IMG/VR virus record: IMGVR_UViG_3300042260_000394
Strand: one strand, 5' to 3'
Source: an uncultured virus (IMG/VR IMGVR_UViG_3300042260_000394)
Lineage: Duplodnaviria > Heunggongvirae > Uroviricota > Caudoviricetes
DNA: 64,000 nt
The notes beneath the pieces were generated by a model. That model was not told the origin of the DNA. It saw only the letters and a list, made by a program, of their open reading frames with translations, and made no database searches. This document shows positions 1 to 64,000 of this stretch, in pieces. A program made the position numbers and the translations under genes. The stretch's first letter is position 1. The number at the start of each line of letters is the position of its first letter.

Positions 1-405
1 ATTGGTGCCACCACTTGCAGTAATCCAGCCGCGACTAACAGGTGGAACGTATGGCTTTTCAAATTGGAACTCAATACGAACTAAACCATCTTCAAGTTTG
101 GCACCACGAGGACCATCTTCAATGGCATTTGTACGTTCAATGAACTTGAATCGGTTACCGGCATTGAGATTACCATTTTTGACATAACGCTCAAGGTCAA
201 CTTCTTGTCCCGCGTTAAGAACCAAGCCACCTTCGATGACATTGTCGCCATCAATGAAGATGTTTACAAGTGCTCGAGTTGTGTTGAGGTTTTTGATTAG
301 AAAGCTATATTCGCTACCAAATGGAATATAGACTGTGTCCTTGAATTCACGGAGGATCTTGCCGTTTGCTTTTAGACTCGCAACGAGTTTTTGATTGTAC
401 ATCAT
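1..405 (-). CDS. Hypothetical protein, runs off the left end of the window (MMYNQKLVASLKANGKILREFKDTVYIPFGSEYSFLIKN...)
   Basis: Not in the ORF track. Translated by hand: open frame from ATG at 405 to position 1, AAGGA SD just upstream, TAAATA late motif at 483-488. Confidence 0.8.
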   Translation of the reverse strand, partial: MMYNQKLVASLKANGKILREFKDTVYIPFGSEYSFLIKNLNTTRALVNIFIDGDNVIEGGLVLNAGQEVDLERYVKNGNLNAGNRFKFIERTNAIEDGPRGAKLEDGLVRIEFQFEKPYVPPVSRGWITASGGTN

Positions 406-610
406 TTTTCTTCCTTTTACTGTGTACTGACTAAACACATAGTAATCTTAAAGTCAGTTGGTTGTAGCTAATGCTACAAAACTATTTAGTAGTGCCGGTC
501 TGTTCCCGACTGCCACTAAGTTACATTTTGGTACTCTTGCTTGCCCACGGATTTATCTAGCTTACCGTGCAACTCATACTGGACTCAACTTAGAGAAGAT
601 ACCGCTGCCT

Positions 611-685
611 TGGTGCGATAGACGGGACTCGAACCCGCAATCTTGAGTTTTAGAGGCTCTTGCTATGCCATTCAGCTTCTATCGC
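611..685 (-). tRNA. tRNA with CUA anticodon (amber suppressor type), encoded CCA
   Basis: Acceptor stem GCGATAG/CTATCGC + ACCA; D-arm GCTG/TAGC; anticodon loop CT-CTA-AA (anticodon 651-653); 5-nt variable loop; T-arm GCGGG-TTCGAGT-CCCGT. The anticodon stem has A27.A43 and C31.A39 mismatches and position 8 is A. Confidence 0.85.
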
Positions 686-694
686 TATGTAATT

Positions 695-723
695 ATTGTA
701 AGACAAAACAATCTAATAGTCAA
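695..723 (-). promoter_or_regulatory. Sigma70-type promoter for the tRNA
   Basis: TTGACT-17 nt-TACAAT ending about 9 nt upstream of the tRNA 5' end. Confidence 0.7.
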
Positions 724-736
724 TGATTAAGTTGTC

Positions 737-760
737 CAAAAGAAACCCGCCGAAGCGGGT
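737..760 (-). terminator. Rho-independent terminator downstream of the tmRNA locus
   Basis: ACCCGC-TTCG-GCGGGT followed by TTCTTTT. Confidence 0.85.
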
Positions 761-762
761 CT

Positions 763-838
763 TGAGTTTCTGTTACGAGGTATGTCTTACCCTAAGCGGA
801 GTTTAGGCCACTAATGCAAACTTTTTAGTTTGCATTTA
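763..838 (-). pseudogene. Displaced relic of a tmRNA tag-coding/3' segment
   Basis: TAAAT GCA AAC T AAA AAG TTT GCA TTA GTG GCC TAA reads as ANDKKFALVA* if 2 nt are restored. It is followed by a stop-codon helix and a GTAACAGAA motif paralleling GAAACAGAA in the intact copy. Confidence 0.75.
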
Positions 839-859
839 CTAAATAACACTGGAGGAACT

Positions 860-1252
860 ATGCAATATTTTACCTACTTATGGATTGACAAGTCTAGAAA
901 AATGTTTTACATTGGCATGCACGAAGGCTACGTTAATGACAATTATATATCATCTAGTAGATGGTTCAATGGCGAGTATCAGTATCGACCTAACGATTTT
1001 AAAAGAAAAGTACTTAAACTGTTTGACAATAGATCGTTAGCAAGAAAAGAAGAAGCAAGATTGCTTATGTTAGTTAAAGAGAATGAGTACGGTACTAGAT
1101 ACTATAACCTTAAAACAGGCAGGCCTAAGGGCACACCTGCATCAAACAAAGGGCAACCAATGACATTAGAACAGCGAGAAAAACTTAGTGCTGCCAAATT
1201 GGGGAAACCGTCTGCCAGAAAGGGTATTCCCAATAAAACAAAAGCTAGTTGA
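860..1252 (+). CDS. GIY-YIG (Seg-like) homing endonuclease with NUMOD3-type DNA-binding motif
   Basis: FTY...YIG motif, conserved E and YYN, C-terminal TLEQREKLSAAKLGK. GGAGG SD before ATG 860 and TAAATA at 840-845. Confidence 0.85.
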   Translation: MQYFTYLWIDKSRKMFYIGMHEGYVNDNYISSSRWFNGEYQYRPNDFKRKVLKLFDNRSLARKEEARLLMLVKENEYGTRYYNLKTGRPKGTPASNKGQPMTLEQREKLSAAKLGKPSARKGIPNKTKAS

Positions 1253-1589
1253 TTCTGTTTCCAAGTTCAACTAGCAAAACTCAGATGGGCCTAAATTAGG
1301 CGGCCATCAAAAATGCGTTATCATTTGCATTTAAAGGTTTTGCTTCTACGACCGGGAAACCCCAATCCTACGGCTTCTGCTTTGCCGAGCTGTCCACTTT
1401 GTTACTCTTTGCCCAATCGATCCTGTGTCAGGCCCATCAAAAGAAAACTAAAATTCAGGCTCTATGTCCTGGTCCCGAGTTCACACTCTTAAGGCACGTT
1501 GTACACCGTGTCTAATTTTCTTTTGGTGGACCTGGCGGGCACTGCCCCCGCGTCTTGAACTTATTTCTCATCGCTTCATACAGCAATAA
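1244..1589 (-). ncRNA. ssrA: Circularly permuted (two-piece) tmRNA, tag peptide ANDNAFLMAA
   Basis: Acceptor piece first (T-arm GCGGG-GGCAGTG-CCCGC, CAGGTCC-ACCA ending at 1524). Then an intervening segment 1436-1523 with complementary ends. Then the coding piece starting GGGCCTG at 1435, giving a G3.U70 alanine pair. Tag ORF 1296-1328. Confidence 0.93.
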
Positions 1590-1594
1590 CTTAT

Positions 1595-1623
1595 ATTATA
1601 TACTTATTTGGCCAGCTTGTCAA
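1595..1623 (-). promoter_or_regulatory. Consensus sigma70 promoter for tmRNA
   Basis: Perfect TTGACA-17 nt-TATAAT. Confidence 0.9.
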
Positions 1624-1627
1624 GCCA

Positions 1628-3334
1628 TTAGATCAGTTTAAATAATCCAAAAACACTGCCATCCCGGTTGCTATACGCAAGGTAGTTGGCGTGTGGTGCA
1701 CCAAAGTCATTTGACGAGCCAAACCATTTTGCGGCACGATCTTCGCTGGATACCTCTACCCAAGTACCTGTGCCATCTGTGTTGCCGTCAACATCTCTGT
1801 TTAGTACAAAACGCTTTGTATCACAGGAAACAAGATTATACCACCATACTTCTTCGTTTGGCGAAGTTGGTTCTGTTTCGCCAGAATACACACGTTGTTC
1901 TGCCGCAAAGTAAAGAGTAGTGCCAAACTCGTTTGATTGTTTACGGAGTTTAGCATATTCACTATCAAACGAACCATTGGCATCTTCCAACAACTCGTAT
2001 GTTTCTAAACGTGCAAGGCCAAGATTGAAAGGTACAATATTGCCATTATCTTTACGTGGTTGTAAATTTTCATCAACGTAGCAGATAAAAAATTCTTCTG
2101 CCATGTTTGGCCAACCACTGATATCCGACGAAGGAATACTAAATGTGTGAGCATAACCTCTGTGTAATTCTATAGTTGGGTTTGCATTCAAGTATACATC
2201 CTTGCGGCCATTGATAACCTGCTCGCTTGCATTGCCAGTTACTGCCCAGCAGTTGCGATCACCAATCCAAACAAAATCAAATGTTGTCTTTGGTGGTTCA
2301 ATTGTTGCTCCAGTCAATGGATTACCGCCTAAGTCAGACACATCACCTGATACTACTGTAGATGTATATCCAACTAACTTGCCGCAATAATCGTACACAG
2401 GTTCTTCTTGTGCGTAGTAAGGATCTTGTGGTGTTAGTGCATTGACTGCTAAACTGTACACTTCGGGACCTAATATTGGCAACCAGGGGTTGGCATTTGT
2501 TATACCATCTGCCTTGACAGGGTAGCTGCCAGTTTGCTTAATACTGGCCACCAATGACTGTGCTGTTGCTGTTGCACTTTTTAAATTTGGTGCATCTGGT
2601 GGGGGATAAGGTGGATTCCATTGTACTGCTGGTGGTCCTGCAAGTGTTGGCCCACCACCGGGTACATATGGCTTGCCAGTTGTTAGATCGTGCTTATGAC
2701 GAAAGTCTGGGAACAGTTGACGGTTGATTGATTTATCAAGTGCAGTCTTAACCTTTTTTAAACGCTTAACAACATTGTCTGGTACGTTGTATAGTATATT
2801 ACCTAAATTATCCACTCGTTTCTCTATACTACCTAAAATACTTTCTGGGTTGTATCCATTGCCGGCACCAAAACCGCCGTTGGCATCTAAACATACTGAC
2901 GGTTTGGCCAGGCGGCCTAGGTCGTTTAAGATTGCATTCATCTCGCGGAACTCGGCATCAATTACTTGACTAACAACATCAGGGATCTGTGGAGCTCTTA
3001 GCGGGATAGCACACATACCATCTAGTGCTAGTAAACTTTGCACTTCGGCAATAGCGGCATTGACACGAGCAAGTGTTTCAGGAATACCAGACATTGCTTC
3101 GGCTGCTTTGAGCTGATCTCGCACTTCGGATAATGCGTCTTTGAGCTCGCCTGCAATGCCGCCTTTTTCTCCACTAAGCATTTCGTCAAGGTCTACTGTT
3201 ACGCACAATAGCGGACCTTTGAGCATGTTGTTGATACCGCCAAACAAGATAGCACAAATAATGTCCTTGATTGGCTTGTTTAGAATGCCTTTGGTTGCAA
3301 CGCTTACGCCGGGGATAACTGGGATATTTGCCAT
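1628..3334 (-). CDS. Hypothetical protein, probably virion structural
   Basis: 568-aa ORF, TAAGTA late-type motif at 3342-3347, downstream of PAAR/peptidase genes. Confidence 0.6.
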   Translation of the reverse strand: MANIPVIPGVSVATKGILNKPIKDIICAILFGGINNMLKGPLLCVTVDLDEMLSGEKGGIAGELKDALSEVRDQLKAAEAMSGIPETLARVNAAIAEVQSLLALDGMCAIPLRAPQIPDVVSQVIDAEFREMNAILNDLGRLAKPSVCLDANGGFGAGNGYNPESILGSIEKRVDNLGNILYNVPDNVVKRLKKVKTALDKSINRQLFPDFRHKHDLTTGKPYVPGGGPTLAGPPAVQWNPPYPPPDAPNLKSATATAQSLVASIKQTGSYPVKADGITNANPWLPILGPEVYSLAVNALTPQDPYYAQEEPVYDYCGKLVGYTSTVVSGDVSDLGGNPLTGATIEPPKTTFDFVWIGDRNCWAVTGNASEQVINGRKDVYLNANPTIELHRGYAHTFSIPSSDISGWPNMAEEFFICYVDENLQPRKDNGNIVPFNLGLARLETYELLEDANGSFDSEYAKLRKQSNEFGTTLYFAAEQRVYSGETEPTSPNEEVWWYNLVSCDTKRFVLNRDVDGNTDGTGTWVEVSSEDRAAKWFGSSNDFGAPHANYLAYSNRDGSVFGLFKLI

Positions 3335-3344
3335 AGTCGTATAC

Positions 3345-3521
3345 TTATACTTCCTCGATGCGCTTTTTTAATTCACACTTTAGATCAATGTCACCTTTGG
3401 TGCGTCTTGCAAGTATTCCAGCTAGTATGCCTGCTGTTTTTAATGTGCCATACTTTCGTATCATTGCAACTGTAAGATCGAACCACAGCTTTTCAATGGT
3501 AGCATGCGGATCGTACTTCAT
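3345..3521 (-). CDS. Small hypothetical protein
   Basis: ATG overlaps the upstream stop (TAATG coupling). Confidence 0.6.
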   Translation of the reverse strand: MKYDPHATIEKLWFDLTVAMIRKYGTLKTAGILAGILARRTKGDIDLKCELKKRIEEV

Positions 3522-4207
3522 TAGGCCCACTTTAGATCTGGTGGCAATGACGCACCGCTTCTGCCGCCGCCATTTTGATAAGGTGCTTTGCCGTTACGAG
3601 TCGCCAATACCGCCACGCTTGAAGGACTACGGCCACCATAAGAAACGTGTACCCAACGTCCTTCAAAAATTACCTGGCTATAAGGCAAGCCTGCTTTGCC
3701 AATCCACTTGAACAGCTTCTTTGCATTTTCTACTGCATCACCATTAAGCAACTGAATGTCGGCTGCACAAGCATAAACGTGATCACTTGTATTGCTACCG
3801 CCAATGCTGGCATTAAAAGACGGTGATCTGTAGCCCGAGGAAATACTAATAGGGAAACCAGCGTCACGTATAGGGTCTAATATGTTTTTGCACAATTTTT
3901 GCCAATTACATGCAATTTGGGTAGCCGAATGTCCGCCATGTGCCTGTGGCTTGTATTTCATGTGGGAATATTTGTAGTATTTGCTACAGGCTGTGTCCCA
4001 CATTGCATCTGTGTACGCTGAACAATCAGTATTATCCGCAGGAGGTGGCTCACCTGGGGGCTGACTATCTTCTCCTGCACCCGGGCCCATTGTTGCCGCT
4101 ACGTCAGCTCGTGCGGCTTCGTCACCTTCGGGCGTGTTTGGGTAGTATATAACCCCGCTTTCAGTTGTTAGTCTTGCACCTCTGCCAGGCGCTTTTGCAT
4201 CGCACAT
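3521..4207 (-). CDS. Peptidase M15A-family Zn D-Ala-D-Ala peptidase (endolysin or virion-associated lysin)
   Basis: SGYRS, S-D-H-x(4)-AADI and WVHVS motifs. Confidence 0.85.
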   Translation of the reverse strand: MCDAKAPGRGARLTTESGVIYYPNTPEGDEAARADVAATMGPGAGEDSQPPGEPPPADNTDCSAYTDAMWDTACSKYYKYSHMKYKPQAHGGHSATQIACNWQKLCKNILDPIRDAGFPISISSGYRSPSFNASIGGSNTSDHVYACAADIQLLNGDAVENAKKLFKWIGKAGLPYSQVIFEGRWVHVSYGGRSPSSVAVLATRNGKAPYQNGGGRSGASLPPDLKWA

Positions 4208-4243
4208 AATGAAATCTCCCAGCTATTTATGGGAGATTTCATT
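4208..4243 (-). promoter_or_regulatory. 14-bp hairpin enclosing a late promoter and sequestering the SD of the M15 peptidase
   Basis: AATGAAATCTCCCA-TAAATAGC-TGGGAGATTTCATT directly before ATG. Confidence 0.8.
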
Positions 4244-4244
4244 T

Positions 4245-4508
4245 TTAACCAATATGTACGTCTGGGCTACCTTCTGCCCTCGAGTGCCCACATTCGTCTT
4301 CGTCACCTGCTCGATTTACAGGAATTCCTCCTATAAACACAGTAGGACTGCCATTTGCTGTCGCAGTAGGTAAGTGCAAATCGTGCCCAGATACAGTACT
4401 ACCATCAATGCTGGCCAATTGCCCATTGACATATACTGTACCTTGGGCAACATCTTCGATAACTCCACCGCCATCGTTTTGATCGCCTTGACGATGTACT
4501 GCTGGCAT
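4245..4508 (-). CDS. PAAR-repeat baseplate spike tip protein (gp5.4-like)
   Basis: MPAVHRQGD, TVYVNG, GSPTVFIGGIPVNRAGD, CGH, GSPDVHIG. Confidence 0.9.
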   Translation of the reverse strand: MPAVHRQGDQNDGGGVIEDVAQGTVYVNGQLASIDGSTVSGHDLHLPTATANGSPTVFIGGIPVNRAGDEDECGHSRAEGSPDVHIG

Positions 4509-4822
4509 TAGAACTTCATACCAGCTGGTGCAACTTGGATACCGCTCATTGCAGAACTGTATTGATCAGCAAGTTCTTTGTCGGTGTTTGCTACACACAC
4601 TACTAGAGCTTTGTTGATCTTTAGATTGCGTGTGTTGGCAGGATTAACTGTCATCAAGTAAGGAGTAAGTGCTGGGCCACCTTTGGGACCTACACTTAGC
4701 GTCACTGGACGATCGATAGTGTAAGTTGCACTATCATCTTCTTTGTAAGTACCAATAAGTTCTTCACCTGAACTCATCTTAAGAGTTACTACATCACCAT
4801 CTCGTTTTACGTCGATTAACAT
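4508..4822 (-). CDS. Small protein with probable Sm-like fold
   Basis: VVTLKMSSGEELIG beta pattern typical of Sm1-like phage proteins. Confidence 0.5.
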   Translation of the reverse strand: MLIDVKRDGDVVTLKMSSGEELIGTYKEDDSATYTIDRPVTLSVGPKGGPALTPYLMTVNPANTRNLKINKALVVCVANTDKELADQYSSAMSGIQVAPAGMKF

Positions 4823-4830
4823 TTTTTTCC

Positions 4831-5928
4831 TTATAGTTTAAATCCAGCAAAGGTATCTTTGCTTACGTCTTGTTTAATACCACCGATAACATAACTTTCG
4901 ATTTCTGTTTCCTGTGGTGCCACTTGCAGTCCTTTACTGCTTGTCCAATGATCAGTCCAAGGTAAAGGATTGTCATTTGCGCTACGTTCGTAACGTGTTT
5001 CTACGCCAAGGCCTTTGAGTCGCTTGTTGGCAATGTGTTCGACATACTGATGCAATAGCTTTGCGTTAAGACCAACAATAGCGCCACGGCTAAACAAATA
5101 GTCCGCCCATTCTTTTTCTTCAGCTACAACCAAGTCATAGATGGCACCAATCTCGCCAATTAACTCATTGGCAATTTCTTGCATCTCTGGATCGTCACCT
5201 TTGAACCAGTTCTTGATAATGTGTGTTGTAATACTTAGATGTTGGCTTTCGTCTCGAGCAATAAGACTAATAATCTTTGCCGAGCCTTCCATCTTCTTTA
5301 GTTCGCCAAACGCAAAGGAGCAAGCAAACGATACATAGAATCGAAGTGCTTCAAGTGCATTGACATTGACCATTGCCAAGAACAACTTCTTCTTGACTGC
5401 TCGCAAGGTGCCTTTGCCAGCATAGAAATACTGTGACGCTGTTTCGATAAAGTCGTCGTATGCTTTGGTCACTGATTTGGCGCGAGCAATGATCTTAGCA
5501 TCGTCAAGCATGGTGTCAAACACTTCGCTTGGATTTGAGTAGATGTTCTTGATAATGTGCGTGTAGCTACGACTGTGAATGTTTTCAAAAAACTGCCAGG
5601 TGTTCATGCAGCCTTCAAGTTCGGGTAACGAACAGAATGGCATAAACGCCATTGCTGGACCACGACCTTGTACGCTGTCAAGTAGAATTTGATACTTTAG
5701 GTTGGCAGTAAAGATAAACTTTTGTTCATCACGAAAGTCAAGATAATCACTGCGATCTTTTTGCAATGACACTTCTTCTGGGCGCCAGAAGTATCCAAGT
5801 TGAGTTTGCGTTAGCTTATCAAACACTGGATACTTGAAAGTGTCAAATCGTTGGGCATTGAGTGCTTCGCCAAAAAACATAGGTTGTTTGGTAAAGTCTA
5901 CTTTGTCCTTATTAAAAACTGTTGCCAC
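4831..5928 (-). CDS. nrdB: Ribonucleotide reductase class Ia beta subunit
   Basis: FWRPEEV, LDSVQGR, ENIHSRSYTH, EALRFYVSF, RDESQH, QETEIESY. Confidence 0.97.
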   Translation of the reverse strand: MATVFNKDKVDFTKQPMFFGEALNAQRFDTFKYPVFDKLTQTQLGYFWRPEEVSLQKDRSDYLDFRDEQKFIFTANLKYQILLDSVQGRGPAMAFMPFCSLPELEGCMNTWQFFENIHSRSYTHIIKNIYSNPSEVFDTMLDDAKIIARAKSVTKAYDDFIETASQYFYAGKGTLRAVKKKLFLAMVNVNALEALRFYVSFACSFAFGELKKMEGSAKIISLIARDESQHLSITTHIIKNWFKGDDPEMQEIANELIGEIGAIYDLVVAEEKEWADYLFSRGAIVGLNAKLLHQYVEHIANKRLKGLGVETRYERSANDNPLPWTDHWTSSKGLQVAPQETEIESYVIGGIKQDVSKDTFAGFKL

Positions 5929-5940
5929 TTTCTTGTTTCC

Positions 5941-8247
5941 TTAAATTGTACAGGCTTCGCAAGCCTCTGAGTCGTCATCATTTACTTGTTGTAATTGTAA
6001 CATAGGTGCGGCTGTAGTGTCAAGTGTATCTTCGTCCTCACCTTTCATATCGTATGTGTTATGGTAGTACGAAGTCTTCCAACCCAACTTGTAAGTTGTC
6101 AACAAGTCACGGAACATGATACTCATTGGCACTTCGTTGTTTGGATAGTGCTTGGGATTGTAACTCCAGTTACCCGAAATAGCTTGGTCAAAGTATTTTT
6201 GCATCGCGGCTACAATCTTGACATAACCATCTTGAACACCATCTTCATACAAGTAAGAGTAGTTGTTCTTTAAGCTACCGTACTGTGGAACGATTTGTTT
6301 CAACGGACCTTTCTTGGACTTCTTAGTGCTCATTGCCGCACGTGGTGGCTCAATACCATTTGTTTCGTTACTAGCAACTGAACTTGATTCGCTTGGCATT
6401 TGTGCGCTTAGTGTACTGTGACGCATGCCATGTTCGGCAACTTCGCGACGCAACAATTCCCAATCGTAGTGCAAGTCTGTTCCTAGGAACTCGTCAACAT
6501 CACGCTTGTATGTGTCAATAGGCAAGATACCTTGTGCATACTTTGTACGGTCAAAGTATTCGCAACGACCTTTTTCTTTTGCAAGTTCAACGCTGGCTTT
6601 GATCAAGTAATATTGGAACGCTTCAGTTAAACGGTTAACTGATTGAGCGGCTTCAACATCAGAGTACTTCAAACCCTTCTTGGCAAGATAGTGTGCAAGG
6701 CCAATATACCCAATACCAAGACTACGACGAGCCTTAGTAGAAATCTCTGCGGCAATAACTGGGTAGCGTTGGTAGTCAATGATTTGATCCAATGCACGAA
6801 CAGCAAGTTCAGTCAAGTTCTTTAAGTCATCTAACTCGCGTACATTACCAACGTTGATAGCACTTAAAATGCAAAGAGCAATTTCGCCTTCCTTATCATC
6901 TAGTGTTTGGATAGGGTCTGTTGGCAATGTAATCTCTTGGCACAAGTTGCTCATACGCACCATGTCTGTAAAACTGCTGTGACTGTTGCAGTGGTCAATG
7001 TTCATGATATAGATGCGACCTGTTTCGGCACGTTCCTTTAGCAATTCTCCAAACAAGGCCATGGCCTTGACAGTCTTCTTAGAGATTGAAGGATCCTTTT
7101 CGTACTTGACATACAACTCGTCAAACACTTCATTGTTACCAAATGCTTCGTACAAGCCTGGAACGTCATGCGGTGAGAATAGTGTAATGTCGCCGTCGGC
7201 AAGTAAACGTTCGTAGAAAATCTTGCTCAATTGAATTGAGTAGTCTAACTTGCGCACACGATTGTCTTCGGTGCCTTTGTTGTTCTTTAAAACAATAACG
7301 TCACCAATCTCTTTGTGCCAGATTGGAAAGTGAACTGTAGCACTGCCGCCACGGACACCGTTTTGTGTGCATGAACGCACAACACTTTCATACACTTTCA
7401 AGAATGGAATAACACCAGTGTGTGCAACTTCGCCGCCACGAATCTTAGAGTTGATGGCACGAATACGGCCAACGTTCAAACCAATACCAGCACGTTGGGC
7501 AATGTAATAACCAACGGCAGAAGCACTGTTAAAGATGCTTGGAAGTGTATCGTCAACGTCAACTAATACGCAAGATGCAAACTGACGAATAGGAGTACGT
7601 ACACCTGACATTACAGGTGTAGGAATGTTAATCTTGAATGTAGAGATCGCATCGTAGTAACGACGAATGTAGCTTAGTCTCTTGTCAGCTGGGTATGTTG
7701 CAAACAATGTAGCGGCAATCATCATGTACATGTATTGCGGTGTTTCGTAGATGTGTCCATTGCTACGATCTTGTACAAGATACTTGTCTACTACTTGACG
7801 CATGCCTGCGTATGTAAAGTCCAAGTCACGTTGGTGGTTGATATAAACATCAAGTTGGCGCCATTCTGCTTCAGTGTATTGCTCAAGCAATTCGGCATCG
7901 TACACACCTGCGGCTACGTTTTTCTTTACTAGGTCATACAATGGAATGTAATCAAATTGCCCGAATACGATTTTACGAAGACCGTATAGCAATAAACGTG
8001 CGGCTGCAAATTGATAGTTTGGCTTTTCTAAACTAACTAAGTCACTTGCACTACGTACAAGAATCTCCTGGATGTCGCCAGTAGTGATGCCATCGTTGAA
8101 CTGCAAGTCTGCGTTCATTTCGATTTGGCTTACACTAACTCCGGCAAGACCTTCACATGCTTCTTCTACCATCAAGTGGATTTTGTTAATGTCCAACGGC
8201 TCTTTGCGCCCGTCTCTTTTAATTACGTTAATTGTTGATTTGCTCAT
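5941..8247 (-). CDS. nrdA: Ribonucleotide reductase class Ia alpha subunit
   Basis: N-terminal ATP cone (VIKRDG), ASCVL, SNLCQEI, SYY, C-terminal CEAC. Confidence 0.97.
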   Translation of the reverse strand: MSKSTINVIKRDGRKEPLDINKIHLMVEEACEGLAGVSVSQIEMNADLQFNDGITTGDIQEILVRSASDLVSLEKPNYQFAAARLLLYGLRKIVFGQFDYIPLYDLVKKNVAAGVYDAELLEQYTEAEWRQLDVYINHQRDLDFTYAGMRQVVDKYLVQDRSNGHIYETPQYMYMMIAATLFATYPADKRLSYIRRYYDAISTFKINIPTPVMSGVRTPIRQFASCVLVDVDDTLPSIFNSASAVGYYIAQRAGIGLNVGRIRAINSKIRGGEVAHTGVIPFLKVYESVVRSCTQNGVRGGSATVHFPIWHKEIGDVIVLKNNKGTEDNRVRKLDYSIQLSKIFYERLLADGDITLFSPHDVPGLYEAFGNNEVFDELYVKYEKDPSISKKTVKAMALFGELLKERAETGRIYIMNIDHCNSHSSFTDMVRMSNLCQEITLPTDPIQTLDDKEGEIALCILSAINVGNVRELDDLKNLTELAVRALDQIIDYQRYPVIAAEISTKARRSLGIGYIGLAHYLAKKGLKYSDVEAAQSVNRLTEAFQYYLIKASVELAKEKGRCEYFDRTKYAQGILPIDTYKRDVDEFLGTDLHYDWELLRREVAEHGMRHSTLSAQMPSESSSVASNETNGIEPPRAAMSTKKSKKGPLKQIVPQYGSLKNNYSYLYEDGVQDGYVKIVAAMQKYFDQAISGNWSYNPKHYPNNEVPMSIMFRDLLTTYKLGWKTSYYHNTYDMKGEDEDTLDTTAAPMLQLQQVNDDDSEACEACTI

Positions 8248-8328
8248 ATTTTCCTTTAATCCAATTTTTGTGTGCGCTGTCTTGGTGCAGTAAGTTCATA
8301 CTTAACCAGGAACCATGGCGCAATATCT

Positions 8329-8775
8329 TTATACTTTAACTAGGTTAGCGAGGTCGCTAGGGCCCCATGTTTGTAGAATTTGCATTTTTGCTTCGTCGAT
8401 GTCGAGTACTTCACCGTCATAATAATTTAACAGTTTTTTGTTAGGAAGTATTACCAACAAGCGGGGTGTTTCGTCGATTATGGCTAACATAAGCTCACAA
8501 TCAATTTTGGCTAGCACCATGCTGTAAAACATACCAAGTCCTTGTGCGCTGGGACAGAATGAACCCGACCCAATTAATGCCCATGGGTCTGGCCAAGTTT
8601 CTTGTCTCCAGGGATCGAATGTTTTAGTAACCATTGGGACAAATTTCCACCAGGTTGCTACTTCTTGATATGCAGAGTTAGTATCAAGATTTGAAAGACT
8701 TAGTCTCCAGTCTCTCCATGCTGCCAGTCTACCTTGTTTGTCAGTAAACCAATGTTCTAAGTTTCTATGTTCCAC
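8329..8775 (-). CDS. Hypothetical protein (possible degenerate transglutaminase-like fold)
   Basis: GTG start after TAAGTA. WPDPW...GSFC...GMFYSM loosely resembles the BTLCP W-x-TP...GDC motif, but no catalytic His is seen. Confidence 0.5.
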   Translation of the reverse strand: MEHRNLEHWFTDKQGRLAAWRDWRLSLSNLDTNSAYQEVATWWKFVPMVTKTFDPWRQETWPDPWALIGSGSFCPSAQGLGMFYSMVLAKIDCELMLAIIDETPRLLVILPNKKLLNYYDGEVLDIDEAKMQILQTWGPSDLANLVKV

Positions 8776-8782
8776 GCGATAC

Positions 8783-9472
8783 TTATGCTAGTTTATAGTA
8801 CTGTTCTACTCGACGAAGCCATAGATCTGTATAGCGATCAAAGTCTGCACCTTCTACGATAAATTCCTGATAGATGTTGTCTGCCGAGCACATAAAGATT
8901 ACACCTTTGCGAATCCGAGTGCCCCATACTTCGTTGTGTGCTAGTGCGTATGCCGTGGTTTGAATAAAGTAATCGTCAATCCATTCACGCTTCTTGGGCT
9001 TGTTGGTTTGCTTATGGTCCATGATGGCATCTTCGCCACTGTGGACTCCAACCAAGTCAGTTGTACCTGCATACAAGCCCGGGCAGTACAGTTGGACTTC
9101 GGTGCCCCATACTTCGTTGCAATTCACTAGGCCTTCGCTAATAATGGTCTGTGCCATTTTGTGACTTTGGATGGAGTATGGATTTGTGCCAGGTGTGCCA
9201 GCATCTCCAGTTAGCACATAGTTCTCAAGCCACTTGTGCATACGAGTGCCACGGCTAGCGGCTTCGGTTGTAATCTCTCGGGCTTTTTGTTCCCCGACGC
9301 TCTTACGCCAATTTGCAAGAGCTTGTTTAGATTCTTCGGATTTAGTTTTGTCTAGAATTGTAGTAACGCTAGGTACTCGTGATCCATCTGGAGTTTCGTA
9401 TAGACGACTTGCGCCGTCTATTCGATTTAATGGTTGGTAGTTGTATTTGGGGTTAAAATTTATCATTGTCAT
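8783..9472 (-). CDS. PD-(D/E)XK exonuclease (phage exonuclease/MGME1-like)
   Basis: PSVTTIL, RGTRMH, E...YAGTTDLV, IMDHKQ, YFIQTTAYA. Confidence 0.88.
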   Translation of the reverse strand: MTMINFNPKYNYQPLNRIDGASRLYETPDGSRVPSVTTILDKTKSEESKQALANWRKSVGEQKAREITTEAASRGTRMHKWLENYVLTGDAGTPGTNPYSIQSHKMAQTIISEGLVNCNEVWGTEVQLYCPGLYAGTTDLVGVHSGEDAIMDHKQTNKPKKREWIDDYFIQTTAYALAHNEVWGTRIRKGVIFMCSADNIYQEFIVEGADFDRYTDLWLRRVEQYYKLA

Positions 9473-9474
9473 TT

Positions 9475-9503
9475 ATTATACACAAGCGTATATAATAAGT
9501 CAA
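9475..9503 (-). promoter_or_regulatory. Sigma70-type promoter
   Basis: TTGACT-17 nt-TATAAT immediately upstream of the exonuclease gene. Confidence 0.7.
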
Positions 9504-9506
9504 TGA

Positions 9507-9854
9507 TTACCAGGCGATTACCCACTGGAAAGTGGTTTGGCTAGTTGGGTTAATTTGGCGTTCGATTGTGTATCCAAGATCTGTAAAATACTGGATCACT
9601 TTAGCCATTTGAAGTCTTAATTGGCGGCTATCATTGACACCGGTCCAAGTATTGTAGTACTCGGTTGCTAATGCATAACCAGTGTCAGTTGGATTCTTTG
9701 CCATTGTGCTTGTAGTTGATACTGTTACTTCAACTGCGCCATCTGCCGCCGCCAAAATAACTTCTTCTTCTAAGTCACGGATTTCTCTTAAAACAAAAAT
9801 ATCTTGTAGTGATTTTAAACGTGCTTCTGATGCAGTTAACATTACGCGGCTCAT
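9507..9854 (-). CDS. Hypothetical protein
   Basis: ATGA-coupled ORF in a minus-strand operon. Confidence 0.7.
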   Translation of the reverse strand: MSRVMLTASEARLKSLQDIFVLREIRDLEEEVILAAADGAVEVTVSTTSTMAKNPTDTGYALATEYYNTWTGVNDSRQLRLQMAKVIQYFTDLGYTIERQINPTSQTTFQWVIAW

Positions 9855-10192
9855 AGTCCTAAATCCTTTTTAGCTTGTGCAATTGCATCCTTGCCTACAA
9901 TTTCTTTGTTCTGTTCTGCTTGATCAACTGTGTCTGCATTAGGAACTGTGGTCATCATAATTTTATCATTGCTAACATCGGCGACCAAGTCGTTGTTTTT
10001 TGCTTTGAATGTTGCGATTAGACCACGGATAGCATCAATTTGATTTGATGCGCTAAATCCCATCTTATTAAGACGTTGTACTAACTCTTGCATAGGCAAG
10101 GTTGCTACGCCATCGTTTTGACTCTTAATTAAGAGCATCTTGACAGCGTTGGCAAAACTTTGATCTACACTAGATAGTTCAAGCAATATCAC
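9851..10192 (-). CDS. Hypothetical protein (possible internal head protein)
   Basis: Coupled ORF with N-terminal MILLEL. Confidence 0.65.
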   Translation of the reverse strand: MILLELSSVDQSFANAVKMLLIKSQNDGVATLPMQELVQRLNKMGFSASNQIDAIRGLIATFKAKNNDLVADVSNDKIMMTTVPNADTVDQAEQNKEIVGKDAIAQAKKDLGL

Positions 10193-10808
10193 TCTTCATC
10201 TCCCTGCCAGTTGGTTCTTCTTCTGGGCCTGCACTACTTGGGAAAATTGGAGCTTCGCCGCCAGCTTCTTCACCTGGCAAAGAGGCTGGTAAAGCATCGC
10301 CTGGGCTTGTTAAGCTAGTGATAGCTGAATCAAGCGTGTCTTTAGTTTGCATTAACATGTTAATGGCTTCTTCTAATGCGCCCTTAACTGTTTGTACGTA
10401 TTGCTCGCCTGTTGCATCGCCGAAACGAGCTTTGATTTGATCAACCAATGTGATCATGTCTTTACCTAGCATGTCTGCTACGTCTTCGATCATACCTTGG
10501 AAGTCTTTGTTCATTGAACGTGCGGCAATAATAACTTCTGCTTGATCTAAATCAGCATCGTCTAATTCGCCTTCAAATAAAACTGGATCTACGTTGGCCA
10601 TTTCTTCGTATACTTCACGTTGCAAAATTGCACGAGTATACTCTGCACCACCACGGCTTGCTAAAGTATCGATTTCTGATTGAACACGCTCTAGTTGTTC
10701 ACGTAACATGCGTCCGCCTAGTGGCTTAACGTCAATGCTTTCCTTACGCAACGCACGACGAGCTGCCTGTGCTGGCGTAGTTGTTGTTGTAATATCATTA
10801 AATTTCAT
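10179..10808 (-). CDS. Hypothetical helical protein (possible prohead core/internal protein)
   Basis: TAAATA at 10826-10831, GGAG SD, MKFNDI N-terminus, LFEG site. Confidence 0.7.
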   Translation of the reverse strand: MKFNDITTTTTPAQAARRALRKESIDVKPLGGRMLREQLERVQSEIDTLASRGGAEYTRAILQREVYEEMANVDPVLFEGELDDADLDQAEVIIAARSMNKDFQGMIEDVADMLGKDMITLVDQIKARFGDATGEQYVQTVKGALEEAINMLMQTKDTLDSAITSLTSPGDALPASLPGEEAGGEAPIFPSSAGPEEEPTGREMKSDIA

Positions 10809-10828
10809 AATGGTCTCCGATACTTTAT

Positions 10829-11104
10829 TTAGTGTTTTGGCTTGCTCATTTTGTTCATTCTAGCCACACGTCTGCTGACTTGATTGAACTTTTTAGTTCT
10901 GCGGCTTCGCATTTTGAATCTGGTTTTGAATTTAGCTTTTAAGCGTTTAAATCTGATACGCTTTTTGATGTCAATACGTTTGCTACATGTACTTGCCGCG
11001 CTAACGACTCGCCCTTTTTTAACTCCGGTTGTGCAACGAACTTTACGTTTAATTCGTTTACCAGAACGGGCCCATACTATTTTAGCTTCGACAACGATTT
11101 GCAT
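10829..11104 (-). CDS. Very basic (K/R-rich) small protein, probably nucleic-acid binding
   Basis: 91 aa dominated by Lys/Arg after N-terminal IVVEAK. Confidence 0.7.
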   Translation of the reverse strand: MQIVVEAKIVWARSGKRIKRKVRCTTGVKKGRVVSAASTCSKRIDIKKRIRFKRLKAKFKTRFKMRSRRTKKFNQVSRRVARMNKMSKPKH

Positions 11105-11105
11105 G

Positions 11106-11402
11106 TTATTTTGGAAGGTGTGTAATCACATACCCTAGCATTGCCAACAGGCCCACAACAACTGTTGCAGTAGATGTGACCATAATTTTAAACTTTTCAT
11201 CTTTAGCGTTACTTAATAAAGTCTTAATTTCGCTAAGATTTTTTTGATTATCCGTCTTAAATGACGCAAAATCTGTATGGATCTGATCTAATCGATCTTC
11301 AACGAATCCAATCTTTTCTTCTAAACGCTTATAACGCTCAGCACACAATTCTACGTGTAGCTCTAAGCTAGTCTGCTCTGTAATCGGTCTATCGGCTGCC
11401 AT
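11106..11402 (-). CDS. Coiled-coil protein with C-terminal transmembrane helix
   Basis: Heptad pattern followed by hydrophobic ATVVVGLLAMLGYVI. Confidence 0.7.
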   Translation of the reverse strand: MAADRPITEQTSLELHVELCAERYKRLEEKIGFVEDRLDQIHTDFASFKTDNQKNLSEIKTLLSNAKDEKFKIMVTSTATVVVGLLAMLGYVITHLPK

Positions 11403-11520
11403 TTTAGCTATCCCGTAAAAAAACTACTCACATGACTCGAGTCTGTAAGTAAAGTTGTGAGTAAAAATGAGCCTAGGTGAGTGATTACAACGATTGTTTA
11501 TATAGTTATATTTAGCACGA

Positions 11521-11949
11521 TTAGAAAGAATCGTGTCGGATGTAAAACGTATTTTTGTCGGGACCAGATGTAATGAGCTTGCCATCTAATGCGGCTGTTT
11601 CAGTTAGGCCTGTAATTGCGGTATTACCAACTGAATCAGCTGTTAATGTTTCTTCTGTCATTTGGCCAACACGTTCAGCGATCCACTTTAGGCACCATAC
11701 GCGATGTATGCCTTTGATGTTTTCTCCAAATAAGCTATCGCTAACGTCCTGTTGATCGATACACTCAACTCCAGCAAGCAATGGCTGGCCACGACTTGCA
11801 ATAATATTCATCAATGTAGCCAAATTGCTACGACTGCTGTTGCTACTTGGCCCAATGTCATACAGTGTCCAGGCTGTAAAGAACTCTGGATCAGCACCCA
11901 TGTGCGCACCGGGAATCATCCAGGATTTCTTATCTTCTCTTTTTTGCAT
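11521..11949 (-). CDS. Hypothetical protein
   Basis: TAATG-coupled ORF. Confidence 0.7.
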   Translation of the reverse strand: MQKREDKKSWMIPGAHMGADPEFFTAWTLYDIGPSSNSSRSNLATLMNIIASRGQPLLAGVECIDQQDVSDSLFGENIKGIHRVWCLKWIAERVGQMTEETLTADSVGNTAITGLTETAALDGKLITSGPDKNTFYIRHDSF

Positions 11950-12725
11950 TATTTTATTGTAGCAATGGCCCGACCAATTGCGTATCCTGTCAATCCGGCA
12001 GCACCTACTTTGGCTACGCTCTTTAAAAAGCCGTCGCCTGAACGAGAACCAGCAATAGCTCCAGCGCCTAGCGCCGCAAGCTCTGCGTTACCTGCGTCTG
12101 TAATTTCGTAACCTTTGTTTCTTGACAACACATCTAATACTGGTAATAGCTCACTGCGTTTACCTCTTATGCGATAGTATTGTAATAATCTTGTCACGCA
12201 TAGTTCTCGCTGATGAGTTGTAAGGTTTTCCCAGTCTGTGATTAATCTACGCAAACTTTTGTAATTGCTTACATCAATACCCATTTGGCCTTCCAATCTA
12301 TACATTAGTCGTACTGCTGTAATTCGATCTAATGTGCCATTGGCGATTCCATGTAGGAACTGCTTTACTAATTTAGTGTTGGCACGAAGCTGTTTGGCTA
12401 GTACTAAGTTCTGATCATGTGCTTTTAGCTGTTGGGCAGTGCCACCTGTTGGGTTAAACAAGATGTGCAAGCCTTGGTATAAGTCTGTGCCGCTGATTCT
12501 TGGTGCAGTGAAGTTGCCAAATGCCAAAGTACGTTGTGCATAGTCTTTGGCAAAAGGTGCTGTTTCAAACTCCTTGCTTAACATGTAAAGAGTTAGCATG
12601 TTTAGAAACACGCTGTCTACTGTGTCACGCAATGTTAGCTGGCCAAGGTGCGTATTACGAAACATCTTGCTTTCGTTACAGTTTTCAAGAATAAAACTAA
12701 AACTGTTGTCTTGATTGTCTTCCAT
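11949..12725 (-). CDS. Hypothetical protein (possible internal head protein)
   Basis: 258-aa ORF, ILEN/CNES sites near the N-terminus, Gly/Ala-rich C-terminus. Confidence 0.7.
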   Translation of the reverse strand: MEDNQDNSFSFILENCNESKMFRNTHLGQLTLRDTVDSVFLNMLTLYMLSKEFETAPFAKDYAQRTLAFGNFTAPRISGTDLYQGLHILFNPTGGTAQQLKAHDQNLVLAKQLRANTKLVKQFLHGIANGTLDRITAVRLMYRLEGQMGIDVSNYKSLRRLITDWENLTTHQRELCVTRLLQYYRIRGKRSELLPVLDVLSRNKGYEITDAGNAELAALGAGAIAGSRSGDGFLKSVAKVGAAGLTGYAIGRAIATIK

Positions 12726-12726
12726 A

Positions 12727-13917
12727 TTACTTGTCCTTGTCTTTCATGAACACAGGGCGGTTGACTAATTTAATCTTGCCGTGTGGCGTAGCTGAAACAA
12801 AGCCTTCGTGCCCTGCGCCTGTTTGTACACTGCTAGTATCAGCACCAACGTGCTTGTCTAGTTGATCTTTAATTTTGTGCTTGATAACTGTAATGCCAGC
12901 AACGATATCCCACGCTGTCTGGAATGGAGCCTTAAATTGGTTGATGTGTGCTTCGACGTTGGCTTGCTTGTTAGCCGACAAGCCGCTTGGACCTTTTAGC
13001 CAAGCCATAAACTCGTTTGCAACTGCTTTACCGTTTGTGATTTCCTGACCGCTTCGTGCTTTAAAGTTAACAAAGCTCTTGAAGATGTCTGGTAAGTTAG
13101 AAATCTTTAATGCACCAATGGCAAACGGATCTAACATGTCGTCAATCTTAGCGGCTGCTGGACTGTTAATAAGTGCTTGCACTTTCTTAATGTCTGCGGC
13201 AGGTAATTTAACAGTGTGTTCTTGCGTTAAGTTAGTTGATGGGCCAAATACTACTAGGCCAGGAACAGATTTAATACCAACTGCATCTGGAGATGTTGGC
13301 GTTGGTTCGGCTGTAGCAGAAGCGGCTTCATCAGCAGAGTCGTACATACCATGTACTGCAATGCCAGCACGGCTACGAACAATCTTCTTACCAACTTCAC
13401 TGGTCTTGTCAATGTGATATTCAACCTTGTTTGGTTTAAAATTTACTCGCGCATCGTCAATAGTTAAGTCTTGTGCTTTCATCCAAAGCATATCACCTTG
13501 GAACATCTTGCCTGCTGTCTTAACAGGAGTAGCACGTTTTAACAAGTCATACATACCACCAAAGTGTGCGGCATATTCTGCACGACCCGGGCTGTCTGGC
13601 TTACGATTATAAATCATTGCAGACACTTCTTCTGCGCTTGTTGGGCGACCATCATACTTCTTGGCACCAATGCCTGCTTTGTCTGTTACGATGAATGTGT
13701 TCTTATCTAGCCAGCCAAAGATAACTGCCGGGCTACCGTCCCACTTGATCGTTGTTGTGTCATGATGTGACTGAGCCGCATGTGTTAGTGCAGTTAGCGC
13801 ACGTTGAGCACCTTCAATACCGTTTTCATCAAACATGATATCTTCTGGGTGATCGATTCGAGCTTTTGCTTCGGTGAGCTTACGCTTATGATTTTGTGTT
13901 ACTTCGAATATTTTCAT
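12727..13917 (-). CDS. Ligase-like covalent nucleotidyltransferase-fold protein
   Basis: Motif I IKWDG, motif III FQGDML, motif IV HEGFV, motif V IKLVNR. Confidence 0.6.
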   Translation of the reverse strand: MKIFEVTQNHKRKLTEAKARIDHPEDIMFDENGIEGAQRALTALTHAAQSHHDTTTIKWDGSPAVIFGWLDKNTFIVTDKAGIGAKKYDGRPTSAEEVSAMIYNRKPDSPGRAEYAAHFGGMYDLLKRATPVKTAGKMFQGDMLWMKAQDLTIDDARVNFKPNKVEYHIDKTSEVGKKIVRSRAGIAVHGMYDSADEAASATAEPTPTSPDAVGIKSVPGLVVFGPSTNLTQEHTVKLPAADIKKVQALINSPAAAKIDDMLDPFAIGALKISNLPDIFKSFVNFKARSGQEITNGKAVANEFMAWLKGPSGLSANKQANVEAHINQFKAPFQTAWDIVAGITVIKHKIKDQLDKHVGADTSSVQTGAGHEGFVSATPHGKIKLVNRPVFMKDKDK

Positions 13918-15119
13918 GGTAATGGATTCGCTCTCAAATACTCGTCATGAGCCTTTGTATATTCTGCGTTTTGTCTTGCAACAAATGCGGCATCACTTTC
14001 TGCTGGCGTCTTTGTAACTGCTCGTCTTGCTCTCTCGCCTTCATCGTGTGCCTTGTCAAATAACTCGTCTGTGTTTACAGTTGTACCTGGAGTTGTAGGG
14101 GCCGTTGCTTGCTGTTCAAAATTCATACTTTTAATTTTGGCATGTACAGCTCGTGCCCACTCTTTGTAAATCTCAAATGCTTTTGCTCTTGGCGGCTGTT
14201 CTGCTACCGCAATCTGCAACCACGCTTTAAATTGTTCTTCAATTAGCTCCTCGGCTTTATTAACTACTGAATTAACTGCCGCAGGGTCAACATCAGAACT
14301 ATGTCCAGATAGCAATCTTGTTAGTGTTTGATTGCTTACCAACAACGGTGGGCTTGCTAGCATCGCTTGCATTTGTTCTGTAGACAAATTCAAATACTTT
14401 TTCTGAATACCAGTTTGTCCTGTAATCATGCTAATCAACACAAGTTCTTCTAAGTTGTCTCTTAGATCAACGTTTGGATTCAATGATCTTAAATCAGGAC
14501 TTTGTTGTGAGAATAAAACTTTGTCAAGTTGTGCGCTTGCAGTCTTAAAATTTTCTAATGCGTCTGGATCAACTTCTGCTGTTTCAGCGTCCTCTTGTTG
14601 GGTTTGGATAAAAATAACTGTAGCGGCTACAATCATTGATATAGCATTTAGTGCAGGCTCAACTTCCATGCCAATAGAAGCACTACCAGTACCACCAAGA
14701 ATAGCATCAAACAATAATTTAATTTCGTTGTTAGCACCAACATTACTTGACAATACTAAGCGTTCAATGTCAGCACGATTGGATTTAATAGTAGGGCCAA
14801 CTTGTGCAATATCAACTTGAAGTTGATCAGTAGCCGCAACTTTATCAGCTGCCGCCAGTGTCTGCTGATACATCATTTTTACTGGTAGAGGTACAGAACC
14901 AGAATCGATTTGGGCTAGCTGATTACCTAAACGTTGCATAACACGCGGTCTTGTGGTATTTGTAATAGCATCTGCAAACTTACGCAAAGCCGCATTGCTA
15001 CCACGCAAGGCACGAATGATACCAGTTGGGCCATCGCCGCCGGCCATACTAGTTACTTTAGAAACTAAATTATCTAAGAACCCTTCATCTAATTGACGCT
15101 GTAGGTCATTAACTTTCAT
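13914..15119 (-). CDS. Hypothetical protein (possible internal head protein)
   Basis: MKVNDL...LDEG N-terminus; ATGA coupling. Confidence 0.7.
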   Translation of the reverse strand: MKVNDLQRQLDEGFLDNLVSKVTSMAGGDGPTGIIRALRGSNAALRKFADAITNTTRPRVMQRLGNQLAQIDSGSVPLPVKMMYQQTLAAADKVAATDQLQVDIAQVGPTIKSNRADIERLVLSSNVGANNEIKLLFDAILGGTGSASIGMEVEPALNAISMIVAATVIFIQTQQEDAETAEVDPDALENFKTASAQLDKVLFSQQSPDLRSLNPNVDLRDNLEELVLISMITGQTGIQKKYLNLSTEQMQAMLASPPLLVSNQTLTRLLSGHSSDVDPAAVNSVVNKAEELIEEQFKAWLQIAVAEQPPRAKAFEIYKEWARAVHAKIKSMNFEQQATAPTTPGTTVNTDELFDKAHDEGERARRAVTKTPAESDAAFVARQNAEYTKAHDEYLRANPLP

Positions 15120-15367
15120 TGCTCGTTTTCCTTAATTGCTCTTACACCTCGAGCAAACTTAGCAGGGTCGCCATTTTTAATGGCTAGTTGCAATCTTCGT
15201 ACTAGCTCTTCGGCCTGGTGCGGTGGATAGTTAGTTTGTATAATTTCGACTAGATTGATAACACGGGCAATGGCCTGCGTTGCTAGTCCCTCAACAAGCA
15301 AATGCTTGTCTTGCTGTGGTACTAGACCTGTTATTTCTTCTAGGATGCTACGAGTTTGTTTACGCAT
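15116..15367 (-). CDS. Hypothetical protein
   Basis: First gene after the bidirectional late promoter; TRSILEE. Confidence 0.7.
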   Translation of the reverse strand: MRKQTRSILEEITGLVPQQDKHLLVEGLATQAIARVINLVEIIQTNYPPHQAEELVRRLQLAIKNGDPAKFARGVRAIKENEQ

Positions 15368-15375
15368 GATTAATA

Positions 15376-15389
15376 TATTTAGCTAAATA
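15376..15389. promoter_or_regulatory. Palindromic bidirectional late promoter
   Basis: TATTTAGCTAAATA between divergent genes gives TAAATA on both strands. Confidence 0.75.
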
Positions 15390-15411
15390 AAGTTAATAGG
15401 AGACCCTGAAA

Positions 15412-15858
15412 ATGCAACTTTCACCAAGCGCACAGGATTTGAGAGATTTGGCTAATAAGCTACAAAGGCTCAGCGAATACGATACAAGTGCCGATACGCA
15501 CGAACCAAACCATGAAATTACTGACAGCGAATTAAGCCGCTTAAAAATTGCACTACGCCCATTGGTTAGTAGCGACATGCAAAGCCGTTTTATGCAAGTT
15601 TTAAACAAAATGGTTAGCGGACAGCCTGTAACCTTTGCAGAATCAAAACTTATTACGGCTGCTTTCATTAGCATGGCAGACATTGTTGCAAGCGATAGTT
15701 CATTGATTTCTCGTTTACGTGCTGACATTAAAGATTACAATGCGGCTGCTGGTGGTGATAATACCGAAGGCGACGAATACAGTCCAAAATTGAGTACTAG
15801 TGATTTTGAAGAACCGGAAGCAGAAGAGCTTCCAGTTAACAATCGCGATTTGAAATAA
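15412..15858 (+). CDS. Hypothetical protein
   Basis: AGGAG SD, late motif upstream, stop abuts the convergent helicase stop. Confidence 0.75.
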   Translation: MQLSPSAQDLRDLANKLQRLSEYDTSADTHEPNHEITDSELSRLKIALRPLVSSDMQSRFMQVLNKMVSGQPVTFAESKLITAAFISMADIVASDSSLISRLRADIKDYNAAAGGDNTEGDEYSPKLSTSDFEEPEAEELPVNNRDLK

Positions 15859-17385
15859 TTAAATTTCACGACTCACAATAGCCCTTAGTGCATCCCTGTT
15901 AGAGTTACTAGCAACTGGTGCAGTTAAGGGCTTTTTTGCGACTGCGACACTGTTGTCTCCTTGGTCAGCCCAAGGTGCAGACAGCACATCCAATGGTCCA
16001 GCGGGCTTTCCTAATTCAAATCCTTCCCTAGCCTGCGGCTTTTCCCATTTAGTAGATGTAGGAGCACTTGTGTTAATTGGTGTTCCCATTGTGTTGCGCT
16101 TGAGCTTGTCATACACATCACCTGGCTTAGTAGTACCACTGCCTTGATCGCCATCCATGTCACTAATACGCAACGTATCGGGATTGAAACTTAGATCAAT
16201 CTTTTGTCCAACTGCACCAGAACTACGTGTCTTCATAAACTGCAACTGTACCATACAACGTTCACGCATTGTAGGAGTAGAGAAGATACCAAATACGTTA
16301 TCAGCAGTTTGAATCTTAGACAAACCACCAGCAATCATTGAGTGGTCAAACTCAACGCTTTCAACAGCACTACGGTTCAACTGACTAGCTGTTGCTAATA
16401 GCAACTGTTCAGACACAACCAAGTTACGCAATTCTTCTGCTACCAACTTGTCCTTAACGAACATGTCGCTAACGCTAATCTTTTGACTTGCTGGCATCAT
16501 CAAGTCTAAGTAGTCAACTAAGATAGCATCTACTTTGATCTTACGTTGTGTTTGGAATTCACGCACCCAAGATAAAATGTCGTTTGCAGTAATGCCGTTT
16601 GTTAGCTGTACAATTTGCAGTACGCCGGCTTTCTTGCCATTCATACGAACTTTAAGATCAACATCCTCAAGTCGCTTAAACACTTCTCGAGTAGGTGTAT
16701 CTGTTAGCATAGCATCCATACGCATAGCACACAAGCCCTCACTTAGTTCAAGAGAGAAGTAAACGGTATTCAATCCTGCCATTGACCAGTTTAGTGCTAA
16801 GTTTTGCAAGAACAAACTCTTACCTGCACCTGATGCTCCAGCAAAGATGTTTAGTTCTCCGCGGTTAAAGCCGCCATACAACTTATCGTCAAGTGCCTTC
16901 CAACCTGTTGTCAACTGTCCGTTATTATTCTTTAATGCGTTTAGTCGAGCAGATGGATCAGCAAAGTAGTCTGTACCAAATGTCTTTGGCAAGCCAACCT
17001 GCACTGCATCCTTGATTAGCTTTTCAACTGCGCCATACTGACTCTTATCCAACATATCAGCACTTTGAAGGATAGCCTTCTCTAATGCTTTATGTCTTGC
17101 AAAGCCTTCAAACTCTGCCAAGAACCAAGAGCTGTGTTCAACTGCTTGTGTTTCTAAATGAGAAAGTTCAGTGTTGGTTGTTGCCTTGACTTGTGTAACG
17201 TCTGGAATGTTTCCGTGTTCATTTACATAAGTCTTGATAAATTCTGCCGCACTTCGCAGTCTGCGGTCAAAGTGATCGGGATCTAACACGTTTTGGCAAC
17301 GTGCTGCCAGATCCCTGTTACTGACCAAGAAGTCCAAAAATAGTTTTTGTAACTCATAGCCGTATTCTTTTACATCATCTGCCAT
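15859..17385 (-). CDS. DnaB-like replicative helicase (gp41-like)
   Basis: Walker A GASGAGKS, SLELSE, ILVDYLDLM, ASQLNR, MKTRS. Confidence 0.93.
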   Translation of the reverse strand: MADDVKEYGYELQKLFLDFLVSNRDLAARCQNVLDPDHFDRRLRSAAEFIKTYVNEHGNIPDVTQVKATTNTELSHLETQAVEHSSWFLAEFEGFARHKALEKAILQSADMLDKSQYGAVEKLIKDAVQVGLPKTFGTDYFADPSARLNALKNNNGQLTTGWKALDDKLYGGFNRGELNIFAGASGAGKSLFLQNLALNWSMAGLNTVYFSLELSEGLCAMRMDAMLTDTPTREVFKRLEDVDLKVRMNGKKAGVLQIVQLTNGITANDILSWVREFQTQRKIKVDAILVDYLDLMMPASQKISVSDMFVKDKLVAEELRNLVVSEQLLLATASQLNRSAVESVEFDHSMIAGGLSKIQTADNVFGIFSTPTMRERCMVQLQFMKTRSSGAVGQKIDLSFNPDTLRISDMDGDQGSGTTKPGDVYDKLKRNTMGTPINTSAPTSTKWEKPQAREGFELGKPAGPLDVLSAPWADQGDNSVAVAKKPLTAPVASNSNRDALRAIVSREI

Positions 17386-17400
17386 TATTATCGTTTTCCT

Positions 17401-18369
17401 TTATGCACACCAGCGGCGTGCTATTAATTTAATCTTCAAGGGGCTGGTCTCAATCGCCGATATCACACTTTGTAGCGTAGCGACTCGCCCAAAGTGTTGT
17501 ACTGCTTCATTGGCATCCTTGATACCGTCTGGCCAGTCTGGGAACGATACACTCCAACCTAGCTCGGCCGCTTGCATTGCCAACTGTAAGCCAGCCCGAT
17601 CTCTATCTGGTAACACAACTGGCTCGTTATCAATGTCTTCAATGATCTTTGCTTGTTCAGGACTAATACTGTTAGTCATAATAGCAACACCATCTAAACT
17701 TAGCGCATCGTATTCGCCTTCGACTACTAGCGTATATTTTCTTGCTTGGCTTTGCTTGTCTAGGTTAAACACAAAGCTAGCTGGGCGGCTTGCAATAATC
17801 TTTGCAGTGCCTTTGGGTACTTCGCCAATCCAACGTGCATTGTAGCCTACTAACTTACCTTCATCAAAGAAAGGTAGGATGGCACGATTGTTCATGCCTT
17901 GTATGCTACTGGGACTAGACAACCAATCAGTTAGTTCAAGTACTTTTCTACTGTCTAAGTACTCGGCTGCTTCCAATGTTATGTCTTGTATTTCCCACGG
18001 GAATTCAATCTCGGGCCAGTCTGGCTTTTTAAAAGGTTCGTGTACTGTGTTCTCATCGTCGTCGACTACTTGATCCCACAGCTGGATCTTAAGGCGTTGG
18101 ATTTCACCTTCGTCAATGCCAATGGCCCGCATAAACTTAATCAGCTTAATGCCGAGCCGTTGGCCAGGTCTCCAACCTGTAGTGTAGCCGCAGTTAAAGC
18201 AATGGTAGCCCACACGGTCTTCTTCAAACTTAATGCCACCACGATGTTTGGTGTCTGGTCGTGCCTGTCCATTTTGGACACACACTGGGCAGTTCATAGT
18301 TAACCAGCCGTTGGTGTTGCGCTTTAACGCAGGTAGGTGGGCTTGTAATGTAGATTCAACTATGCTCAT
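17401..18369 (-). CDS. DNA primase (gp61-like)
   Basis: Zn finger CPVC...HCFNC, TOPRIM VVEGEYDA and PDRD, KDANE. Confidence 0.9.
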   Translation of the reverse strand: MSIVESTLQAHLPALKRNTNGWLTMNCPVCVQNGQARPDTKHRGGIKFEEDRVGYHCFNCGYTTGWRPGQRLGIKLIKFMRAIGIDEGEIQRLKIQLWDQVVDDDENTVHEPFKKPDWPEIEFPWEIQDITLEAAEYLDSRKVLELTDWLSSPSSIQGMNNRAILPFFDEGKLVGYNARWIGEVPKGTAKIIASRPASFVFNLDKQSQARKYTLVVEGEYDALSLDGVAIMTNSISPEQAKIIEDIDNEPVVLPDRDRAGLQLAMQAAELGWSVSFPDWPDGIKDANEAVQHFGRVATLQSVISAIETSPLKIKLIARRWCA

Positions 18370-18377
18370 ATAGAGCT

Positions 18378-18406
18378 AGTTTACACTCTTACCAGAACTT
18401 TGTCAA
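18378..18406 (-). promoter_or_regulatory. Sigma70-type promoter for primase-helicase
   Basis: TTGACA-17 nt-TAAACT. Confidence 0.65.
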
Positions 18407-19178
18407 GGGTGCCTGCGTTCGAAAGACTATCTTGCTTTACAATACGCAACCAACGAACACCAGCGTAGAAGTTGTAAGGATCGATGCCGGTGTAACCATT
18501 TAAGTCTAAATTATGAGTTTCATAGTCTTGTGGCTTTAGGTTGCCCCATAGTGTAGATCCAGTGACTGCTTCGTCTAGTGTGCCTTGAACGACAACGCGG
18601 CCTGTCCAGTTGCTGCCGTACAATGCCACTGTGAAAAGACTGGTATCTTTTCTGTAGAACTGTGGGCCGTTAAACGCACTAGATACTATCAATCCACCAA
18701 CGTCTGTCCAAGTTGTAACTTCTTGGGTAACACGGCTTGTTGGTACAACTGCATCCTTAACTTCAACATCAAACGCACCTTGTTGGGCACGATTCCAAGT
18801 TAGGGCGGTTTCTAAGCCATTGGCATCAACAAAGGTAGCACCCAAAGAATAAATGCCAACCGGTAGTGTCATTAGGTCACGTGCGAAAACGGTCAAACGA
18901 GCTTGCCCATTTTCTTCTACTGTTGCCATAGCACGGCGACGGAAAATAGTAGTGCCAGTGGTTCTGTCCCACATTGTAACAGTAAGCTCGCGGCGTAGTA
19001 AACTAACAGGGCGACGATCTGTACCTGTAATTGTAAGATCTAAGATGTTATCAACACCTTTAAACCATACAATACGTTGGTCGGTATAGCTTGGTGCGTG
19101 ACGAGTAGCACTTGGGCCAGTGCCGGCGCCAGAGTAGTTTAATGATGCTGTTGGAATACTTGAGTTTAATGTGGCCAT
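18381..19178 (-). CDS. Beta-rich hypothetical protein, probably virion structural
   Basis: TAAATA at 19184-19189; beta-strand-rich composition. Confidence 0.65.
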   Translation of the reverse strand: MATLNSSIPTASLNYSGAGTGPSATRHAPSYTDQRIVWFKGVDNILDLTITGTDRRPVSLLRRELTVTMWDRTTGTTIFRRRAMATVEENGQARLTVFARDLMTLPVGIYSLGATFVDANGLETALTWNRAQQGAFDVEVKDAVVPTSRVTQEVTTWTDVGGLIVSSAFNGPQFYRKDTSLFTVALYGSNWTGRVVVQGTLDEAVTGSTLWGNLKPQDYETHNLDLNGYTGIDPYNFYAGVRWLRIVKQDSLSNAGTLDKVLVRV

Positions 19179-19229
19179 GCTCTTATTTAGCGATTAGACT
19201 ACCAATTTCTAAAATGCTAAGTAAAGCTG

Positions 19230-19604
19230 ATGGACAACAAAGTTAAAGAATTTCTAGAGCGTTTCCCGTTTATGAGCTTGGTTCGTTACGGTGAAAACGA
19301 GTTAGTTGGTATTATACAAAACAGTGACAACGTGGTTGTTACAATGTACGTCTACAACCTACTAAAAGATGATGCTGATAAAGTTGCTTTCATCGAACAA
19401 GGGGAAGAATGGTGGTGGGGTTCTAACCGCTTGATCCCTATTAACATTGTTCTCAAAGAACAAATGCGCCAATTTACATACGCCCTAAAAACTTATAGCA
19501 CAAAGGATTTTGAAGTGCTATATGGCCACCAAACCAGTCTTGCTAACGTGATAACAAAACGCACCAAACGACGTCAAATCAGTTTGGTGCGTAAAATGCG
19601 TTAA
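19230..19604 (+). CDS. Hypothetical protein
   Basis: TAAGTA at 19218-19223; divergent from the upstream gene. Confidence 0.7.
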   Translation: MDNKVKEFLERFPFMSLVRYGENELVGIIQNSDNVVVTMYVYNLLKDDADKVAFIEQGEEWWWGSNRLIPINIVLKEQMRQFTYALKTYSTKDFEVLYGHQTSLANVITKRTKRRQISLVRKMR

Positions 19605-20458
19605 TCTAGATTAATGTAATCTGTAGCTAGATTACTATCAATCCAAAGTTTATCTGTGCCTTGATATTTTGCAATACTTCTATCAAGCAAGTCAACGTAT
19701 TGATTCACTTGTTGCGCTGTTGTGAGTTTATCTCGCCATATAAACAAAATTTTTCTAGCTGTTGGTCTCCAAGTACTTGCATGTTTTGTTCTTAGATTGT
19801 TCCATGCATAGGAATTTGTGTCCTCTAATTTTGGTAACGGCACATATCCATTGCTGTGTTGTTTAATAGGATCAGTAAGTAGACTTAGCGTTTCTGATAT
19901 ATTAGAGTCAAACAATTTTATACGCATTGCCAATGGCATATCTATCATGCTTGTATGATCCCTATGTGCTGGGACTCTATTTGCGCTCGACCACATGTTC
20001 CATCGAAAATTTTTTTGCCCAACCCAAGGCATCAGGTCGTGTATTTGCTCAAAAATTTCAGGAAACTCTGTATAGATAGATTCTACAATGTTTCGTGTCC
20101 AAACCGGTGACCACGAATTTACATTGCTGTCAATTGACAAGTAAGTAGATTTTGTTGCATTAAATGTACCCGAACTCAAATCTTCAACTTGCTTACCAGC
20201 ATGCTTTCCATTCTGGAAAAAGAAAACAACAAACTTTTGCAAATCGTGTATCTGTATCTTTGGGATATCGTATGGTACGAACAGATATTTGCCGTATGTT
20301 TTTTCGAGCTCAGTATAAAGAGTTTTAACTTCAGGAAGTTTACTTAACTCGTGATTTCGTAGTTCAGTTAAATTTTCTTTGGTTTCAACAATGACGCCAC
20401 CTTCTTTGCGCTCGACATTTTGTGCAGTGTATGTTGCTTGATTAATTTCAGTGCTCAT
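19601..20458 (-). CDS. Putative 2OG-Fe(II) oxygenase/cupin-fold protein
   Basis: VPAHRDH (HxD) plus distal WNNLRTKH and R-x-L; own TAAATA at 20464-20469. Confidence 0.5.
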   Translation of the reverse strand: MSTEINQATYTAQNVERKEGGVIVETKENLTELRNHELSKLPEVKTLYTELEKTYGKYLFVPYDIPKIQIHDLQKFVVFFFQNGKHAGKQVEDLSSGTFNATKSTYLSIDSNVNSWSPVWTRNIVESIYTEFPEIFEQIHDLMPWVGQKNFRWNMWSSANRVPAHRDHTSMIDMPLAMRIKLFDSNISETLSLLTDPIKQHSNGYVPLPKLEDTNSYAWNNLRTKHASTWRPTARKILFIWRDKLTTAQQVNQYVDLLDRSIAKYQGTDKLWIDSNLATDYINLD

Positions 20459-20476
20459 GCAAATATTTATGAGCAG

Positions 20477-21055
20477 TTATGACCCAAGTTGCTCGCAAAT
20501 TAAATTCATTTGAGCAACAATGGCAACTGCATAAGCAATTGCATGTGCCTTCTTAAAGTAGTACTCACCGTTCTCGGGCTTGGTCCAAACTTCCTTCAGA
20601 ATCATATTCCATGATTTCCCAATCAGATAACGTTTGGCCGGGCGTATCATGGCAAGGACGGCAGCTAATTGTTCCACGGAAGTAGGGCAAGTCTTCTTCA
20701 GAACATCCCCATGCCCGTTCAAATGAAATAACAGATTTACAAAGTCTTCTTGCTGTAGTAGATCCCATAATGGCTCCTGGTTGGCTAGTTGATCTAAATG
20801 CTCTTTGCTTTTAACGCCTTGGTACAAACTTACATTCAGTAAGTCTACTTTAAAAAATCCCAGTTCTTCTGCTTGTTGATAATCAAGGTCGCACCATCCT
20901 GTAAAAGGATTTGTAGGTACAGGGTGAAAATACACACCAGTTTTGTGCTTTTGTCTATTGCCGTTTGGCAACCGAATCATTGCCGGAACGTGGTCTAGTA
21001 GTTTTAGTACTTGTTCTCGATCTGCAAAGTCAATGTCTACGTCAGGTAAGTTCAT
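20477..21055 (-). CDS. Miniature DNA polymerase III alpha (DnaE)-like catalytic core
   Basis: PDVDIDF, HKTGV, GFFKVDLL, LAMIRP and YFKKAHAIAYA in only 192 aa. Confidence 0.85.
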   Translation of the reverse strand: MNLPDVDIDFADREQVLKLLDHVPAMIRLPNGNRQKHKTGVYFHPVPTNPFTGWCDLDYQQAEELGFFKVDLLNVSLYQGVKSKEHLDQLANQEPLWDLLQQEDFVNLLFHLNGHGDVLKKTCPTSVEQLAAVLAMIRPAKRYLIGKSWNMILKEVWTKPENGEYYFKKAHAIAYAVAIVAQMNLICEQLGS

Positions 21056-21261
21056 TATTTCTTTTTAAGATTTGTTTTAACAATGTTTAGTAGATCTTCT
21101 TGCTGTTGTTTAATAGCAAGTACTTCGTGTGTCATTTCTTCTAGTCTAGACAATACAATTTCAAGTCGCGCTTCTAGCTTTGCGTAGCGAGCGCCTGCGT
21201 CATCAGCGTGTTGATCCACAATGCCTGATTTTCGTTTTGTTTTATTTTGTTTATCCACCAT
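21055..21261 (-). CDS. Small coiled-coil hypothetical protein
   Basis: TAATG coupling with mini-DnaE; overlaps the upstream gene by about 90 nt. Confidence 0.5.
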   Translation of the reverse strand: MVDKQNKTKRKSGIVDQHADDAGARYAKLEARLEIVLSRLEEMTHEVLAIKQQQEDLLNIVKTNLKKK

Positions 21262-21866
21262 TTAGTATCCACATGCTTGGTAATTGTATCAATTTGTCCC
21301 GGTTCCATTTTATCCAACAACTGTTGTGCGGCTTCAGCTGAGTATATGATCCAAGGACTAATACGTCCCATTGTTATCATATTCATTGCTGTTGCTGGTG
21401 CAACTTTGTTAAAAAAATCTTGCCATCTATTGTTTGTACGCTCTCCCCAGTCGACCATTGCTAGGATAGTGCGTTCTAATGCACGTTCTGAAGTTTCCTT
21501 CTTGGCAGCTTCTTGTACATATAGTTGGTAAGTTCCTGGCTTTGTCCAATCACTTAATCGAACGCTCATTTTAAAAAGCCAGTTTGTAAACTTTTCGCTT
21601 TCTAAAGGACGCAACTCAATCAAGTAGTTAGCAAATTTTACAAATCCAATATAGTCTGCGCTCCTTATGAAATCGTCAATTGTCTTTTCTTTCTTTGTAT
21701 TGGGGCTTACATATTTCATAAAGTCCAACCATACGCTAAAAGCAATACGACTTTCAGGTTCATCCTTGTTCATCCATCTGCGTTTGCGTTCACACATGTG
21801 GCTACTTAAGGTGCGCTCACGTGTAAATGCCTTTCCGCAGAAGCGACATTGGTAATCCTGTACCAT
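21174..21866 (-). CDS. Hypothetical protein with N-terminal zinc finger
   Basis: CRFCGKAF-x(5)-LSSHMC; ends in a rare TAG stop. Confidence 0.75.
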   Translation of the reverse strand: MVQDYQCRFCGKAFTRERTLSSHMCERKRRWMNKDEPESRIAFSVWLDFMKYVSPNTKKEKTIDDFIRSADYIGFVKFANYLIELRPLESEKFTNWLFKMSVRLSDWTKPGTYQLYVQEAAKKETSERALERTILAMVDWGERTNNRWQDFFNKVAPATAMNMITMGRISPWIIYSAEAAQQLLDKMEPGQIDTITKHVDTKWWINKIKQNENQALWINTLMTQALATQS

Positions 21867-22357
21867 TATTTAAACAAATCCTTAAGATCTTTATTACCCA
21901 TGTTTTTGGCAACTGCTATATCCTCTAACACATCATTGCCGTTTAGAGTACGGAACAACTCAATCTCATCATCGTCCATTGAAGGGAACTGTTCGATCAA
22001 CCAAGCTGTCAGCTTGTCCTTCTTGGCACCTTTGGGTGGGATGAACTCGTGGCGCATCTTATGGCCAATGCCACATAGTGCAAGAGTACGCCAACGCATC
22101 TCATCGTGACTGCTGCCTACTGCAATGTAATCTAGATTGCTTAGATCATTGACTGTTGTCAGGTAATACTCTTGCAAGTCCTGTGTGCCTTGAACTTGAC
22201 TGCCCCAACGTTGTGCCATGTATGTACTAAGCGACTTCAACTCGTCTGGTTCCAGCTTGCTGTAATAGTCGCCGCGGCGCAGATCAACTGCTGCCATAAC
22301 TTGGTCAATGGGCAGTTGATATTTTGCTGTTGCAGGAGCTTTCTTTTTAGTAGCCAT
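21866..22357 (-). CDS. Possible clamp-loader small subunit (gp62-like)
   Basis: Size, helical pattern (YMAQRWGS...VN...RHEFIPPK) and replication-cluster context. Confidence 0.45.
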   Translation of the reverse strand: MATKKKAPATAKYQLPIDQVMAAVDLRRGDYYSKLEPDELKSLSTYMAQRWGSQVQGTQDLQEYYLTTVNDLSNLDYIAVGSSHDEMRWRTLALCGIGHKMRHEFIPPKGAKKDKLTAWLIEQFPSMDDDEIELFRTLNGNDVLEDIAVAKNMGNKDLKDLFK

Positions 22358-22366
22358 GCTAGTATT

Positions 22367-22873
22367 TTAAAACCAAATTTTGTTTAAGTCAAGCACTTCT
22401 GGAATTTTGTTTGTTTCTTTGACAAAGAACGCACACATGGGTTCGTTGCCTTTTTCAAGTGGCACTGCTAACAAGTGACCAAACTTTAACTTGGGCACAT
22501 ACCACTTTACTTCTTGGTAAATGTTAACTACTTCAACTCGTTGCCATTCTGGTTTGTATCCATTGATAGGATTAAACACAAACGTAGAGAAGCCACGATC
22601 GTTAATACTCATTACATTAACAACTTCTGGCTCGCCATGATCTGGTTCGCCAATAACCAATGACCAATCCAATGGTACTTTTACTTCTGTCTTACCAATA
22701 CGTAGTACTGCGGCTGGGCAAGAGAAACTTTCTAAGAATACCAATGGTACAAAAATATAATCTACTTCGTTTGGATTTGAATAATCCAATACTCCATAAC
22801 GCAAGTCTTCATCAATCTCTTCGGGTAGACGATCTAAGTCGTATGACCGATTGTCGACTGTTAAAATGTTCAT
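22367..22873 (-). CDS. Beta-rich hypothetical protein coupled to UvsW
   Basis: ATGA overlap with the uvsW stop gives start MNILTVDN at 22873. Confidence 0.75.
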   Translation of the reverse strand: MNILTVDNRSYDLDRLPEEIDEDLRYGVLDYSNPNEVDYIFVPLVFLESFSCPAAVLRIGKTEVKVPLDWSLVIGEPDHGEPEVVNVMSINDRGFSTFVFNPINGYKPEWQRVEVVNIYQEVKWYVPKLKFGHLLAVPLEKGNEPMCAFFVKETNKIPEVLDLNKIWF

Positions 22874-24327
22874 TTGTAAGTAACCTTTTCTGTTTGGTAT
22901 GGATAATTTGCTTCGGTGTAAAATTTCTTCCTCGTAGTGAGGTGACGCTTGGCAAACTTGGCTGTGGATGTTATGTCCCAAATTTGCACAAAGTCTTTGT
23001 CTTGTGCTTTTCTTATACCCCGGCCAATGCTCTGGATAACTCTAACAAACGACTTGCCAGGTTCCACGAGAACCAAGTTAAAGATCCTAGGAATATTAAT
23101 ACCAACAGCCGCGACACCATATGTCGCAACGATAATTTTGTTATCGCTTGTAGTGATTTCGTCATACTCATCTTTCCTGTCTTTTGATTTCATTGCACCC
23201 GATACAAATACACTGTCGGGTAATCTTTCTACCAGCATCTTGCCAGTAGCAATACGATCAACAAGAATAAGCGTGTTGCCGGCTAAACTGATCGTTTCAA
23301 GTGTTTTGGCCAGGTGATCTAATCGCTTTTCATTTGACGTTAGGTACGTCAATTCTTCTTGGTATGTTTTGTACTCTACCTTGTCATCAAACTGTAGTAC
23401 CTTAACGTGGCAGTTAGATAACACACCCATATCTTGCAGTTCGCTTGCAGGTAGTCTGTGCAGTACTTCGCCCAATGATGCAATAAGGCTAACATACTCA
23501 TGTTCTTCTTTGGGAACAGTTCCTGTCAATCCCCAACGAATTGGTATGTGTGCAAATGTGCTTGTTAGCAAGGTACGCAACACATCTGCTTTTGCCATGT
23601 GAACTTCGTCGACAATGACTGCAATCAAGTCGTCAGTGACAGCTTCAACTCCAATGGCACTTGTGCCTTCTTTGTTCTTTTTAATAAGACTGTTGATACT
23701 TTGCCATGTTGCAATGGTATGTGTGTGTCCAAGGTCTTTCTCATCACCAAAGTACACACCAACATCTAATCCCATGTTAACATAGTCAGCATGTGTTTGA
23801 CGTACCAGGTCCTTGTTGGGTACAATAACAAGTGTTCGACCAAACGGCTCGCATGTTAAACTCAGTGCCGCTGTCATTAGTGTCTTACCTGCACCTGTGG
23901 CAATCTCTTGTACGCCTTGCGGGTTGGCAAGATAACGATTGATACACGCTACTTGATAGTCACGAATCTTGATAGGCTGACCTTCTGCTGGGTGTCCTTT
24001 GGGCCAACAGATATGACTAAACGTATCTTCGGTAACTTCAGCAAACTTGATGTTCCAGTTGGGCCGTTTGTCATCGATCTCAATTTGCCAACCTTCCTCA
24101 TCAAGGATAGGTAGTACTCTATCTAGCAAGTTTAGATAAGTGGCACCTGCTGTTGTAAAGAAACCAATCTTGCCATCCCACCTACCTAAGCGGAAAGCTG
24201 GTACGTGATATGCATGCGGTAGCATGTATTTTAATTTGGTTTCGCATTTGCGACGAGTGCTTGGATCAAGATCATGGAACTTGATATTGACTTCGTCTTT
24301 AATTTCTAATCTGGTTATTCCGGGCAT
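22870..24327 (-). CDS. uvsW: SF2 DNA helicase UvsW-like
   Basis: IRDYQ, ATGAGKT, VDEVH, GLTGT, QSIGRGIR. Confidence 0.9.
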   Translation of the reverse strand: MPGITRLEIKDEVNIKFHDLDPSTRRKCETKLKYMLPHAYHVPAFRLGRWDGKIGFFTTAGATYLNLLDRVLPILDEEGWQIEIDDKRPNWNIKFAEVTEDTFSHICWPKGHPAEGQPIKIRDYQVACINRYLANPQGVQEIATGAGKTLMTAALSLTCEPFGRTLVIVPNKDLVRQTHADYVNMGLDVGVYFGDEKDLGHTHTIATWQSINSLIKKNKEGTSAIGVEAVTDDLIAVIVDEVHMAKADVLRTLLTSTFAHIPIRWGLTGTVPKEEHEYVSLIASLGEVLHRLPASELQDMGVLSNCHVKVLQFDDKVEYKTYQEELTYLTSNEKRLDHLAKTLETISLAGNTLILVDRIATGKMLVERLPDSVFVSGAMKSKDRKDEYDEITTSDNKIIVATYGVAAVGINIPRIFNLVLVEPGKSFVRVIQSIGRGIRKAQDKDFVQIWDITSTAKFAKRHLTTRKKFYTEANYPYQTEKVTYK

Positions 24328-24425
24328 TTATTATTATAGCACTTTAGTAGGTTTATGTCTATTCATTAGCAAGATACTTATAGTAAAAACCATGATTTTA
24401 GAAAGGCAATTTTGCCATAATGCAG

Positions 24426-24455
24426 AAAAAAGAACAGACTCCGAAGAGTCTGTTC
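24426..24455 (-). terminator. Rho-independent terminator after the RNA ligase gene
   Basis: GAACAGACTC-TTCG-GAGTCTGTTC + T run. Confidence 0.85.
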
Positions 24456-24498
24456 CATCGACATCCATCCACGCAAATAGTCAGCTGTCGATAAACTA

Positions 24499-25566
24499 TT
24501 AACCTCCGTGTTTCAGGAGATATCGGTTAGAGATGGCCTTAAACGAAACAGGCCGTTCATGACACTTAAACACCACGCCTTCGCGTTCGCAACCAATCAT
24601 GCCCATTACACTCTTGCCTTCGGCAAACTTTAACACTTGATCCATGTTAGTGAGGCCAAGTGTATCAGTTAGGTTGGCAGAGTATGCAAGTACTGGACAG
24701 TGATTCAGGCCATGTTCTGCAACAAATGCCTTACGTTCAGCTGGAGTGAAGTAACAGCCTGCATCAATGTCGTAAATGTCGTACACAAGGAAATCTTGAT
24801 CACGCATTTGGTAAATGTTGCCTTGAATGCCGTTGCCTACAATTTCACCTTGGATAGCAATGTTACGACCGATGCCAATCAACTTAGCAGGCAGGTTGTA
24901 CTTGTTTGCGGCACGCCATAGTGAGTTATCTGCGTTAGGCTTGAGGTCAAGGTTACGCGAACACACACCTACTTCACCATCACGCATGTACACTGTCATT
25001 GACGAGCCTTCTAGCTTTTCGGTAACTTCCCAATGTGAGCCATCGACCAGCCATTCTGCAAGTTCGACCTTTAAGTTTTGAACACGTTCTTGATCAGTCT
25101 TGGGAATAACTGATGGGAACATACCCTTAACTTCACCAGCCAACTCTGCAGGCACAGGTGCTTCGTACTTGACAATACCAAGCAGGTCAGACACATCATT
25201 ACCTGGGAAGAAGAATTCACCCAATTCCTGCCCTTCATCAAACTTGCTATCTTCAAATTTCTCTAAGGCCACAGATATTGGAATTAACAGGCCTTGGCTC
25301 AATTGACCACGCAACTTCATAGTTCGCAAACGTTCGCCTTCAACACCTTCAAAAGTCTTTGCATAGTGGCCGGGCTTGGTCAAGAACGGAGCAACGGCTG
25401 TGGGAATGAAGCTATCAATTTCGCAATACACTGCAAGATCACCTGCTGAGTATTCGCCCTTCTTGACTACCACTGTCCATCCACCTACAATGGCGCACTC
25501 AATTGCATCTGCACCTTCAATGGGTCGCAGTGCATCAATCTTTCTAATGGTTGCCATCTTTCTCAT
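24499..25566 (-). CDS. RNA ligase (Rnl2/DRB0094 family)
   Basis: N-terminal PIEGADAIE...YCEIDS, PKTDQERVQN, TEKLEGSS, QGEIVG, REGVVFK, FKAISN. Start at MRKMATIR after AAGGA. Confidence 0.9.
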   Translation of the reverse strand: MRKMATIRKIDALRPIEGADAIECAIVGGWTVVVKKGEYSAGDLAVYCEIDSFIPTAVAPFLTKPGHYAKTFEGVEGERLRTMKLRGQLSQGLLIPISVALEKFEDSKFDEGQELGEFFFPGNDVSDLLGIVKYEAPVPAELAGEVKGMFPSVIPKTDQERVQNLKVELAEWLVDGSHWEVTEKLEGSSMTVYMRDGEVGVCSRNLDLKPNADNSLWRAANKYNLPAKLIGIGRNIAIQGEIVGNGIQGNIYQMRDQDFLVYDIYDIDAGCYFTPAERKAFVAEHGLNHCPVLAYSANLTDTLGLTNMDQVLKFAEGKSVMGMIGCEREGVVFKCHERPVSFKAISNRYLLKHGG

Positions 25567-25576
25567 AATATATTCC

Positions 25577-25912
25577 TTAAGCAAAAAGTTGTTGTGGTAC
25601 AGAGCCAAACAACGAATACAGTGTTCTACTCGGAGTAGAAGCAACTGCCAGTTTCATATTCTTCTTGGCCGCTTGCTTTTTATAATAGTCACGTGCAATC
25701 CTATTACGAACTGCACCGCGACTGTTGTTGCAAGCAAAGCATGCCGCTACTAAGTTTGAAGCCGCCTCAATCTTTTTATTACGGGGGCTTGCCCACTTGT
25801 CAAGCAGATGTTCTAGTGTTGCATGTTGCGGTGACTTTCTATCTTGATTCATTTCACAACTGCAATAATAACACCTGTTACCTTGCTTTTGAACTAATGC
25901 TAAAAGAGTCAT
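25577..25912 (-). CDS. HNH endonuclease
   Basis: CYYC...ATLEHL...SNLVAACFACNNSRG; AAGGA SD before ATG 25912. Confidence 0.85.
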   Translation of the reverse strand: MTLLALVQKQGNRCYYCSCEMNQDRKSPQHATLEHLLDKWASPRNKKIEAASNLVAACFACNNSRGAVRNRIARDYYKKQAAKKNMKLAVASTPSRTLYSLFGSVPQQLFA

Positions 25913-25961
25913 AACGGTTCCTTGACAAGCAGGACTTATTGACATTGCCTGTTTTGGTAAC

Positions 25962-27014
25962 TTACTCGCCGCGCTTCATTACGGTAGTTTCTGCCAGGCG
26001 CTTCCACTTGTCATTGCCTGCACCGCACATCTTCTTCAAGTCTGCAATCTTAATAACAGTACGCAGGCTCAGTTCACGCAAACGGTCCTTGTTAGCATCC
26101 ACGTACTCGTACAGTTCTTGCTTGGCGCCTTCTTCGAACTCGTAGTGGTCCAGCATACCGTCCATCATAATTTGCTTGATACGCAACATCTTGTCACGAG
26201 TAGTGTCCAGTGTCAAGTCCAGGTAGTGACAACGGCTTTCCAATGCACCCAAGTGATCCTTGAGCTTTGCAGAACGCACGTTCTCAAACTTGATGTTGGT
26301 GATAAAGATTGCACTGCCTTTAAACTCAAAGCGATCCGGCACACCTTCTTGACGCAACATACGGCTATCTGTGTTCCAGCAAATTGTACGCTTCTTAGAA
26401 CTGTCCAATGCGGCTTTCAGAATGTTTAGCGACAGTTCGTCAAGCAACACACTGTCACAGTCGTCAAACACCAGCACGTTACCTGCATCGCTATAATTGT
26501 AGAGCTTGCAGTACAGTCCAATGGCGCTCATTGCACCTTTAACAATCTCGTAACGAATACGAGTGCCACCAATTTTGTCAAACATGGCGCTCTTGTCAAG
26601 CACCTTCTCAACACCAAAGCTCTTACCCACGCCAGGAGGGCCAACAACAATCATAGCACGAACTGAGCCATCTACTGCGCCTTCTGTCATTTCTTCCAAA
26701 ATGTCAAAACGCTCACGGATGCGTTCAATTGCTTGCTCGTCTGTTTCTTGCACTTTGGGTTCCTTGCGTTTGGGAGTATCAAAGTTACCTTCAACACTGG
26801 TTGCACAATCTGCGGCAGTAGCAGGAATAACATCTTGCATAGATGCTACTTTAATACGGACTTCATCAGGCATGTTGGGGAACTCGCCGTTATTTTTAAC
26901 GGTCACGTATCCGCCTTTGGTGCCTTCTTTGAAGTCTGCTACGAGTTGGAAAGTACGGCCTGTAACGTCAAAGTTACGATAAGAGCCTTTTGCGATAGTA
27001 ATGTATGCTGACAT
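25962..27014 (-). CDS. P-loop (AAA-like) ATPase
   Basis: GPPGVGKS, LVFDDCD, FITN, ALESR. Confidence 0.85.
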   Translation of the reverse strand: MSAYITIAKGSYRNFDVTGRTFQLVADFKEGTKGGYVTVKNNGEFPNMPDEVRIKVASMQDVIPATAADCATSVEGNFDTPKRKEPKVQETDEQAIERIRERFDILEEMTEGAVDGSVRAMIVVGPPGVGKSFGVEKVLDKSAMFDKIGGTRIRYEIVKGAMSAIGLYCKLYNYSDAGNVLVFDDCDSVLLDELSLNILKAALDSSKKRTICWNTDSRMLRQEGVPDRFEFKGSAIFITNIKFENVRSAKLKDHLGALESRCHYLDLTLDTTRDKMLRIKQIMMDGMLDHYEFEEGAKQELYEYVDANKDRLRELSLRTVIKIADLKKMCGAGNDKWKRLAETTVMKRGE

Positions 27015-27056
27015 TTGGGTTCCTTTGCGTGGATGTTTAACTTACTACAATATCTA

Positions 27057-27227
27057 TTATACTGTCAGTTGGCTCAAAGAGCAACCGTTTTTTGCACTTT
27101 TTTCTTGGGTTTCCAGCACTTGTTGCGTAAAAACAACACCGCCCAAGCCCAGTTGGTACGTTTCTGCGACAGCTTTGATGTAAAATTGCATGATTTTACC
27201 AGTTTTTGTAATCAATGTGTACTGCAT
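27057..27227 (-). CDS. Small early hypothetical protein
   Basis: AAGGA SD before ATG 27227, sigma70 promoter upstream. Confidence 0.6.
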   Translation of the reverse strand: MQYTLITKTGKIMQFYIKAVAETYQLGLGGVVFTQQVLETQEKSAKNGCSLSQLTV

Positions 27228-27254
27228 GATGTCCTTTTTGCTGTCTATGCATGT

Positions 27255-27283
27255 ATTATACAACGATCTGGACCAGACGTCAA
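27255..27283 (-). promoter_or_regulatory. Sigma70-type early promoter
   Basis: TTGACG-17 nt-TATAAT with TG extended -10. Confidence 0.8.
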
Positions 27284-27292
27284 CCACTTTTT

Positions 27293-27336
27293 GGGAATAC
27301 CAAAGTAAATTTTAGGGGAATACCAAAGTAAATTTT
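27293..27336. repeat. Tandem 21-bp direct repeat GGGAATACCAAAGTAAATTTT (23-bp period)
   Basis: Identical copies at 27293-27313 and 27316-27336. Confidence 0.9.
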
Positions 27337-27353
27337 TGTTGTTTTTAAGCCAC

Positions 27354-27383
27354 AAAAAAAGGTAATACGAAAGTACTACCTTT
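27354..27383 (-). terminator. Rho-independent terminator after uvsY
   Basis: GGTAGTAC-TTTC-GTATTACC + T7. Confidence 0.8.
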
Positions 27384-27405
27384 GATTGCTTATTTTTTAA
27401 GCAGA

Positions 27406-27867
27406 TTAGCGAAGTTCTGCGTCTTCCATGCCAGCTACCCGCAATTTTACGACATTAGAAAGTTGCCATTGCTTGATGTCAAGTGCTTTAGTAAGACCTA
27501 AAAACTTATTACGAACAAGTGCAAACTCATTCACGATAGCATCCATGTCACATACTTCTGGTTCACCGTCTACATATTTTTCTGCGTCGCGACTTGTTAA
27601 GGCACGATTGTAATGTTCTGTAAATTGACGGAACTTGGCACTGCGAATCTTGCGAAGTTGGATATTAAGTTGTTCCAGTATAGCTTCAATTTCTTGTAGC
27701 TGATTGAATCTGTATTCTACAATGCCTGGCATTTCGCGGCTGGCTTTTTCTAAACTACCAACTAGCTTTAATTCCATGCGGCCTTGAACGAGTTCGTTTT
27801 CAAACCACTCAATGCAATCAGGAAGGCAACTGAGGTCTGCAACAACCTTCCTATACCAAGTACTCAT
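27406..27867 (-). CDS. uvsY: Recombination mediator UvsY-like
   Basis: Helical 153 aa with DAEKYVDGEPE...KALDIKQWQLSNVVKLR; near uvsX/gp32. Confidence 0.75.
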   Translation of the reverse strand: MSTWYRKVVADLSCLPDCIEWFENELVQGRMELKLVGSLEKASREMPGIVEYRFNQLQEIEAILEQLNIQLRKIRSAKFRQFTEHYNRALTSRDAEKYVDGEPEVCDMDAIVNEFALVRNKFLGLTKALDIKQWQLSNVVKLRVAGMEDAELR

Positions 27868-28106
27868 TAATAGTCCTCGTCTTCGTTTTCTAGTTCTTCT
27901 TCTTCAATGTCACCAAGGATTTCTGCAAACGCACCGTCAAGTGCAGAGTCAGATCCTTTAGCATCTTCTTGTGCTTGTTCTAAGTTGACAAAGTCTTCTG
28001 ATGCTCGCAAATATGCCAGTGCGGCATCTGGGCGTTCTTTCTTGTCAATGTATGGTTTAACTGCTAACCACATCTCGACTAGCATTTCTCCCGATGTATC
28101 ACTCAT
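27867..28106 (-). CDS. Small acidic hypothetical protein
   Basis: GGAG SD before MSDTSG; TAATG coupling to uvsY. Confidence 0.7.
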   Translation of the reverse strand: MSDTSGEMLVEMWLAVKPYIDKKERPDAALAYLRASEDFVNLEQAQEDAKGSDSALDGAFAEILGDIEEEELENEDEDY

Positions 28107-28148
28107 TGTATTTTTCTCCATATATCCACCTTAGGTGGTCAGCGATAC

Positions 28149-28616
28149 TTAGCTGACTTTTGTTTGTTGTGTTGCCATTTTAGACAAATACTCTTCGCTT
28201 TCAATCCACTTGTTGTTGACAAGGAATCCCCACTTGCGTATTTGTTTGCCTGGCATGAATAATGTCCAAGGCGTTACGCCAGGAGCAAGCTCAATACGAT
28301 GATAGCTGTTAGCGCCACATATACGAAAATGGCCGGGTCCTCTCCATTTACGTACTTCACACGATTTACTACCATCTGCGTTAAATTGTGGAATCCATTC
28401 ATAGTAGCCGCCTTTAAGGATTAAAGTAGCGTAAGGCCATGGATGATCATGCACGTCATCGGGATCTGATTTAAGGAACTTGTGTAAAAACACATTAAAT
28501 GGAAACCTTGTTCTGTCTTTAAGGAAAACATAATATCTTTCTAGTAGTGGTTCATCTGCACGACGATCCATGATCACACGGTGTCGTCCTAATCGTTGCA
28601 TAAGTTTTTTAATCAT
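28149..28616 (-). CDS. Cupin-fold protein
   Basis: LHKFLKSD...HDHPW...LKGGYYE...YHRIEL...WTLF. Confidence 0.75.
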   Translation of the reverse strand: MIKKLMQRLGRHRVIMDRRADEPLLERYYVFLKDRTRFPFNVFLHKFLKSDPDDVHDHPWPYATLILKGGYYEWIPQFNADGSKSCEVRKWRGPGHFRICGANSYHRIELAPGVTPWTLFMPGKQIRKWGFLVNNKWIESEEYLSKMATQQTKVS

Positions 28617-29443
28617 TAAAATCCCCATTGTTGACTCTTGGCCATAGTCAAAGGAAATTCTGTGTACCTTAATGGTTGCGGAGCTGTTTTAATTTTATGA
28701 TCCCATGCCAACGTCCATTCTTCAACTTCTGGTCTAACAGTTGTTAGCCACGGGATACCAAGTTTGCATATTTCTTGCTTTACATAACGTAACATACAAA
28801 CCGGGTGATGATGAGTATCAGTATATACTTCTTTTGGGTTGGAAGCAGACCAAGCCACTTGCAAAGTAACCGGAGGCGGATAACCTAATACCTCTAAGAT
28901 TGGCTTACAGTCAAATCTTGGATTAAATGTATCAATTGCTTTATTGACTCTATCTCTTACATTGCTCAGTAGAGGATCATCTTTTGTATCACCGGCAAAT
29001 GGGTCGTTGCCAGAATAATATGGCTCTATCCAATGCATGTTGAAATTTGTTTGCGTGATACCTAAGTTTTTAAGTGCCAATTGTGTTGCATTGATTAATG
29101 CACAGTCTCTGAGAGTATAAAACTCAACGTCTGCATATTTTTCAACCCAATCTTGCGAATATGATTGTTGATTAAAAATATTACCCGGGAGTATCCAACG
29201 GCCATCAACTAATCTATCCTCTCTTGCAAACGTAGACCAGGAGATGAATGCATGGTCTCCTGTTTTTAGTAAGCCACTGGCTATTGCATGCTGTATCTGG
29301 ATTGCAATAAACAAATTGCCCGAACCCGGCATACCCCAATTGTCAGTTTCAAATCCTTCTAGCTCGGCCTGTTCAAGTACAATGTCTGCCCAAGTAGGCC
29401 AATGATACTTGGTAAAGCTACAGCCAAATGTCATTATTTTCAT
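28616..29443 (-). CDS. SGNH-hydrolase-like protein
   Basis: FGCSFT block I, NWGMPGSGN block II, C-terminal DTHHHP. Confidence 0.6.
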   Translation of the reverse strand: MKIMTFGCSFTKYHWPTWADIVLEQAELEGFETDNWGMPGSGNLFIAIQIQHAIASGLLKTGDHAFISWSTFAREDRLVDGRWILPGNIFNQQSYSQDWVEKYADVEFYTLRDCALINATQLALKNLGITQTNFNMHWIEPYYSGNDPFAGDTKDDPLLSNVRDRVNKAIDTFNPRFDCKPILEVLGYPPPVTLQVAWSASNPKEVYTDTHHHPVCMLRYVKQEICKLGIPWLTTVRPEVEEWTLAWDHKIKTAPQPLRYTEFPLTMAKSQQWGF

Positions 29444-29444
29444 A

Positions 29445-29660
29445 TTATTTTTCTTCAGCAAATGCGTTTAGGATGAGGTATACGCCATCATTACTTCGTT
29501 GTATGCTAACGTCTTTGCTAAAGCCAGCGTAGTGGAATACGCCTTGTTCAACTTTACGAAAGCAGTCGATCATGATTTCTGGATCACCCATGACATCAGC
29601 ATGGATCATTTCCGCTTCATACAACACTTGCAGTTGTTCGATTAGATCTTTAATAAGCAT
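29445..29660 (-). CDS. Hypothetical protein
   Basis: ORF preceded by TATAAT. Confidence 0.65.
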   Translation of the reverse strand: MLIKDLIEQLQVLYEAEMIHADVMGDPEIMIDCFRKVEQGVFHYAGFSKDVSIQRSNDGVYLILNAFAEEK

Positions 29661-29684
29661 AACACATTATAGCAGGATTTACTG

Positions 29685-30116
29685 TCAAGGCCAATGGGGA
29701 GTTTCGCCAAGTAAGACTCGAATGGATTGAAACTCTTTCCACGCATCTCGATACATTGGGTTTTCGTGTAGCAATTCTAGATGACGTTCTTTGTTGTCAA
29801 TAAAGAATTGTGTTACATCGCTTGGGCCGCCTGTGTATCCGCTTGAGGTTCGAGCTGTATATTTGCGATTGGCAAAATCTATTGCATGGTGTATGTCAGC
29901 TTCCATACGTTCCAATCTTTCAATTGTACGCTCGTCAAGCTCAACCTGATAAACTTGCTCTTCTCTTGCAACATAACGTTCAGACCAGTCGATCCGGCCG
30001 TCTTCTCGATCGCTGGACCAATTCATATAACCAGGATCTTCCCAACGGCGCAAGGTGTGCCGACCTGTGATCTTTACACCTTGCCGTCTCAACCATTTTT
30101 CATGGTCAAGTGCCAT
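29685..30116 (-). CDS. Hypothetical protein
   Basis: Directly follows the uvsX stop. Confidence 0.7.
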   Translation of the reverse strand: MALDHEKWLRRQGVKITGRHTLRRWEDPGYMNWSSDREDGRIDWSERYVAREEQVYQVELDERTIERLERMEADIHHAIDFANRKYTARTSSGYTGGPSDVTQFFIDNKERHLELLHENPMYRDAWKEFQSIRVLLGETPHWP

Positions 30117-31190
30117 TTATTCCTCGACTACTTCAGGAGCTTCTGCAGGAACACTCTTGTCAAAGATGTGTGGGTTAGCAGTAATGTCAGCCATTACACG
30201 ATCCAAACATCCATCATCGTTGCGTTCCCAACCTTTGCGGAACTTCTTGATAATCTCACCATCAGCTGTTGTGTAAAGCAAGCTATTGCCTTCCTTCTTC
30301 AACATACCTTTGCCTTCGATCAAGTCAGTCAAACCGCTGTATGGGTTCATACCTGTTTCATAAGGAATCTTAACTTGCACACTTTCAAAAGGTTTGGCAT
30401 AACGTGTTTTCATGATTTTACATGCGGCACGAATACCTTTAACTTCTGAAACTTTGTTACCGTCTTCGTCTTCCTTCAACTTCAACTTACGCATAGCAAC
30501 TACAATAGAAGATGCATAGATAAAGCCTTGACCACCGGAGATCTTGTCATCTGGATCAAACATGTCCTGGCTTGCGTATGTGTGGTTAGTTGCCACTAGA
30601 CCCAAGTTCAAGTCACCAAACATGTTTACACAGTTACGAACAAGTGCTGTTAGTGCCTTAGGCTTACGACCCATGTCACCTTTCATGTCACCTGCGTTAA
30701 ACTGGTTAACGTCTGTTGGAGTCAACAGCATACCTAAAGAGTCAAGTACAAACAAGACCTTTGGACGGCTGTCTTCTGGCATGGCTTTGTATTGTGTAAC
30801 GAATTCGCTAATCATCTTGGCAACGTCGTCAATCATGGCCATGTTGAGTTTTAGCAACTTGTCTTCGGCGGTATCAACGCCTAAGGCGTGCAACCACTTT
30901 TCATCCAATGCGTTTTCTGTGTCGATTAGAATTGGAAAGATGCCTTGCTTTTGTGCATTAGCAACCAAGTTGCCAGAACAAATAAAGGACTTACCAGCAC
31001 CAGATTCGCCAGCGAACACAGTAACCTTGCCCATTGGAATACCACGAGTAAAGTCGCCACTGATCAAATAGTTTAGTGCATAGTTGTTAGTAGAGACCCA
31101 ATCAGTTGGGTCGTTAAAGCCTACAGATAGGCCTTCAATTGATTTCGTAATACTTTTACGAAACTTTGATACGTCAAATGCTTTTGCCAT
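30117..31190 (-). CDS. uvsX: RecA-like recombinase UvsX
   Basis: GESGAGKS, IDTENA, VLDSLG, TNHTY, ISGGQG. Confidence 0.93.
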   Translation of the reverse strand: MAKAFDVSKFRKSITKSIEGLSVGFNDPTDWVSTNNYALNYLISGDFTRGIPMGKVTVFAGESGAGKSFICSGNLVANAQKQGIFPILIDTENALDEKWLHALGVDTAEDKLLKLNMAMIDDVAKMISEFVTQYKAMPEDSRPKVLFVLDSLGMLLTPTDVNQFNAGDMKGDMGRKPKALTALVRNCVNMFGDLNLGLVATNHTYASQDMFDPDDKISGGQGFIYASSIVVAMRKLKLKEDEDGNKVSEVKGIRAACKIMKTRYAKPFESVQVKIPYETGMNPYSGLTDLIEGKGMLKKEGNSLLYTTADGEIIKKFRKGWERNDDGCLDRVMADITANPHIFDKSVPAEAPEVVEE

Positions 31191-31241
31191 TATATTCCTT
31201 GTAGATGAAGTGGGAGAGCATCATGCTCTCCCGTGTGTCAA

Positions 31242-32270
31242 TTAGGCTTGACGGCTACGAATCATCTTAAGGATGTCGTCAACACTTGGCTTTGCGCCAG
31301 CTTCGGCTGCTGGTGCTGCCGCTTGTGCAACTGGTGCTGGTGCTGCCGCTTGTGCAACTGGTGCAACTGGTGCTGGTGCTGCCGCTTGTGCAACTGGTGC
31401 AACTGGTGCCGGACGAGCCGCAGGAGCTGCCTTAGGTGCTGGAGTATCCTCATCTGCCTCACCAGCTGGTGCGTTGGCAATCTGCACGCCACTTGGACGA
31501 TAGAACTTGCCCCACTGCTCTGGGTCGTACAACTTGCCTTCAACTGACGCTTCGAACATTTCAAAGATTGCTCTTTGTTCGTCGATGCCGGGACGCTTTG
31601 GCATAAAGTCGTTCAAGTTGAACAAGCCGTGTGTAGCAATTGCTTGCAGTTCTTCTTCGTTCAAGCCACGCTCTTTACGAGCCCAACCAGAAGTAGAGTA
31701 GTCAGCATAACCACCTTTTTGTGTCTTGTTAAGACGGAAGTCTGTACCTGCTTGGTAGTCAGTTGGAATATTTTCCATGTCTGGATCCATCAACGCTTGC
31801 TTGATAAGCGTAAAGATTTGTGGACTGATCACAAAGCGACGGATTGGATTTTCTGGAACGCTGTCTTCTTCCATTGGGCTGTTTACAACAAAGCCTTGGA
31901 AAACGTAAGAACGCTTCTTCCAGTATGTGCGGCCAAGTGCTTCCATGTTAGGATCTTTGAACCATGGGCGGATAGTAGCATGTACTGGACATGTTTCGCC
32001 CCACATTTCAACGCAAGGTACTTGTACAAATACTTTTTTGTTTTCGTCTTGACCAGCGACACCAGCGAATGGGATCTTGATCATCTGACGTTCACGCCAA
32101 AAGAATGTGTTTGTTTCGTCTGCGTCTGGGAGGAATCGAAGTGAGGCCGAAGTGCCTTCGGGGATGTTCCAGTGTGCGTAAATGGAATTGTCTCCACCAC
32201 CTTGTTTAGTACCACTAGATTTTTGTGCTTGCTCTGCTAGTCGAGCGCGGATTTCTGCTAATGTTGCCAT
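31242..32270 (-). CDS. Single-stranded DNA-binding protein (gp32-like)
   Basis: LRFLPD, C...GETCPV, WKKRSY, GTDFRL...KGGYADYSTS; Ala/Pro linker. Confidence 0.9.
   Translation of the reverse strand: MATLAEIRARLAEQAQKSSGTKQGGGDNSIYAHWNIPEGTSASLRFLPDADETNTFFWRERQMIKIPFAGVAGQDENKKVFVQVPCVEMWGETCPVHATIRPWFKDPNMEALGRTYWKKRSYVFQGFVVNSPMEEDSVPENPIRRFVISPQIFTLIKQALMDPDMENIPTDYQAGTDFRLNKTQKGGYADYSTSGWARKERGLNEEELQAIATHGLFNLNDFMPKRPGIDEQRAIFEMFEASVEGKLYDPEQWGKFYRPSGVQIANAPAGEADEDTPAPKAAPAARPAPVAPVAQAAAPAPVAPVAQAAAPAPVAQAAAPAAEAGAKPSVDDILKMIRSRQA
31308..31409. repeat. Tandem coding repeat (APVAQAAAP) in the SSB linker
   Basis: Three copies of tggtgctgccgcttgtgcaactggtgc. Confidence 0.85.
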
Positions 32271-32415
32271 AATGTTTTACCTTTAATGAGTTAAGTTTGA
32301 GTGTTAAGCCCTATAGCGGACTAAAACAACACATGCGTTTTCTTTGTGCATGTGTTGTAGTATACTTATGATCTAGAATTAAAGCAAGAGGCTTTTTCGC
32401 CTTATTTCGGACAAA

Positions 32416-33282
32416 TTAGCCGAAAAGGCGATTTAAGGAAGATTCAAGGTCGGCAACTGCTTCAGACACCATATCATTAGGTTGTAGTGGTGCTGAACCT
32501 GGCTCGTTGGCTGGTAGTTGGTATTCGGTAATGCCACTTAGGTCGCCTGTACGTGCGGCACGTTCCATCATGCGCTTCAACATGATCACTTCGCTTTTGC
32601 CACGGCTGCGAATGTTGTTTACTTGATCTGTTTCTTCTAGACGCTTGCTCCAGCGTAGTAGTTCCATAATGTCCTTACGACGACGAGAGATTTCAACAAT
32701 CTTAGTGCCAAGTTCGTCCCAAGGTTTGCCGCCAGACTCAACGTGTAAAGCCATAACACGAGCACCTAACAAGTGGTTGTATGGGAAACGGAAACGCTCG
32801 CCATCTTTTTCCACAAATAGAGCTTGAATGTTTCGGCTACGTGCGCCTGGCTTTTCCTCAGTTACTGACTTGGTGTGAGCCAAACGAATCTGTGTGCTAC
32901 CTAATGGATGGTAGCTGATCTTTAAACTGTTACGACCTTCTGTAACTGTTTCTGTGCGGTGAGCCATTTTCTTTGGTTCAATGTCGCCTTCGTAACTACG
33001 GATAGTTGTGCCGTACAAGTAACGTCTGGCAACTGCTTGGATGCGCGGTTTGAATTCAGTTTTGAACCACTCTACGTCAGTGGTACTTGGATCATACCAT
33101 ACTTCAACGTCAGTGTTGTCGTAGTTGACCATAACCATAATGTTTTGGTCTGGCACATATTGATAAACTGCTTGCTCTTGGTCAAGAGTGCCTTTACCAT
33201 CTGTATCTTTAAATGTAGAATTGTGGCTTACCCCTGCTACTGTAGCGGCTAGTTCTTTGGTTAGTTGTTCTCTTGTAGGCAT
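32416..33282 (-). CDS. Hypothetical protein, probably head-associated
   Basis: TAAATA at 33288-33293; VTEG/VSEA sites. Confidence 0.7.
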   Translation of the reverse strand: MPTREQLTKELAATVAGVSHNSTFKDTDGKGTLDQEQAVYQYVPDQNIMVMVNYDNTDVEVWYDPSTTDVEWFKTEFKPRIQAVARRYLYGTTIRSYEGDIEPKKMAHRTETVTEGRNSLKISYHPLGSTQIRLAHTKSVTEEKPGARSRNIQALFVEKDGERFRFPYNHLLGARVMALHVESGGKPWDELGTKIVEISRRRKDIMELLRWSKRLEETDQVNNIRSRGKSEVIMLKRMMERAARTGDLSGITEYQLPANEPGSAPLQPNDMVSEAVADLESSLNRLFG

Positions 33283-33294
33283 AGTCTTATTTAG

Positions 33295-34845
33295 TTATAG
33301 GAAGCCAATTGGCATTGGTCTTAATACTTCATCTGTACCTGCATTTACAAGCCTGTCATACGTGCCAGTATCCCAGGTCATAACAACTTCTGTCATACGT
33401 AGCACTAAAATAGTTGCCATAACTAGGTCGTCTGTTTCGCCTTCTTTGGCTGCAAAACTTGCACCACGGGCAATAAAGTTCTTTAGCTCACGTAGCAAGT
33501 TATGACTGTAAATTGTCATCTTGTCGCTTTCGACATAGTTCTTTAAACGCATGCAAGCTGTAATTTTAGTCTTGTGTGTAGTGTTAAAGCCTCTGCGTCC
33601 GCGACTTTGGCCGGCACGACGAATTTCCTGTACAAATGTACCCGGGATGTGTTCTTCCCCAAATTCTCGAATACTAATTAAGGCTGCTTCGCCAATGGTG
33701 TTGTTTTCAACTGACCAGTATAGTTCCACGTTGCCTTTGGTCTCATCTTGCATCCACTTTAGAATAGAAACAAGTGTGCGAAGCTGTCCTTGGATATCAG
33801 TTTTGTTATGTTGCCATTCGGCTACTTGTTCTAGCTCCGGTAGCTTAAACACTTGAATAGCCGCAGGGTCTCCGCCTGTGCCTAAACTTGGATCCCATCC
33901 AATAACGTATGCGCTTTGCTGTTGTGGATACTTGTAAATACGGACTTGGCCCATTTTGCCATTTGGATCTTTGCTTTCCATTGTAATCAACTTCATCGAG
34001 TTGACTAGCGTTTCGTCAGCAATAACGAATTCACATTCGTGTTCGCGTAGGAATCGTTCTTCGCCGATCTTTACACGTTCTGTTGCGGCCCATGCTTCAT
34101 CACGATCTGGGTGGGCGCTCCAGATAAACTTAATACTTGCGAAACCGTTGCGGCCTAGCTTTTGCGGATTACCATACTCATCAATGTTCTTGGTAGCATC
34201 TTTCCAAATACGAGCAAACTGGTCATCGTCTTGGTTAGGCGTAGAAGTGATAATACACTTACCACCAGTTGACAATGTAGGAGAGATAGAAGTCCAGAAC
34301 TCGCTAGCAATACGCGGCTTGACGAATGCAAACTCGTCACAATAAATTAGGGACAATGACATACCACGAGCAGTTGTTTCTGTTGTGGTAGTTGAGATAA
34401 TACGGCTACCGTTGTCAAAGTCAATGCTACCTTTGTTATAACTTGTAGCGCCAGCTTTTAAAAATTCAGGAAGTGTTTCGTATGTGTAACGAACACGTTG
34501 CATAATTTCTTGTGCGCCAGCAAACTTGTGTGCGGCAATAAGAATAGTTTGATCTGCCATGAACATAGCACGCCATACCAAGTATGCGGCTGCACATGCA
34601 GTCTTGCCCATTTGACGACCCAGCATGTTAATACTATAGCGATTCTCATGGTAACACATAATGAGTTCGCGCTGATAATCAAACAGTTTAAATTTTACTT
34701 TACCTTTAGTAGGGTGCTGTACCCAACAATAGTTGTCAATGAAGTATACTGGATCAGTAGCACAGATGGCAAGTTCACGGACATGTTCGTCCGTGAACTT
34801 CTCTACTTTGAAAGGTGTCTTTACAAAAGTATTTTCGGTTGGCAC
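33295..34845 (-). CDS. terL: Terminase large subunit (gp17-like)
   Basis: LFDYQ, GRQMGKT, YCDEFAF, ITSTP, GWDPS, VENN, DDLVMA; GTG start after AGGAGG. Confidence 0.95.
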   Translation of the reverse strand: MPTENTFVKTPFKVEKFTDEHVRELAICATDPVYFIDNYCWVQHPTKGKVKFKLFDYQRELIMCYHENRYSINMLGRQMGKTACAAAYLVWRAMFMADQTILIAAHKFAGAQEIMQRVRYTYETLPEFLKAGATSYNKGSIDFDNGSRIISTTTTETTARGMSLSLIYCDEFAFVKPRIASEFWTSISPTLSTGGKCIITSTPNQDDDQFARIWKDATKNIDEYGNPQKLGRNGFASIKFIWSAHPDRDEAWAATERVKIGEERFLREHECEFVIADETLVNSMKLITMESKDPNGKMGQVRIYKYPQQQSAYVIGWDPSLGTGGDPAAIQVFKLPELEQVAEWQHNKTDIQGQLRTLVSILKWMQDETKGNVELYWSVENNTIGEAALISIREFGEEHIPGTFVQEIRRAGQSRGRRGFNTTHKTKITACMRLKNYVESDKMTIYSHNLLRELKNFIARGASFAAKEGETDDLVMATILVLRMTEVVMTWDTGTYDRLVNAGTDEVLRPMPIGFL

Positions 34846-34858
34846 AAGGGCCTCCTAA

Positions 34859-36016
34859 TTACTTCTTGCGGCTGATAGACTCAGCAACAAACTTTCGGTA
34901 TTCACCCATTGCGTCTTGGAATTTCTGCTCTACAGTAGATTCTTCTAGACCCATTGGATTTTCACCTTGGTTGTTAGCACGGTTTGCACCGTATGCTTTA
35001 TTACCTGCACCGTCACCTTTACCGCTTGGTAAAGAATCAAACTCAGTTGGCTCGTTCATTGAAGTGCCTTCTGGGCTGTTCATTAGTTTGCTTTCAGCAA
35101 AACCAGATAGCTTCATAATGCGACCTAGTTCGTCTGTGTATGCTTCACCTTCGTATACGCCTTGGCCAAATACAGAGTTAGTTGCAGGAGCTTCTTCCTT
35201 AACTTCTTTGTCTTTGTCTGCCCAGTCTGGTACACCGTCACCATCAGCATCTGGCTTCTTGTTGTCGTCTTTGTCGTCAGCTTTATCTTCGGCTGTCTTG
35301 TCACCGTTCTTCTTAGCAATCATTTTTGCAAATGCGGCTTTTTGTGCGGCGCTTTGTGCTTCGTTAGTTACACCAGCTAATTGAAGAATACGTGCTGTTT
35401 CTTCGTCTAGTTCTTCTGACTCGCCAACTTCTTTCTTAGCGGCTTCGTCGTCGGCCTTTTTACGAGCTTCTTCTTCGGCATCAGTTTCTGTACCGCCATA
35501 TACACCAGAACCTGCTTGGTGTGTTAAGCCAGTTGCAGTTTGCGTTACTTTACCACCTTTAGAAGTGTATGACGTATCGCCTACTGCTTCTTCAACATCG
35601 TCTTCCTCTTCAGATTCTTCCTCTTCAGATTCGCCGCCTTGTTCTGCTTCGTGATCAGCCATGTCATGGTCGCCATCGCCATCAACATCGCCTGGTACAT
35701 CGTCTGCTGCCACTGTAGGTTCTGCACCAACATACATAACTGCTGGCTCTTCAGCACCTGGCATTTCGCCTGGCATCTCAGCAGGCCCGTCGGCCGCAAC
35801 GCCACCAACTTGAATACCTGCTAGTTTTAAGATGTTTGCAATTTCATCGGCGCTGTCTGTTGTAACGCTAATGTTCTTACCCGGCATGTTAATGGTAACA
35901 GTCATTGGGCCTTCGCCTTCAGGAGTCTGACCAGTTACACCAGCCATATCATCCCAGCATTCACCAATGCCTTCTTTGGCAATACGGATGCTTTCATTTA
36001 CTTGTTTCTTAGTCAT
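34859..36016 (-). CDS. Acidic low-complexity protein, probable prohead core/internal protein
   Basis: Many hydrophobic-x-E sites, three I(L/M)xL(A/S)G motifs, DxDxDG motifs. Confidence 0.65.
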   Translation of the reverse strand: MTKKQVNESIRIAKEGIGECWDDMAGVTGQTPEGEGPMTVTINMPGKNISVTTDSADEIANILKLAGIQVGGVAADGPAEMPGEMPGAEEPAVMYVGAEPTVAADDVPGDVDGDGDHDMADHEAEQGGESEEEESEEEDDVEEAVGDTSYTSKGGKVTQTATGLTHQAGSGVYGGTETDAEEEARKKADDEAAKKEVGESEELDEETARILQLAGVTNEAQSAAQKAAFAKMIAKKNGDKTAEDKADDKDDNKKPDADGDGVPDWADKDKEVKEEAPATNSVFGQGVYEGEAYTDELGRIMKLSGFAESKLMNSPEGTSMNEPTEFDSLPSGKGDGAGNKAYGANRANNQGENPMGLEESTVEQKFQDAMGEYRKFVAESISRKK

Positions 36017-36621
36017 TATTTTTCTCCCTTGCCTGGAACAGCAATGTTATTTTGTTTTGTACCGATTGGGCTAGTCTTGCCATCGGCTGGGCCTTCATAG
36101 TCAGGTCCCGATGTGATTTTACCAACGTTTTGTGTAATGTTAGCTTTGCGCTCTTTACCGGCTTTGTCAGCGGCGGCCAATGTATCTTGATTGTACTTGT
36201 CGCCAACTGTGTCAGCGCAAGTACTACCAGCTTCAGAGTCATTACCAATCAGTGGCTTGTATTCACCTTCTGGTTTTTCTTCTTCAATTTGCTGTTCAAT
36301 TGGTTCGTTACGACCAAATACTTTAAGTACTCCGTCTGCAATGTACATTAGACTTTTTAGCTCGCCTTCCAAAACTGGAGGGCTAACTGGTAAGCGTGTT
36401 ACTACATCAACAATAACAATTTCGTGACCACCAAGTTGTGGAAAGTCCATTGGCACTGCTTGCAACATTAGCTTTTCTGGGCGGCCAACTTCTAGTGCAT
36501 CATACTTTTTCATATGGCGCTCTAGAGACTCAAGTTGGCGATCTGACGGCTGAAAAGCCATCTTAACACGGTAGCGGTGTTCGCGCTGTAACTGATTAAT
36601 ATACTCTAATAGTGTGGGCAT
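36016..36621 (-). CDS. Hypothetical protein
   Basis: TAAATA at 36643-36648, AGG SD. Confidence 0.7.
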   Translation of the reverse strand: MPTLLEYINQLQREHRYRVKMAFQPSDRQLESLERHMKKYDALEVGRPEKLMLQAVPMDFPQLGGHEIVIVDVVTRLPVSPPVLEGELKSLMYIADGVLKVFGRNEPIEQQIEEEKPEGEYKPLIGNDSEAGSTCADTVGDKYNQDTLAAADKAGKERKANITQNVGKITSGPDYEGPADGKTSPIGTKQNNIAVPGKGEK

Positions 36622-36641
36622 AATTAAATCCTCTCATAAGA

Positions 36642-37148
36642 CTATTTATTATGACCAACGCTCTTTAGGATTGCTTGCACGATATCATTGCGATTTCCCA
36701 TCAATCCGCCTTCTGTTGCGTCTAATACGTTACTAGAATCCGAGTTCTTTTCCTCTCGATCCATACGTGCTTTACGCAACTGCAATTCAACCATTTTTAG
36801 CTTTTTATCTATTTTGGCTGTTTTTGCATCCACTGCTGTTTTCAACAGTTGGGCGGCAACTTCAAAGATTTTGCCTGCATTTCTATCATCTACGTTAAAT
36901 CCCAAATCCATCAAACGCTCGCTTTGTTCTTGCGCGGTGTTTGCTAACTTGTCTAGTTCACGCTCTGCTGTTGCCATGTCTGTTACAGTAGGCAATGCAA
37001 TATCAACACGGTTTGCCATGTCAATAGTAGCGGTAGCTACATCAAGCTGTTGCTGAATTTCTTCAGAAACTTCTGGTTGTGTGTGGTCTGAAGCAGTTGC
37101 TTCCTCAATAGGTGGGAAACCAAATACTTCTTCTAATTTCTTAGTCAT
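36642..37148 (-). CDS. Helical protein, candidate terminase small subunit
   Basis: Size, coiled coil (GKIFEVAAQLLKTAVDAK) and position upstream of terL; rare TAG stop. Confidence 0.45.
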   Translation of the reverse strand: MTKKLEEVFGFPPIEEATASDHTQPEVSEEIQQQLDVATATIDMANRVDIALPTVTDMATAERELDKLANTAQEQSERLMDLGFNVDDRNAGKIFEVAAQLLKTAVDAKTAKIDKKLKMVELQLRKARMDREEKNSDSSNVLDATEGGLMGNRNDIVQAILKSVGHNK

Positions 37149-37163
37149 GCACTTACTTATGAC

Positions 37164-37613
37164 TTACTTGCGGCGTTTGCGTGTTGGATTAGCGTTATTG
37201 TAGATGTCTTCTTCCGTTAGGATACGGAATGTTGCGCCCATGCGCTTGCACCAGATTTGTGCGGCTTGCCACTTGCACATATTAAGTGCTACAGCCATCT
37301 TTTCTTGCTGGCTACGAGCCAGTTCCATGACTGCTTGTGCTTTGGGTTTGATTTCAATGAGTTCAGCACGGTTAACTCCATTGACTTGGTACGTTACCAA
37401 AAAGTCTGGAACGTAATAGGTGTCTTTGCCTGTAAAGGGGTTTTTGTAAGGTATACGAACGCATTCGCTTGCCCAGCTTACTACACTAGGGTGGTTGTCA
37501 CAGAAACGCATAAACGTTAATTCCCAACCACTGCGATACTTGGGAGTACCTTTGCCTACGTACTTCTCAGGATTCAATATAGTGTAAAATCCCTGTGAAT
37601 AGTTGTTAGCCAT
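37164..37613 (-). CDS. Head completion nuclease (gp4/TnsA-like)
   Basis: NPEKYVG, YRSGWE, WASE, YVPDF, EIKP, KWQAA, LTE. Confidence 0.9.
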   Translation of the reverse strand: MANNYSQGFYTILNPEKYVGKGTPKYRSGWELTFMRFCDNHPSVVSWASECVRIPYKNPFTGKDTYYVPDFLVTYQVNGVNRAELIEIKPKAQAVMELARSQQEKMAVALNMCKWQAAQIWCKRMGATFRILTEEDIYNNANPTRKRRK

Positions 37614-37900
37614 TATAGTTCACGATTTGCTATTGGAGAAACTGCTACTGCTGTTTTCTTAGTATAACGAATTGTATCAGGTAAGGTAGTGTTAATGTGA
37701 TCAAGCACAGATTGGTCTACATCTAATGTTCCCTTGCTTACTGCACGTTCGATAAGAGCTTTAAAATTTAGTCCTAGGTCAATGCTTGCTTTCCACAAGG
37801 CCATTACAATTTGTTCTGCAGGGGAACGACCAAGTCCTAAACTTAGTACCTGTTGTACCGCACGATCAAAATCAACTTGAGGTATTACTTTGTATGCCAT
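37613..37900 (-). CDS. Hypothetical protein
   Basis: Coupled ORF in the tail/head operon. Confidence 0.65.
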   Translation of the reverse strand: MAYKVIPQVDFDRAVQQVLSLGLGRSPAEQIVMALWKASIDLGLNFKALIERAVSKGTLDVDQSVLDHINTTLPDTIRYTKKTAVAVSPIANREL

Positions 37901-37902
37901 GA

Positions 37903-39360
37903 TTAATAGTCCGTTGGTTTGTTAGTTTTCTTAACGTACTGCTGTTCTTTGTTAGCTTGAGCACTTGTAGTTGATGGATTATTATTAACACTTTGTGGTA
38001 CATATCTATCGGTCATTGATCCGTCTGCGTTACGAGTGCGTACTTGAGAACTATATCTTGGCGCTGATCGCAATGCATCTGCTTCTGCCATTTTTCTAGA
38101 CGTCTCTTGCGATTGCAAACTGTTTGTTCGTGGAGGGTATTTTTCCAATCCGGCCAAGTACGCTTTCTTATATTCGGGATTCATTCCACGATCGTCTTGA
38201 ACATACGCAGATTCCTTCTTAACAAATTCTTGGTTGGCAGCACTCAATGGTTTTCTACTTTGCACTGAGTCGGGTGTTTTAGGAACCGAGTCTTGTGTCT
38301 TATTGACTACTGCTGGGGTTGTTGCACCAGTGCTAGGACTTACTGTACCTGCACGGGCCAGGCGTGCAGTTTCTGCGTCAGATTGGTTATTAGCTACTAG
38401 GGCTCGCTCTCGCTTTAGTGTTTCAATGTATCGTGCGTTTGGTGGTAATGTAGGATCGCTACCTCTGCTGAATCTAGCAATTTCTTTATCGTATTCAGCA
38501 GTTGATACATATCGTGTTTTCTCAGCCGCGGGAAATGCTGTAGTGCTTGCAGGCGCAGTTTGTGTTTTATTTCTATGTCTTGCTGATTGCTTTGTCAAGT
38601 TTGGATTACCCCAAGCCGCGCCAAGCGGGCCGTTATCTTCTCCCCCGGCTTGTCTCCATTTACTTGGTCCTGTTTCAACATTAGCGTCAGCTTTGGGCGG
38701 CTTTGTAATTGGGACCGACACAACAGACGGTTTTGATGGTGGCTTAGGCAATGCTTTAATACCTGCACCTTTGTCACCTTTTCGTGGTCCCTTAAATTCA
38801 AGGCCTTTAACCCCGTCTATGTTTAAATCTTCGTAACGAAGTGTGATTGTCCAAACAACTGGATCGCTTGTCGAGTAATCTAATGTGTCGTGTTGAGCAT
38901 CAACAATGAATGCATTAAGCAATGTATAGACTTTATCGTCTCCTTCGCCACTTAAATTTTTCATTGTAATTTTTACTGTCAATGGTAATATACCATTCTT
39001 CTTAGTAACGTCTGGTGAATCAAATTGCCCTTTAACAAACTCCCAAATCAAACTTTCAGCAACATCATTGGTTTGATCATAAAACGTCATAGTAATAGGT
39101 TCATAGTTCATTTTAGTCTGGACTATGGTCTTATGATTGTAAACGTTTACTACTTGTGTTTCAACTGAGAAGCGTGGAAGCTCACAAGTCTTTGCAACAA
39201 GTGGGCCAGTAGACTGTAGGCCTTTTGCTTCGCCGCCTTCGCCCAGTGACAATTCAACTTCCCAAGCAAATTTTAAGTATGGGAATCCGTCACCCAGCGG
39301 GCCAGAATTGACCTGCTTGTCGTTAAGTAAAAGTTTTGTTGCTAAATTTGTAAACGCCAT
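37903..39360 (-). CDS. Tail tube-like baseplate protein (gp54/gp48-like) with long C-terminal extension
   Basis: CELPRFSVET...YN...YEPITMTFYD...LDYS is a paralogous tube fold; start MAFTNL at 39360. Confidence 0.7.
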   Translation of the reverse strand: MAFTNLATKLLLNDKQVNSGPLGDGFPYLKFAWEVELSLGEGGEAKGLQSTGPLVAKTCELPRFSVETQVVNVYNHKTIVQTKMNYEPITMTFYDQTNDVAESLIWEFVKGQFDSPDVTKKNGILPLTVKITMKNLSGEGDDKVYTLLNAFIVDAQHDTLDYSTSDPVVWTITLRYEDLNIDGVKGLEFKGPRKGDKGAGIKALPKPPSKPSVVSVPITKPPKADANVETGPSKWRQAGGEDNGPLGAAWGNPNLTKQSARHRNKTQTAPASTTAFPAAEKTRYVSTAEYDKEIARFSRGSDPTLPPNARYIETLKRERALVANNQSDAETARLARAGTVSPSTGATTPAVVNKTQDSVPKTPDSVQSRKPLSAANQEFVKKESAYVQDDRGMNPEYKKAYLAGLEKYPPRTNSLQSQETSRKMAEADALRSAPRYSSQVRTRNADGSMTDRYVPQSVNNNPSTTSAQANKEQQYVKKTNKPTDY

Positions 39361-39463
39361 TGTATTCAATGGAAAAGGGTTATTTCTAACCCTTTTCTTT
39401 CTCCTTAGTAAGGGCAAGCATTTCTGCTTACACTTACTTATCACTTATAGTTAAAGCGGACTA

Positions 39464-40084
39464 TTACTCCGGTGACTCACCAGCCGAGCTTGAATCGAGA
39501 CCGTTATCGCCTAAACCGCCTTCTAGGGCATCAGTACCACCAATATTGTGGTTAGCGTTATCGTACTTGATTGTAATAGAGATTTGTAGCGGATCGCTTG
39601 TTGCATAGTTGTTCTCACCGTAGTTTACGTTAGAGATATAGCAACCAGCCAACTGCCATGCATCTAAAACTTCGCCTGGTTGACCACCATCTAAGTTTTC
39701 AATAGCCATACCAAACTTGTAGCCGCCGCCTGCGCGAACGCTGGCTTGGTTAGCATGGTCAACTTGCTTTTGCATTTGTGATGCAATAGCTCGTGCTACA
39801 TTGCCTGTAACGTCATCACGTACTGTTAGTGTGATATCGTCCCAGTTGTGTTTGCCTGCTAACTTAATACGTGAATTGTAAACATCTACAACTACGTCAT
39901 CGTGTGTTAGGCTTGGACGACTTACACTTACAACTTGACTTGTTAGCTCTAAGTTTTGCAAAGGGTCGCTGTCTGAGCCAAATCCGTTTAATCTAACGCG
40001 GAAGCGATATGATAGCTTAGGTTGTACTAGAACCGCGCCTTCATTGCCTCCTGGTACGTTAAATTTGTCTAATTGAACTGCCAT
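39464..40084 (-). CDS. Tail tube protein (gp19-like)
   Basis: PKLSYRFRV, LAGKHNWDDITLTVRDD, WQLAGC, ITIKYD; follows the sheath gene. Confidence 0.88.
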   Translation of the reverse strand: MAVQLDKFNVPGGNEGAVLVQPKLSYRFRVRLNGFGSDSDPLQNLELTSQVVSVSRPSLTHDDVVVDVYNSRIKLAGKHNWDDITLTVRDDVTGNVARAIASQMQKQVDHANQASVRAGGGYKFGMAIENLDGGQPGEVLDAWQLAGCYISNVNYGENNYATSDPLQISITIKYDNANHNIGGTDALEGGLGDNGLDSSSAGESPE

Positions 40085-40109
40085 TTTATGTGTCTCCTGT
40101 TAGTGTTAT

Positions 40110-42503
40110 TTAGCGTGTACCATTGGCAATCGCGCCAGTGTTTACAACACGAACTGGAATATAGATAAACTCAGCTGCCTTAACTGGCTCAATTGCCACG
40201 TCAATGTACAACTCGTTTCTATCAATTCGAGCAGGAGTGTTGTTTGTATCATCACAAACTACTAAGAAGTCGTATACCGCACGTTTAGAGTACATGTCGG
40301 CTAAGAATGCGTTAAACACACTCAAAATACGATTACGTGTACGCTGGTCGTTTGGTTCAAAGATGAACGGACGAGCAATAACTTCAAAACGTTCACGCAA
40401 GTAAGCCAACAAGCGACCTACGTTTACGCGGTCAAGTGCAGAGTTGCTTGGATACAATGTCTTTTGACCCCAGATATATAAACCTTGGCCTGGGAAGTTA
40501 ACCAATGGGTTAACATTCTTTTCGTACAATGCATCACGTGAACCTTGATTCAACGCAACTGGAACGAATTCGTTTTCTGCATTAACTGTACCTAAGTTAC
40601 TGATACCACTTAGAGCACCGCGGACTAAACCAGCTGGAGCAAACCATGGATAAGCAATTTGGTCGTTATAAGCAATGCCACGTAGAACTGAGTGACTTGC
40701 TGGAACTGCAACATCGTTACCGTCTAAGTCTGTCGATAAACCACTTGGGTAGTAAATAGCGGCACTGCCCGAACGTGTTACTAGGCCATCTGCACCGTTA
40801 GTGCCGGCGTTAGTACCTAAAGACCAGTTAACAACATCAGTAATCTTGTTGCTTAACTTTAACGGAGTGTCAGCAATAACGAACGCTGTTTCTTTACGAT
40901 CTAAGTTCAATGTAACCATTTCGTCGATACATTCAACATAACCTGGAGTAGCAATAATGTTGAACACTAGTGTTTCTGCACGTAGTTCATCACTGCTTGT
41001 TAGTGCGGCTTGTAAACGCTTTACAACAACACGGCGTTGTGCTTTGTCGAACATGTATGGGGAACCTGCTTTAGGACCGCTATCAACGTTACCAGATTCC
41101 GACTGCCAGAATCCTTCTGTTGCATTCCATGCTTTTACGTTACCAGAGCTTACTGCGCTGTTCCATAACAACATACCTTCTGGATAGTAAGCTGGGTTAG
41201 GAGCTTGGTCATCCATTGGGTTAGCGCCATTGGCAACACCGCTTGTGTCACCTGCTTCAGCTGTTAAGTCTGCAAACAATACACCATCTTGTGTTGTTTG
41301 GTCTGCATTGTCCTTAGCAACCCATTCGCTACCGTTCCATACTTTCAAGAATGGATAGTTAGCCATGTCATTAGTATCAACCCATACGTCACCAAAACTT
41401 GGGTTAGTAGGTGCAATGGTGTTTACATCAATTTGAGAAGCTGCCTTCCAAATTGGTGTATCATCAACTGTTGTCTTAACATAAACGTCAACCATTGTGC
41501 CTGCGTCATACCATAACTTACCGTCTGGTAATGCGCCTGTTGGGGCTGTATCAGATGCACTTACTGCTGGAGTTGCCCAAGCAGAGCCGTTATAACGTTT
41601 GATTTCAAATTTAGCTTCGTTCGTAGTTGCAAATTGGAGATAAATGCTGTTTGTTACTAACTTTGTACCAAATTCTGTTGTAGCTGTAGCGTTATCAACA
41701 TAACCAACCAATTGGTCAACATTGCCAGCGCCAATTGTTTGTGCTGTCCAGCTTTCAGTAGAAGCATTGTACTTTTTAACTTTTAAAGACAAGCCAGAAT
41801 TTGGACTTGTTGTCTTAAACCATACTGCGCCAACTGTTGGAGTTGGGACTTGGTAGTGTGGTCCAACTGTTACTGTTGTGCTTAGGTTGCCAGAAGTAAC
41901 TGCGGCCCATACTGCGCCACCTTCTACGCCTTCTACTTTTTTGTAGAAAGTTTTTACTGCACTTGTTGCATCTAATGCATAGTCGCCTAAGGCTCCTTCG
42001 CCGGCGCCTGGAACGCCGTCAGATACTAACACTGACTTAGCTACCCATGCAGAGCCGTTACCTTCAAACAAGCCCCATGTGCTTGCACTTGTATCTAACC
42101 AGTATTGGCCGTTTGTTGCTGGGCCAGTTGGAGCTTCTGCTTGTGGCTCTAATTCTTCCATGTTGAGGTCAGCACGTACTAGAACAGCACGGTTAGCAAT
42201 ACCTAGGTAGTAATAAGCGGCAAGCAAGCCGTATTCGTTTAATTCGTGACCATGTACAGGTGTACCGTCAACGATAGTGAACTTTGGTTCACCGTATAAT
42301 TGTACCAACTCTCGTTGGCTTGTAACAATAAGTGGTTTCTTAGCGAAAGGTGCAGTAGTGTATTGTGCAACTGAACCATCTGGTGATGTTTTATTAGAAC
42401 GTGTTGCTAAGACAATAACTGGAACTGTACCAGTGCCTGCAGATGCGTATGCGCTTTCGTCAATAATTGAAACGCTTACGCCTGGGGAACTTAATTGAGC
42501 CAT
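40110..42503 (-). CDS. Contractile tail sheath protein (gp18-like)
   Basis: SPGVSV, WFAPAG..RG, WGQKTL, DRVNVGRL, FEPND, PVKAAEFIYIP. Confidence 0.95.
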   Translation of the reverse strand: MAQLSSPGVSVSIIDESAYASAGTGTVPVIVLATRSNKTSPDGSVAQYTTAPFAKKPLIVTSQRELVQLYGEPKFTIVDGTPVHGHELNEYGLLAAYYYLGIANRAVLVRADLNMEELEPQAEAPTGPATNGQYWLDTSASTWGLFEGNGSAWVAKSVLVSDGVPGAGEGALGDYALDATSAVKTFYKKVEGVEGGAVWAAVTSGNLSTTVTVGPHYQVPTPTVGAVWFKTTSPNSGLSLKVKKYNASTESWTAQTIGAGNVDQLVGYVDNATATTEFGTKLVTNSIYLQFATTNEAKFEIKRYNGSAWATPAVSASDTAPTGALPDGKLWYDAGTMVDVYVKTTVDDTPIWKAASQIDVNTIAPTNPSFGDVWVDTNDMANYPFLKVWNGSEWVAKDNADQTTQDGVLFADLTAEAGDTSGVANGANPMDDQAPNPAYYPEGMLLWNSAVSSGNVKAWNATEGFWQSESGNVDSGPKAGSPYMFDKAQRRVVVKRLQAALTSSDELRAETLVFNIIATPGYVECIDEMVTLNLDRKETAFVIADTPLKLSNKITDVVNWSLGTNAGTNGADGLVTRSGSAAIYYPSGLSTDLDGNDVAVPASHSVLRGIAYNDQIAYPWFAPAGLVRGALSGISNLGTVNAENEFVPVALNQGSRDALYEKNVNPLVNFPGQGLYIWGQKTLYPSNSALDRVNVGRLLAYLRERFEVIARPFIFEPNDQRTRNRILSVFNAFLADMYSKRAVYDFLVVCDDTNNTPARIDRNELYIDVAIEPVKAAEFIYIPVRVVNTGAIANGTR

Positions 42504-42603
42504 TTGTGTATCTCCGTAATCTAAGGGATCATACCCTTTACGAAGATATTTAGCGCAAAGTGCTAAATTTGGCCCTATTTACCGGAAAATGCTATTTTAC
42601 AAT

Positions 42604-43227
42604 TTACTGGACAATCGTTGCTATACGTTTGTATAGATCATCAACAGTGCCATTGTTATCTAGTATATAGTCAAAATTGGTTCCAACCCATGCTGTTTCG
42701 CTGGCATGAATCTTTTCATTGGCTAGCCAATTTGCCGCTGACTCTACACCTTTGTTTGCTTGTACTGCAATGTCAACCCAATGTGGCTGAATTCCGCGTT
42801 CGACACATACAACAATACCGCCTGCATTTTTGATTGCTTTAATTTCATTAGGGAAACGGCAGTCACTGATAACAATACTGTCTTTGCTATTACGCAACCG
42901 TGCTTCTAAGGAAGCAATCCAAATGTCATCGTGGAAGCTACGACGACAAACTTCTGTGCCCCAAAGCTGTAGCACCAGACGTGGAGTAAGCTCGGGCATT
43001 TTTAAACGCTCTGCCCACCATGGATCAACTTGTTCACGCCATTCGCGGGCTTGTTTTGTACGCCCTTCAAGCAATTCTCGGTCCCAGCCAAATACGGCTG
43101 CAACTGCATCTTTGAGGGTAGCGGCAAATGAGTCTCGTCGAAACTCATGGAACTTAACCAGGTAATCTGCGGCGGTGTCCTTGCCGCTGCCGATGAGTCC
43201 GCAGATTCCAATAATTTGTTTATTCAT
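42604..43227 (-). CDS. Deoxynucleoside monophosphate kinase (gp1-like)
   Basis: GLIGSGKDT, FAATLK, PRLVLQLWGTE, SDCRFPNE, HASE. Confidence 0.92.
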   Translation of the reverse strand: MNKQIIGICGLIGSGKDTAADYLVKFHEFRRDSFAATLKDAVAAVFGWDRELLEGRTKQAREWREQVDPWWAERLKMPELTPRLVLQLWGTEVCRRSFHDDIWIASLEARLRNSKDSIVISDCRFPNEIKAIKNAGGIVVCVERGIQPHWVDIAVQANKGVESAANWLANEKIHASETAWVGTNFDYILDNNGTVDDLYKRIATIVQ

Positions 43228-43266
43228 GTGTTATACTAACATAACTGCACGACAAAATCAACAGTT

Positions 43267-43893
43267 TTACTTTTCGTATTTTACCATAAAGTCAGAACAG
43301 GTTCTAAACATTTGTGGAACTAGGTTTTTCTCTTTATCAATTAGTCTATGCAGGTCTGCAAATTCCTCTGCATAGTTTACTGCTCGTAATGCGTTTAGCA
43401 CCAATTCAACACAACTGACATGAGTGTCATCAGACAGATCAAACAAGTCATCGTAAGGCTTGCCCTGTTGCTTTAACAAGGCATCAATGATCTTGGTCCA
43501 TTCTGCGTTGTCAATGTTGTTTGGTGTCAGCAAGCATACAGTGTCGCACTCAAACACTTGATCAAAAGTGGAATAATGTACGCCTACACCTGTTGCTTCA
43601 ACAAACTTAAAGCTGGCAGTGTCTGTAGGATCAGTAATGTTGTCGCAGTTCATTAGTGCATGGCTGTAGTTAGCCCATACTCCTGTTTTAACCCATGACA
43701 AGAATGAAACTACAATGCTACTTAGATGATGCTTGTCTCCGGTTAGAATAATATAATAACCGCTAGCCAACAAGCGGGCAAGCTCATCTCGATCAGTTAC
43801 CGTAATATATGTTTTCTTGCTCCAGGAGATTTTTCCCGGAAGCATTGCAATCCAATGATATATTTTATAAAGTAGTGTAGAATATTTTGACAT
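43267..43893 (-). CDS. Permuted papain-like (YiiX/YebB, NlpC/P60) amidase
   Basis: YSHA, VEA, GKPYD, SCVELV with His preceding Cys. Confidence 0.75.
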   Translation of the reverse strand: MSKYSTLLYKIYHWIAMLPGKISWSKKTYITVTDRDELARLLASGYYIILTGDKHHLSSIVVSFLSWVKTGVWANYSHALMNCDNITDPTDTASFKFVEATGVGVHYSTFDQVFECDTVCLLTPNNIDNAEWTKIIDALLKQQGKPYDDLFDLSDDTHVSCVELVLNALRAVNYAEEFADLHRLIDKEKNLVPQMFRTCSDFMVKYEK

Positions 43894-44642
43894 TATCCAA
43901 AAATAAACCCTAGTGGAGTACCACCGTCAGCAAATGTTTTTAAGTCGTCATCTAACTTTTCAAGTTCGGCTTGTGCCTGTGAAATTAAGTCGTTACCGTT
44001 TAATGTAACACCACCCTGCGGGCCAGCTAGCTGTGCAAATTTAGAACGTGCTTGACCAAGCATCATCTTTGCTTGTGCTGTTGCATAATCTCTAATCCAA
44101 GGACCCGAACTAGTGTCGGCTAACAATGCTTCATCTGGACGATAGTTATAAGTGTGTAGCAATACTGATTCTTCACCTTTGATGTTGCGGTGTAGATTAA
44201 TTTGCTTACTTGTTTGGCTCCATGTAAATGTAACATTGGCACCAAACATACGTCCCAATAACTCGCGCTGTCCCATGTACAATTCAAACGATAGTAGTCC
44301 TTGACCACGTGCGGCATTAAGCATATACATGTTTAAGTACGCGGCTTCAAATGGTTCAAACGTTGTACTTGTTGTACCTACTCCACCTGCGCTTGCACGG
44401 TAAACAACCTTAACGTCAATGACTTCATCTGGGAGAGTGTATGAGCTATTGCCTTCTGTTAAGTTTAGTAGCATGAAGCTTTCTTCTACTGCTCTACTTG
44501 AACGTTGGCGATATTTGCCAACGGCTTTATCAATAGCTAGGTCGTAGTGTTCTTTGTCTAATTCGACATCTACTAAGCCGCCGCCAAGCATTAGCTCAAT
44601 GTTTTTTGCGGCTTTAGAACGTTGTGTTGTGTTGTTTTGCAT
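43893..44642 (-). CDS. Neck protein (gp13-like)
   Basis: LGG..VDVEL, WIRDYATA.AK..LGQARSKF...GGVTLNG. Confidence 0.88.
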   Translation of the reverse strand: MQNNTTQRSKAAKNIELMLGGGLVDVELDKEHYDLAIDKAVGKYRQRSSRAVEESFMLLNLTEGNSSYTLPDEVIDVKVVYRASAGGVGTTSTTFEPFEAAYLNMYMLNAARGQGLLSFELYMGQRELLGRMFGANVTFTWSQTSKQINLHRNIKGEESVLLHTYNYRPDEALLADTSSGPWIRDYATAQAKMMLGQARSKFAQLAGPQGGVTLNGNDLISQAQAELEKLDDDLKTFADGGTPLGFIFG

Positions 44643-44686
44643 GTGCAGTCTCCAGTATTATTTACCGAAGACTGCACTGCTAGTCC

Positions 44687-45898
44687 TTACTTGATTGCGC
44701 GAAGCAGGATTGTTTCTGGACTAATTCGTCCTTTTAGCTTGGTCTCAACACTTTTAATAGTATCCATAAACTTACGAAGCCCGGGCTTACCTTGCGTTTT
44801 AAACTCAGCTAGCTTTTCTGCAGGCTTGCGTAGTGTCTTGCAGGTACTCTTAAGTTCGTCAAAACCAACAATAGCAGAACCTTTAACACCAAGTGTGCTA
44901 ATAGCCATATCCCCGTGTGTAGATACTACGAAGCGGCCCAACTTGCGTGTCTTAGTATTGTAAGTCCACAGCTCGCTCATGCCCAAAATCTCAGTTGGGT
45001 TAATACTCTTAAGTCCAAGTTCAGCAAACTCCTTAAGATACTTGAGACTTTTAACTTGACGCTCAGGGGGGACTGGCTTGCGCTTGGGTTTGGCACGAGT
45101 AGCAATCTTGCTTGTCTTATATGCCATAGCATCGTTAATAATGCTTTCATACATTTTAATGTATGCCTTAACTTCACGCTTGCCTAGATGCTTGTATGCT
45201 TCCATCAACTGACCATCTTTGCCTTCAAGCAATTCATTCATTTCGTTGATGCGTGGTTGAATTAGATCCACAATCTTTGACGAGTATTGTACTGCAATAT
45301 TTGCCACTGACAGCAAGTGGAATACCTTAGGGTCCTTGCCATCTGTAATAAAGTCGTCAATTGCTCCTTCGATATCACCCATTGTTTCGCTAAACTTTTC
45401 GGCCAGACGATCTTGGATAGTTTCTTTCTTTACAACAGGAACATCTTTTTCTGCTTCAACTTCGTCAGCATCATCTTTGCCTGCTTTTACAGACTTTTCA
45501 ATTTCAGCTTTTAACCAAGCGGCAGTATCTCGTCCTTGATTAAATCCAGGGTGTACTGCGGGCATGCCTCGTACCAAGCATGCGGCAACACCGCAAAGTG
45601 TAGAAGAAACACGAGTGTCTTTTAGTTTACGGAATTCTGCGATAGCATCTTTCTTATACCCTGCAGATTCCATCCACTCTGCTACTTTTGGACGCAACTC
45701 TTTGGTGCTACTTTCCAGTCGGTAGTACTCCATAGCACGACGGAAGTGTCGTGTAAATTGCTCGCCATCGAACTCTACGGCACCTTCCCAACTTGGGCTA
45801 AAGTCCTTAACTCCGCGGCCGCGTTGGGCATTTACTTGTTTAGCAGTGACCCGTGTTTTCTTGACAGGTGCCGCTTTTTTCTTGGTTGCAGTAGCCAT
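44687..45898 (-). CDS. Early hypothetical protein
   Basis: 403-aa ORF with GGAG SD and a perfect sigma70 promoter. Confidence 0.75.
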   Translation of the reverse strand: MATATKKKAAPVKKTRVTAKQVNAQRGRGVKDFSPSWEGAVEFDGEQFTRHFRRAMEYYRLESSTKELRPKVAEWMESAGYKKDAIAEFRKLKDTRVSSTLCGVAACLVRGMPAVHPGFNQGRDTAAWLKAEIEKSVKAGKDDADEVEAEKDVPVVKKETIQDRLAEKFSETMGDIEGAIDDFITDGKDPKVFHLLSVANIAVQYSSKIVDLIQPRINEMNELLEGKDGQLMEAYKHLGKREVKAYIKMYESIINDAMAYKTSKIATRAKPKRKPVPPERQVKSLKYLKEFAELGLKSINPTEILGMSELWTYNTKTRKLGRFVVSTHGDMAISTLGVKGSAIVGFDELKSTCKTLRKPAEKLAEFKTQGKPGLRKFMDTIKSVETKLKGRISPETILLRAIK

Positions 45899-45929
45899 TT
45901 CTTACTCCGTTTAGTGTCGCAATGATGTT

Positions 45930-45968
45930 ATTATAACTTATCAGTGAACTCCTGTCAACCGGTAAATA
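45930..45968. promoter_or_regulatory. Back-to-back sigma70 promoter (minus) and late promoter (plus)
   Basis: TTGACA-17 nt-TATAAT at 45930-45958 (minus); TAAATA at 45963-45968 (plus). Confidence 0.8.
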
Positions 45969-46008
45969 ACACTAAGAAACAGGTCCTTTTTGGTCCTGCA
46001 GGGAAAAC

Positions 46009-47100
46009 ATGCCTAAATTATCACTTTGGAAAAACGCTAAAACGCAAGATTACCACTATCAGGACCGCTTGATCCGCGAAGCTGTGGGTGCAGGCGGCAC
46101 CTCTATACTGATCCACAAATATCTTGGACCAGCGGCTGTTGAAGATGGTTCTGATCCTGCCAAGCCAAACTTGGCTGAAAAGGGTGAGATCAACGAAATG
46201 GATATCCAGGACATTTTGTTCATGGAAAACCGCGATCGTGTGTACGATACAACTGTTTATGAACTTCGTGGAACTTATAATGTAAGCGATCAAGACTTTG
46301 ATTTGAGTCAGTTTGGTTTATTCTTAAATGCCGACACCTTGTTTATCACCTTCCACACCAACGAAATGGTAGAACGATTGGGCCGCAAACTAATGGCCGG
46401 CGATGTGCTTGAATTGCCTCACTTGAATGACGACTTGTTGTTAGATGCCAACGCAAAAAGCATTAACAAATTTTATGCTGTTCAGGATGCCGCACGTTCA
46501 GCAGAAGGTTTTGGTCCAACCTGGTGGCCACACTTGTGGCGTATCAAAGCCGCACCTATTAACGATGCACAAGAGTATCGTAGCTTGCTGGGCGATCCTG
46601 AAGATGAAGATAGTTTGAAAAATGCGTTGAGTACGTACAACAAAGAAATTGCAATTTCAAATGCCATTGTTGCGTCTGCTGAAGTTATTACACCAGCCGC
46701 TGGTTATAAGAATACAGAGTTTACTGAATCAACTTATGCTCCAGTTATCAATGGATTTGACGGATCTGGCGAGTCGAGCCTAGCTGTTAACTCTTCCGAA
46801 AACGTAGCAGTTGGCGGTGATACTACCCACATCAATTCTGGATTGTCATTCCCTATTGATCCGTCACAAGGTGATTTGTTTGTTAGAAATGATTTCCAAC
46901 CACAACGACTATTTGTGTATCGTGGCAACAAGTGGCATAGACTTGCCGACAACTCAGCTTCAACTGGTTGGGCAACATCTGCAACTAATGCAGGACCGTT
47001 TATCAATAATTCAGCAACTACAACAAATAACGCTGGTGAAACTATTCCACAACGTCAAGCACTAAGTGGTGTATTTGTTAAACCTAAGGCAGACAATTAA
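46009..47100 (+). CDS. Neck/head-closure protein (gp14-like)
   Basis: D.LF.E.R...Y, LSQFGLFL..D.LFITFH, GDVLELPH. Confidence 0.8.
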   Translation: MPKLSLWKNAKTQDYHYQDRLIREAVGAGGTSILIHKYLGPAAVEDGSDPAKPNLAEKGEINEMDIQDILFMENRDRVYDTTVYELRGTYNVSDQDFDLSQFGLFLNADTLFITFHTNEMVERLGRKLMAGDVLELPHLNDDLLLDANAKSINKFYAVQDAARSAEGFGPTWWPHLWRIKAAPINDAQEYRSLLGDPEDEDSLKNALSTYNKEIAISNAIVASAEVITPAAGYKNTEFTESTYAPVINGFDGSGESSLAVNSSENVAVGGDTTHINSGLSFPIDPSQGDLFVRNDFQPQRLFVYRGNKWHRLADNSASTGWATSATNAGPFINNSATTTNNAGETIPQRQALSGVFVKPKADN

Positions 47101-48455
47101 TGGCACAACAATATTTTTATGACCACCAAATAAGACGTTGGTTACTACAATTCATGAGACTGTTCGGAGGCTTTAGTGTAAAGATGGGCAAGGATGCGAC
47201 TGGTGCAGATAACTATCATCAAGTGCCTGTGCGCTATGGCGATACAACTCGTATGAGCCAACACATACTTCGCTCTAACAGTGAAAACACTATTCTAAGT
47301 GTTCCTGCTATTAGCTGTTACATCGCCGAGCTTGTTCCAAATGCTGAACGCCGTATGACTCCTTCGTTTGAAGATAGCGTACAAATTTACGAAAAGAAAT
47401 ATGATCCAGTAGGACAAACATTTGAAGATGCTGTCGCTGAAACTTACACATTAGAGCGTCACGCACCTATCCCGTTTGACTTGACAATCAACGTTGATGT
47501 GTGGACTAGTAATACAGAACAAAAGCTACAACTACTTGAACAGATTCTATTATTGTTTAACCCAAGTGTAAACTTACAAAGCAGTCAAAACCCATACGAC
47601 TGGACAAGTTTAGCAGTAGTTGAACTAATTAACGTTACATGGACTGCACGTAGTATTCCACAGGGCACTGATGATATCATTGATGTTGCAAGTTTAATCT
47701 TCTCGTTGCCTATCTTCTTGACACCACCTGCTAAAGTTAAGCGTCAGGTCCTTATCCACAGTATCTTAAACAATATCACTGGTGACTATCAGTTTATTGA
47801 CGACATTACAATTGGTCTTAATAACAAGCCTATTTCATCGCGACAGTGGATTACATTCAAGGATAGACACATCCGTGTTACTAACGATTCAATACAATTG
47901 CTGACTAATAGAAACACTACAACTGACACAGAAAATGTTGTACCAGCAACACTACGCTGGAACGAACACTTTCAAAACTATGGTGGGTTTAAAAATGGTA
48001 TCACTGAAATTAGATTAAAACTTGGAAGTGCAATAGACCCGCACGAAGTAATTTTAAGAATCACTGAGAATACCGAAAACGAAAACTTATTGTTCTATAC
48101 GGTGGATACTTCGACACTTCCTAACGATACTATCTCTATGATCAATGGTGTAGTGGATCCAACACGAAGTGCTCCAGGTAATGGCAACATTCCGCCTGTG
48201 CAAGCTGGCCAGCGTTACTTACTAACTGAATCTGTTCCGCAAACAGGATTATGGGGTACAGTGATTGCAGATGCCAATGACATTATCGAATACAACGGAA
48301 GCAACTGGATTGTTAGCTTTGATGCAAGTGCAGTCAATGCACCTGCTTATACTACCAACGCAAACACCATGGTCAAGTTGTACTACACTGGCACTGAATG
48401 GGTAGTAGCTATTGAGGGAATATTCGAACAAGGCTACTGGCGCATTGTCAACTAA
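47100..48455 (+). CDS. Tail sheath stabiliser/terminator (gp15-like)
   Basis: YFYD.QIRR...F..LF, VPVRYG, PIPFDL, QLLEQILLLFNP. Confidence 0.85.
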   Translation: MAQQYFYDHQIRRWLLQFMRLFGGFSVKMGKDATGADNYHQVPVRYGDTTRMSQHILRSNSENTILSVPAISCYIAELVPNAERRMTPSFEDSVQIYEKKYDPVGQTFEDAVAETYTLERHAPIPFDLTINVDVWTSNTEQKLQLLEQILLLFNPSVNLQSSQNPYDWTSLAVVELINVTWTARSIPQGTDDIIDVASLIFSLPIFLTPPAKVKRQVLIHSILNNITGDYQFIDDITIGLNNKPISSRQWITFKDRHIRVTNDSIQLLTNRNTTTDTENVVPATLRWNEHFQNYGGFKNGITEIRLKLGSAIDPHEVILRITENTENENLLFYTVDTSTLPNDTISMINGVVDPTRSAPGNGNIPPVQAGQRYLLTESVPQTGLWGTVIADANDIIEYNGSNWIVSFDASAVNAPAYTTNANTMVKLYYTGTEWVVAIEGIFEQGYWRIVN

Positions 48456-48463
48456 ATATTTTT

Positions 48464-48895
48464 ATGAGAGCTGTTGGCGCATTAATCGTTAGTAAGAAAA
48501 CAGGGAGAGCTATGATGCAACTTCGTAGCCCTTCTGAAACGCATAGCATGTGCTGGGGCTTATGGGGTGGCAAGTTAGATGGCAATGAAGGCGACCTCGA
48601 AGGACTAAAGCGAGAGTTGTGTGAGGAGCTTGGTTATCCAGGCGTTCCAAATACTATTGCAATGAGTCACGTGTATACTTTTACAACTCGAGACAAACGC
48701 TTTCGCCATGTTAGCTATTTGATATTGTGCGAAGAAGAATTCGTCCCTACAGTAGACGAAGAAAGTGCTGGCTACTGTTGGGTTAACTTGTGGGAATGGC
48801 CGCAACCGCTACATCGTAATACTGCAAAAATGTTTAACAGTAGGGGCTTTCGAGAAGCATTAGAAGGTTTATTGGATGGCGTTAAGAGTAATTAA
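48464..48895 (+). CDS. Nudix hydrolase
   Basis: WGLWGGKLDGNE...LKRELCEELG Nudix box. Confidence 0.88.
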   Translation: MRAVGALIVSKKTGRAMMQLRSPSETHSMCWGLWGGKLDGNEGDLEGLKRELCEELGYPGVPNTIAMSHVYTFTTRDKRFRHVSYLILCEEEFVPTVDEESAGYCWVNLWEWPQPLHRNTAKMFNSRGFREALEGLLDGVKSN

Positions 48896-49307
48896 AAATA
48901 CTTTGCGCCAGCCAGAAATATATACAGGGCCGCATCGACAAATTGATGTAGAGCAATGTTGGCAAAGTCACTTAAACAATCCGCTGTTAAATAAGCTATA
49001 TAAAGATTCTGTATGTTACACAGAACGTTGGTACTTAGAAACTCGTCGACTTATAAACGAAGAACTATGGTATCATCCGTTATTGACTAGCTTATTGTTA
49101 GACGAAAAACTAAAACTTGATTTGATAAAAAGTACTATCGTTGATGCTGTTAACATGCGAAGTATCTTAAACGATCAACGTTATCCAGAGTTTCAGTTGT
49201 CAGCTGGTGTTAACTTAAAAAAGCTCACTCGCTGGTGTGCATTTTTTGTTAGCTTGCCCGATTCACATGAAACTCTTGTTGCCCTAAATGGCCAATCTCC
49301 CGACTAA
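48876..49307 (+). CDS. Hypothetical protein
   Basis: Overlaps the Nudix gene end, convergent with the glycosyltransferase. Confidence 0.6.
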   Translation: MALRVIKNTLRQPEIYTGPHRQIDVEQCWQSHLNNPLLNKLYKDSVCYTERWYLETRRLINEELWYHPLLTSLLLDEKLKLDLIKSTIVDAVNMRSILNDQRYPEFQLSAGVNLKKLTRWCAFFVSLPDSHETLVALNGQSPD

Positions 49308-49905
49308 GATCCAAGTCACACCAAATCTTGATTTCATTGTGATCAAGTAAATCACAAAATCCCATATCTTCACCATGCCATGTTGAACTTGGTGCATGCC
49401 ACTTTAGCGGAAAGTGCGGGCTTGGCATTTCATCTGCAATAGATGCTCGCATTAACAAGCAACCAAATCCAGTGTAACGTACTTGAGTCAACCCGTGTCC
49501 TGTAGTGTCAACTGGCTCTACTGGTTCTATAGAATGAAATGCAGTTGGATGGAAAGGCGGTACACGTTTTGAATATGTTGCACATACCACTTTCTTTTTG
49601 TGCTCTAATAGTCTAACAATGACATCTTCAGGGAATGTCATGTCGCTGTCAAGCCACATGACGTGTTCTGCATTGTATTTGTCAACTGCAAGATTAAGCA
49701 ACACTTGTCGTTGGTTGCTTAGTACTGTGCCAGCATCCATTTCAAGTATTACAGGAATACCTTGTTGTTCTGTGTATTTGATAGCTTGAACCAAACAGTA
49801 GGTAAACTTTGCATGTACCATTCCGTTAGTGGGAACACAGACCACAACCTGCTCACTTAGAACAGGTTGATGGTCAAACACACTACGAGCCGACTTGCCG
49901 AACAT
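49249..49905 (-). CDS. GT-A fold (family 2-like) glycosyltransferase
   Basis: VVCVPT, WLDSDM (DxD), TGFGCLL, GEDMGFC, GH. Confidence 0.85.
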   Translation of the reverse strand: MFGKSARSVFDHQPVLSEQVVVCVPTNGMVHAKFTYCLVQAIKYTEQQGIPVILEMDAGTVLSNQRQVLLNLAVDKYNAEHVMWLDSDMTFPEDVIVRLLEHKKKVVCATYSKRVPPFHPTAFHSIEPVEPVDTTGHGLTQVRYTGFGCLLMRASIADEMPSPHFPLKWHAPSSTWHGEDMGFCDLLDHNEIKIWCDLDLSREIGHLGQQEFHVNRAS

Positions 49906-50414
49906 TACTCTTCAGAATCGTCAACGTTGGCCAAATTGGCTTTGCGTTCTGCTAGTCGTGTTGTCTTGTTAATAACGTTCAAGAAGGTTTGGCAACGGCT
50001 AATAGTTTGCTCATACAACTCTGCTGGCAACTTTAACATTTGCGCCATATTTTCAGTTGTAACATTCTGGGTCAATGCTTCGACTGCGGCTTTGCGTGCA
50101 AGCTCTTCGACCCAGAATTGTGGTTCTGCTTCTTCAACTGCTGTAGCAATGTCTGTACCAATTTCAGCTTGTAATTCTGCAATGCGTCCGTTGATAATGT
50201 TCATCTCATTGAGAATAATTTGTTTTTGCCAATCGGTTGTTGCTTTTTCTAATTCGCTGTTTAAGAATTCCATCTCTTGGCAAAGAGAAACTAACAAGCG
50301 CGGTCCGCTTGCTACGCTATATACAAAATTTTCTCTTTCAAAATTTGTACGGAATGGGACTTGTTTTAATACTGCTCGTGTATTGTTTAGGATTTCGTTT
50401 TGAGTTAGTGGCAT
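49905..50414 (-). CDS. Helical hypothetical protein
   Basis: AGGAG SD; TAATG-coupled to the glycosyltransferase. Confidence 0.7.
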   Translation of the reverse strand: MPLTQNEILNNTRAVLKQVPFRTNFERENFVYSVASGPRLLVSLCQEMEFLNSELEKATTDWQKQIILNEMNIINGRIAELQAEIGTDIATAVEEAEPQFWVEELARKAAVEALTQNVTTENMAQMLKLPAELYEQTISRCQTFLNVINKTTRLAERKANLANVDDSEE

Positions 50415-50468
50415 GAAAGCTCCTTCTATGTTCTACTATGTATCATTTTAATTTTAGAAATTTTAGCC

Positions 50469-50498
50469 AAAAAGAAAGGGTGTTGCCACCCTTTCTTT
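50469..50498 (-). terminator. Rho-independent terminator
   Basis: AAAGAAAGGGTG-4 nt-CACCCTTTCTTT. Confidence 0.8.
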
Positions 50499-50511
50499 AC
50501 GCATAACACTA

Positions 50512-50694
50512 TTAGATGTTATATGGTGTTGTACGGCCACCAAAGCGACTACTTAAACTAACAGAGCCAGAACCGATACCTAAGTATCCGCCTAACGTAC
50601 CACGTAGCGATACGTTAGAACCTGTTGTGTTAGAGTAACCTCGTTTGACGTTACCAAACGTAATTGCTGATCCAGTTGCTGGAAGAATTGCCAT
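50512..50694 (-). CDS. Small Gly/Ser-rich fibre-associated protein
   Basis: GAGG SD; LPATGSAITF...SVSLSSRFGG pattern typical of genes following S74 fibres. Confidence 0.7.
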   Translation of the reverse strand: MAILPATGSAITFGNVKRGYSNTTGSNVSLRGTLGGYLGIGSGSVSLSSRFGGRTTPYNI

Positions 50695-50720
50695 TTTATT
50701 TGCCTCCTCTAGTCAATGGA

Positions 50721-52364
50721 TTAGTGTAAAGTCTTCTTTACAAGCGCCTGTAGTTCCTCGATTTGTGCTTGTTGTTCTTTAACAGCGTTAACTAGAACAG
50801 AAACAACTTTGTCATAACGAATAGTCTTGTAACCTGCAATAGCAGATTGTGTAACCAATTCTGGTAGTACTGCTTCAACTTCGTCAGCCATTAGACCAAT
50901 TTGATCCATGTGCTTTGGAAGACCTAAAGACTCGGCTAATTCGCTAGAGTCGTATGTGTAACCGTTGATTGCCATAACTTTGTTTAAAGCGCCGTCGATC
51001 TTAGATACGTTTGTTTTCAAGCGTGAGTCAGAGTAGTAAGCTGTAATTTCACCAGTTGCTGTGATAGAACCTTGAACTGCGATTGAACCAGTAAATGTAC
51101 CACCGCCAAATGGGTTGCCAGAAGGACCTGTTGGACCAGTGGCGCCTGTTGGACCTGTTGGACCAGCAACGCCTTGTGGGCCTTGAGCACCTGTAGGACC
51201 TGTAGGACCTGTTGGACCTGTTGGACCAGCTACCGTAGAAGCCGCACCTGTTGGACCTGTAGGACCTGTTGGGCCTGTTGCACCTTGTGGACCTGTTGGA
51301 CCTGTTGGGCCAGCAACACCAACACTCCATGTGCCGTCACCGCGCCAGAATGTACTTGCGCTTGCGTTTGTACCACTGTTTAACTTGCTTACTGGTAGGT
51401 TACCAGCAATACCACTGTGGGTCAAGCCACTAATAGCACTTGACAATTCTGTGTCAGTTGCCATTGCATCTTGAATTTCTTTCAATGTGTCAAAGGCTGC
51501 ACCAGCACCGTTTGTAACTGCGGCAATAGCGGCTGCTTGAGCGGCATTAGCCTTAGAAGTTGCATCAGTTGCGGCTGCGGCAATAGCGGCTGCTTGAGCG
51601 GCATTGGCCTTAGAGCTTGCATCAGTTGCGGCGGCTGTGATAGCGGCTGATTGAGCGGCATTTGCTTTAGTTGTTGCATCAGTTGCGGCTGCGGCAATTG
51701 CTTCAGACTTAGCTGTTGCGGCTTTAGTTGTTGCATCAGTTGCGGCTGCGGCAATTGCTTCAGACTTAGCTGTAGCAATAGCTGTAGTACGAGCAGTAGC
51801 TTCTGCGGCAACTTTTGTAGTTGCATCAGTTGCGGCGGCTGTTTGAGCATTGTTAGCTTTTGTAGTTGCATCAGTTGCGGCTGCGCTGATAGCTTGGCTC
51901 TTTGCTGTAGCAATAGCTGTATCACGAGCAGTAGCTTCAGTTGCTACAGTAGTATCAACATAACCTTTTGTACTTGCATCGCCAGAAGCAGATGGTGTAC
52001 CTAAACCTGTAATCTTGTTGCTGTTCATTGCAACGGCTGCACGGACGTCAATTGCGGCGTCAAAGCGTGTTGCGGCTTTGAAACGAGCTGGATCAGAGAA
52101 AATACCGTCGAAGTTGTCATCTTCTGCGTCAGATGCGCTACCGTCAGTTGTTAATGCTTTGTTAGCAAGAATAGAAACGTTACGCTCTAAGTCAGAAATA
52201 CGACGAAGACTTGATTTGCTACCAGAGAAAACGATATCGTTGTCGCCGACTGTTGTTGCTTCTACTAGAGCACCAGACTTATCGTACTTGTACTCTTTTG
52301 ATTTGTCCAATGATACTTCAGCTGTAGTACCACTGTTCTTTAATTTACGTTTATTATCAGACAT
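50721..52364 (-). CDS. Tail fibre with Ala-rich coiled coil, collagen (G-P-T)n repeats and C-terminal S74 intramolecular chaperone
   Basis: AATDATTKA repeats, GPTGPT repeats (about 51121-51320), [10 protein letters not shown]...GLMADEV..VLPELV. Confidence 0.88.
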
Positions 52365-52474
52365 TTTATCTCCTTTGAGTTTACTGGCACGGAGGACAAA
52401 CTAGTGTTTTCCCAAGTGCGTTGTTGCCAACGTACAGGCAGGGGATGTCAAACCCCTGCCGTTAGCCAGTTAAA

Positions 52475-54394
52475 TTATGCGAACTTTAAACCAGTTACTT
52501 CAATTTCGTCATCTGTAGATAACACACCAGCAACAACTGTCACTGTAGAACCGCTTACGCTAAATTCTGTTGGGCGTAACAATGTACGGTTTACATAAAC
52601 ATTGTAGTGTTTAGCAGTAGCTAAATCAGCAAATGTAAACGCAACTGTACCTGTTGCATTAGTTGTGGCTTGTGCAGAAGTTACAGATTGGAAAGCACTG
52701 TGGAAGTTTGTTAAACCGCTGCCAACACGAGTTGCTACGCGAGCATCTGTGTAGTATAGGTTTGTAGAACCTTCTGTGATTTCGTCTGTATTATCTTTGC
52801 CGGCAACTGCGGCTGCAATGGCTGCGGCACGAGCAGTAGCTTCGGCAGCAACTTTAGCTGTTGCATCGGCTGCGGCTGTAGCTTCGGCAGCTACTTGAGC
52901 GGCGTTGGCTTTTGTAGTTGCATCAGTTGCGGCTGCGGCAATAGCGGCTGCTTGAGCGGCATTTGCTTTAGTTGTTGCATCAGATGCGGCTGTAGCAATA
53001 GCGGCTGTTACAGATGTAGCTGTGGCTGCACCAGAAATGTCAGCAACACCTAAAGTGATAGAACCACCTAAGGCTGCAACTGCACCGTTAACAGTAATGC
53101 TGTTGTTTGTCAATGAGCTATTAGGGATAGAACCTAAGCTGATTAGACCACTTGCGCTGTTGTAGCTTACACCACTTGAGCTGTTTGAGCTTAATGCGGC
53201 ACGAGCACGAGTGTTTGAGAAGTACAAGTTTGCTGTACCTTCAGACAATGTATCTGTGCTTGTTGCAATTTGTGTGTAAACAGAACCGTCGTTAGTGAAT
53301 GTCCACTTTTGTAAACCTTCGTTCCAACGCAATTGCACGTTTGCTTCGTCACCGCGTTCAACTTCGATACCAGCGTTTTGTGTTGGTGTACCAGTTGCAT
53401 CACTGTTCAATGTAACAATGTTGTCAGCCAAGCTGATTGTGTTAGAGTTAACACTTGTTGTTGTACCTTGAACTGTCATGTTACCAGCGATAACTACGCC
53501 AGTTGCTGTAACTGTCAATGCTGTAGAACCGTCAACTGTAACTGTTACTGTACCAGTGCCGTTGTCAACAACTGCAATGTTTGAGTTACCACTGCTAATA
53601 GTGCTTGTGCTGATAGCAGAAATGCTTGAATCAACATAGCTCTTTGTTGCCGCGTCAGAACCGGCTGTAGGAATACCTAAACCAATTACCTTGTTGCCGT
53701 TTAATTCAACGTCATCACCGAATTGAACTTTGATACCGTCGCTAGAAGTGATACGCTTGCCGGCTGCAATTTGCATTGTACCGTCAATATTAACACCTGT
53801 TGTGCTTGAACCAAATTGTAACAAACCTGTACCAGTTGTAGTGATACGCATGTTCTGATCTAAGTCAGCTGTGAATGTCATTGTACCGCTAGTTTCTGTT
53901 AAAACTTGCTTACCGTTAACATACAAAGAACCTGGACCAACGAACATGTGACGGAAAGGATTCTCTGCCGAACCTAAGTCATATGTGTTTGCCAAACTTG
54001 GGATGATGTGACGTACTGTCAAGTCACCTGTTAATGTAGCACCTGCGAAGCTTGGTGTACCTGTTGTTGACAAGTTTTGAGTTGTGCTAATAACACCTGT
54101 ACCGCTGTTATAGCTGATGCCTGTACCTGCGCTTAATGCGCTACGAGCACGGGCTGTTGTGAAATATTGATTAGAACTTTCTGCAACGTCTGATGTTGAT
54201 AATACAACATCACCTGTTTGTGTGTTTACGCTTGTAACACCACCGATTTCAACAACTGCCGGTACGCCGTTGTCTTTCTTGATAAAGATTTTACCATCAT
54301 GTGTGTTGATAGCTAATTCGCCTAGAGCTAGCTGGGCTGTCGTTGGAACTTTGCCCGCAGTAGAACTACGCTTTAAAATGATTTGATTGGCCAT
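52475..54394 (-). CDS. Tail fibre/virion fibre protein
   Basis: N-terminal ILKRS...P...LALGELAIN.DGKIF, repeated EG..NLY(F/Y)T..RAR, DAATKSYVD. Confidence 0.8.
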   Translation of the reverse strand: MANQIILKRSSTAGKVPTTAQLALGELAINTHDGKIFIKKDNGVPAVVEIGGVTSVNTQTGDVVLSTSDVAESSNQYFTTARARSALSAGTGISYNSGTGVISTTQNLSTTGTPSFAGATLTGDLTVRHIIPSLANTYDLGSAENPFRHMFVGPGSLYVNGKQVLTETSGTMTFTADLDQNMRITTTGTGLLQFGSSTTGVNIDGTMQIAAGKRITSSDGIKVQFGDDVELNGNKVIGLGIPTAGSDAATKSYVDSSISAISTSTISSGNSNIAVVDNGTGTVTVTVDGSTALTVTATGVVIAGNMTVQGTTTSVNSNTISLADNIVTLNSDATGTPTQNAGIEVERGDEANVQLRWNEGLQKWTFTNDGSVYTQIATSTDTLSEGTANLYFSNTRARAALSSNSSSGVSYNSASGLISLGSIPNSSLTNNSITVNGAVAALGGSITLGVADISGAATATSVTAAIATAASDATTKANAAQAAAIAAAATDATTKANAAQVAAEATAAADATAKVAAEATARAAAIAAAVAGKDNTDEITEGSTNLYYTDARVATRVGSGLTNFHSAFQSVTSAQATTNATGTVAFTFADLATAKHYNVYVNRTLLRPTEFSVSGSTVTVVAGVLSTDDEIEVTGLKFA

Positions 54395-54491
54395 TTTGAG
54401 TATATACTCCCTATTGGATGTTTAGCAGGGTGATCGGATCCTGCCTTCCAGAAGTATTTAGCTTATTCGTCTAGTACTGAATGTATATGCT

Positions 54492-54992
54492 TTAAAATTC
54501 GCCGCCATCTAAATCAATGTTTACGGCTGTTATAGATGTGATTTGCCCAGATTCATCTAGTGTGATCACGTTGGTTTTGGCTGCAGAACCATGTGTGCCC
54601 GAATGATCAAAGTTTCCGATGCGGTTTTCTCGATAGAATGTTAGTCCGGTTGTACCTAATGTAATCACACCCGGTGTTGTTAGTGTCCAAAATGTCTGGG
54701 CATGATCGGTACCTTCTTCAACGTACACTCTCATACCACCCGAAACTTCGTATAAGGAGTCAGCGTCTGGTGCCCTGGTTAGTTTACCTGTAACCGAATT
54801 CCAAATGTATATGCCATTCTGAGTAGAATTGGTTTGGCCAGCTAATAGCACACGGTCGCGGTGGACTAATGTAATATTATCGATTACCCAGATACTTCCT
54901 AGCAATGGAACGTGAGTCCGTGCAACTACCCTGACACTGTCCTTACTGTCTGACGCATGACTTACGAATTCTTTTCCGCGAAAAATTGGCAT
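54492..54992 (-). CDS. Fibre-related structural protein
   Basis: DRVLLAGQTNSTQNGIY...RAPDAD, C-terminal LDGGEF. Confidence 0.7.
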   Translation of the reverse strand: MPIFRGKEFVSHASDSKDSVRVVARTHVPLLGSIWVIDNITLVHRDRVLLAGQTNSTQNGIYIWNSVTGKLTRAPDADSLYEVSGGMRVYVEEGTDHAQTFWTLTTPGVITLGTTGLTFYRENRIGNFDHSGTHGSAAKTNVITLDESGQITSITAVNIDLDGGEF

Positions 54993-55056
54993 TTTGAACC
55001 TGATTCAACACAAATAACTGTGTTTTGTATAGGTTATTTATGCTTGCGGCTAAATG

Positions 55057-55082
55057 GAAAGGGTGCATTTCTGCACCCTTTC
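55057..55082. terminator. Stem-loop, probable terminator
   Basis: GAAAGGGTGCA-TTTC-TGCACCCTTTC. Confidence 0.6.
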
Positions 55083-55110
55083 TCTTACTTTACCTTAAAT
55101 TACTTTAAGA

Positions 55111-58100
55111 TTAGTATGTACCACCATCGATATCACTGTTCTGGTTCAAGATACCACCAGCAGTCAATGTAACTGTTGGAGTTAAACGAACCATAATGAA
55201 GTCGTTAGCTTCCGGAGCAGTATCAAACACGATACTTGTTACACCGTCGACTGTGTCTAATGTGTAAGAGTATGTTGGGGCTTGTACCAAACCGTTAATA
55301 AACACTTGTGTGTTTTGGATAGAACTAATTTCAGCTTCGGTACTGAAACTTACTGTTGTACCGTCACCTGTGTAGTTCTTTGTTACTACTGTTGTTGTAA
55401 CGTTCTGTGGAACAAACTTCTGTAGAGTAGAACTCCAAACTAGTGTGTAACCATCAGACATTGCGGCAGAGTCAACGTCTGCAAGATCAAATACGCTTGC
55501 GTTAGCAATACGTGCATCAACCTTAGTTGCTGTGTAGTACTCGTTTACTGAACCTTCAGCAATTGCATCTGTTGTCGGAGTAACAAATGTAAACACACCG
55601 GTACCAGCGTTGTAGCTTAAGATATCAATGTTGTCGCTTGCTAACGATACTGCACCACGTGCTTGAGCATTAGTGAAGTACTTGTTGGTTGCAGTAGAAT
55701 CAGAAATATTGTCAGTTGTTAAAGTAACAACGCCATCTAAGCCGTTAACACTTTGAACAGCAGCCAATGTGCTGATAACACCAGTTGAACTGTTGTACTG
55801 GATGTTTGCACCACCACTGATAGAAGCCTTAGCACGGCCTTCAGTGAAGAACAAGTTGATAGCACCGCTTAGTTCAGCAATGTTATCTGTGTTCAAGTTG
55901 TCGATACGACCACCTAATGCAACTTCGGCGGCAGTAGCACGAGTTACTTCAGTGTCAACGTTGGCTTGAACAGCAATGTCACCTGCAACACGAGCGGCTG
56001 CTTCGATAACGTCAGCGGCAGCATTAGCTTCTTCGGCGGCAGTTGCACGAGCTGTTTCTGCGGCAATAGCGGCAGCGTTGGCAGCATCGCCAGCGGCACG
56101 TGTTGTTGCTTCGGCAGTTACGCTGGCAGCAATAACGCCTTCGGCGGCAGTTGCGCGAGCAACTTCAGCAGTTACGCTAGCAGTGATTGTTGTATCAGCA
56201 GATTCGCGAGCACTAATTTCATTGCTGATATTAGTTGCATTTGCGGCCTCGGCAGCAGTAGCACGAGCAACTTCAGCGGCTAACGCTGTTGCGGCTGCAT
56301 TATCGGCAGCTAGACGTGTAGCGGCTTCGTTAGCCAATGCAGTTGCACTTGCACTTGCCAAGTCGCTAATAGCTTGAGTCAAGCTAGAGTCAGCGGCATT
56401 GTAAGCATCAATGATTTCTGTTAAAGAGTCCAAAGCGGCTGGATCAATGTTGCTTAGAACATTGTCAATGCGTGTGTTTAATGCTGTATCAGCAGATTCA
56501 CGAGCACTTGTTTCTGCACTTAAGGCAGCAATACGTGCTGTTTCTTCAGCAATGATAGCGGCAGCGTTTGCTTGCTCGGCAGCAGTAGCGCGAGTTACTT
56601 CGGCGGCCAATGCAGTTGCGGCAGCAACGTCGGCGGCAGAGCGTGTAGCGGCTTCAGCAGTAATAGCGGCAGCATTTGCTGTTTCGGCAGCAGTAGCGCG
56701 AGTTACTTCGGCAGCTAAGTCAGCTGTCAATGTAGCTTCGGCAGCAGTAGCACGAGTTACTTCAGCTGTAATAGCTGTAGCGTTTGCTGTTTCGGCAGCA
56801 GTAGCACGAGTTACTTCAGCAGCCAAGTCAGCTGTCAATGTAGCTTCTGCGGCGCGAGCTGTTGTAGCTTCAGCTGTGATAGCTGTGGCGTTGGCAGAGT
56901 CACCAGCAATACGTGCTGTTTCTTCGGCAGTAATAGCGGCGTCTAAGGCAGCTTCGGCAGCAGTAGCACGAGTTACTTCGGCAGTAATAGCATTTGCATT
57001 TGTTGCATCACCAGCAATACGTGCTGTTTCTTCAGCATCAATATTTGCTTGCAATGTAGCTTCTGCGGCAGTGTGGTGTGCATGCTCTTCAGCAATGTCA
57101 GCAGCCAATGCGGCTTCGGCAGCAGTTGCACGAGTTACTTCGGCAGTAATGTCAGCATCTAAGGCAGCTTCGGCAGCAGTAGCACGAGTTACTTCGGCAG
57201 CTAAGTTAGCGGCAGCAGTATTTGCCAATGTAGTAATAGCACCATTGATGTCGTTGTCAGCACCTTGGAATGCGGCAACAATTTCTGTCAAGCTATCTAA
57301 TGCGGCTGCATCAGTGTTGCTTAAAATGTCATCAATACGAGCGTTTATTAAAACGTCGGCAGCAATATAAGCATCAGCGTTAGCATCAATGTTTGCTTGC
57401 AATACAGCTTCGGCAGCTTCGGCACGAGCAACTTCGGCAGCTAAGTCGTTTGTCAATGTTGTGTCAGCGGCAGCACGGGCTACAGCTTCAGCACCAACGG
57501 CAGCGGTACGAGCACTTGCTTCGGCAGCATCGCCTGCAATGCGGTCAGCAATTTCGGCAGCAATGGCAGTTGCGTTTGTTGTTTCAGCCGCAGTAGCACG
57601 AGCTGTTTCAGCAGTGATAGCAGTTGCGTTTGCTGTTTCGGCAGCAGTTGCACGAACAACTTCAGCGGCCAAGTCAGCAGTTAATACGCTTTCGGCAGCC
57701 GTAGCACGAGTTACTTCGTTAGAAATAGCAGTTGCATTTGCTTGTTCAGCGGCAGTTGCGCGAGCAACTTCGTTGGATACAGAAGTTGTTAATACAGCTT
57801 CAGCGGCAATTGCGCGAGTTTCTTCAGCAGAGATAGCGGCAGCATTAGCGATATCACCGGCTTCGCGTAAACCGGCTTCAGTTGTTACGCTGGCGGCAAT
57901 AACGCCGTCGGCTGCAATACGTGCTGTTTCTTCGGCAGCAATATCAGTAGCCAATACACCTTCGGCAGCAGTAGCACGAGTTACTTCTGCAGATACGGCT
58001 GTTGTTAATGTAGCTTCTGCGGCAGTTGCACGAGTGGCTTCAGCTGTAATAGCGGCTGCATTTGTTGCGTCACCGGCAATACGTGCAGATTCTTCAGTTG

Positions 58101-59826
58101 CAACGGCTGTTGCAAATGCATCGTCGGCAGCTTCGCGAGCGGCTGTTTCGGCAGCAAGTGCGGCTGCGGCAGTACTTGCTAAATTGTTGATGGCAGTTTG
58201 TAAATTGCTGTCGGCAGCATCGTAAGCGGCAATGATTTCTGTTAAGGAATCAAGTGCGGCTGGATCAATGTTGCTTAATACGTTGTCGATACGAATACCT
58301 AATGCAACGTCACCTGCAATACGTGCTGTTTCTTCAGCAGTAACGGCTGCGGCGCGAGCGGCTTCTTCGGCAGCAATAGCGGCTGTCAATGTAGCTTCTG
58401 CGGCGCGAGCTGTTGAAGCTTCGGCTGCTAAGTCAGCTGTCAATGTAGCTTCTGCGGCACGAGCTGTTGTAGCTTCAGCTGTAATAGCGGCTGCATTTGT
58501 TGCATCACCGGCTGTACGAGCTGTTGTTTCGGCAGCAATAGCATTTGCATTTACAGTATCACCAGCAATACGTGCTGTTGTTTCGGCGGACAAGTCAGCG
58601 GCAATCGCAGATTCGGCAGCTTCAGCACGAGCAACTTCGGCAGCTAAATCGGTTGTCAATACGCCTTCTGCGGCTGTTGCACGAGTTACTTCAGCAGCCA
58701 AGTCAGCAGTCAATACGCCTTCGGCAGCAGTTGCACGAGTTACTTCAGCGGCTAAGTTAGTTGTTAAAGTAGATTCGGCAGCAGTAGCACGAACAACTTC
58801 GGCGGCCAAGTCGGCAGTCAATACGCCTTCGGCAGCAGTGGCACGAGTGGCTTCAGCTGTAATAGCTGTAGTCAATACAGTTTCAGCATTACCTGCACGA
58901 ATTACTTCTGCATCAACTGCGGCTTGAACGGCAGCAACTGCGGCAGCGTTGGCAGTAACAGCACGACCAGCTGTGAAGTATAGGTTTTCACCTTCGGCAA
59001 TGTGAGATGTTGTTAGAACAACTACACCAGTTTGACCGTTAACGCTTTCAACTGCGGCAACAGAACTGATAATACCAGTTGCTGAATCGTAGCTGATGTT
59101 GTTACCACCGCTAATAGCGGCACGGGCACGACTTGTTAAAAAGTACTGGTTAGTGCTACCTTCGACAATCTTATCAGTTGTTGGAGTAACAAATGTAAAC
59201 TCACCAGTTTGTGTACCATAGCTTAAAATTTGGTTGTCATCGCTGTTTAAACTGATGGCAGCACGAGCTAAAGCATCTGTAAAGTACTTGTTTGTTTGAC
59301 CTTCTAAGATACCATCACTTGTTGGGTGGTTGTATGTGAATTGACCGTTTAAGTAGCTTAATACTGTGGTATTGTTGCTTGACAAACCGATATCGCGCCA
59401 TACGTTTGCAGTATGGTAATATTCATTTAACGAACCTTCTGGTACATCATCAGTGCTTGAAATTGTAATAGCGTTGATTTCTTGATCAACGTATTGCTTT
59501 GTTGCGGCGTGTAAGTTGCTTGATGGATCAGCAGACAATGTCAAGAAACCTGTCATTGTATCGCCGTCTTTGGCAACTTTACCTGCTAGTGCAGTTGTTA
59601 GTGTGGCAGCAAAGTTGGCATCATCGCCAATGGCTGCTGACAACTCAGCCAACGTATCTAATACGGCTGGTGCAGAGTTGATTAAGTCGCTAACTGCTGA
59701 GCTTACGAAGCCAGTAGACGCGATTTGTGTTGTTGCAGTACCTTTGGCGGCTGTAACCGCTGTAGGTGTACCACGAAGATCAACCGAGTTAATAATCGAA
59801 CTCGATCTTGCTTTGATAATAGGCAT
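55111..59826 (-). CDS. Very long Ala-rich coiled-coil fibre protein (1571 aa)
   Basis: About 18-aa repeats AEVTRATAAE..L.A.(I/L)., three D(P/A)AALDSLTEI nodes, EG..N.YFT repeats, C-terminal IDGGTY. Confidence 0.85.
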   Translation of the reverse strand: MPIIKARSSSIINSVDLRGTPTAVTAAKGTATTQIASTGFVSSAVSDLINSAPAVLDTLAELSAAIGDDANFAATLTTALAGKVAKDGDTMTGFLTLSADPSSNLHAATKQYVDQEINAITISSTDDVPEGSLNEYYHTANVWRDIGLSSNNTTVLSYLNGQFTYNHPTSDGILEGQTNKYFTDALARAAISLNSDDNQILSYGTQTGEFTFVTPTTDKIVEGSTNQYFLTSRARAAISGGNNISYDSATGIISSVAAVESVNGQTGVVVLTTSHIAEGENLYFTAGRAVTANAAAVAAVQAAVDAEVIRAGNAETVLTTAITAEATRATAAEGVLTADLAAEVVRATAAESTLTTNLAAEVTRATAAEGVLTADLAAEVTRATAAEGVLTTDLAAEVARAEAAESAIAADLSAETTARIAGDTVNANAIAAETTARTAGDATNAAAITAEATTARAAEATLTADLAAEASTARAAEATLTAAIAAEEAARAAAVTAEETARIAGDVALGIRIDNVLSNIDPAALDSLTEIIAAYDAADSNLQTAINNLASTAAAALAAETAAREAADDAFATAVATEESARIAGDATNAAAITAEATRATAAEATLTTAVSAEVTRATAAEGVLATDIAAEETARIAADGVIAASVTTEAGLREAGDIANAAAISAEETRAIAAEAVLTTSVSNEVARATAAEQANATAISNEVTRATAAESVLTADLAAEVVRATAAETANATAITAETARATAAETTNATAIAAEIADRIAGDAAEASARTAAVGAEAVARAAADTTLTNDLAAEVARAEAAEAVLQANIDANADAYIAADVLINARIDDILSNTDAAALDSLTEIVAAFQGADNDINGAITTLANTAAANLAAEVTRATAAEAALDADITAEVTRATAAEAALAADIAEEHAHHTAAEATLQANIDAEETARIAGDATNANAITAEVTRATAAEAALDAAITAEETARIAGDSANATAITAEATTARAAEATLTADLAAEVTRATAAETANATAITAEVTRATAAEATLTADLAAEVTRATAAETANAAAITAEAATRSAADVAAATALAAEVTRATAAEQANAAAIIAEETARIAALSAETSARESADTALNTRIDNVLSNIDPAALDSLTEIIDAYNAADSSLTQAISDLASASATALANEAATRLAADNAAATALAAEVARATAAEAANATNISNEISARESADTTITASVTAEVARATAAEGVIAASVTAEATTRAAGDAANAAAIAAETARATAAEEANAAADVIEAAARVAGDIAVQANVDTEVTRATAAEVALGGRIDNLNTDNIAELSGAINLFFTEGRAKASISGGANIQYNSSTGVISTLAAVQSVNGLDGVVTLTTDNISDSTATNKYFTNAQARGAVSLASDNIDILSYNAGTGVFTFVTPTTDAIAEGSVNEYYTATKVDARIANASVFDLADVDSAAMSDGYTLVWSSTLQKFVPQNVTTTVVTKNYTGDGTTVSFSTEAEISSIQNTQVFINGLVQAPTYSYTLDTVDGVTSIVFDTAPEANDFIMVRLTPTVTLTAGGILNQNSDIDGGTY

Positions 59827-59912
59827 TTATTTTTCCTCAATGAAAACTTCTAGTGAAGTTTTTGTTTGTTGACTTTTTAAGTATGGTGTCAAACCAACGT
59901 GAGAAGATGATT

Positions 59913-61145
59913 TTAAATTACTAGCAACCAGTAGTTTTTCGTTATGTCAACGCTACCGTTACCAGCTGTTACTTTGATTTCATATCGACTAGGGCTACTG
60001 TTTTGAGGAGCAGTTCCTACGATATTATTTCCGCTTACTGTTAACCAGCTAATTGCAGACTCACCTGCATTTGCAGGTTGAATTGTTATACTTGTAGCGT
60101 TATTTACACCTAAAGTAAAATTTATGGTGTCTCCACCAGAAAAACTTCCAATATATGAATTGGAATTGGTCCAATAAGGCTTAGACTGGCCGAAGTTGAT
60201 TAAGTTTGTAAAGACAAACTCGTTACCACTAGTATCTACCAGTGTTAGGTCTTGCGGATACGACCACAATGGTCCTACCACGCGAGCCGTTTCTATCATC
60301 AATTGCATTGTGTTTGCAGTTGGATAGTCGATTCTTGTTATTGCTTGGCCACCAACACGAGCACCTGTACCAAATGTGATATCAGTAGCTTCAATTGTAA
60401 TTGTAGTGTAATGAGCAATGCTACTGTAACTTACTGCCGTTATTGTTGGACGAGGACGATCGTTTGTTACAGTGCTTCTTAAAATTCTTACTTCGATTAA
60501 GTCACCAGATTCTGGAACTTCATCAAATGCCAATGTATCACCATTGATAACTGTATAGCTATAGTTTGGTTGTTGAACAATACCGTTAATTGATACAACC
60601 AAGTTAGCTGGGTTTGCTACACTCTCTAACAATGTAAATGTTGAAGTAGCACCGTCGCCAAAATAGTTTTTTGTTACTAGGCTAAGCTGGTGAGTTTTAT
60701 TTTTAAACTGACCAGATACTACATCAAATGATAGAACTTGTCCCGCTGTAGGTGAGCTGATTGTTGTATCTGTTAGACTGTCTAAAGATAGATTACCGAT
60801 TATGTCAGCAAAATTTGCATTAGCATTTTGTTGATTTAGTACAATCTCTGTTAGAGAATCAATTGCGGCTGGATCAACGTTGCTTTTGATGTAATCAATT
60901 TGTTGTTGCAAGTCTTGGTCTTGTGCATCAACATAACTTAATGCTGCCAACGTTTCCCAATCGTTACCAGAATAGTATTCGGGCTTGTCAGATGTTTGGT
61001 CAAAGCGTACATGACCAGCCAGTGGTGAAACTGGACGGTCAGTGTCTTCGCCTGCTGGCAATGCCAATGCACCAGTGGCATCAATGGTCAGCACATTAGA
61101 TGCTGGCTTAATTGATTCGTTTGTGTGATTGGTCTTAATTGCCAT
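59913..61145 (-). CDS. Virion structural protein
   Basis: G.VRF.....PEYYSG, DPAAIDSLTEI, GDG....F.L...V.INGIVQQP..SY repeat shared with the adjacent fibre. Confidence 0.75.
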   Translation of the reverse strand: MAIKTNHTNESIKPASNVLTIDATGALALPAGEDTDRPVSPLAGHVRFDQTSDKPEYYSGNDWETLAALSYVDAQDQDLQQQIDYIKSNVDPAAIDSLTEIVLNQQNANANFADIIGNLSLDSLTDTTISSPTAGQVLSFDVVSGQFKNKTHQLSLVTKNYFGDGATSTFTLLESVANPANLVVSINGIVQQPNYSYTVINGDTLAFDEVPESGDLIEVRILRSTVTNDRPRPTITAVSYSSIAHYTTITIEATDITFGTGARVGGQAITRIDYPTANTMQLMIETARVVGPLWSYPQDLTLVDTSGNEFVFTNLINFGQSKPYWTNSNSYIGSFSGGDTINFTLGVNNATSITIQPANAGESAISWLTVSGNNIVGTAPQNSSPSRYEIKVTAGNGSVDITKNYWLLVI

Positions 61146-61150
61146 TTAGA

Positions 61151-61603
61151 TTACGCCTTGCTTTCGATCTTTTCTTTTGTGCGGCCATATGCGGCAACGC
61201 CTAGAACAGCACCCATTGCAACGTGGTACAAACCTGCACCTTGCAATGTCAATGGTTGCCATTGTAATTCTACTCGACCGTTGTTGCCTAGTGCTTGTAC
61301 TACACTCCACAGGATAGGGGCAATAACAAAGTCGAACATACACGTTACCATATAAGTCCAGCCCATCATTGGGCGCCACTTTTTGTTTACCCAGTCAGTG
61401 TTGGTATTTTCAATTGAGCTTTCTGCTCCTCCAGCAGTAGTTACAGCGGCTGCATCAGCTGTGGCTTTTACGCTGGCTGCATAGTCAACCGAAGTTGTGT
61501 TTGCAAAGCCACCGTTTTGAATTTTGTTGTTGATGTTTACTTGAGCGCCACTTGTAAGTGGTGTAAATGCATCGGAATCATCGTAGTCGTCTAGTTTTGG
61601 CAT
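61151..61603 (-). CDS. Holin-like membrane protein (3TM holin family)
   Basis: KKWRPMMGWTY, hydrophobic helices, LGVAAYGRTKEK. Confidence 0.75.
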   Translation of the reverse strand: MPKLDDYDDSDAFTPLTSGAQVNINNKIQNGGFANTTSVDYAASVKATADAAAVTTAGGAESSIENTNTDWVNKKWRPMMGWTYMVTCMFDFVIAPILWSVVQALGNNGRVELQWQPLTLQGAGLYHVAMGAVLGVAAYGRTKEKIESKA

Positions 61604-61640
61604 AGTTATTATGTCTCCTAATGTATTATTTACCTTAGGA

Positions 61641-61871
61641 TCACTTTTTTGGCTGTAAGAACTCTTGAACCTTGGTTGCTACAGCAGACATGAAATCTGT
61701 GCCTGGTGCGGCTTTACCCCATTTGCCAGCTGGACATTCCTCTGCGGCTATTGTTACTTTTAAATTTACCAAACATCCGCACATTGAACATTGTTTAGTT
61801 GAGCGCCTATAGAACTCACACTTTTGGCAATGGCCAGCACGTTCAAGTCTTACTTCTATATTTGTAAACAT
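61641..61871 (-). CDS. Small Cys-rich protein
   Basis: CQKC...CSMCGC...K......CPAGKW. Confidence 0.7.
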   Translation of the reverse strand: MFTNIEVRLERAGHCQKCEFYRRSTKQCSMCGCLVNLKVTIAAEECPAGKWGKAAPGTDFMSAVATKVQEFLQPKK

Positions 61872-61889
61872 ACGCTACTTATGCCGTAG

Positions 61890-61913
61890 AAAAGGGCTCC
61901 GAAGAGCCCTTTT
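61890..61913 (-). terminator. Terminator after the major capsid gene
   Basis: AAAAGGGCTC-TTCG-GAGCCCTTTT. Confidence 0.85.
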
Positions 61914-61937
61914 ATTGTTTCTACTAACCGTTTAAGA

Positions 61938-63134
61938 TTAGATGAAGCTTAGGTTGTCGCTAGCGATAGCGATTGTGTTAACGTAGTCGGCAGCGTTACC
62001 TAAAGAAGATGCGCTGTTTGACAACTCAACATAACCATAACGTGTCATGAAAGACACTGTTGGTTCGAATGTTGCTGGATCTAGAACAACACCAGAGCTC
62101 ATCAATGGAATGTATGGGCAATAGAATGCTGGAGCGTCCATTTCGTTAGCGCCTTTGTAACCGATAAGGATCGGAGCATCGTCGCCAGCGTAGTGGTTAA
62201 CATATACGCGAACAGAGCTGTTCAATGTACCAACGAACTTAGTGTTTGTTGGAGCTTCGAATGTACCTTCTGTTGTACGAGCAAATGCGCTTGTAGTAGC
62301 AGATTGTAAGATTGTCAATGCTGTTGGAGAAACTACGATGTAGTTACCAGCACCACGACGTGTACGGCTAGCGATGTCGTTAGCGGCACGGTTTACCAAT
62401 ACTGCTAAGGCAGCGTGTTGGTCACCAACGAAGTTGGCTTGACCGCTAACAGCGGCTTGGTCGTATGTACCATAAGCAGTACCGGCCAAGTTGATCAACG
62501 AACCGATAACTTCTTGGTCAATTTCAGCTGTGATTTCTTGTGCCAATGCAGCCATGATTTCCGCTTCAACGTCAACACCGTGGATGGCTTGTGCGTCTTG
62601 AGCGGCTTCAAATGTCCAACGAGCAGACAACTTACGGCTCTTAGCTTCAACAGTCTCTTTCAAGATCTGGATGTTCATCTTCTTGCCGCCTTGACCTTCT
62701 AGGCTAGCAGTAGAAGCACCTTTACCACCAGCACCAGAGTACTGAGTAGCAATGCTGAATGGGCTTAGAGCTTCATCACCAGCAGTTACGGCTTTACCGA
62801 TGTTACCAGACGCGTTGTCGGCAGCGTCAGCGCCTTCGGCGTAACGTACACGCAATGTGTGGATCTGGCTAACTGGACCTTGCATTGGCTGAACACCAAC
62901 TAATTCGTTAGCGATAGTTGTTGGCATAACGCGACGAATAACAGGTAAAATAACCTTGTTTAAAACTGCAATGTTACCAGAAGCTGTGCCGCCAGCTGTT
63001 GCTGTTTCTGTCAAATACTTCTTTGTATTTTCCAAGCAGACTTCCATTGTAGTCTTGCGTTGACCTTGTAGGCCTTCTGTTAAGGCTTGCTTAGTAGCAG
63101 ACCAGTTTTTGCTTTCAAATAGAGCTTGTGACAT
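61938..63134 (-). CDS. Major capsid protein (gp23-like)
   Basis: IRRVMP..IA.ELVGVQPM.GP, AKSRKLSARWT.E..QD, EI.AEIDQE, FYCPYIPL, F.P....MTRYG. Confidence 0.96.
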   Translation of the reverse strand: MSQALFESKNWSATKQALTEGLQGQRKTTMEVCLENTKKYLTETATAGGTASGNIAVLNKVILPVIRRVMPTTIANELVGVQPMQGPVSQIHTLRVRYAEGADAADNASGNIGKAVTAGDEALSPFSIATQYSGAGGKGASTASLEGQGGKKMNIQILKETVEAKSRKLSARWTFEAAQDAQAIHGVDVEAEIMAALAQEITAEIDQEVIGSLINLAGTAYGTYDQAAVSGQANFVGDQHAALAVLVNRAANDIASRTRRGAGNYIVVSPTALTILQSATTSAFARTTEGTFEAPTNTKFVGTLNSSVRVYVNHYAGDDAPILIGYKGANEMDAPAFYCPYIPLMSSGVVLDPATFEPTVSFMTRYGYVELSNSASSLGNAADYVNTIAIASDNLSFI

Positions 63135-63148
63135 ATAATGTCTCCTAA

Positions 63149-64000
63149 TTAAATCTTAATACCAGCGAGTTTACGAAGTTGTTGAATTGTTTCATCAGCT
63201 TCGGCTGGGGCGGCTTCGACAACTTGTGCTGTCTTATCGCCTGTAACCACAGTCTTCTGTGATTGCTGTCCTTCAACAAGTTGTTTCTTCTCACGACGAA
63301 CTTCCTCGTTTAAAACAGATGGCAGGTACTTCTGGAATTGGTCTTTTAGTTTAGCAGTATCTGTGCTTTCTAGTAACTCTTCCATGATTGCTCGTTTGTC
63401 TTTCGACAATGGTGAGCATAGGTCCTGCATGACGCGAACTCGCTGTGCTTGATCTTCCGCAATGCGCTGACGACGAAGCGACTCGCTAATTTGTTGTTCT
63501 TTTTGTGTTAGTGTTGATTGAGCTTCTGATAGTTGTGTGTTCATATCTGCTAGCTTACGATTCAATTCGCTAACGGCTGTACCGTCTGCAAACTTACTTG
63601 CCATAAACTCCGCGGCGAAGGCTTCCATAATCTTACGACCAAAGTTATTTTCTTTGGCTGTACGGATGTCTTCTTTTAATTGTGTTACTTCTTTCTTGAA
63701 AGATTCAGCAACCATTGTATTGATTTTCTCGCTTGCTTTCTTAATGAAATTAGAACGAGCTTCTGCAATAGCTTTACGACCTTCTGCAACTAACTTAACG
63801 CGAGCGTCAACTAGTTGTTTGTGATCTTCGTGCAATTCGCTTAGTTCAGAAGTTAGTTTACGTAAAGCAAACTCTTCTAATTGACCAACTGCATCTTTTT
63901 GTGATTGGCGGTCAGACTTTAGTTCTGCTACTTCTTTTGCCAATGTTTCCATTACAAATTTCTGTAGTAACTGTGCATCTTCGCTGATCTTGGCAGCATA
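63149..64000 (-). CDS. Prohead scaffolding/core protein (gp22-like), 5' end outside the window
   Basis: Coiled coil, FGRKIMEAF, C-terminal LRKLAGI, directly upstream of the capsid gene; frame open to the window edge. Confidence 0.85.
   Translation of the reverse strand, partial: YAAKISEDAQLLQKFVMETLAKEVAELKSDRQSQKDAVGQLEEFALRKLTSELSELHEDHKQLVDARVKLVAEGRKAIAEARSNFIKKASEKINTMVAESFKKEVTQLKEDIRTAKENNFGRKIMEAFAAEFMASKFADGTAVSELNRKLADMNTQLSEAQSTLTQKEQQISESLRRQRIAEDQAQRVRVMQDLCSPLSKDKRAIMEELLESTDTAKLKDQFQKYLPSVLNEEVRREKKQLVEGQQSQKTVVTGDKTAQVVEAAPAEADETIQQLRKLAGIKI

Follow-up and report, generated by a model that had tools for sequence, protein, structure and literature searches.

The window, a stretch of 64,000 nucleotides, comes from a large myophage with genes for NrdAB, UvsX, UvsY, terminase, sheath and capsid. 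Close to its first letter, on the minus strand, lies a permuted ssrA gene of the two-piece kind, in which a CCA-ended acceptor piece stands upstream of a coding piece with the resume motif and the tag. For comparison we used L021, a near-identical phage that is free of the nuclease gene described below. The promoter and the 5' portion of the gene consist of the following elements:

1595..1623, minus strand: sigma-70-type promoter of ssrA, TTGACA-17-TATAAT, matching the consensus at 12 of 12 positions
1524..1586, minus strand: acceptor piece of the permuted tmRNA gene with its CCA end at 1524 (Rfam RF04321), equal to L021 throughout
1436..1523, minus strand: intervening segment of the permuted gene, an insert in the Rfam alignment, identical to L021
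1337..1435, minus strand: resident DNA forming the 5' part of the coding piece; putative left homology arm

The Rfam family tmRNA_permuted (RF04321) matched positions 1296-1585 on the minus strand with 103.5 bits, the gathering score being 47. The acceptor piece is host-phage DNA that lies outside the cassette, and in pairwise alignment the 5' part of the coding piece shows four substitutions relative to L021 and two relative to L031. None of the intron families in Rfam matched the window ssrA and the T-arm is unbroken in the Rfam alignment, which sets the gene apart from those that carry a group I intron of the self-splicing kind in the T-loop. The loop of this T-arm (1533-1549, minus strand) reads GGCAGTG, an alphaproteobacterial type, unlike the TTCGA-type loops of most relatives. 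With an alpha-type T loop and 3' ends of the beta type, the window ssrA looks chimeric beyond the cassette.

Behind the 5' part the gene possesses two 3' ends, with a nuclease gene between them on the opposite strand:

818..1336, no strand assigned: cassette of 519 bp where the empty allele has 27 bp, from pairwise alignment with L021; also present in L005
1296..1328, minus strand: replacement tag frame ANDNAFLMAA*, which has no GCA-YT at codons -4/-3 (read from the sequence)
1244..1275, minus strand: replacement tmRNA 3' helix with GAAACAGAA in its loop, followed by a T-run (inverted repeat; fold z -2.7)
860..1252, plus strand: gene for a predicted Seg-like GIY-YIG endonuclease of 130 aa, antisense to ssrA (PHROG 314, fold, dN/dS)
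851..855, plus strand: Shine-Dalgarno motif GGAGG (read from the sequence)
840..845, plus strand: late-promoter-like motif TAAATA, abutting the remnant head (count of its proximity to open reading frames in the window)
813..839, minus strand: remnant head GTAAAT-GCAAAC-N10-GCATT, a perfect 10-bp palindrome in the window (inverted repeat, alignment)
737..817, minus strand: displaced original 3' end with ALVA* codons, stop helix, GTAACAGAA helix and terminator, 100% identical to L021; putative right homology arm

The new tag is encoded by GCA AAT GAT AAC GCA TTT TTG ATG GCC GCC TAA (1328-1296, minus strand). The arms of the new 3' helix lie at 1244-1252 and 1267-1275, and the Rfam alpha_tmRNA match stops at 1244, where this helix ends. 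The stop codon (1250-1252) and last codons of the nuclease gene form the 3' strand of the same helix. The second segment spans 833-737 on the minus strand, with GTAACAGAA at 776-768 and a hairpin and T-run at 760-738, and gave a weaker Rfam match to beta_tmRNA (739-950, E = 1.1e-5). Tag, helix, reading frame, TAAATA, GGAGG and second segment all lie where the original prediction, made from this DNA alone, had placed them.

The 130-residue protein matches PHROG 314 (homing endonuclease) with an E-value of 5.7e-14, and the nearest annotated phage proteins, at 32-44% identity, are called 'Seg-like homing endonuclease'. The Pfam GIY-YIG profile (PF01541) stayed below threshold for the window protein (13.8 bits, cut-off 22.6, E = 0.074), and 12 of 71 family members gave a match at E ≤ 0.01. 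Residues Y17, G19, H21, E65 and N83 are invariant across the alignment of these 71 members, and presumably correspond to the catalytic positions of I-TevI. The predicted structure has a mean pLDDT of 83.7. Its best structural match in VIA-align is the I-TevI catalytic domain, with a middling Z of 7.9 (rmsd 3.0, 78 residues aligned), and GIY-YIG domains fill all of the top five rows; Foldseek gave I-TevI at all of its top three ranks with a probability of 0.92-0.99 but an E-value of 0.05-0.18. A sequence search of solved structures returned nothing significant, the placement coming from the fold searches. On account of the PHROG 314 match, the matches of family members and the fold, we assign the protein a predicted GIY-YIG fold. 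The protein had been described as GIY-YIG/NUMOD3, a label to be softened in both halves: GIY-YIG rests on the three lines just named, and NUMOD3 has no Pfam match in the window protein and appears in other members of the family (27 of 71). The tail available for site recognition is short and basic, with a pLDDT of 54-88. The dN/dS of the gene relative to that of L005 is 0.07, synonymous sites being saturated in most other pairs, and points to a family under purifying selection.

Expression of the nuclease would be late. Copies of TAAATA lie within 60 nt upstream of an open reading frame in 17 of 26 cases in the window, compared with 0 of 16 for TATAAA, and the motif behaves like the late-promoter motif of the window phage. 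On the gene's own strand no U-rich terminator follows the stop codon between 1253 and 1336 (plus strand), and the late mRNA may extend antisense into the tag frame.

Alignment with L021 defined the borders of the cassette. Between 817 and 600 the two phages are 100% identical, and between 1337 and about 1590 they are nearly so; position 1337, the last base common to both, marks the edge of the resident 5' part. From here L021 runs directly into an end of the stranded type, with the intact tag ANDSQFALVA. As L021 holds 27 bp where the window holds 519 bp (818-1336), the event was a replacement and not the 495-bp insertion between duplications that had been proposed. The comparison also indicates that the old tag was like ANDSQFALVA; ANDKKFALVA, as first read from the second segment, is ruled out by the aligned empty alleles, which give tags of the ANDSQFALVA/ANDSSFALVA type. 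The 10-mer TTTGCATTTA does occur at both 829-838 and 1324-1333, as reported, yet some exact 10-mer repeat was found in 57% of 500 dinucleotide shuffles of positions 450-1700, which is not beyond chance. We rejected it as a target-site duplication because the resume site of empty alleles reads TAAACGCAAA or TAACTGCAAA and 519 bp replace 27 bp. That the 3' end is duplicated follows instead from the 93% identity between 737-838 and the functional 3' end of L021.

Empty alleles are not confined to L021. We fetched 62 syntenic loci by the 568-aa gene upstream of ssrA and aligned the 20 nuclease-free ones that reach the coding piece. All 20 carry a whole tag behind the resume codon, of 10 codons in 19, mostly ANDSQFALVA, ANDSQFALAA or ANDSSFALAA, and in 17 (L021 and 16 others) BLAST matched the sequence that directly follows the 5' coding piece to the window's stranded end. 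The expectation that empty alleles read through the resume codon into an end of the 737-838 type with an intact tag was confirmed in 20 of 20. The new 3' end was present solely alongside the nuclease among 82 loci compared, and together with the empty allele of L021 this upholds the proposal that the cassette supplied a new tag and 3' end. As in gene-end replacement, the nuclease gene thus has a whole, chimeric target gene on one side and a stranded 3' fragment on the other.

The same cassette recurs in other phages. In L005 it shares the left junction of the window, with a new 3' end that is 99% identical and a protein that is 86% identical. The 5' ssrA of L005 is just 77-81% identical to the window, and the two have no flanking genes in common within 5 kb. 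A search for relatives of the protein yielded 129 among 132 candidates. The family was matched at 195 redundant loci, of which 175 were parsed as adjoining a permuted ssrA, representing 42 distinct antisense alleles and one sense allele (L146). The 20 unparsed loci comprise six distant Seg genes at other sites, away from ssrA (L018-L020, L373, L375 and L376), one parser miss (L130) in which ssrA is visible by eye, and 13 cut by the ends of contigs or loci. Rfam identified tmRNA at eight of the eight close nuclease loci tried and at nine of ten newly added distant ones; the coding piece of L319 was recognised by eye. In L146 the nuclease gene lies in sense orientation behind the ssrA terminator, the tag is of the FVL type without GCA-YT, and the contig ends inside the gene, which has an apparent sigma-70 promoter of its own. 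Among bacterial and archaeal genomes 18 pattern matches to the family were found and none was confirmed. A search for close relatives in annotated phage records gave best protein matches below 60% identity and, for the ssrA DNA, one 37-base match. Tandem stacks of cassettes were not seen.

Measured from the tag stop, the stop codon of the nuclease falls at -4 to 47 nt, within the 3' helix or upstream of it, in the 31 of 36 rows where a distance was measurable, which means that gene and passenger end overlap. At L010 and L123, and also at L102, L116 and L120, the entire tmRNA 3' helix is covered in antisense by the nuclease frame, whose end coincides with the tag stop codon or lies no more than 4 nt from it. 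Four types of 3'-end helix, A to D, are scattered over a FastTree phylogeny of the nuclease built from about 120 columns with two outgroups, which has weak internal support and serves only for this scatter; the scatter shows that the passenger end was exchanged many times. When occupied alleles were compared with the nuclease-free allele nearest in its 5' part, the latter was closer to the remnant than to the new end in 28 of 39, so that empty alleles with an end of the fragment type exist here as well as at the 17 syntenic loci. One comparison was tied, and in ten the nearest nuclease-free allele was closer to the new end, several of these ten having a deleted remnant helix. L328 and L329 have no remnant.

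Comparison of the alleles therefore defines a unit made of a replacement 3' end (resume site, tag and 3' helix) that overlaps an antisense gene for a predicted GIY-YIG protein with a late-promoter-like motif of its own. By alignment it is flanked by the resident 5' part on one side and, on the other, by the resident 3' end, which is now stranded; it appears in many unrelated phage backgrounds with a passenger end that has been swapped repeatedly. From these relationships we infer cutting, homing and expression of the nuclease. The unit is most probably an intron-less homing element: its target would be the tag-coding DNA of permuted ssrA genes in phages, and the 3' end that it brings would be immune.

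If the tag frame were the target, occupied alleles should differ from empty ones within it. GCA-YT at tag codons -4/-3 was found in 0 of 42 occupied alleles and 76 of 120 nuclease-free ones (Fisher p = 5e-15, uncorrected for kinship), a correlation in sequence that is consistent with resistant occupied and sensitive empty alleles. The count was anchored at the stop codon, because a left-anchored one placed some resume codons too far upstream, and 72 distinct alleles with less than 600 nt downstream were excluded. A smaller in-register count gave 0 of 29 against 52 of 79. A register-blind count (7 of 30 occupied, 57 of 78 nuclease-free) was superseded by these. Part of the correlation is confounded with 3'-end lineage: GCA-YT is present in 1 of 7 nuclease-free alleles of type A and in 0 of 11 of types B and C, and the motif is absent from 44 of the 120 nuclease-free alleles too. 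Within type D, the only helix type common to both groups, the motif occurs in 0 of 6 occupied alleles, equivalent to about three independent ones, versus 69 of 87 nuclease-free alleles (p = 2e-4). The escape forms comprise 19 codon pairs, among them TTG ATG and the synonymous GCT CTA, with GCA changed to GCT; CGC ATT and AGC ATT retain GCATT, moved by 1 nt. Ten distant members fetched after the motif pattern was formed all adjoin ssrA in antisense and all lack GCA-YT, and in seven of the nine that have DNA on that side the remnant holds or starts at GCAYT-like codons. The original prediction had the element invade at the resume codon. It was right about the tag end of ssrA, but the likely target takes in more than the resume codon, namely the tag-coding DNA as far as codons Ala(-4)/Leu(-3).

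A similar picture could be left by an ordinary free-standing Seg gene, if it cuts a distant neighbour and landed once, by illegitimate recombination, behind ssrA, the doubled 3' end being a hitchhiking scar. The cut sites of T4 Seg enzymes usually lie hundreds to thousands of bases away from the gene of the enzyme (PMC2988022, section 7), the 568-aa gene next to ssrA shares just 85% identity with that of L021 and might be such a target, L146 is merely adjacent to ssrA and in sense orientation, and 3'-end lineage accounts for part of the motif loss. However, the family stays at ssrA though its flanking genes change completely, the motif is kept in none of the 42 occupied alleles, having been lost via many codon changes and also within the shared helix type, and the remnants of two subfamilies begin at or contain the same codons. 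We regard this alternative as improbable and favour the tag-targeting homing element.

The remnant head offers a second view of the putative site. Its frame reads Ala-Asn-stop. In 33 of 33 distinct remnants of the close subfamily GCAAAC and GCATT are separated by N10, compared with N12 in native alleles; the first letters of the head are conserved by construction of the search pattern, the spacer is not. This difference fits a two-part site with a spacing that matters. The missing 2 nt of the old segment had been noticed before, and are present, but as a trait of the family they do not reflect recent decay. Similarly, the view that the old allele was left to decay is accurate in that the old 3' end is stranded, whereas the head is conserved as one end of the element and forms a palindromic version of the site that is 2 bp shorter. 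Throughout the close subfamily the head is an imperfect palindrome touching the late promoter. The head pattern alone is not specific, 10 of its 38 matches being without nuclease and without ssrA, and its absence from part of the distant subfamily means that it is not essential.

What the head might do is suggested by its position. It may be that it serves as an uncuttable operator through which the nuclease represses itself, by analogy with the I-TevI operator (described in the accessible text of PMC2988022), an idea that we hold to be possible yet somewhat doubtful. Alternatively, the head may form an RNA hairpin that masks the second resume codon in read-through transcripts. The mean folding energy of the hairpin is equal on both strands, and the count of G-U cells, 35 versus 11, favours the tmRNA strand. 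A different use of the second segment would be as one of two alternative functional 3' modules, either tag being available to the tmRNA by read-through or processing. The stop helix, the GTAACAGAA helix and the terminator of this segment are indeed intact, a state that recent arrival of the cassette explains in the window, given the 100% identity to L021. The second frame encodes just Ala-Asn-stop, at a distance of 495 nt and beyond a helix that has a T-run, and in many relatives the part with the stop codon, or the helix as a whole, is gone, which makes this the least credible of the readings we considered.

Under the homing reading, the nuclease would be made late during mixed infection and would cut the ssrA of a cassette-free co-infecting phage, within the approximately 27 bp that reach from the resume codon as far as codons Ala(-4)-Leu(-3), at a site of the predicted form GCAAAC-N12-GCAYT. 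Phage recombination (UvsX and UvsY are encoded in the window) would repair the break from the donor, with pairing on the 5' coding piece at the left and on the stranded old 3' end at the right. The recipient would acquire a functional tmRNA whose new tag is uncuttable, and the old end of the recipient would turn into the next right-hand homology arm. The change of tag would then be the cost of immunity and not its purpose. As the new and old tags both end in small hydrophobic residues, each is expected to mark proteins for proteolysis, and the swap is probably near neutral. The element is widespread and probably active. Tag types named in these phages are FLM, YRI, YSL, WAL and tags of 25-30 residues. 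The last are predicted in permuted tmRNAs of the nuclease-free loci L541, L557, L572, L574, L580 and L584, for example ANADTFEFGALNFTGNTVGAANEGRFALAA, and Rfam confirmed tmRNA in the four long-tag loci tried.

The predicted site is not restricted to phages. In bacterial chromosomal ssrA genes we found at least 120 matches, mostly in the betaproteobacterial Rhodocyclaceae and Burkholderiaceae, and among the bacterial site matches listed the tag is ANDERFALAA in 91 of 120. Some betaproteobacterial assemblies have two contigs with the tag pattern (L431 and L433; L423 and L456; L428 and L440), suggesting a second ssrA copy or a fragment. It is conceivable that the nuclease is kept mainly for the benefit of the phage: by cutting the chromosomal ssrA of the host, or that of rival phages, it would hand ribosome rescue to the immune tmRNA of its own phage. 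The frequency of the site in betaproteobacteria and the strong purifying selection on the nuclease would agree with this. Yet only 2 of 74 and 2 of 73 parsed loci carry the nuclease in two samples drawn blind to it, one of them being the window's own phage, and some nuclease-free alleles have cassette-type ends (L220, L233 and L240), as expected after gene loss or in donors. Late expression, too, fits homing, and we judge a benefit to the phage very improbable as the reason for which the gene is kept. A wider reading combines several of these ideas: that the tag frame is both target and immunity cassette of phage elements resembling the WHO elements of yeasts, that the enzyme also cuts host ssrA, that the shortened remnant is an operator, and that homing drives tag diversity. 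We think this unlikely; if it were true, ribosome rescue and tag identity would pass to the immune phage RNA.

T4 SegB is reportedly an intronless homing endonuclease in a tRNA cluster. The window element resembles the T4 Seg genes in protein family, late promoter and presumed homing by break repair, as far as they are covered in the accessible text of PMC2988022. According to PMC2988022 (section 7) those genes are intergenic and cut at distant sites, whereas the window element splits its target and would repair it with a passenger gene end. Closer in manner of working are the WHO elements of Torulaspora and Lachancea yeasts, which combine a nuclease gene with a resistant end of the upstream gene (Coughlan et al. 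2020, PMC7282813). According to the accessible parts of that paper they are likewise intron-less, with the resistant 3' end upstream, the old end downstream as a recombination arm and a chimeric target gene; they differ in having an intein-like, zinc-finger protein, a protein gene (FBA1) as target, meiosis as the setting and tandem clusters. The window element is a 130-aa GIY-YIG protein gene, antisense, overlapping its passenger end and placed in a phage RNA gene, and on these features we rejected membership of the WHO family proper. Cleavage was demonstrated experimentally for WHO (PMC7282813, accessible parts), while the window element is known by comparison of sequences.

Fungal mitochondrial mORFs provide another parallel. 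Foreign C-termini occur in Allomyces atp6 and in Glomus atp6, atp9, cox2 and nad3 (PMC3630166, accessible parts), where an endonuclease ORF (GIY-YIG in Glomus atp9) imports a foreign gene end and the native end lies downstream. There the targets are mitochondrial protein genes and the ORF is co-transcribed, unlike the window, where the target is the tmRNA tag frame plus 3' helix and the nuclease promoter lies on the opposite strand. The homing endonucleases reported in tmRNA genes in the accessible text of PMC11915505 are of the LAGLIDADG type and reside in self-splicing group I introns of the T-loop. They too are homing endonuclease genes that invade ssrA, but the window gene is intron-free and its putative site is the tag frame. 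A two-piece tmRNA from a permuted ssrA is also known from the aquatic Methylophilales myophage Melnitz (PMC9004378), and the accessible part of its description mentions no endonuclease or doubled 3' end at ssrA. The element is thus one that works like WHO and mORFs, is a member of neither, and is Seg-like by protein. We found no published description of such an element in tmRNA among the titles and abstract beginnings listed, a scope that leaves aside subscription papers and supplements, nor is it described in the accessible parts of PMC4392139, PMC4131195 and PMC1564403; some of these genes may be contained in the tmRNA database supplement of PMC11915505. Within this scope the original statement that no description for a two-piece tmRNA was known stands, while the mechanism has precedents in other genes.

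If the homing reading is correct, gene-end replacement, known from protein genes of yeasts and fungal mitochondria, extends to phages and to an RNA gene, and a homing nuclease can inhabit a conserved gene that has neither intron nor intein. It would also supply a concrete selective reason for the variation of phage tmRNA tags. Phage ssrA genes would be chimeras, which affects host prediction and phylogeny based on ssrA. Were host ssrA cut as well, this would bear on why lytic phages carry tmRNA.

The neighbourhood of the locus holds some further features. Beyond the cassette lies one more RNA gene:

611..685, minus strand: tRNA gene with a CUA (amber) anticodon, the downstream neighbour outside the cassette, identical in L021

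A tRNA with this anticodon follows directly after ssrA in L021, L029, L051 and L052 and is kept in divergent relatives. Amber recoding found no support in the window, where TAG ends 2 of 72 open reading frames and read-through adds just 6-14 codons. The intervening segment of the permuted ssrA ranges from about 90 nt to more than 1 kb among relatives (L032, 5805-7000; L049/L050; L031; L317), and seems to hold open reading frames. A second, unrelated nuclease gene of the HNH/Endo VII-like type, encoding 122 aa, is located at 25577-25945 on the minus strand of the window, upstream of an RNA ligase gene.
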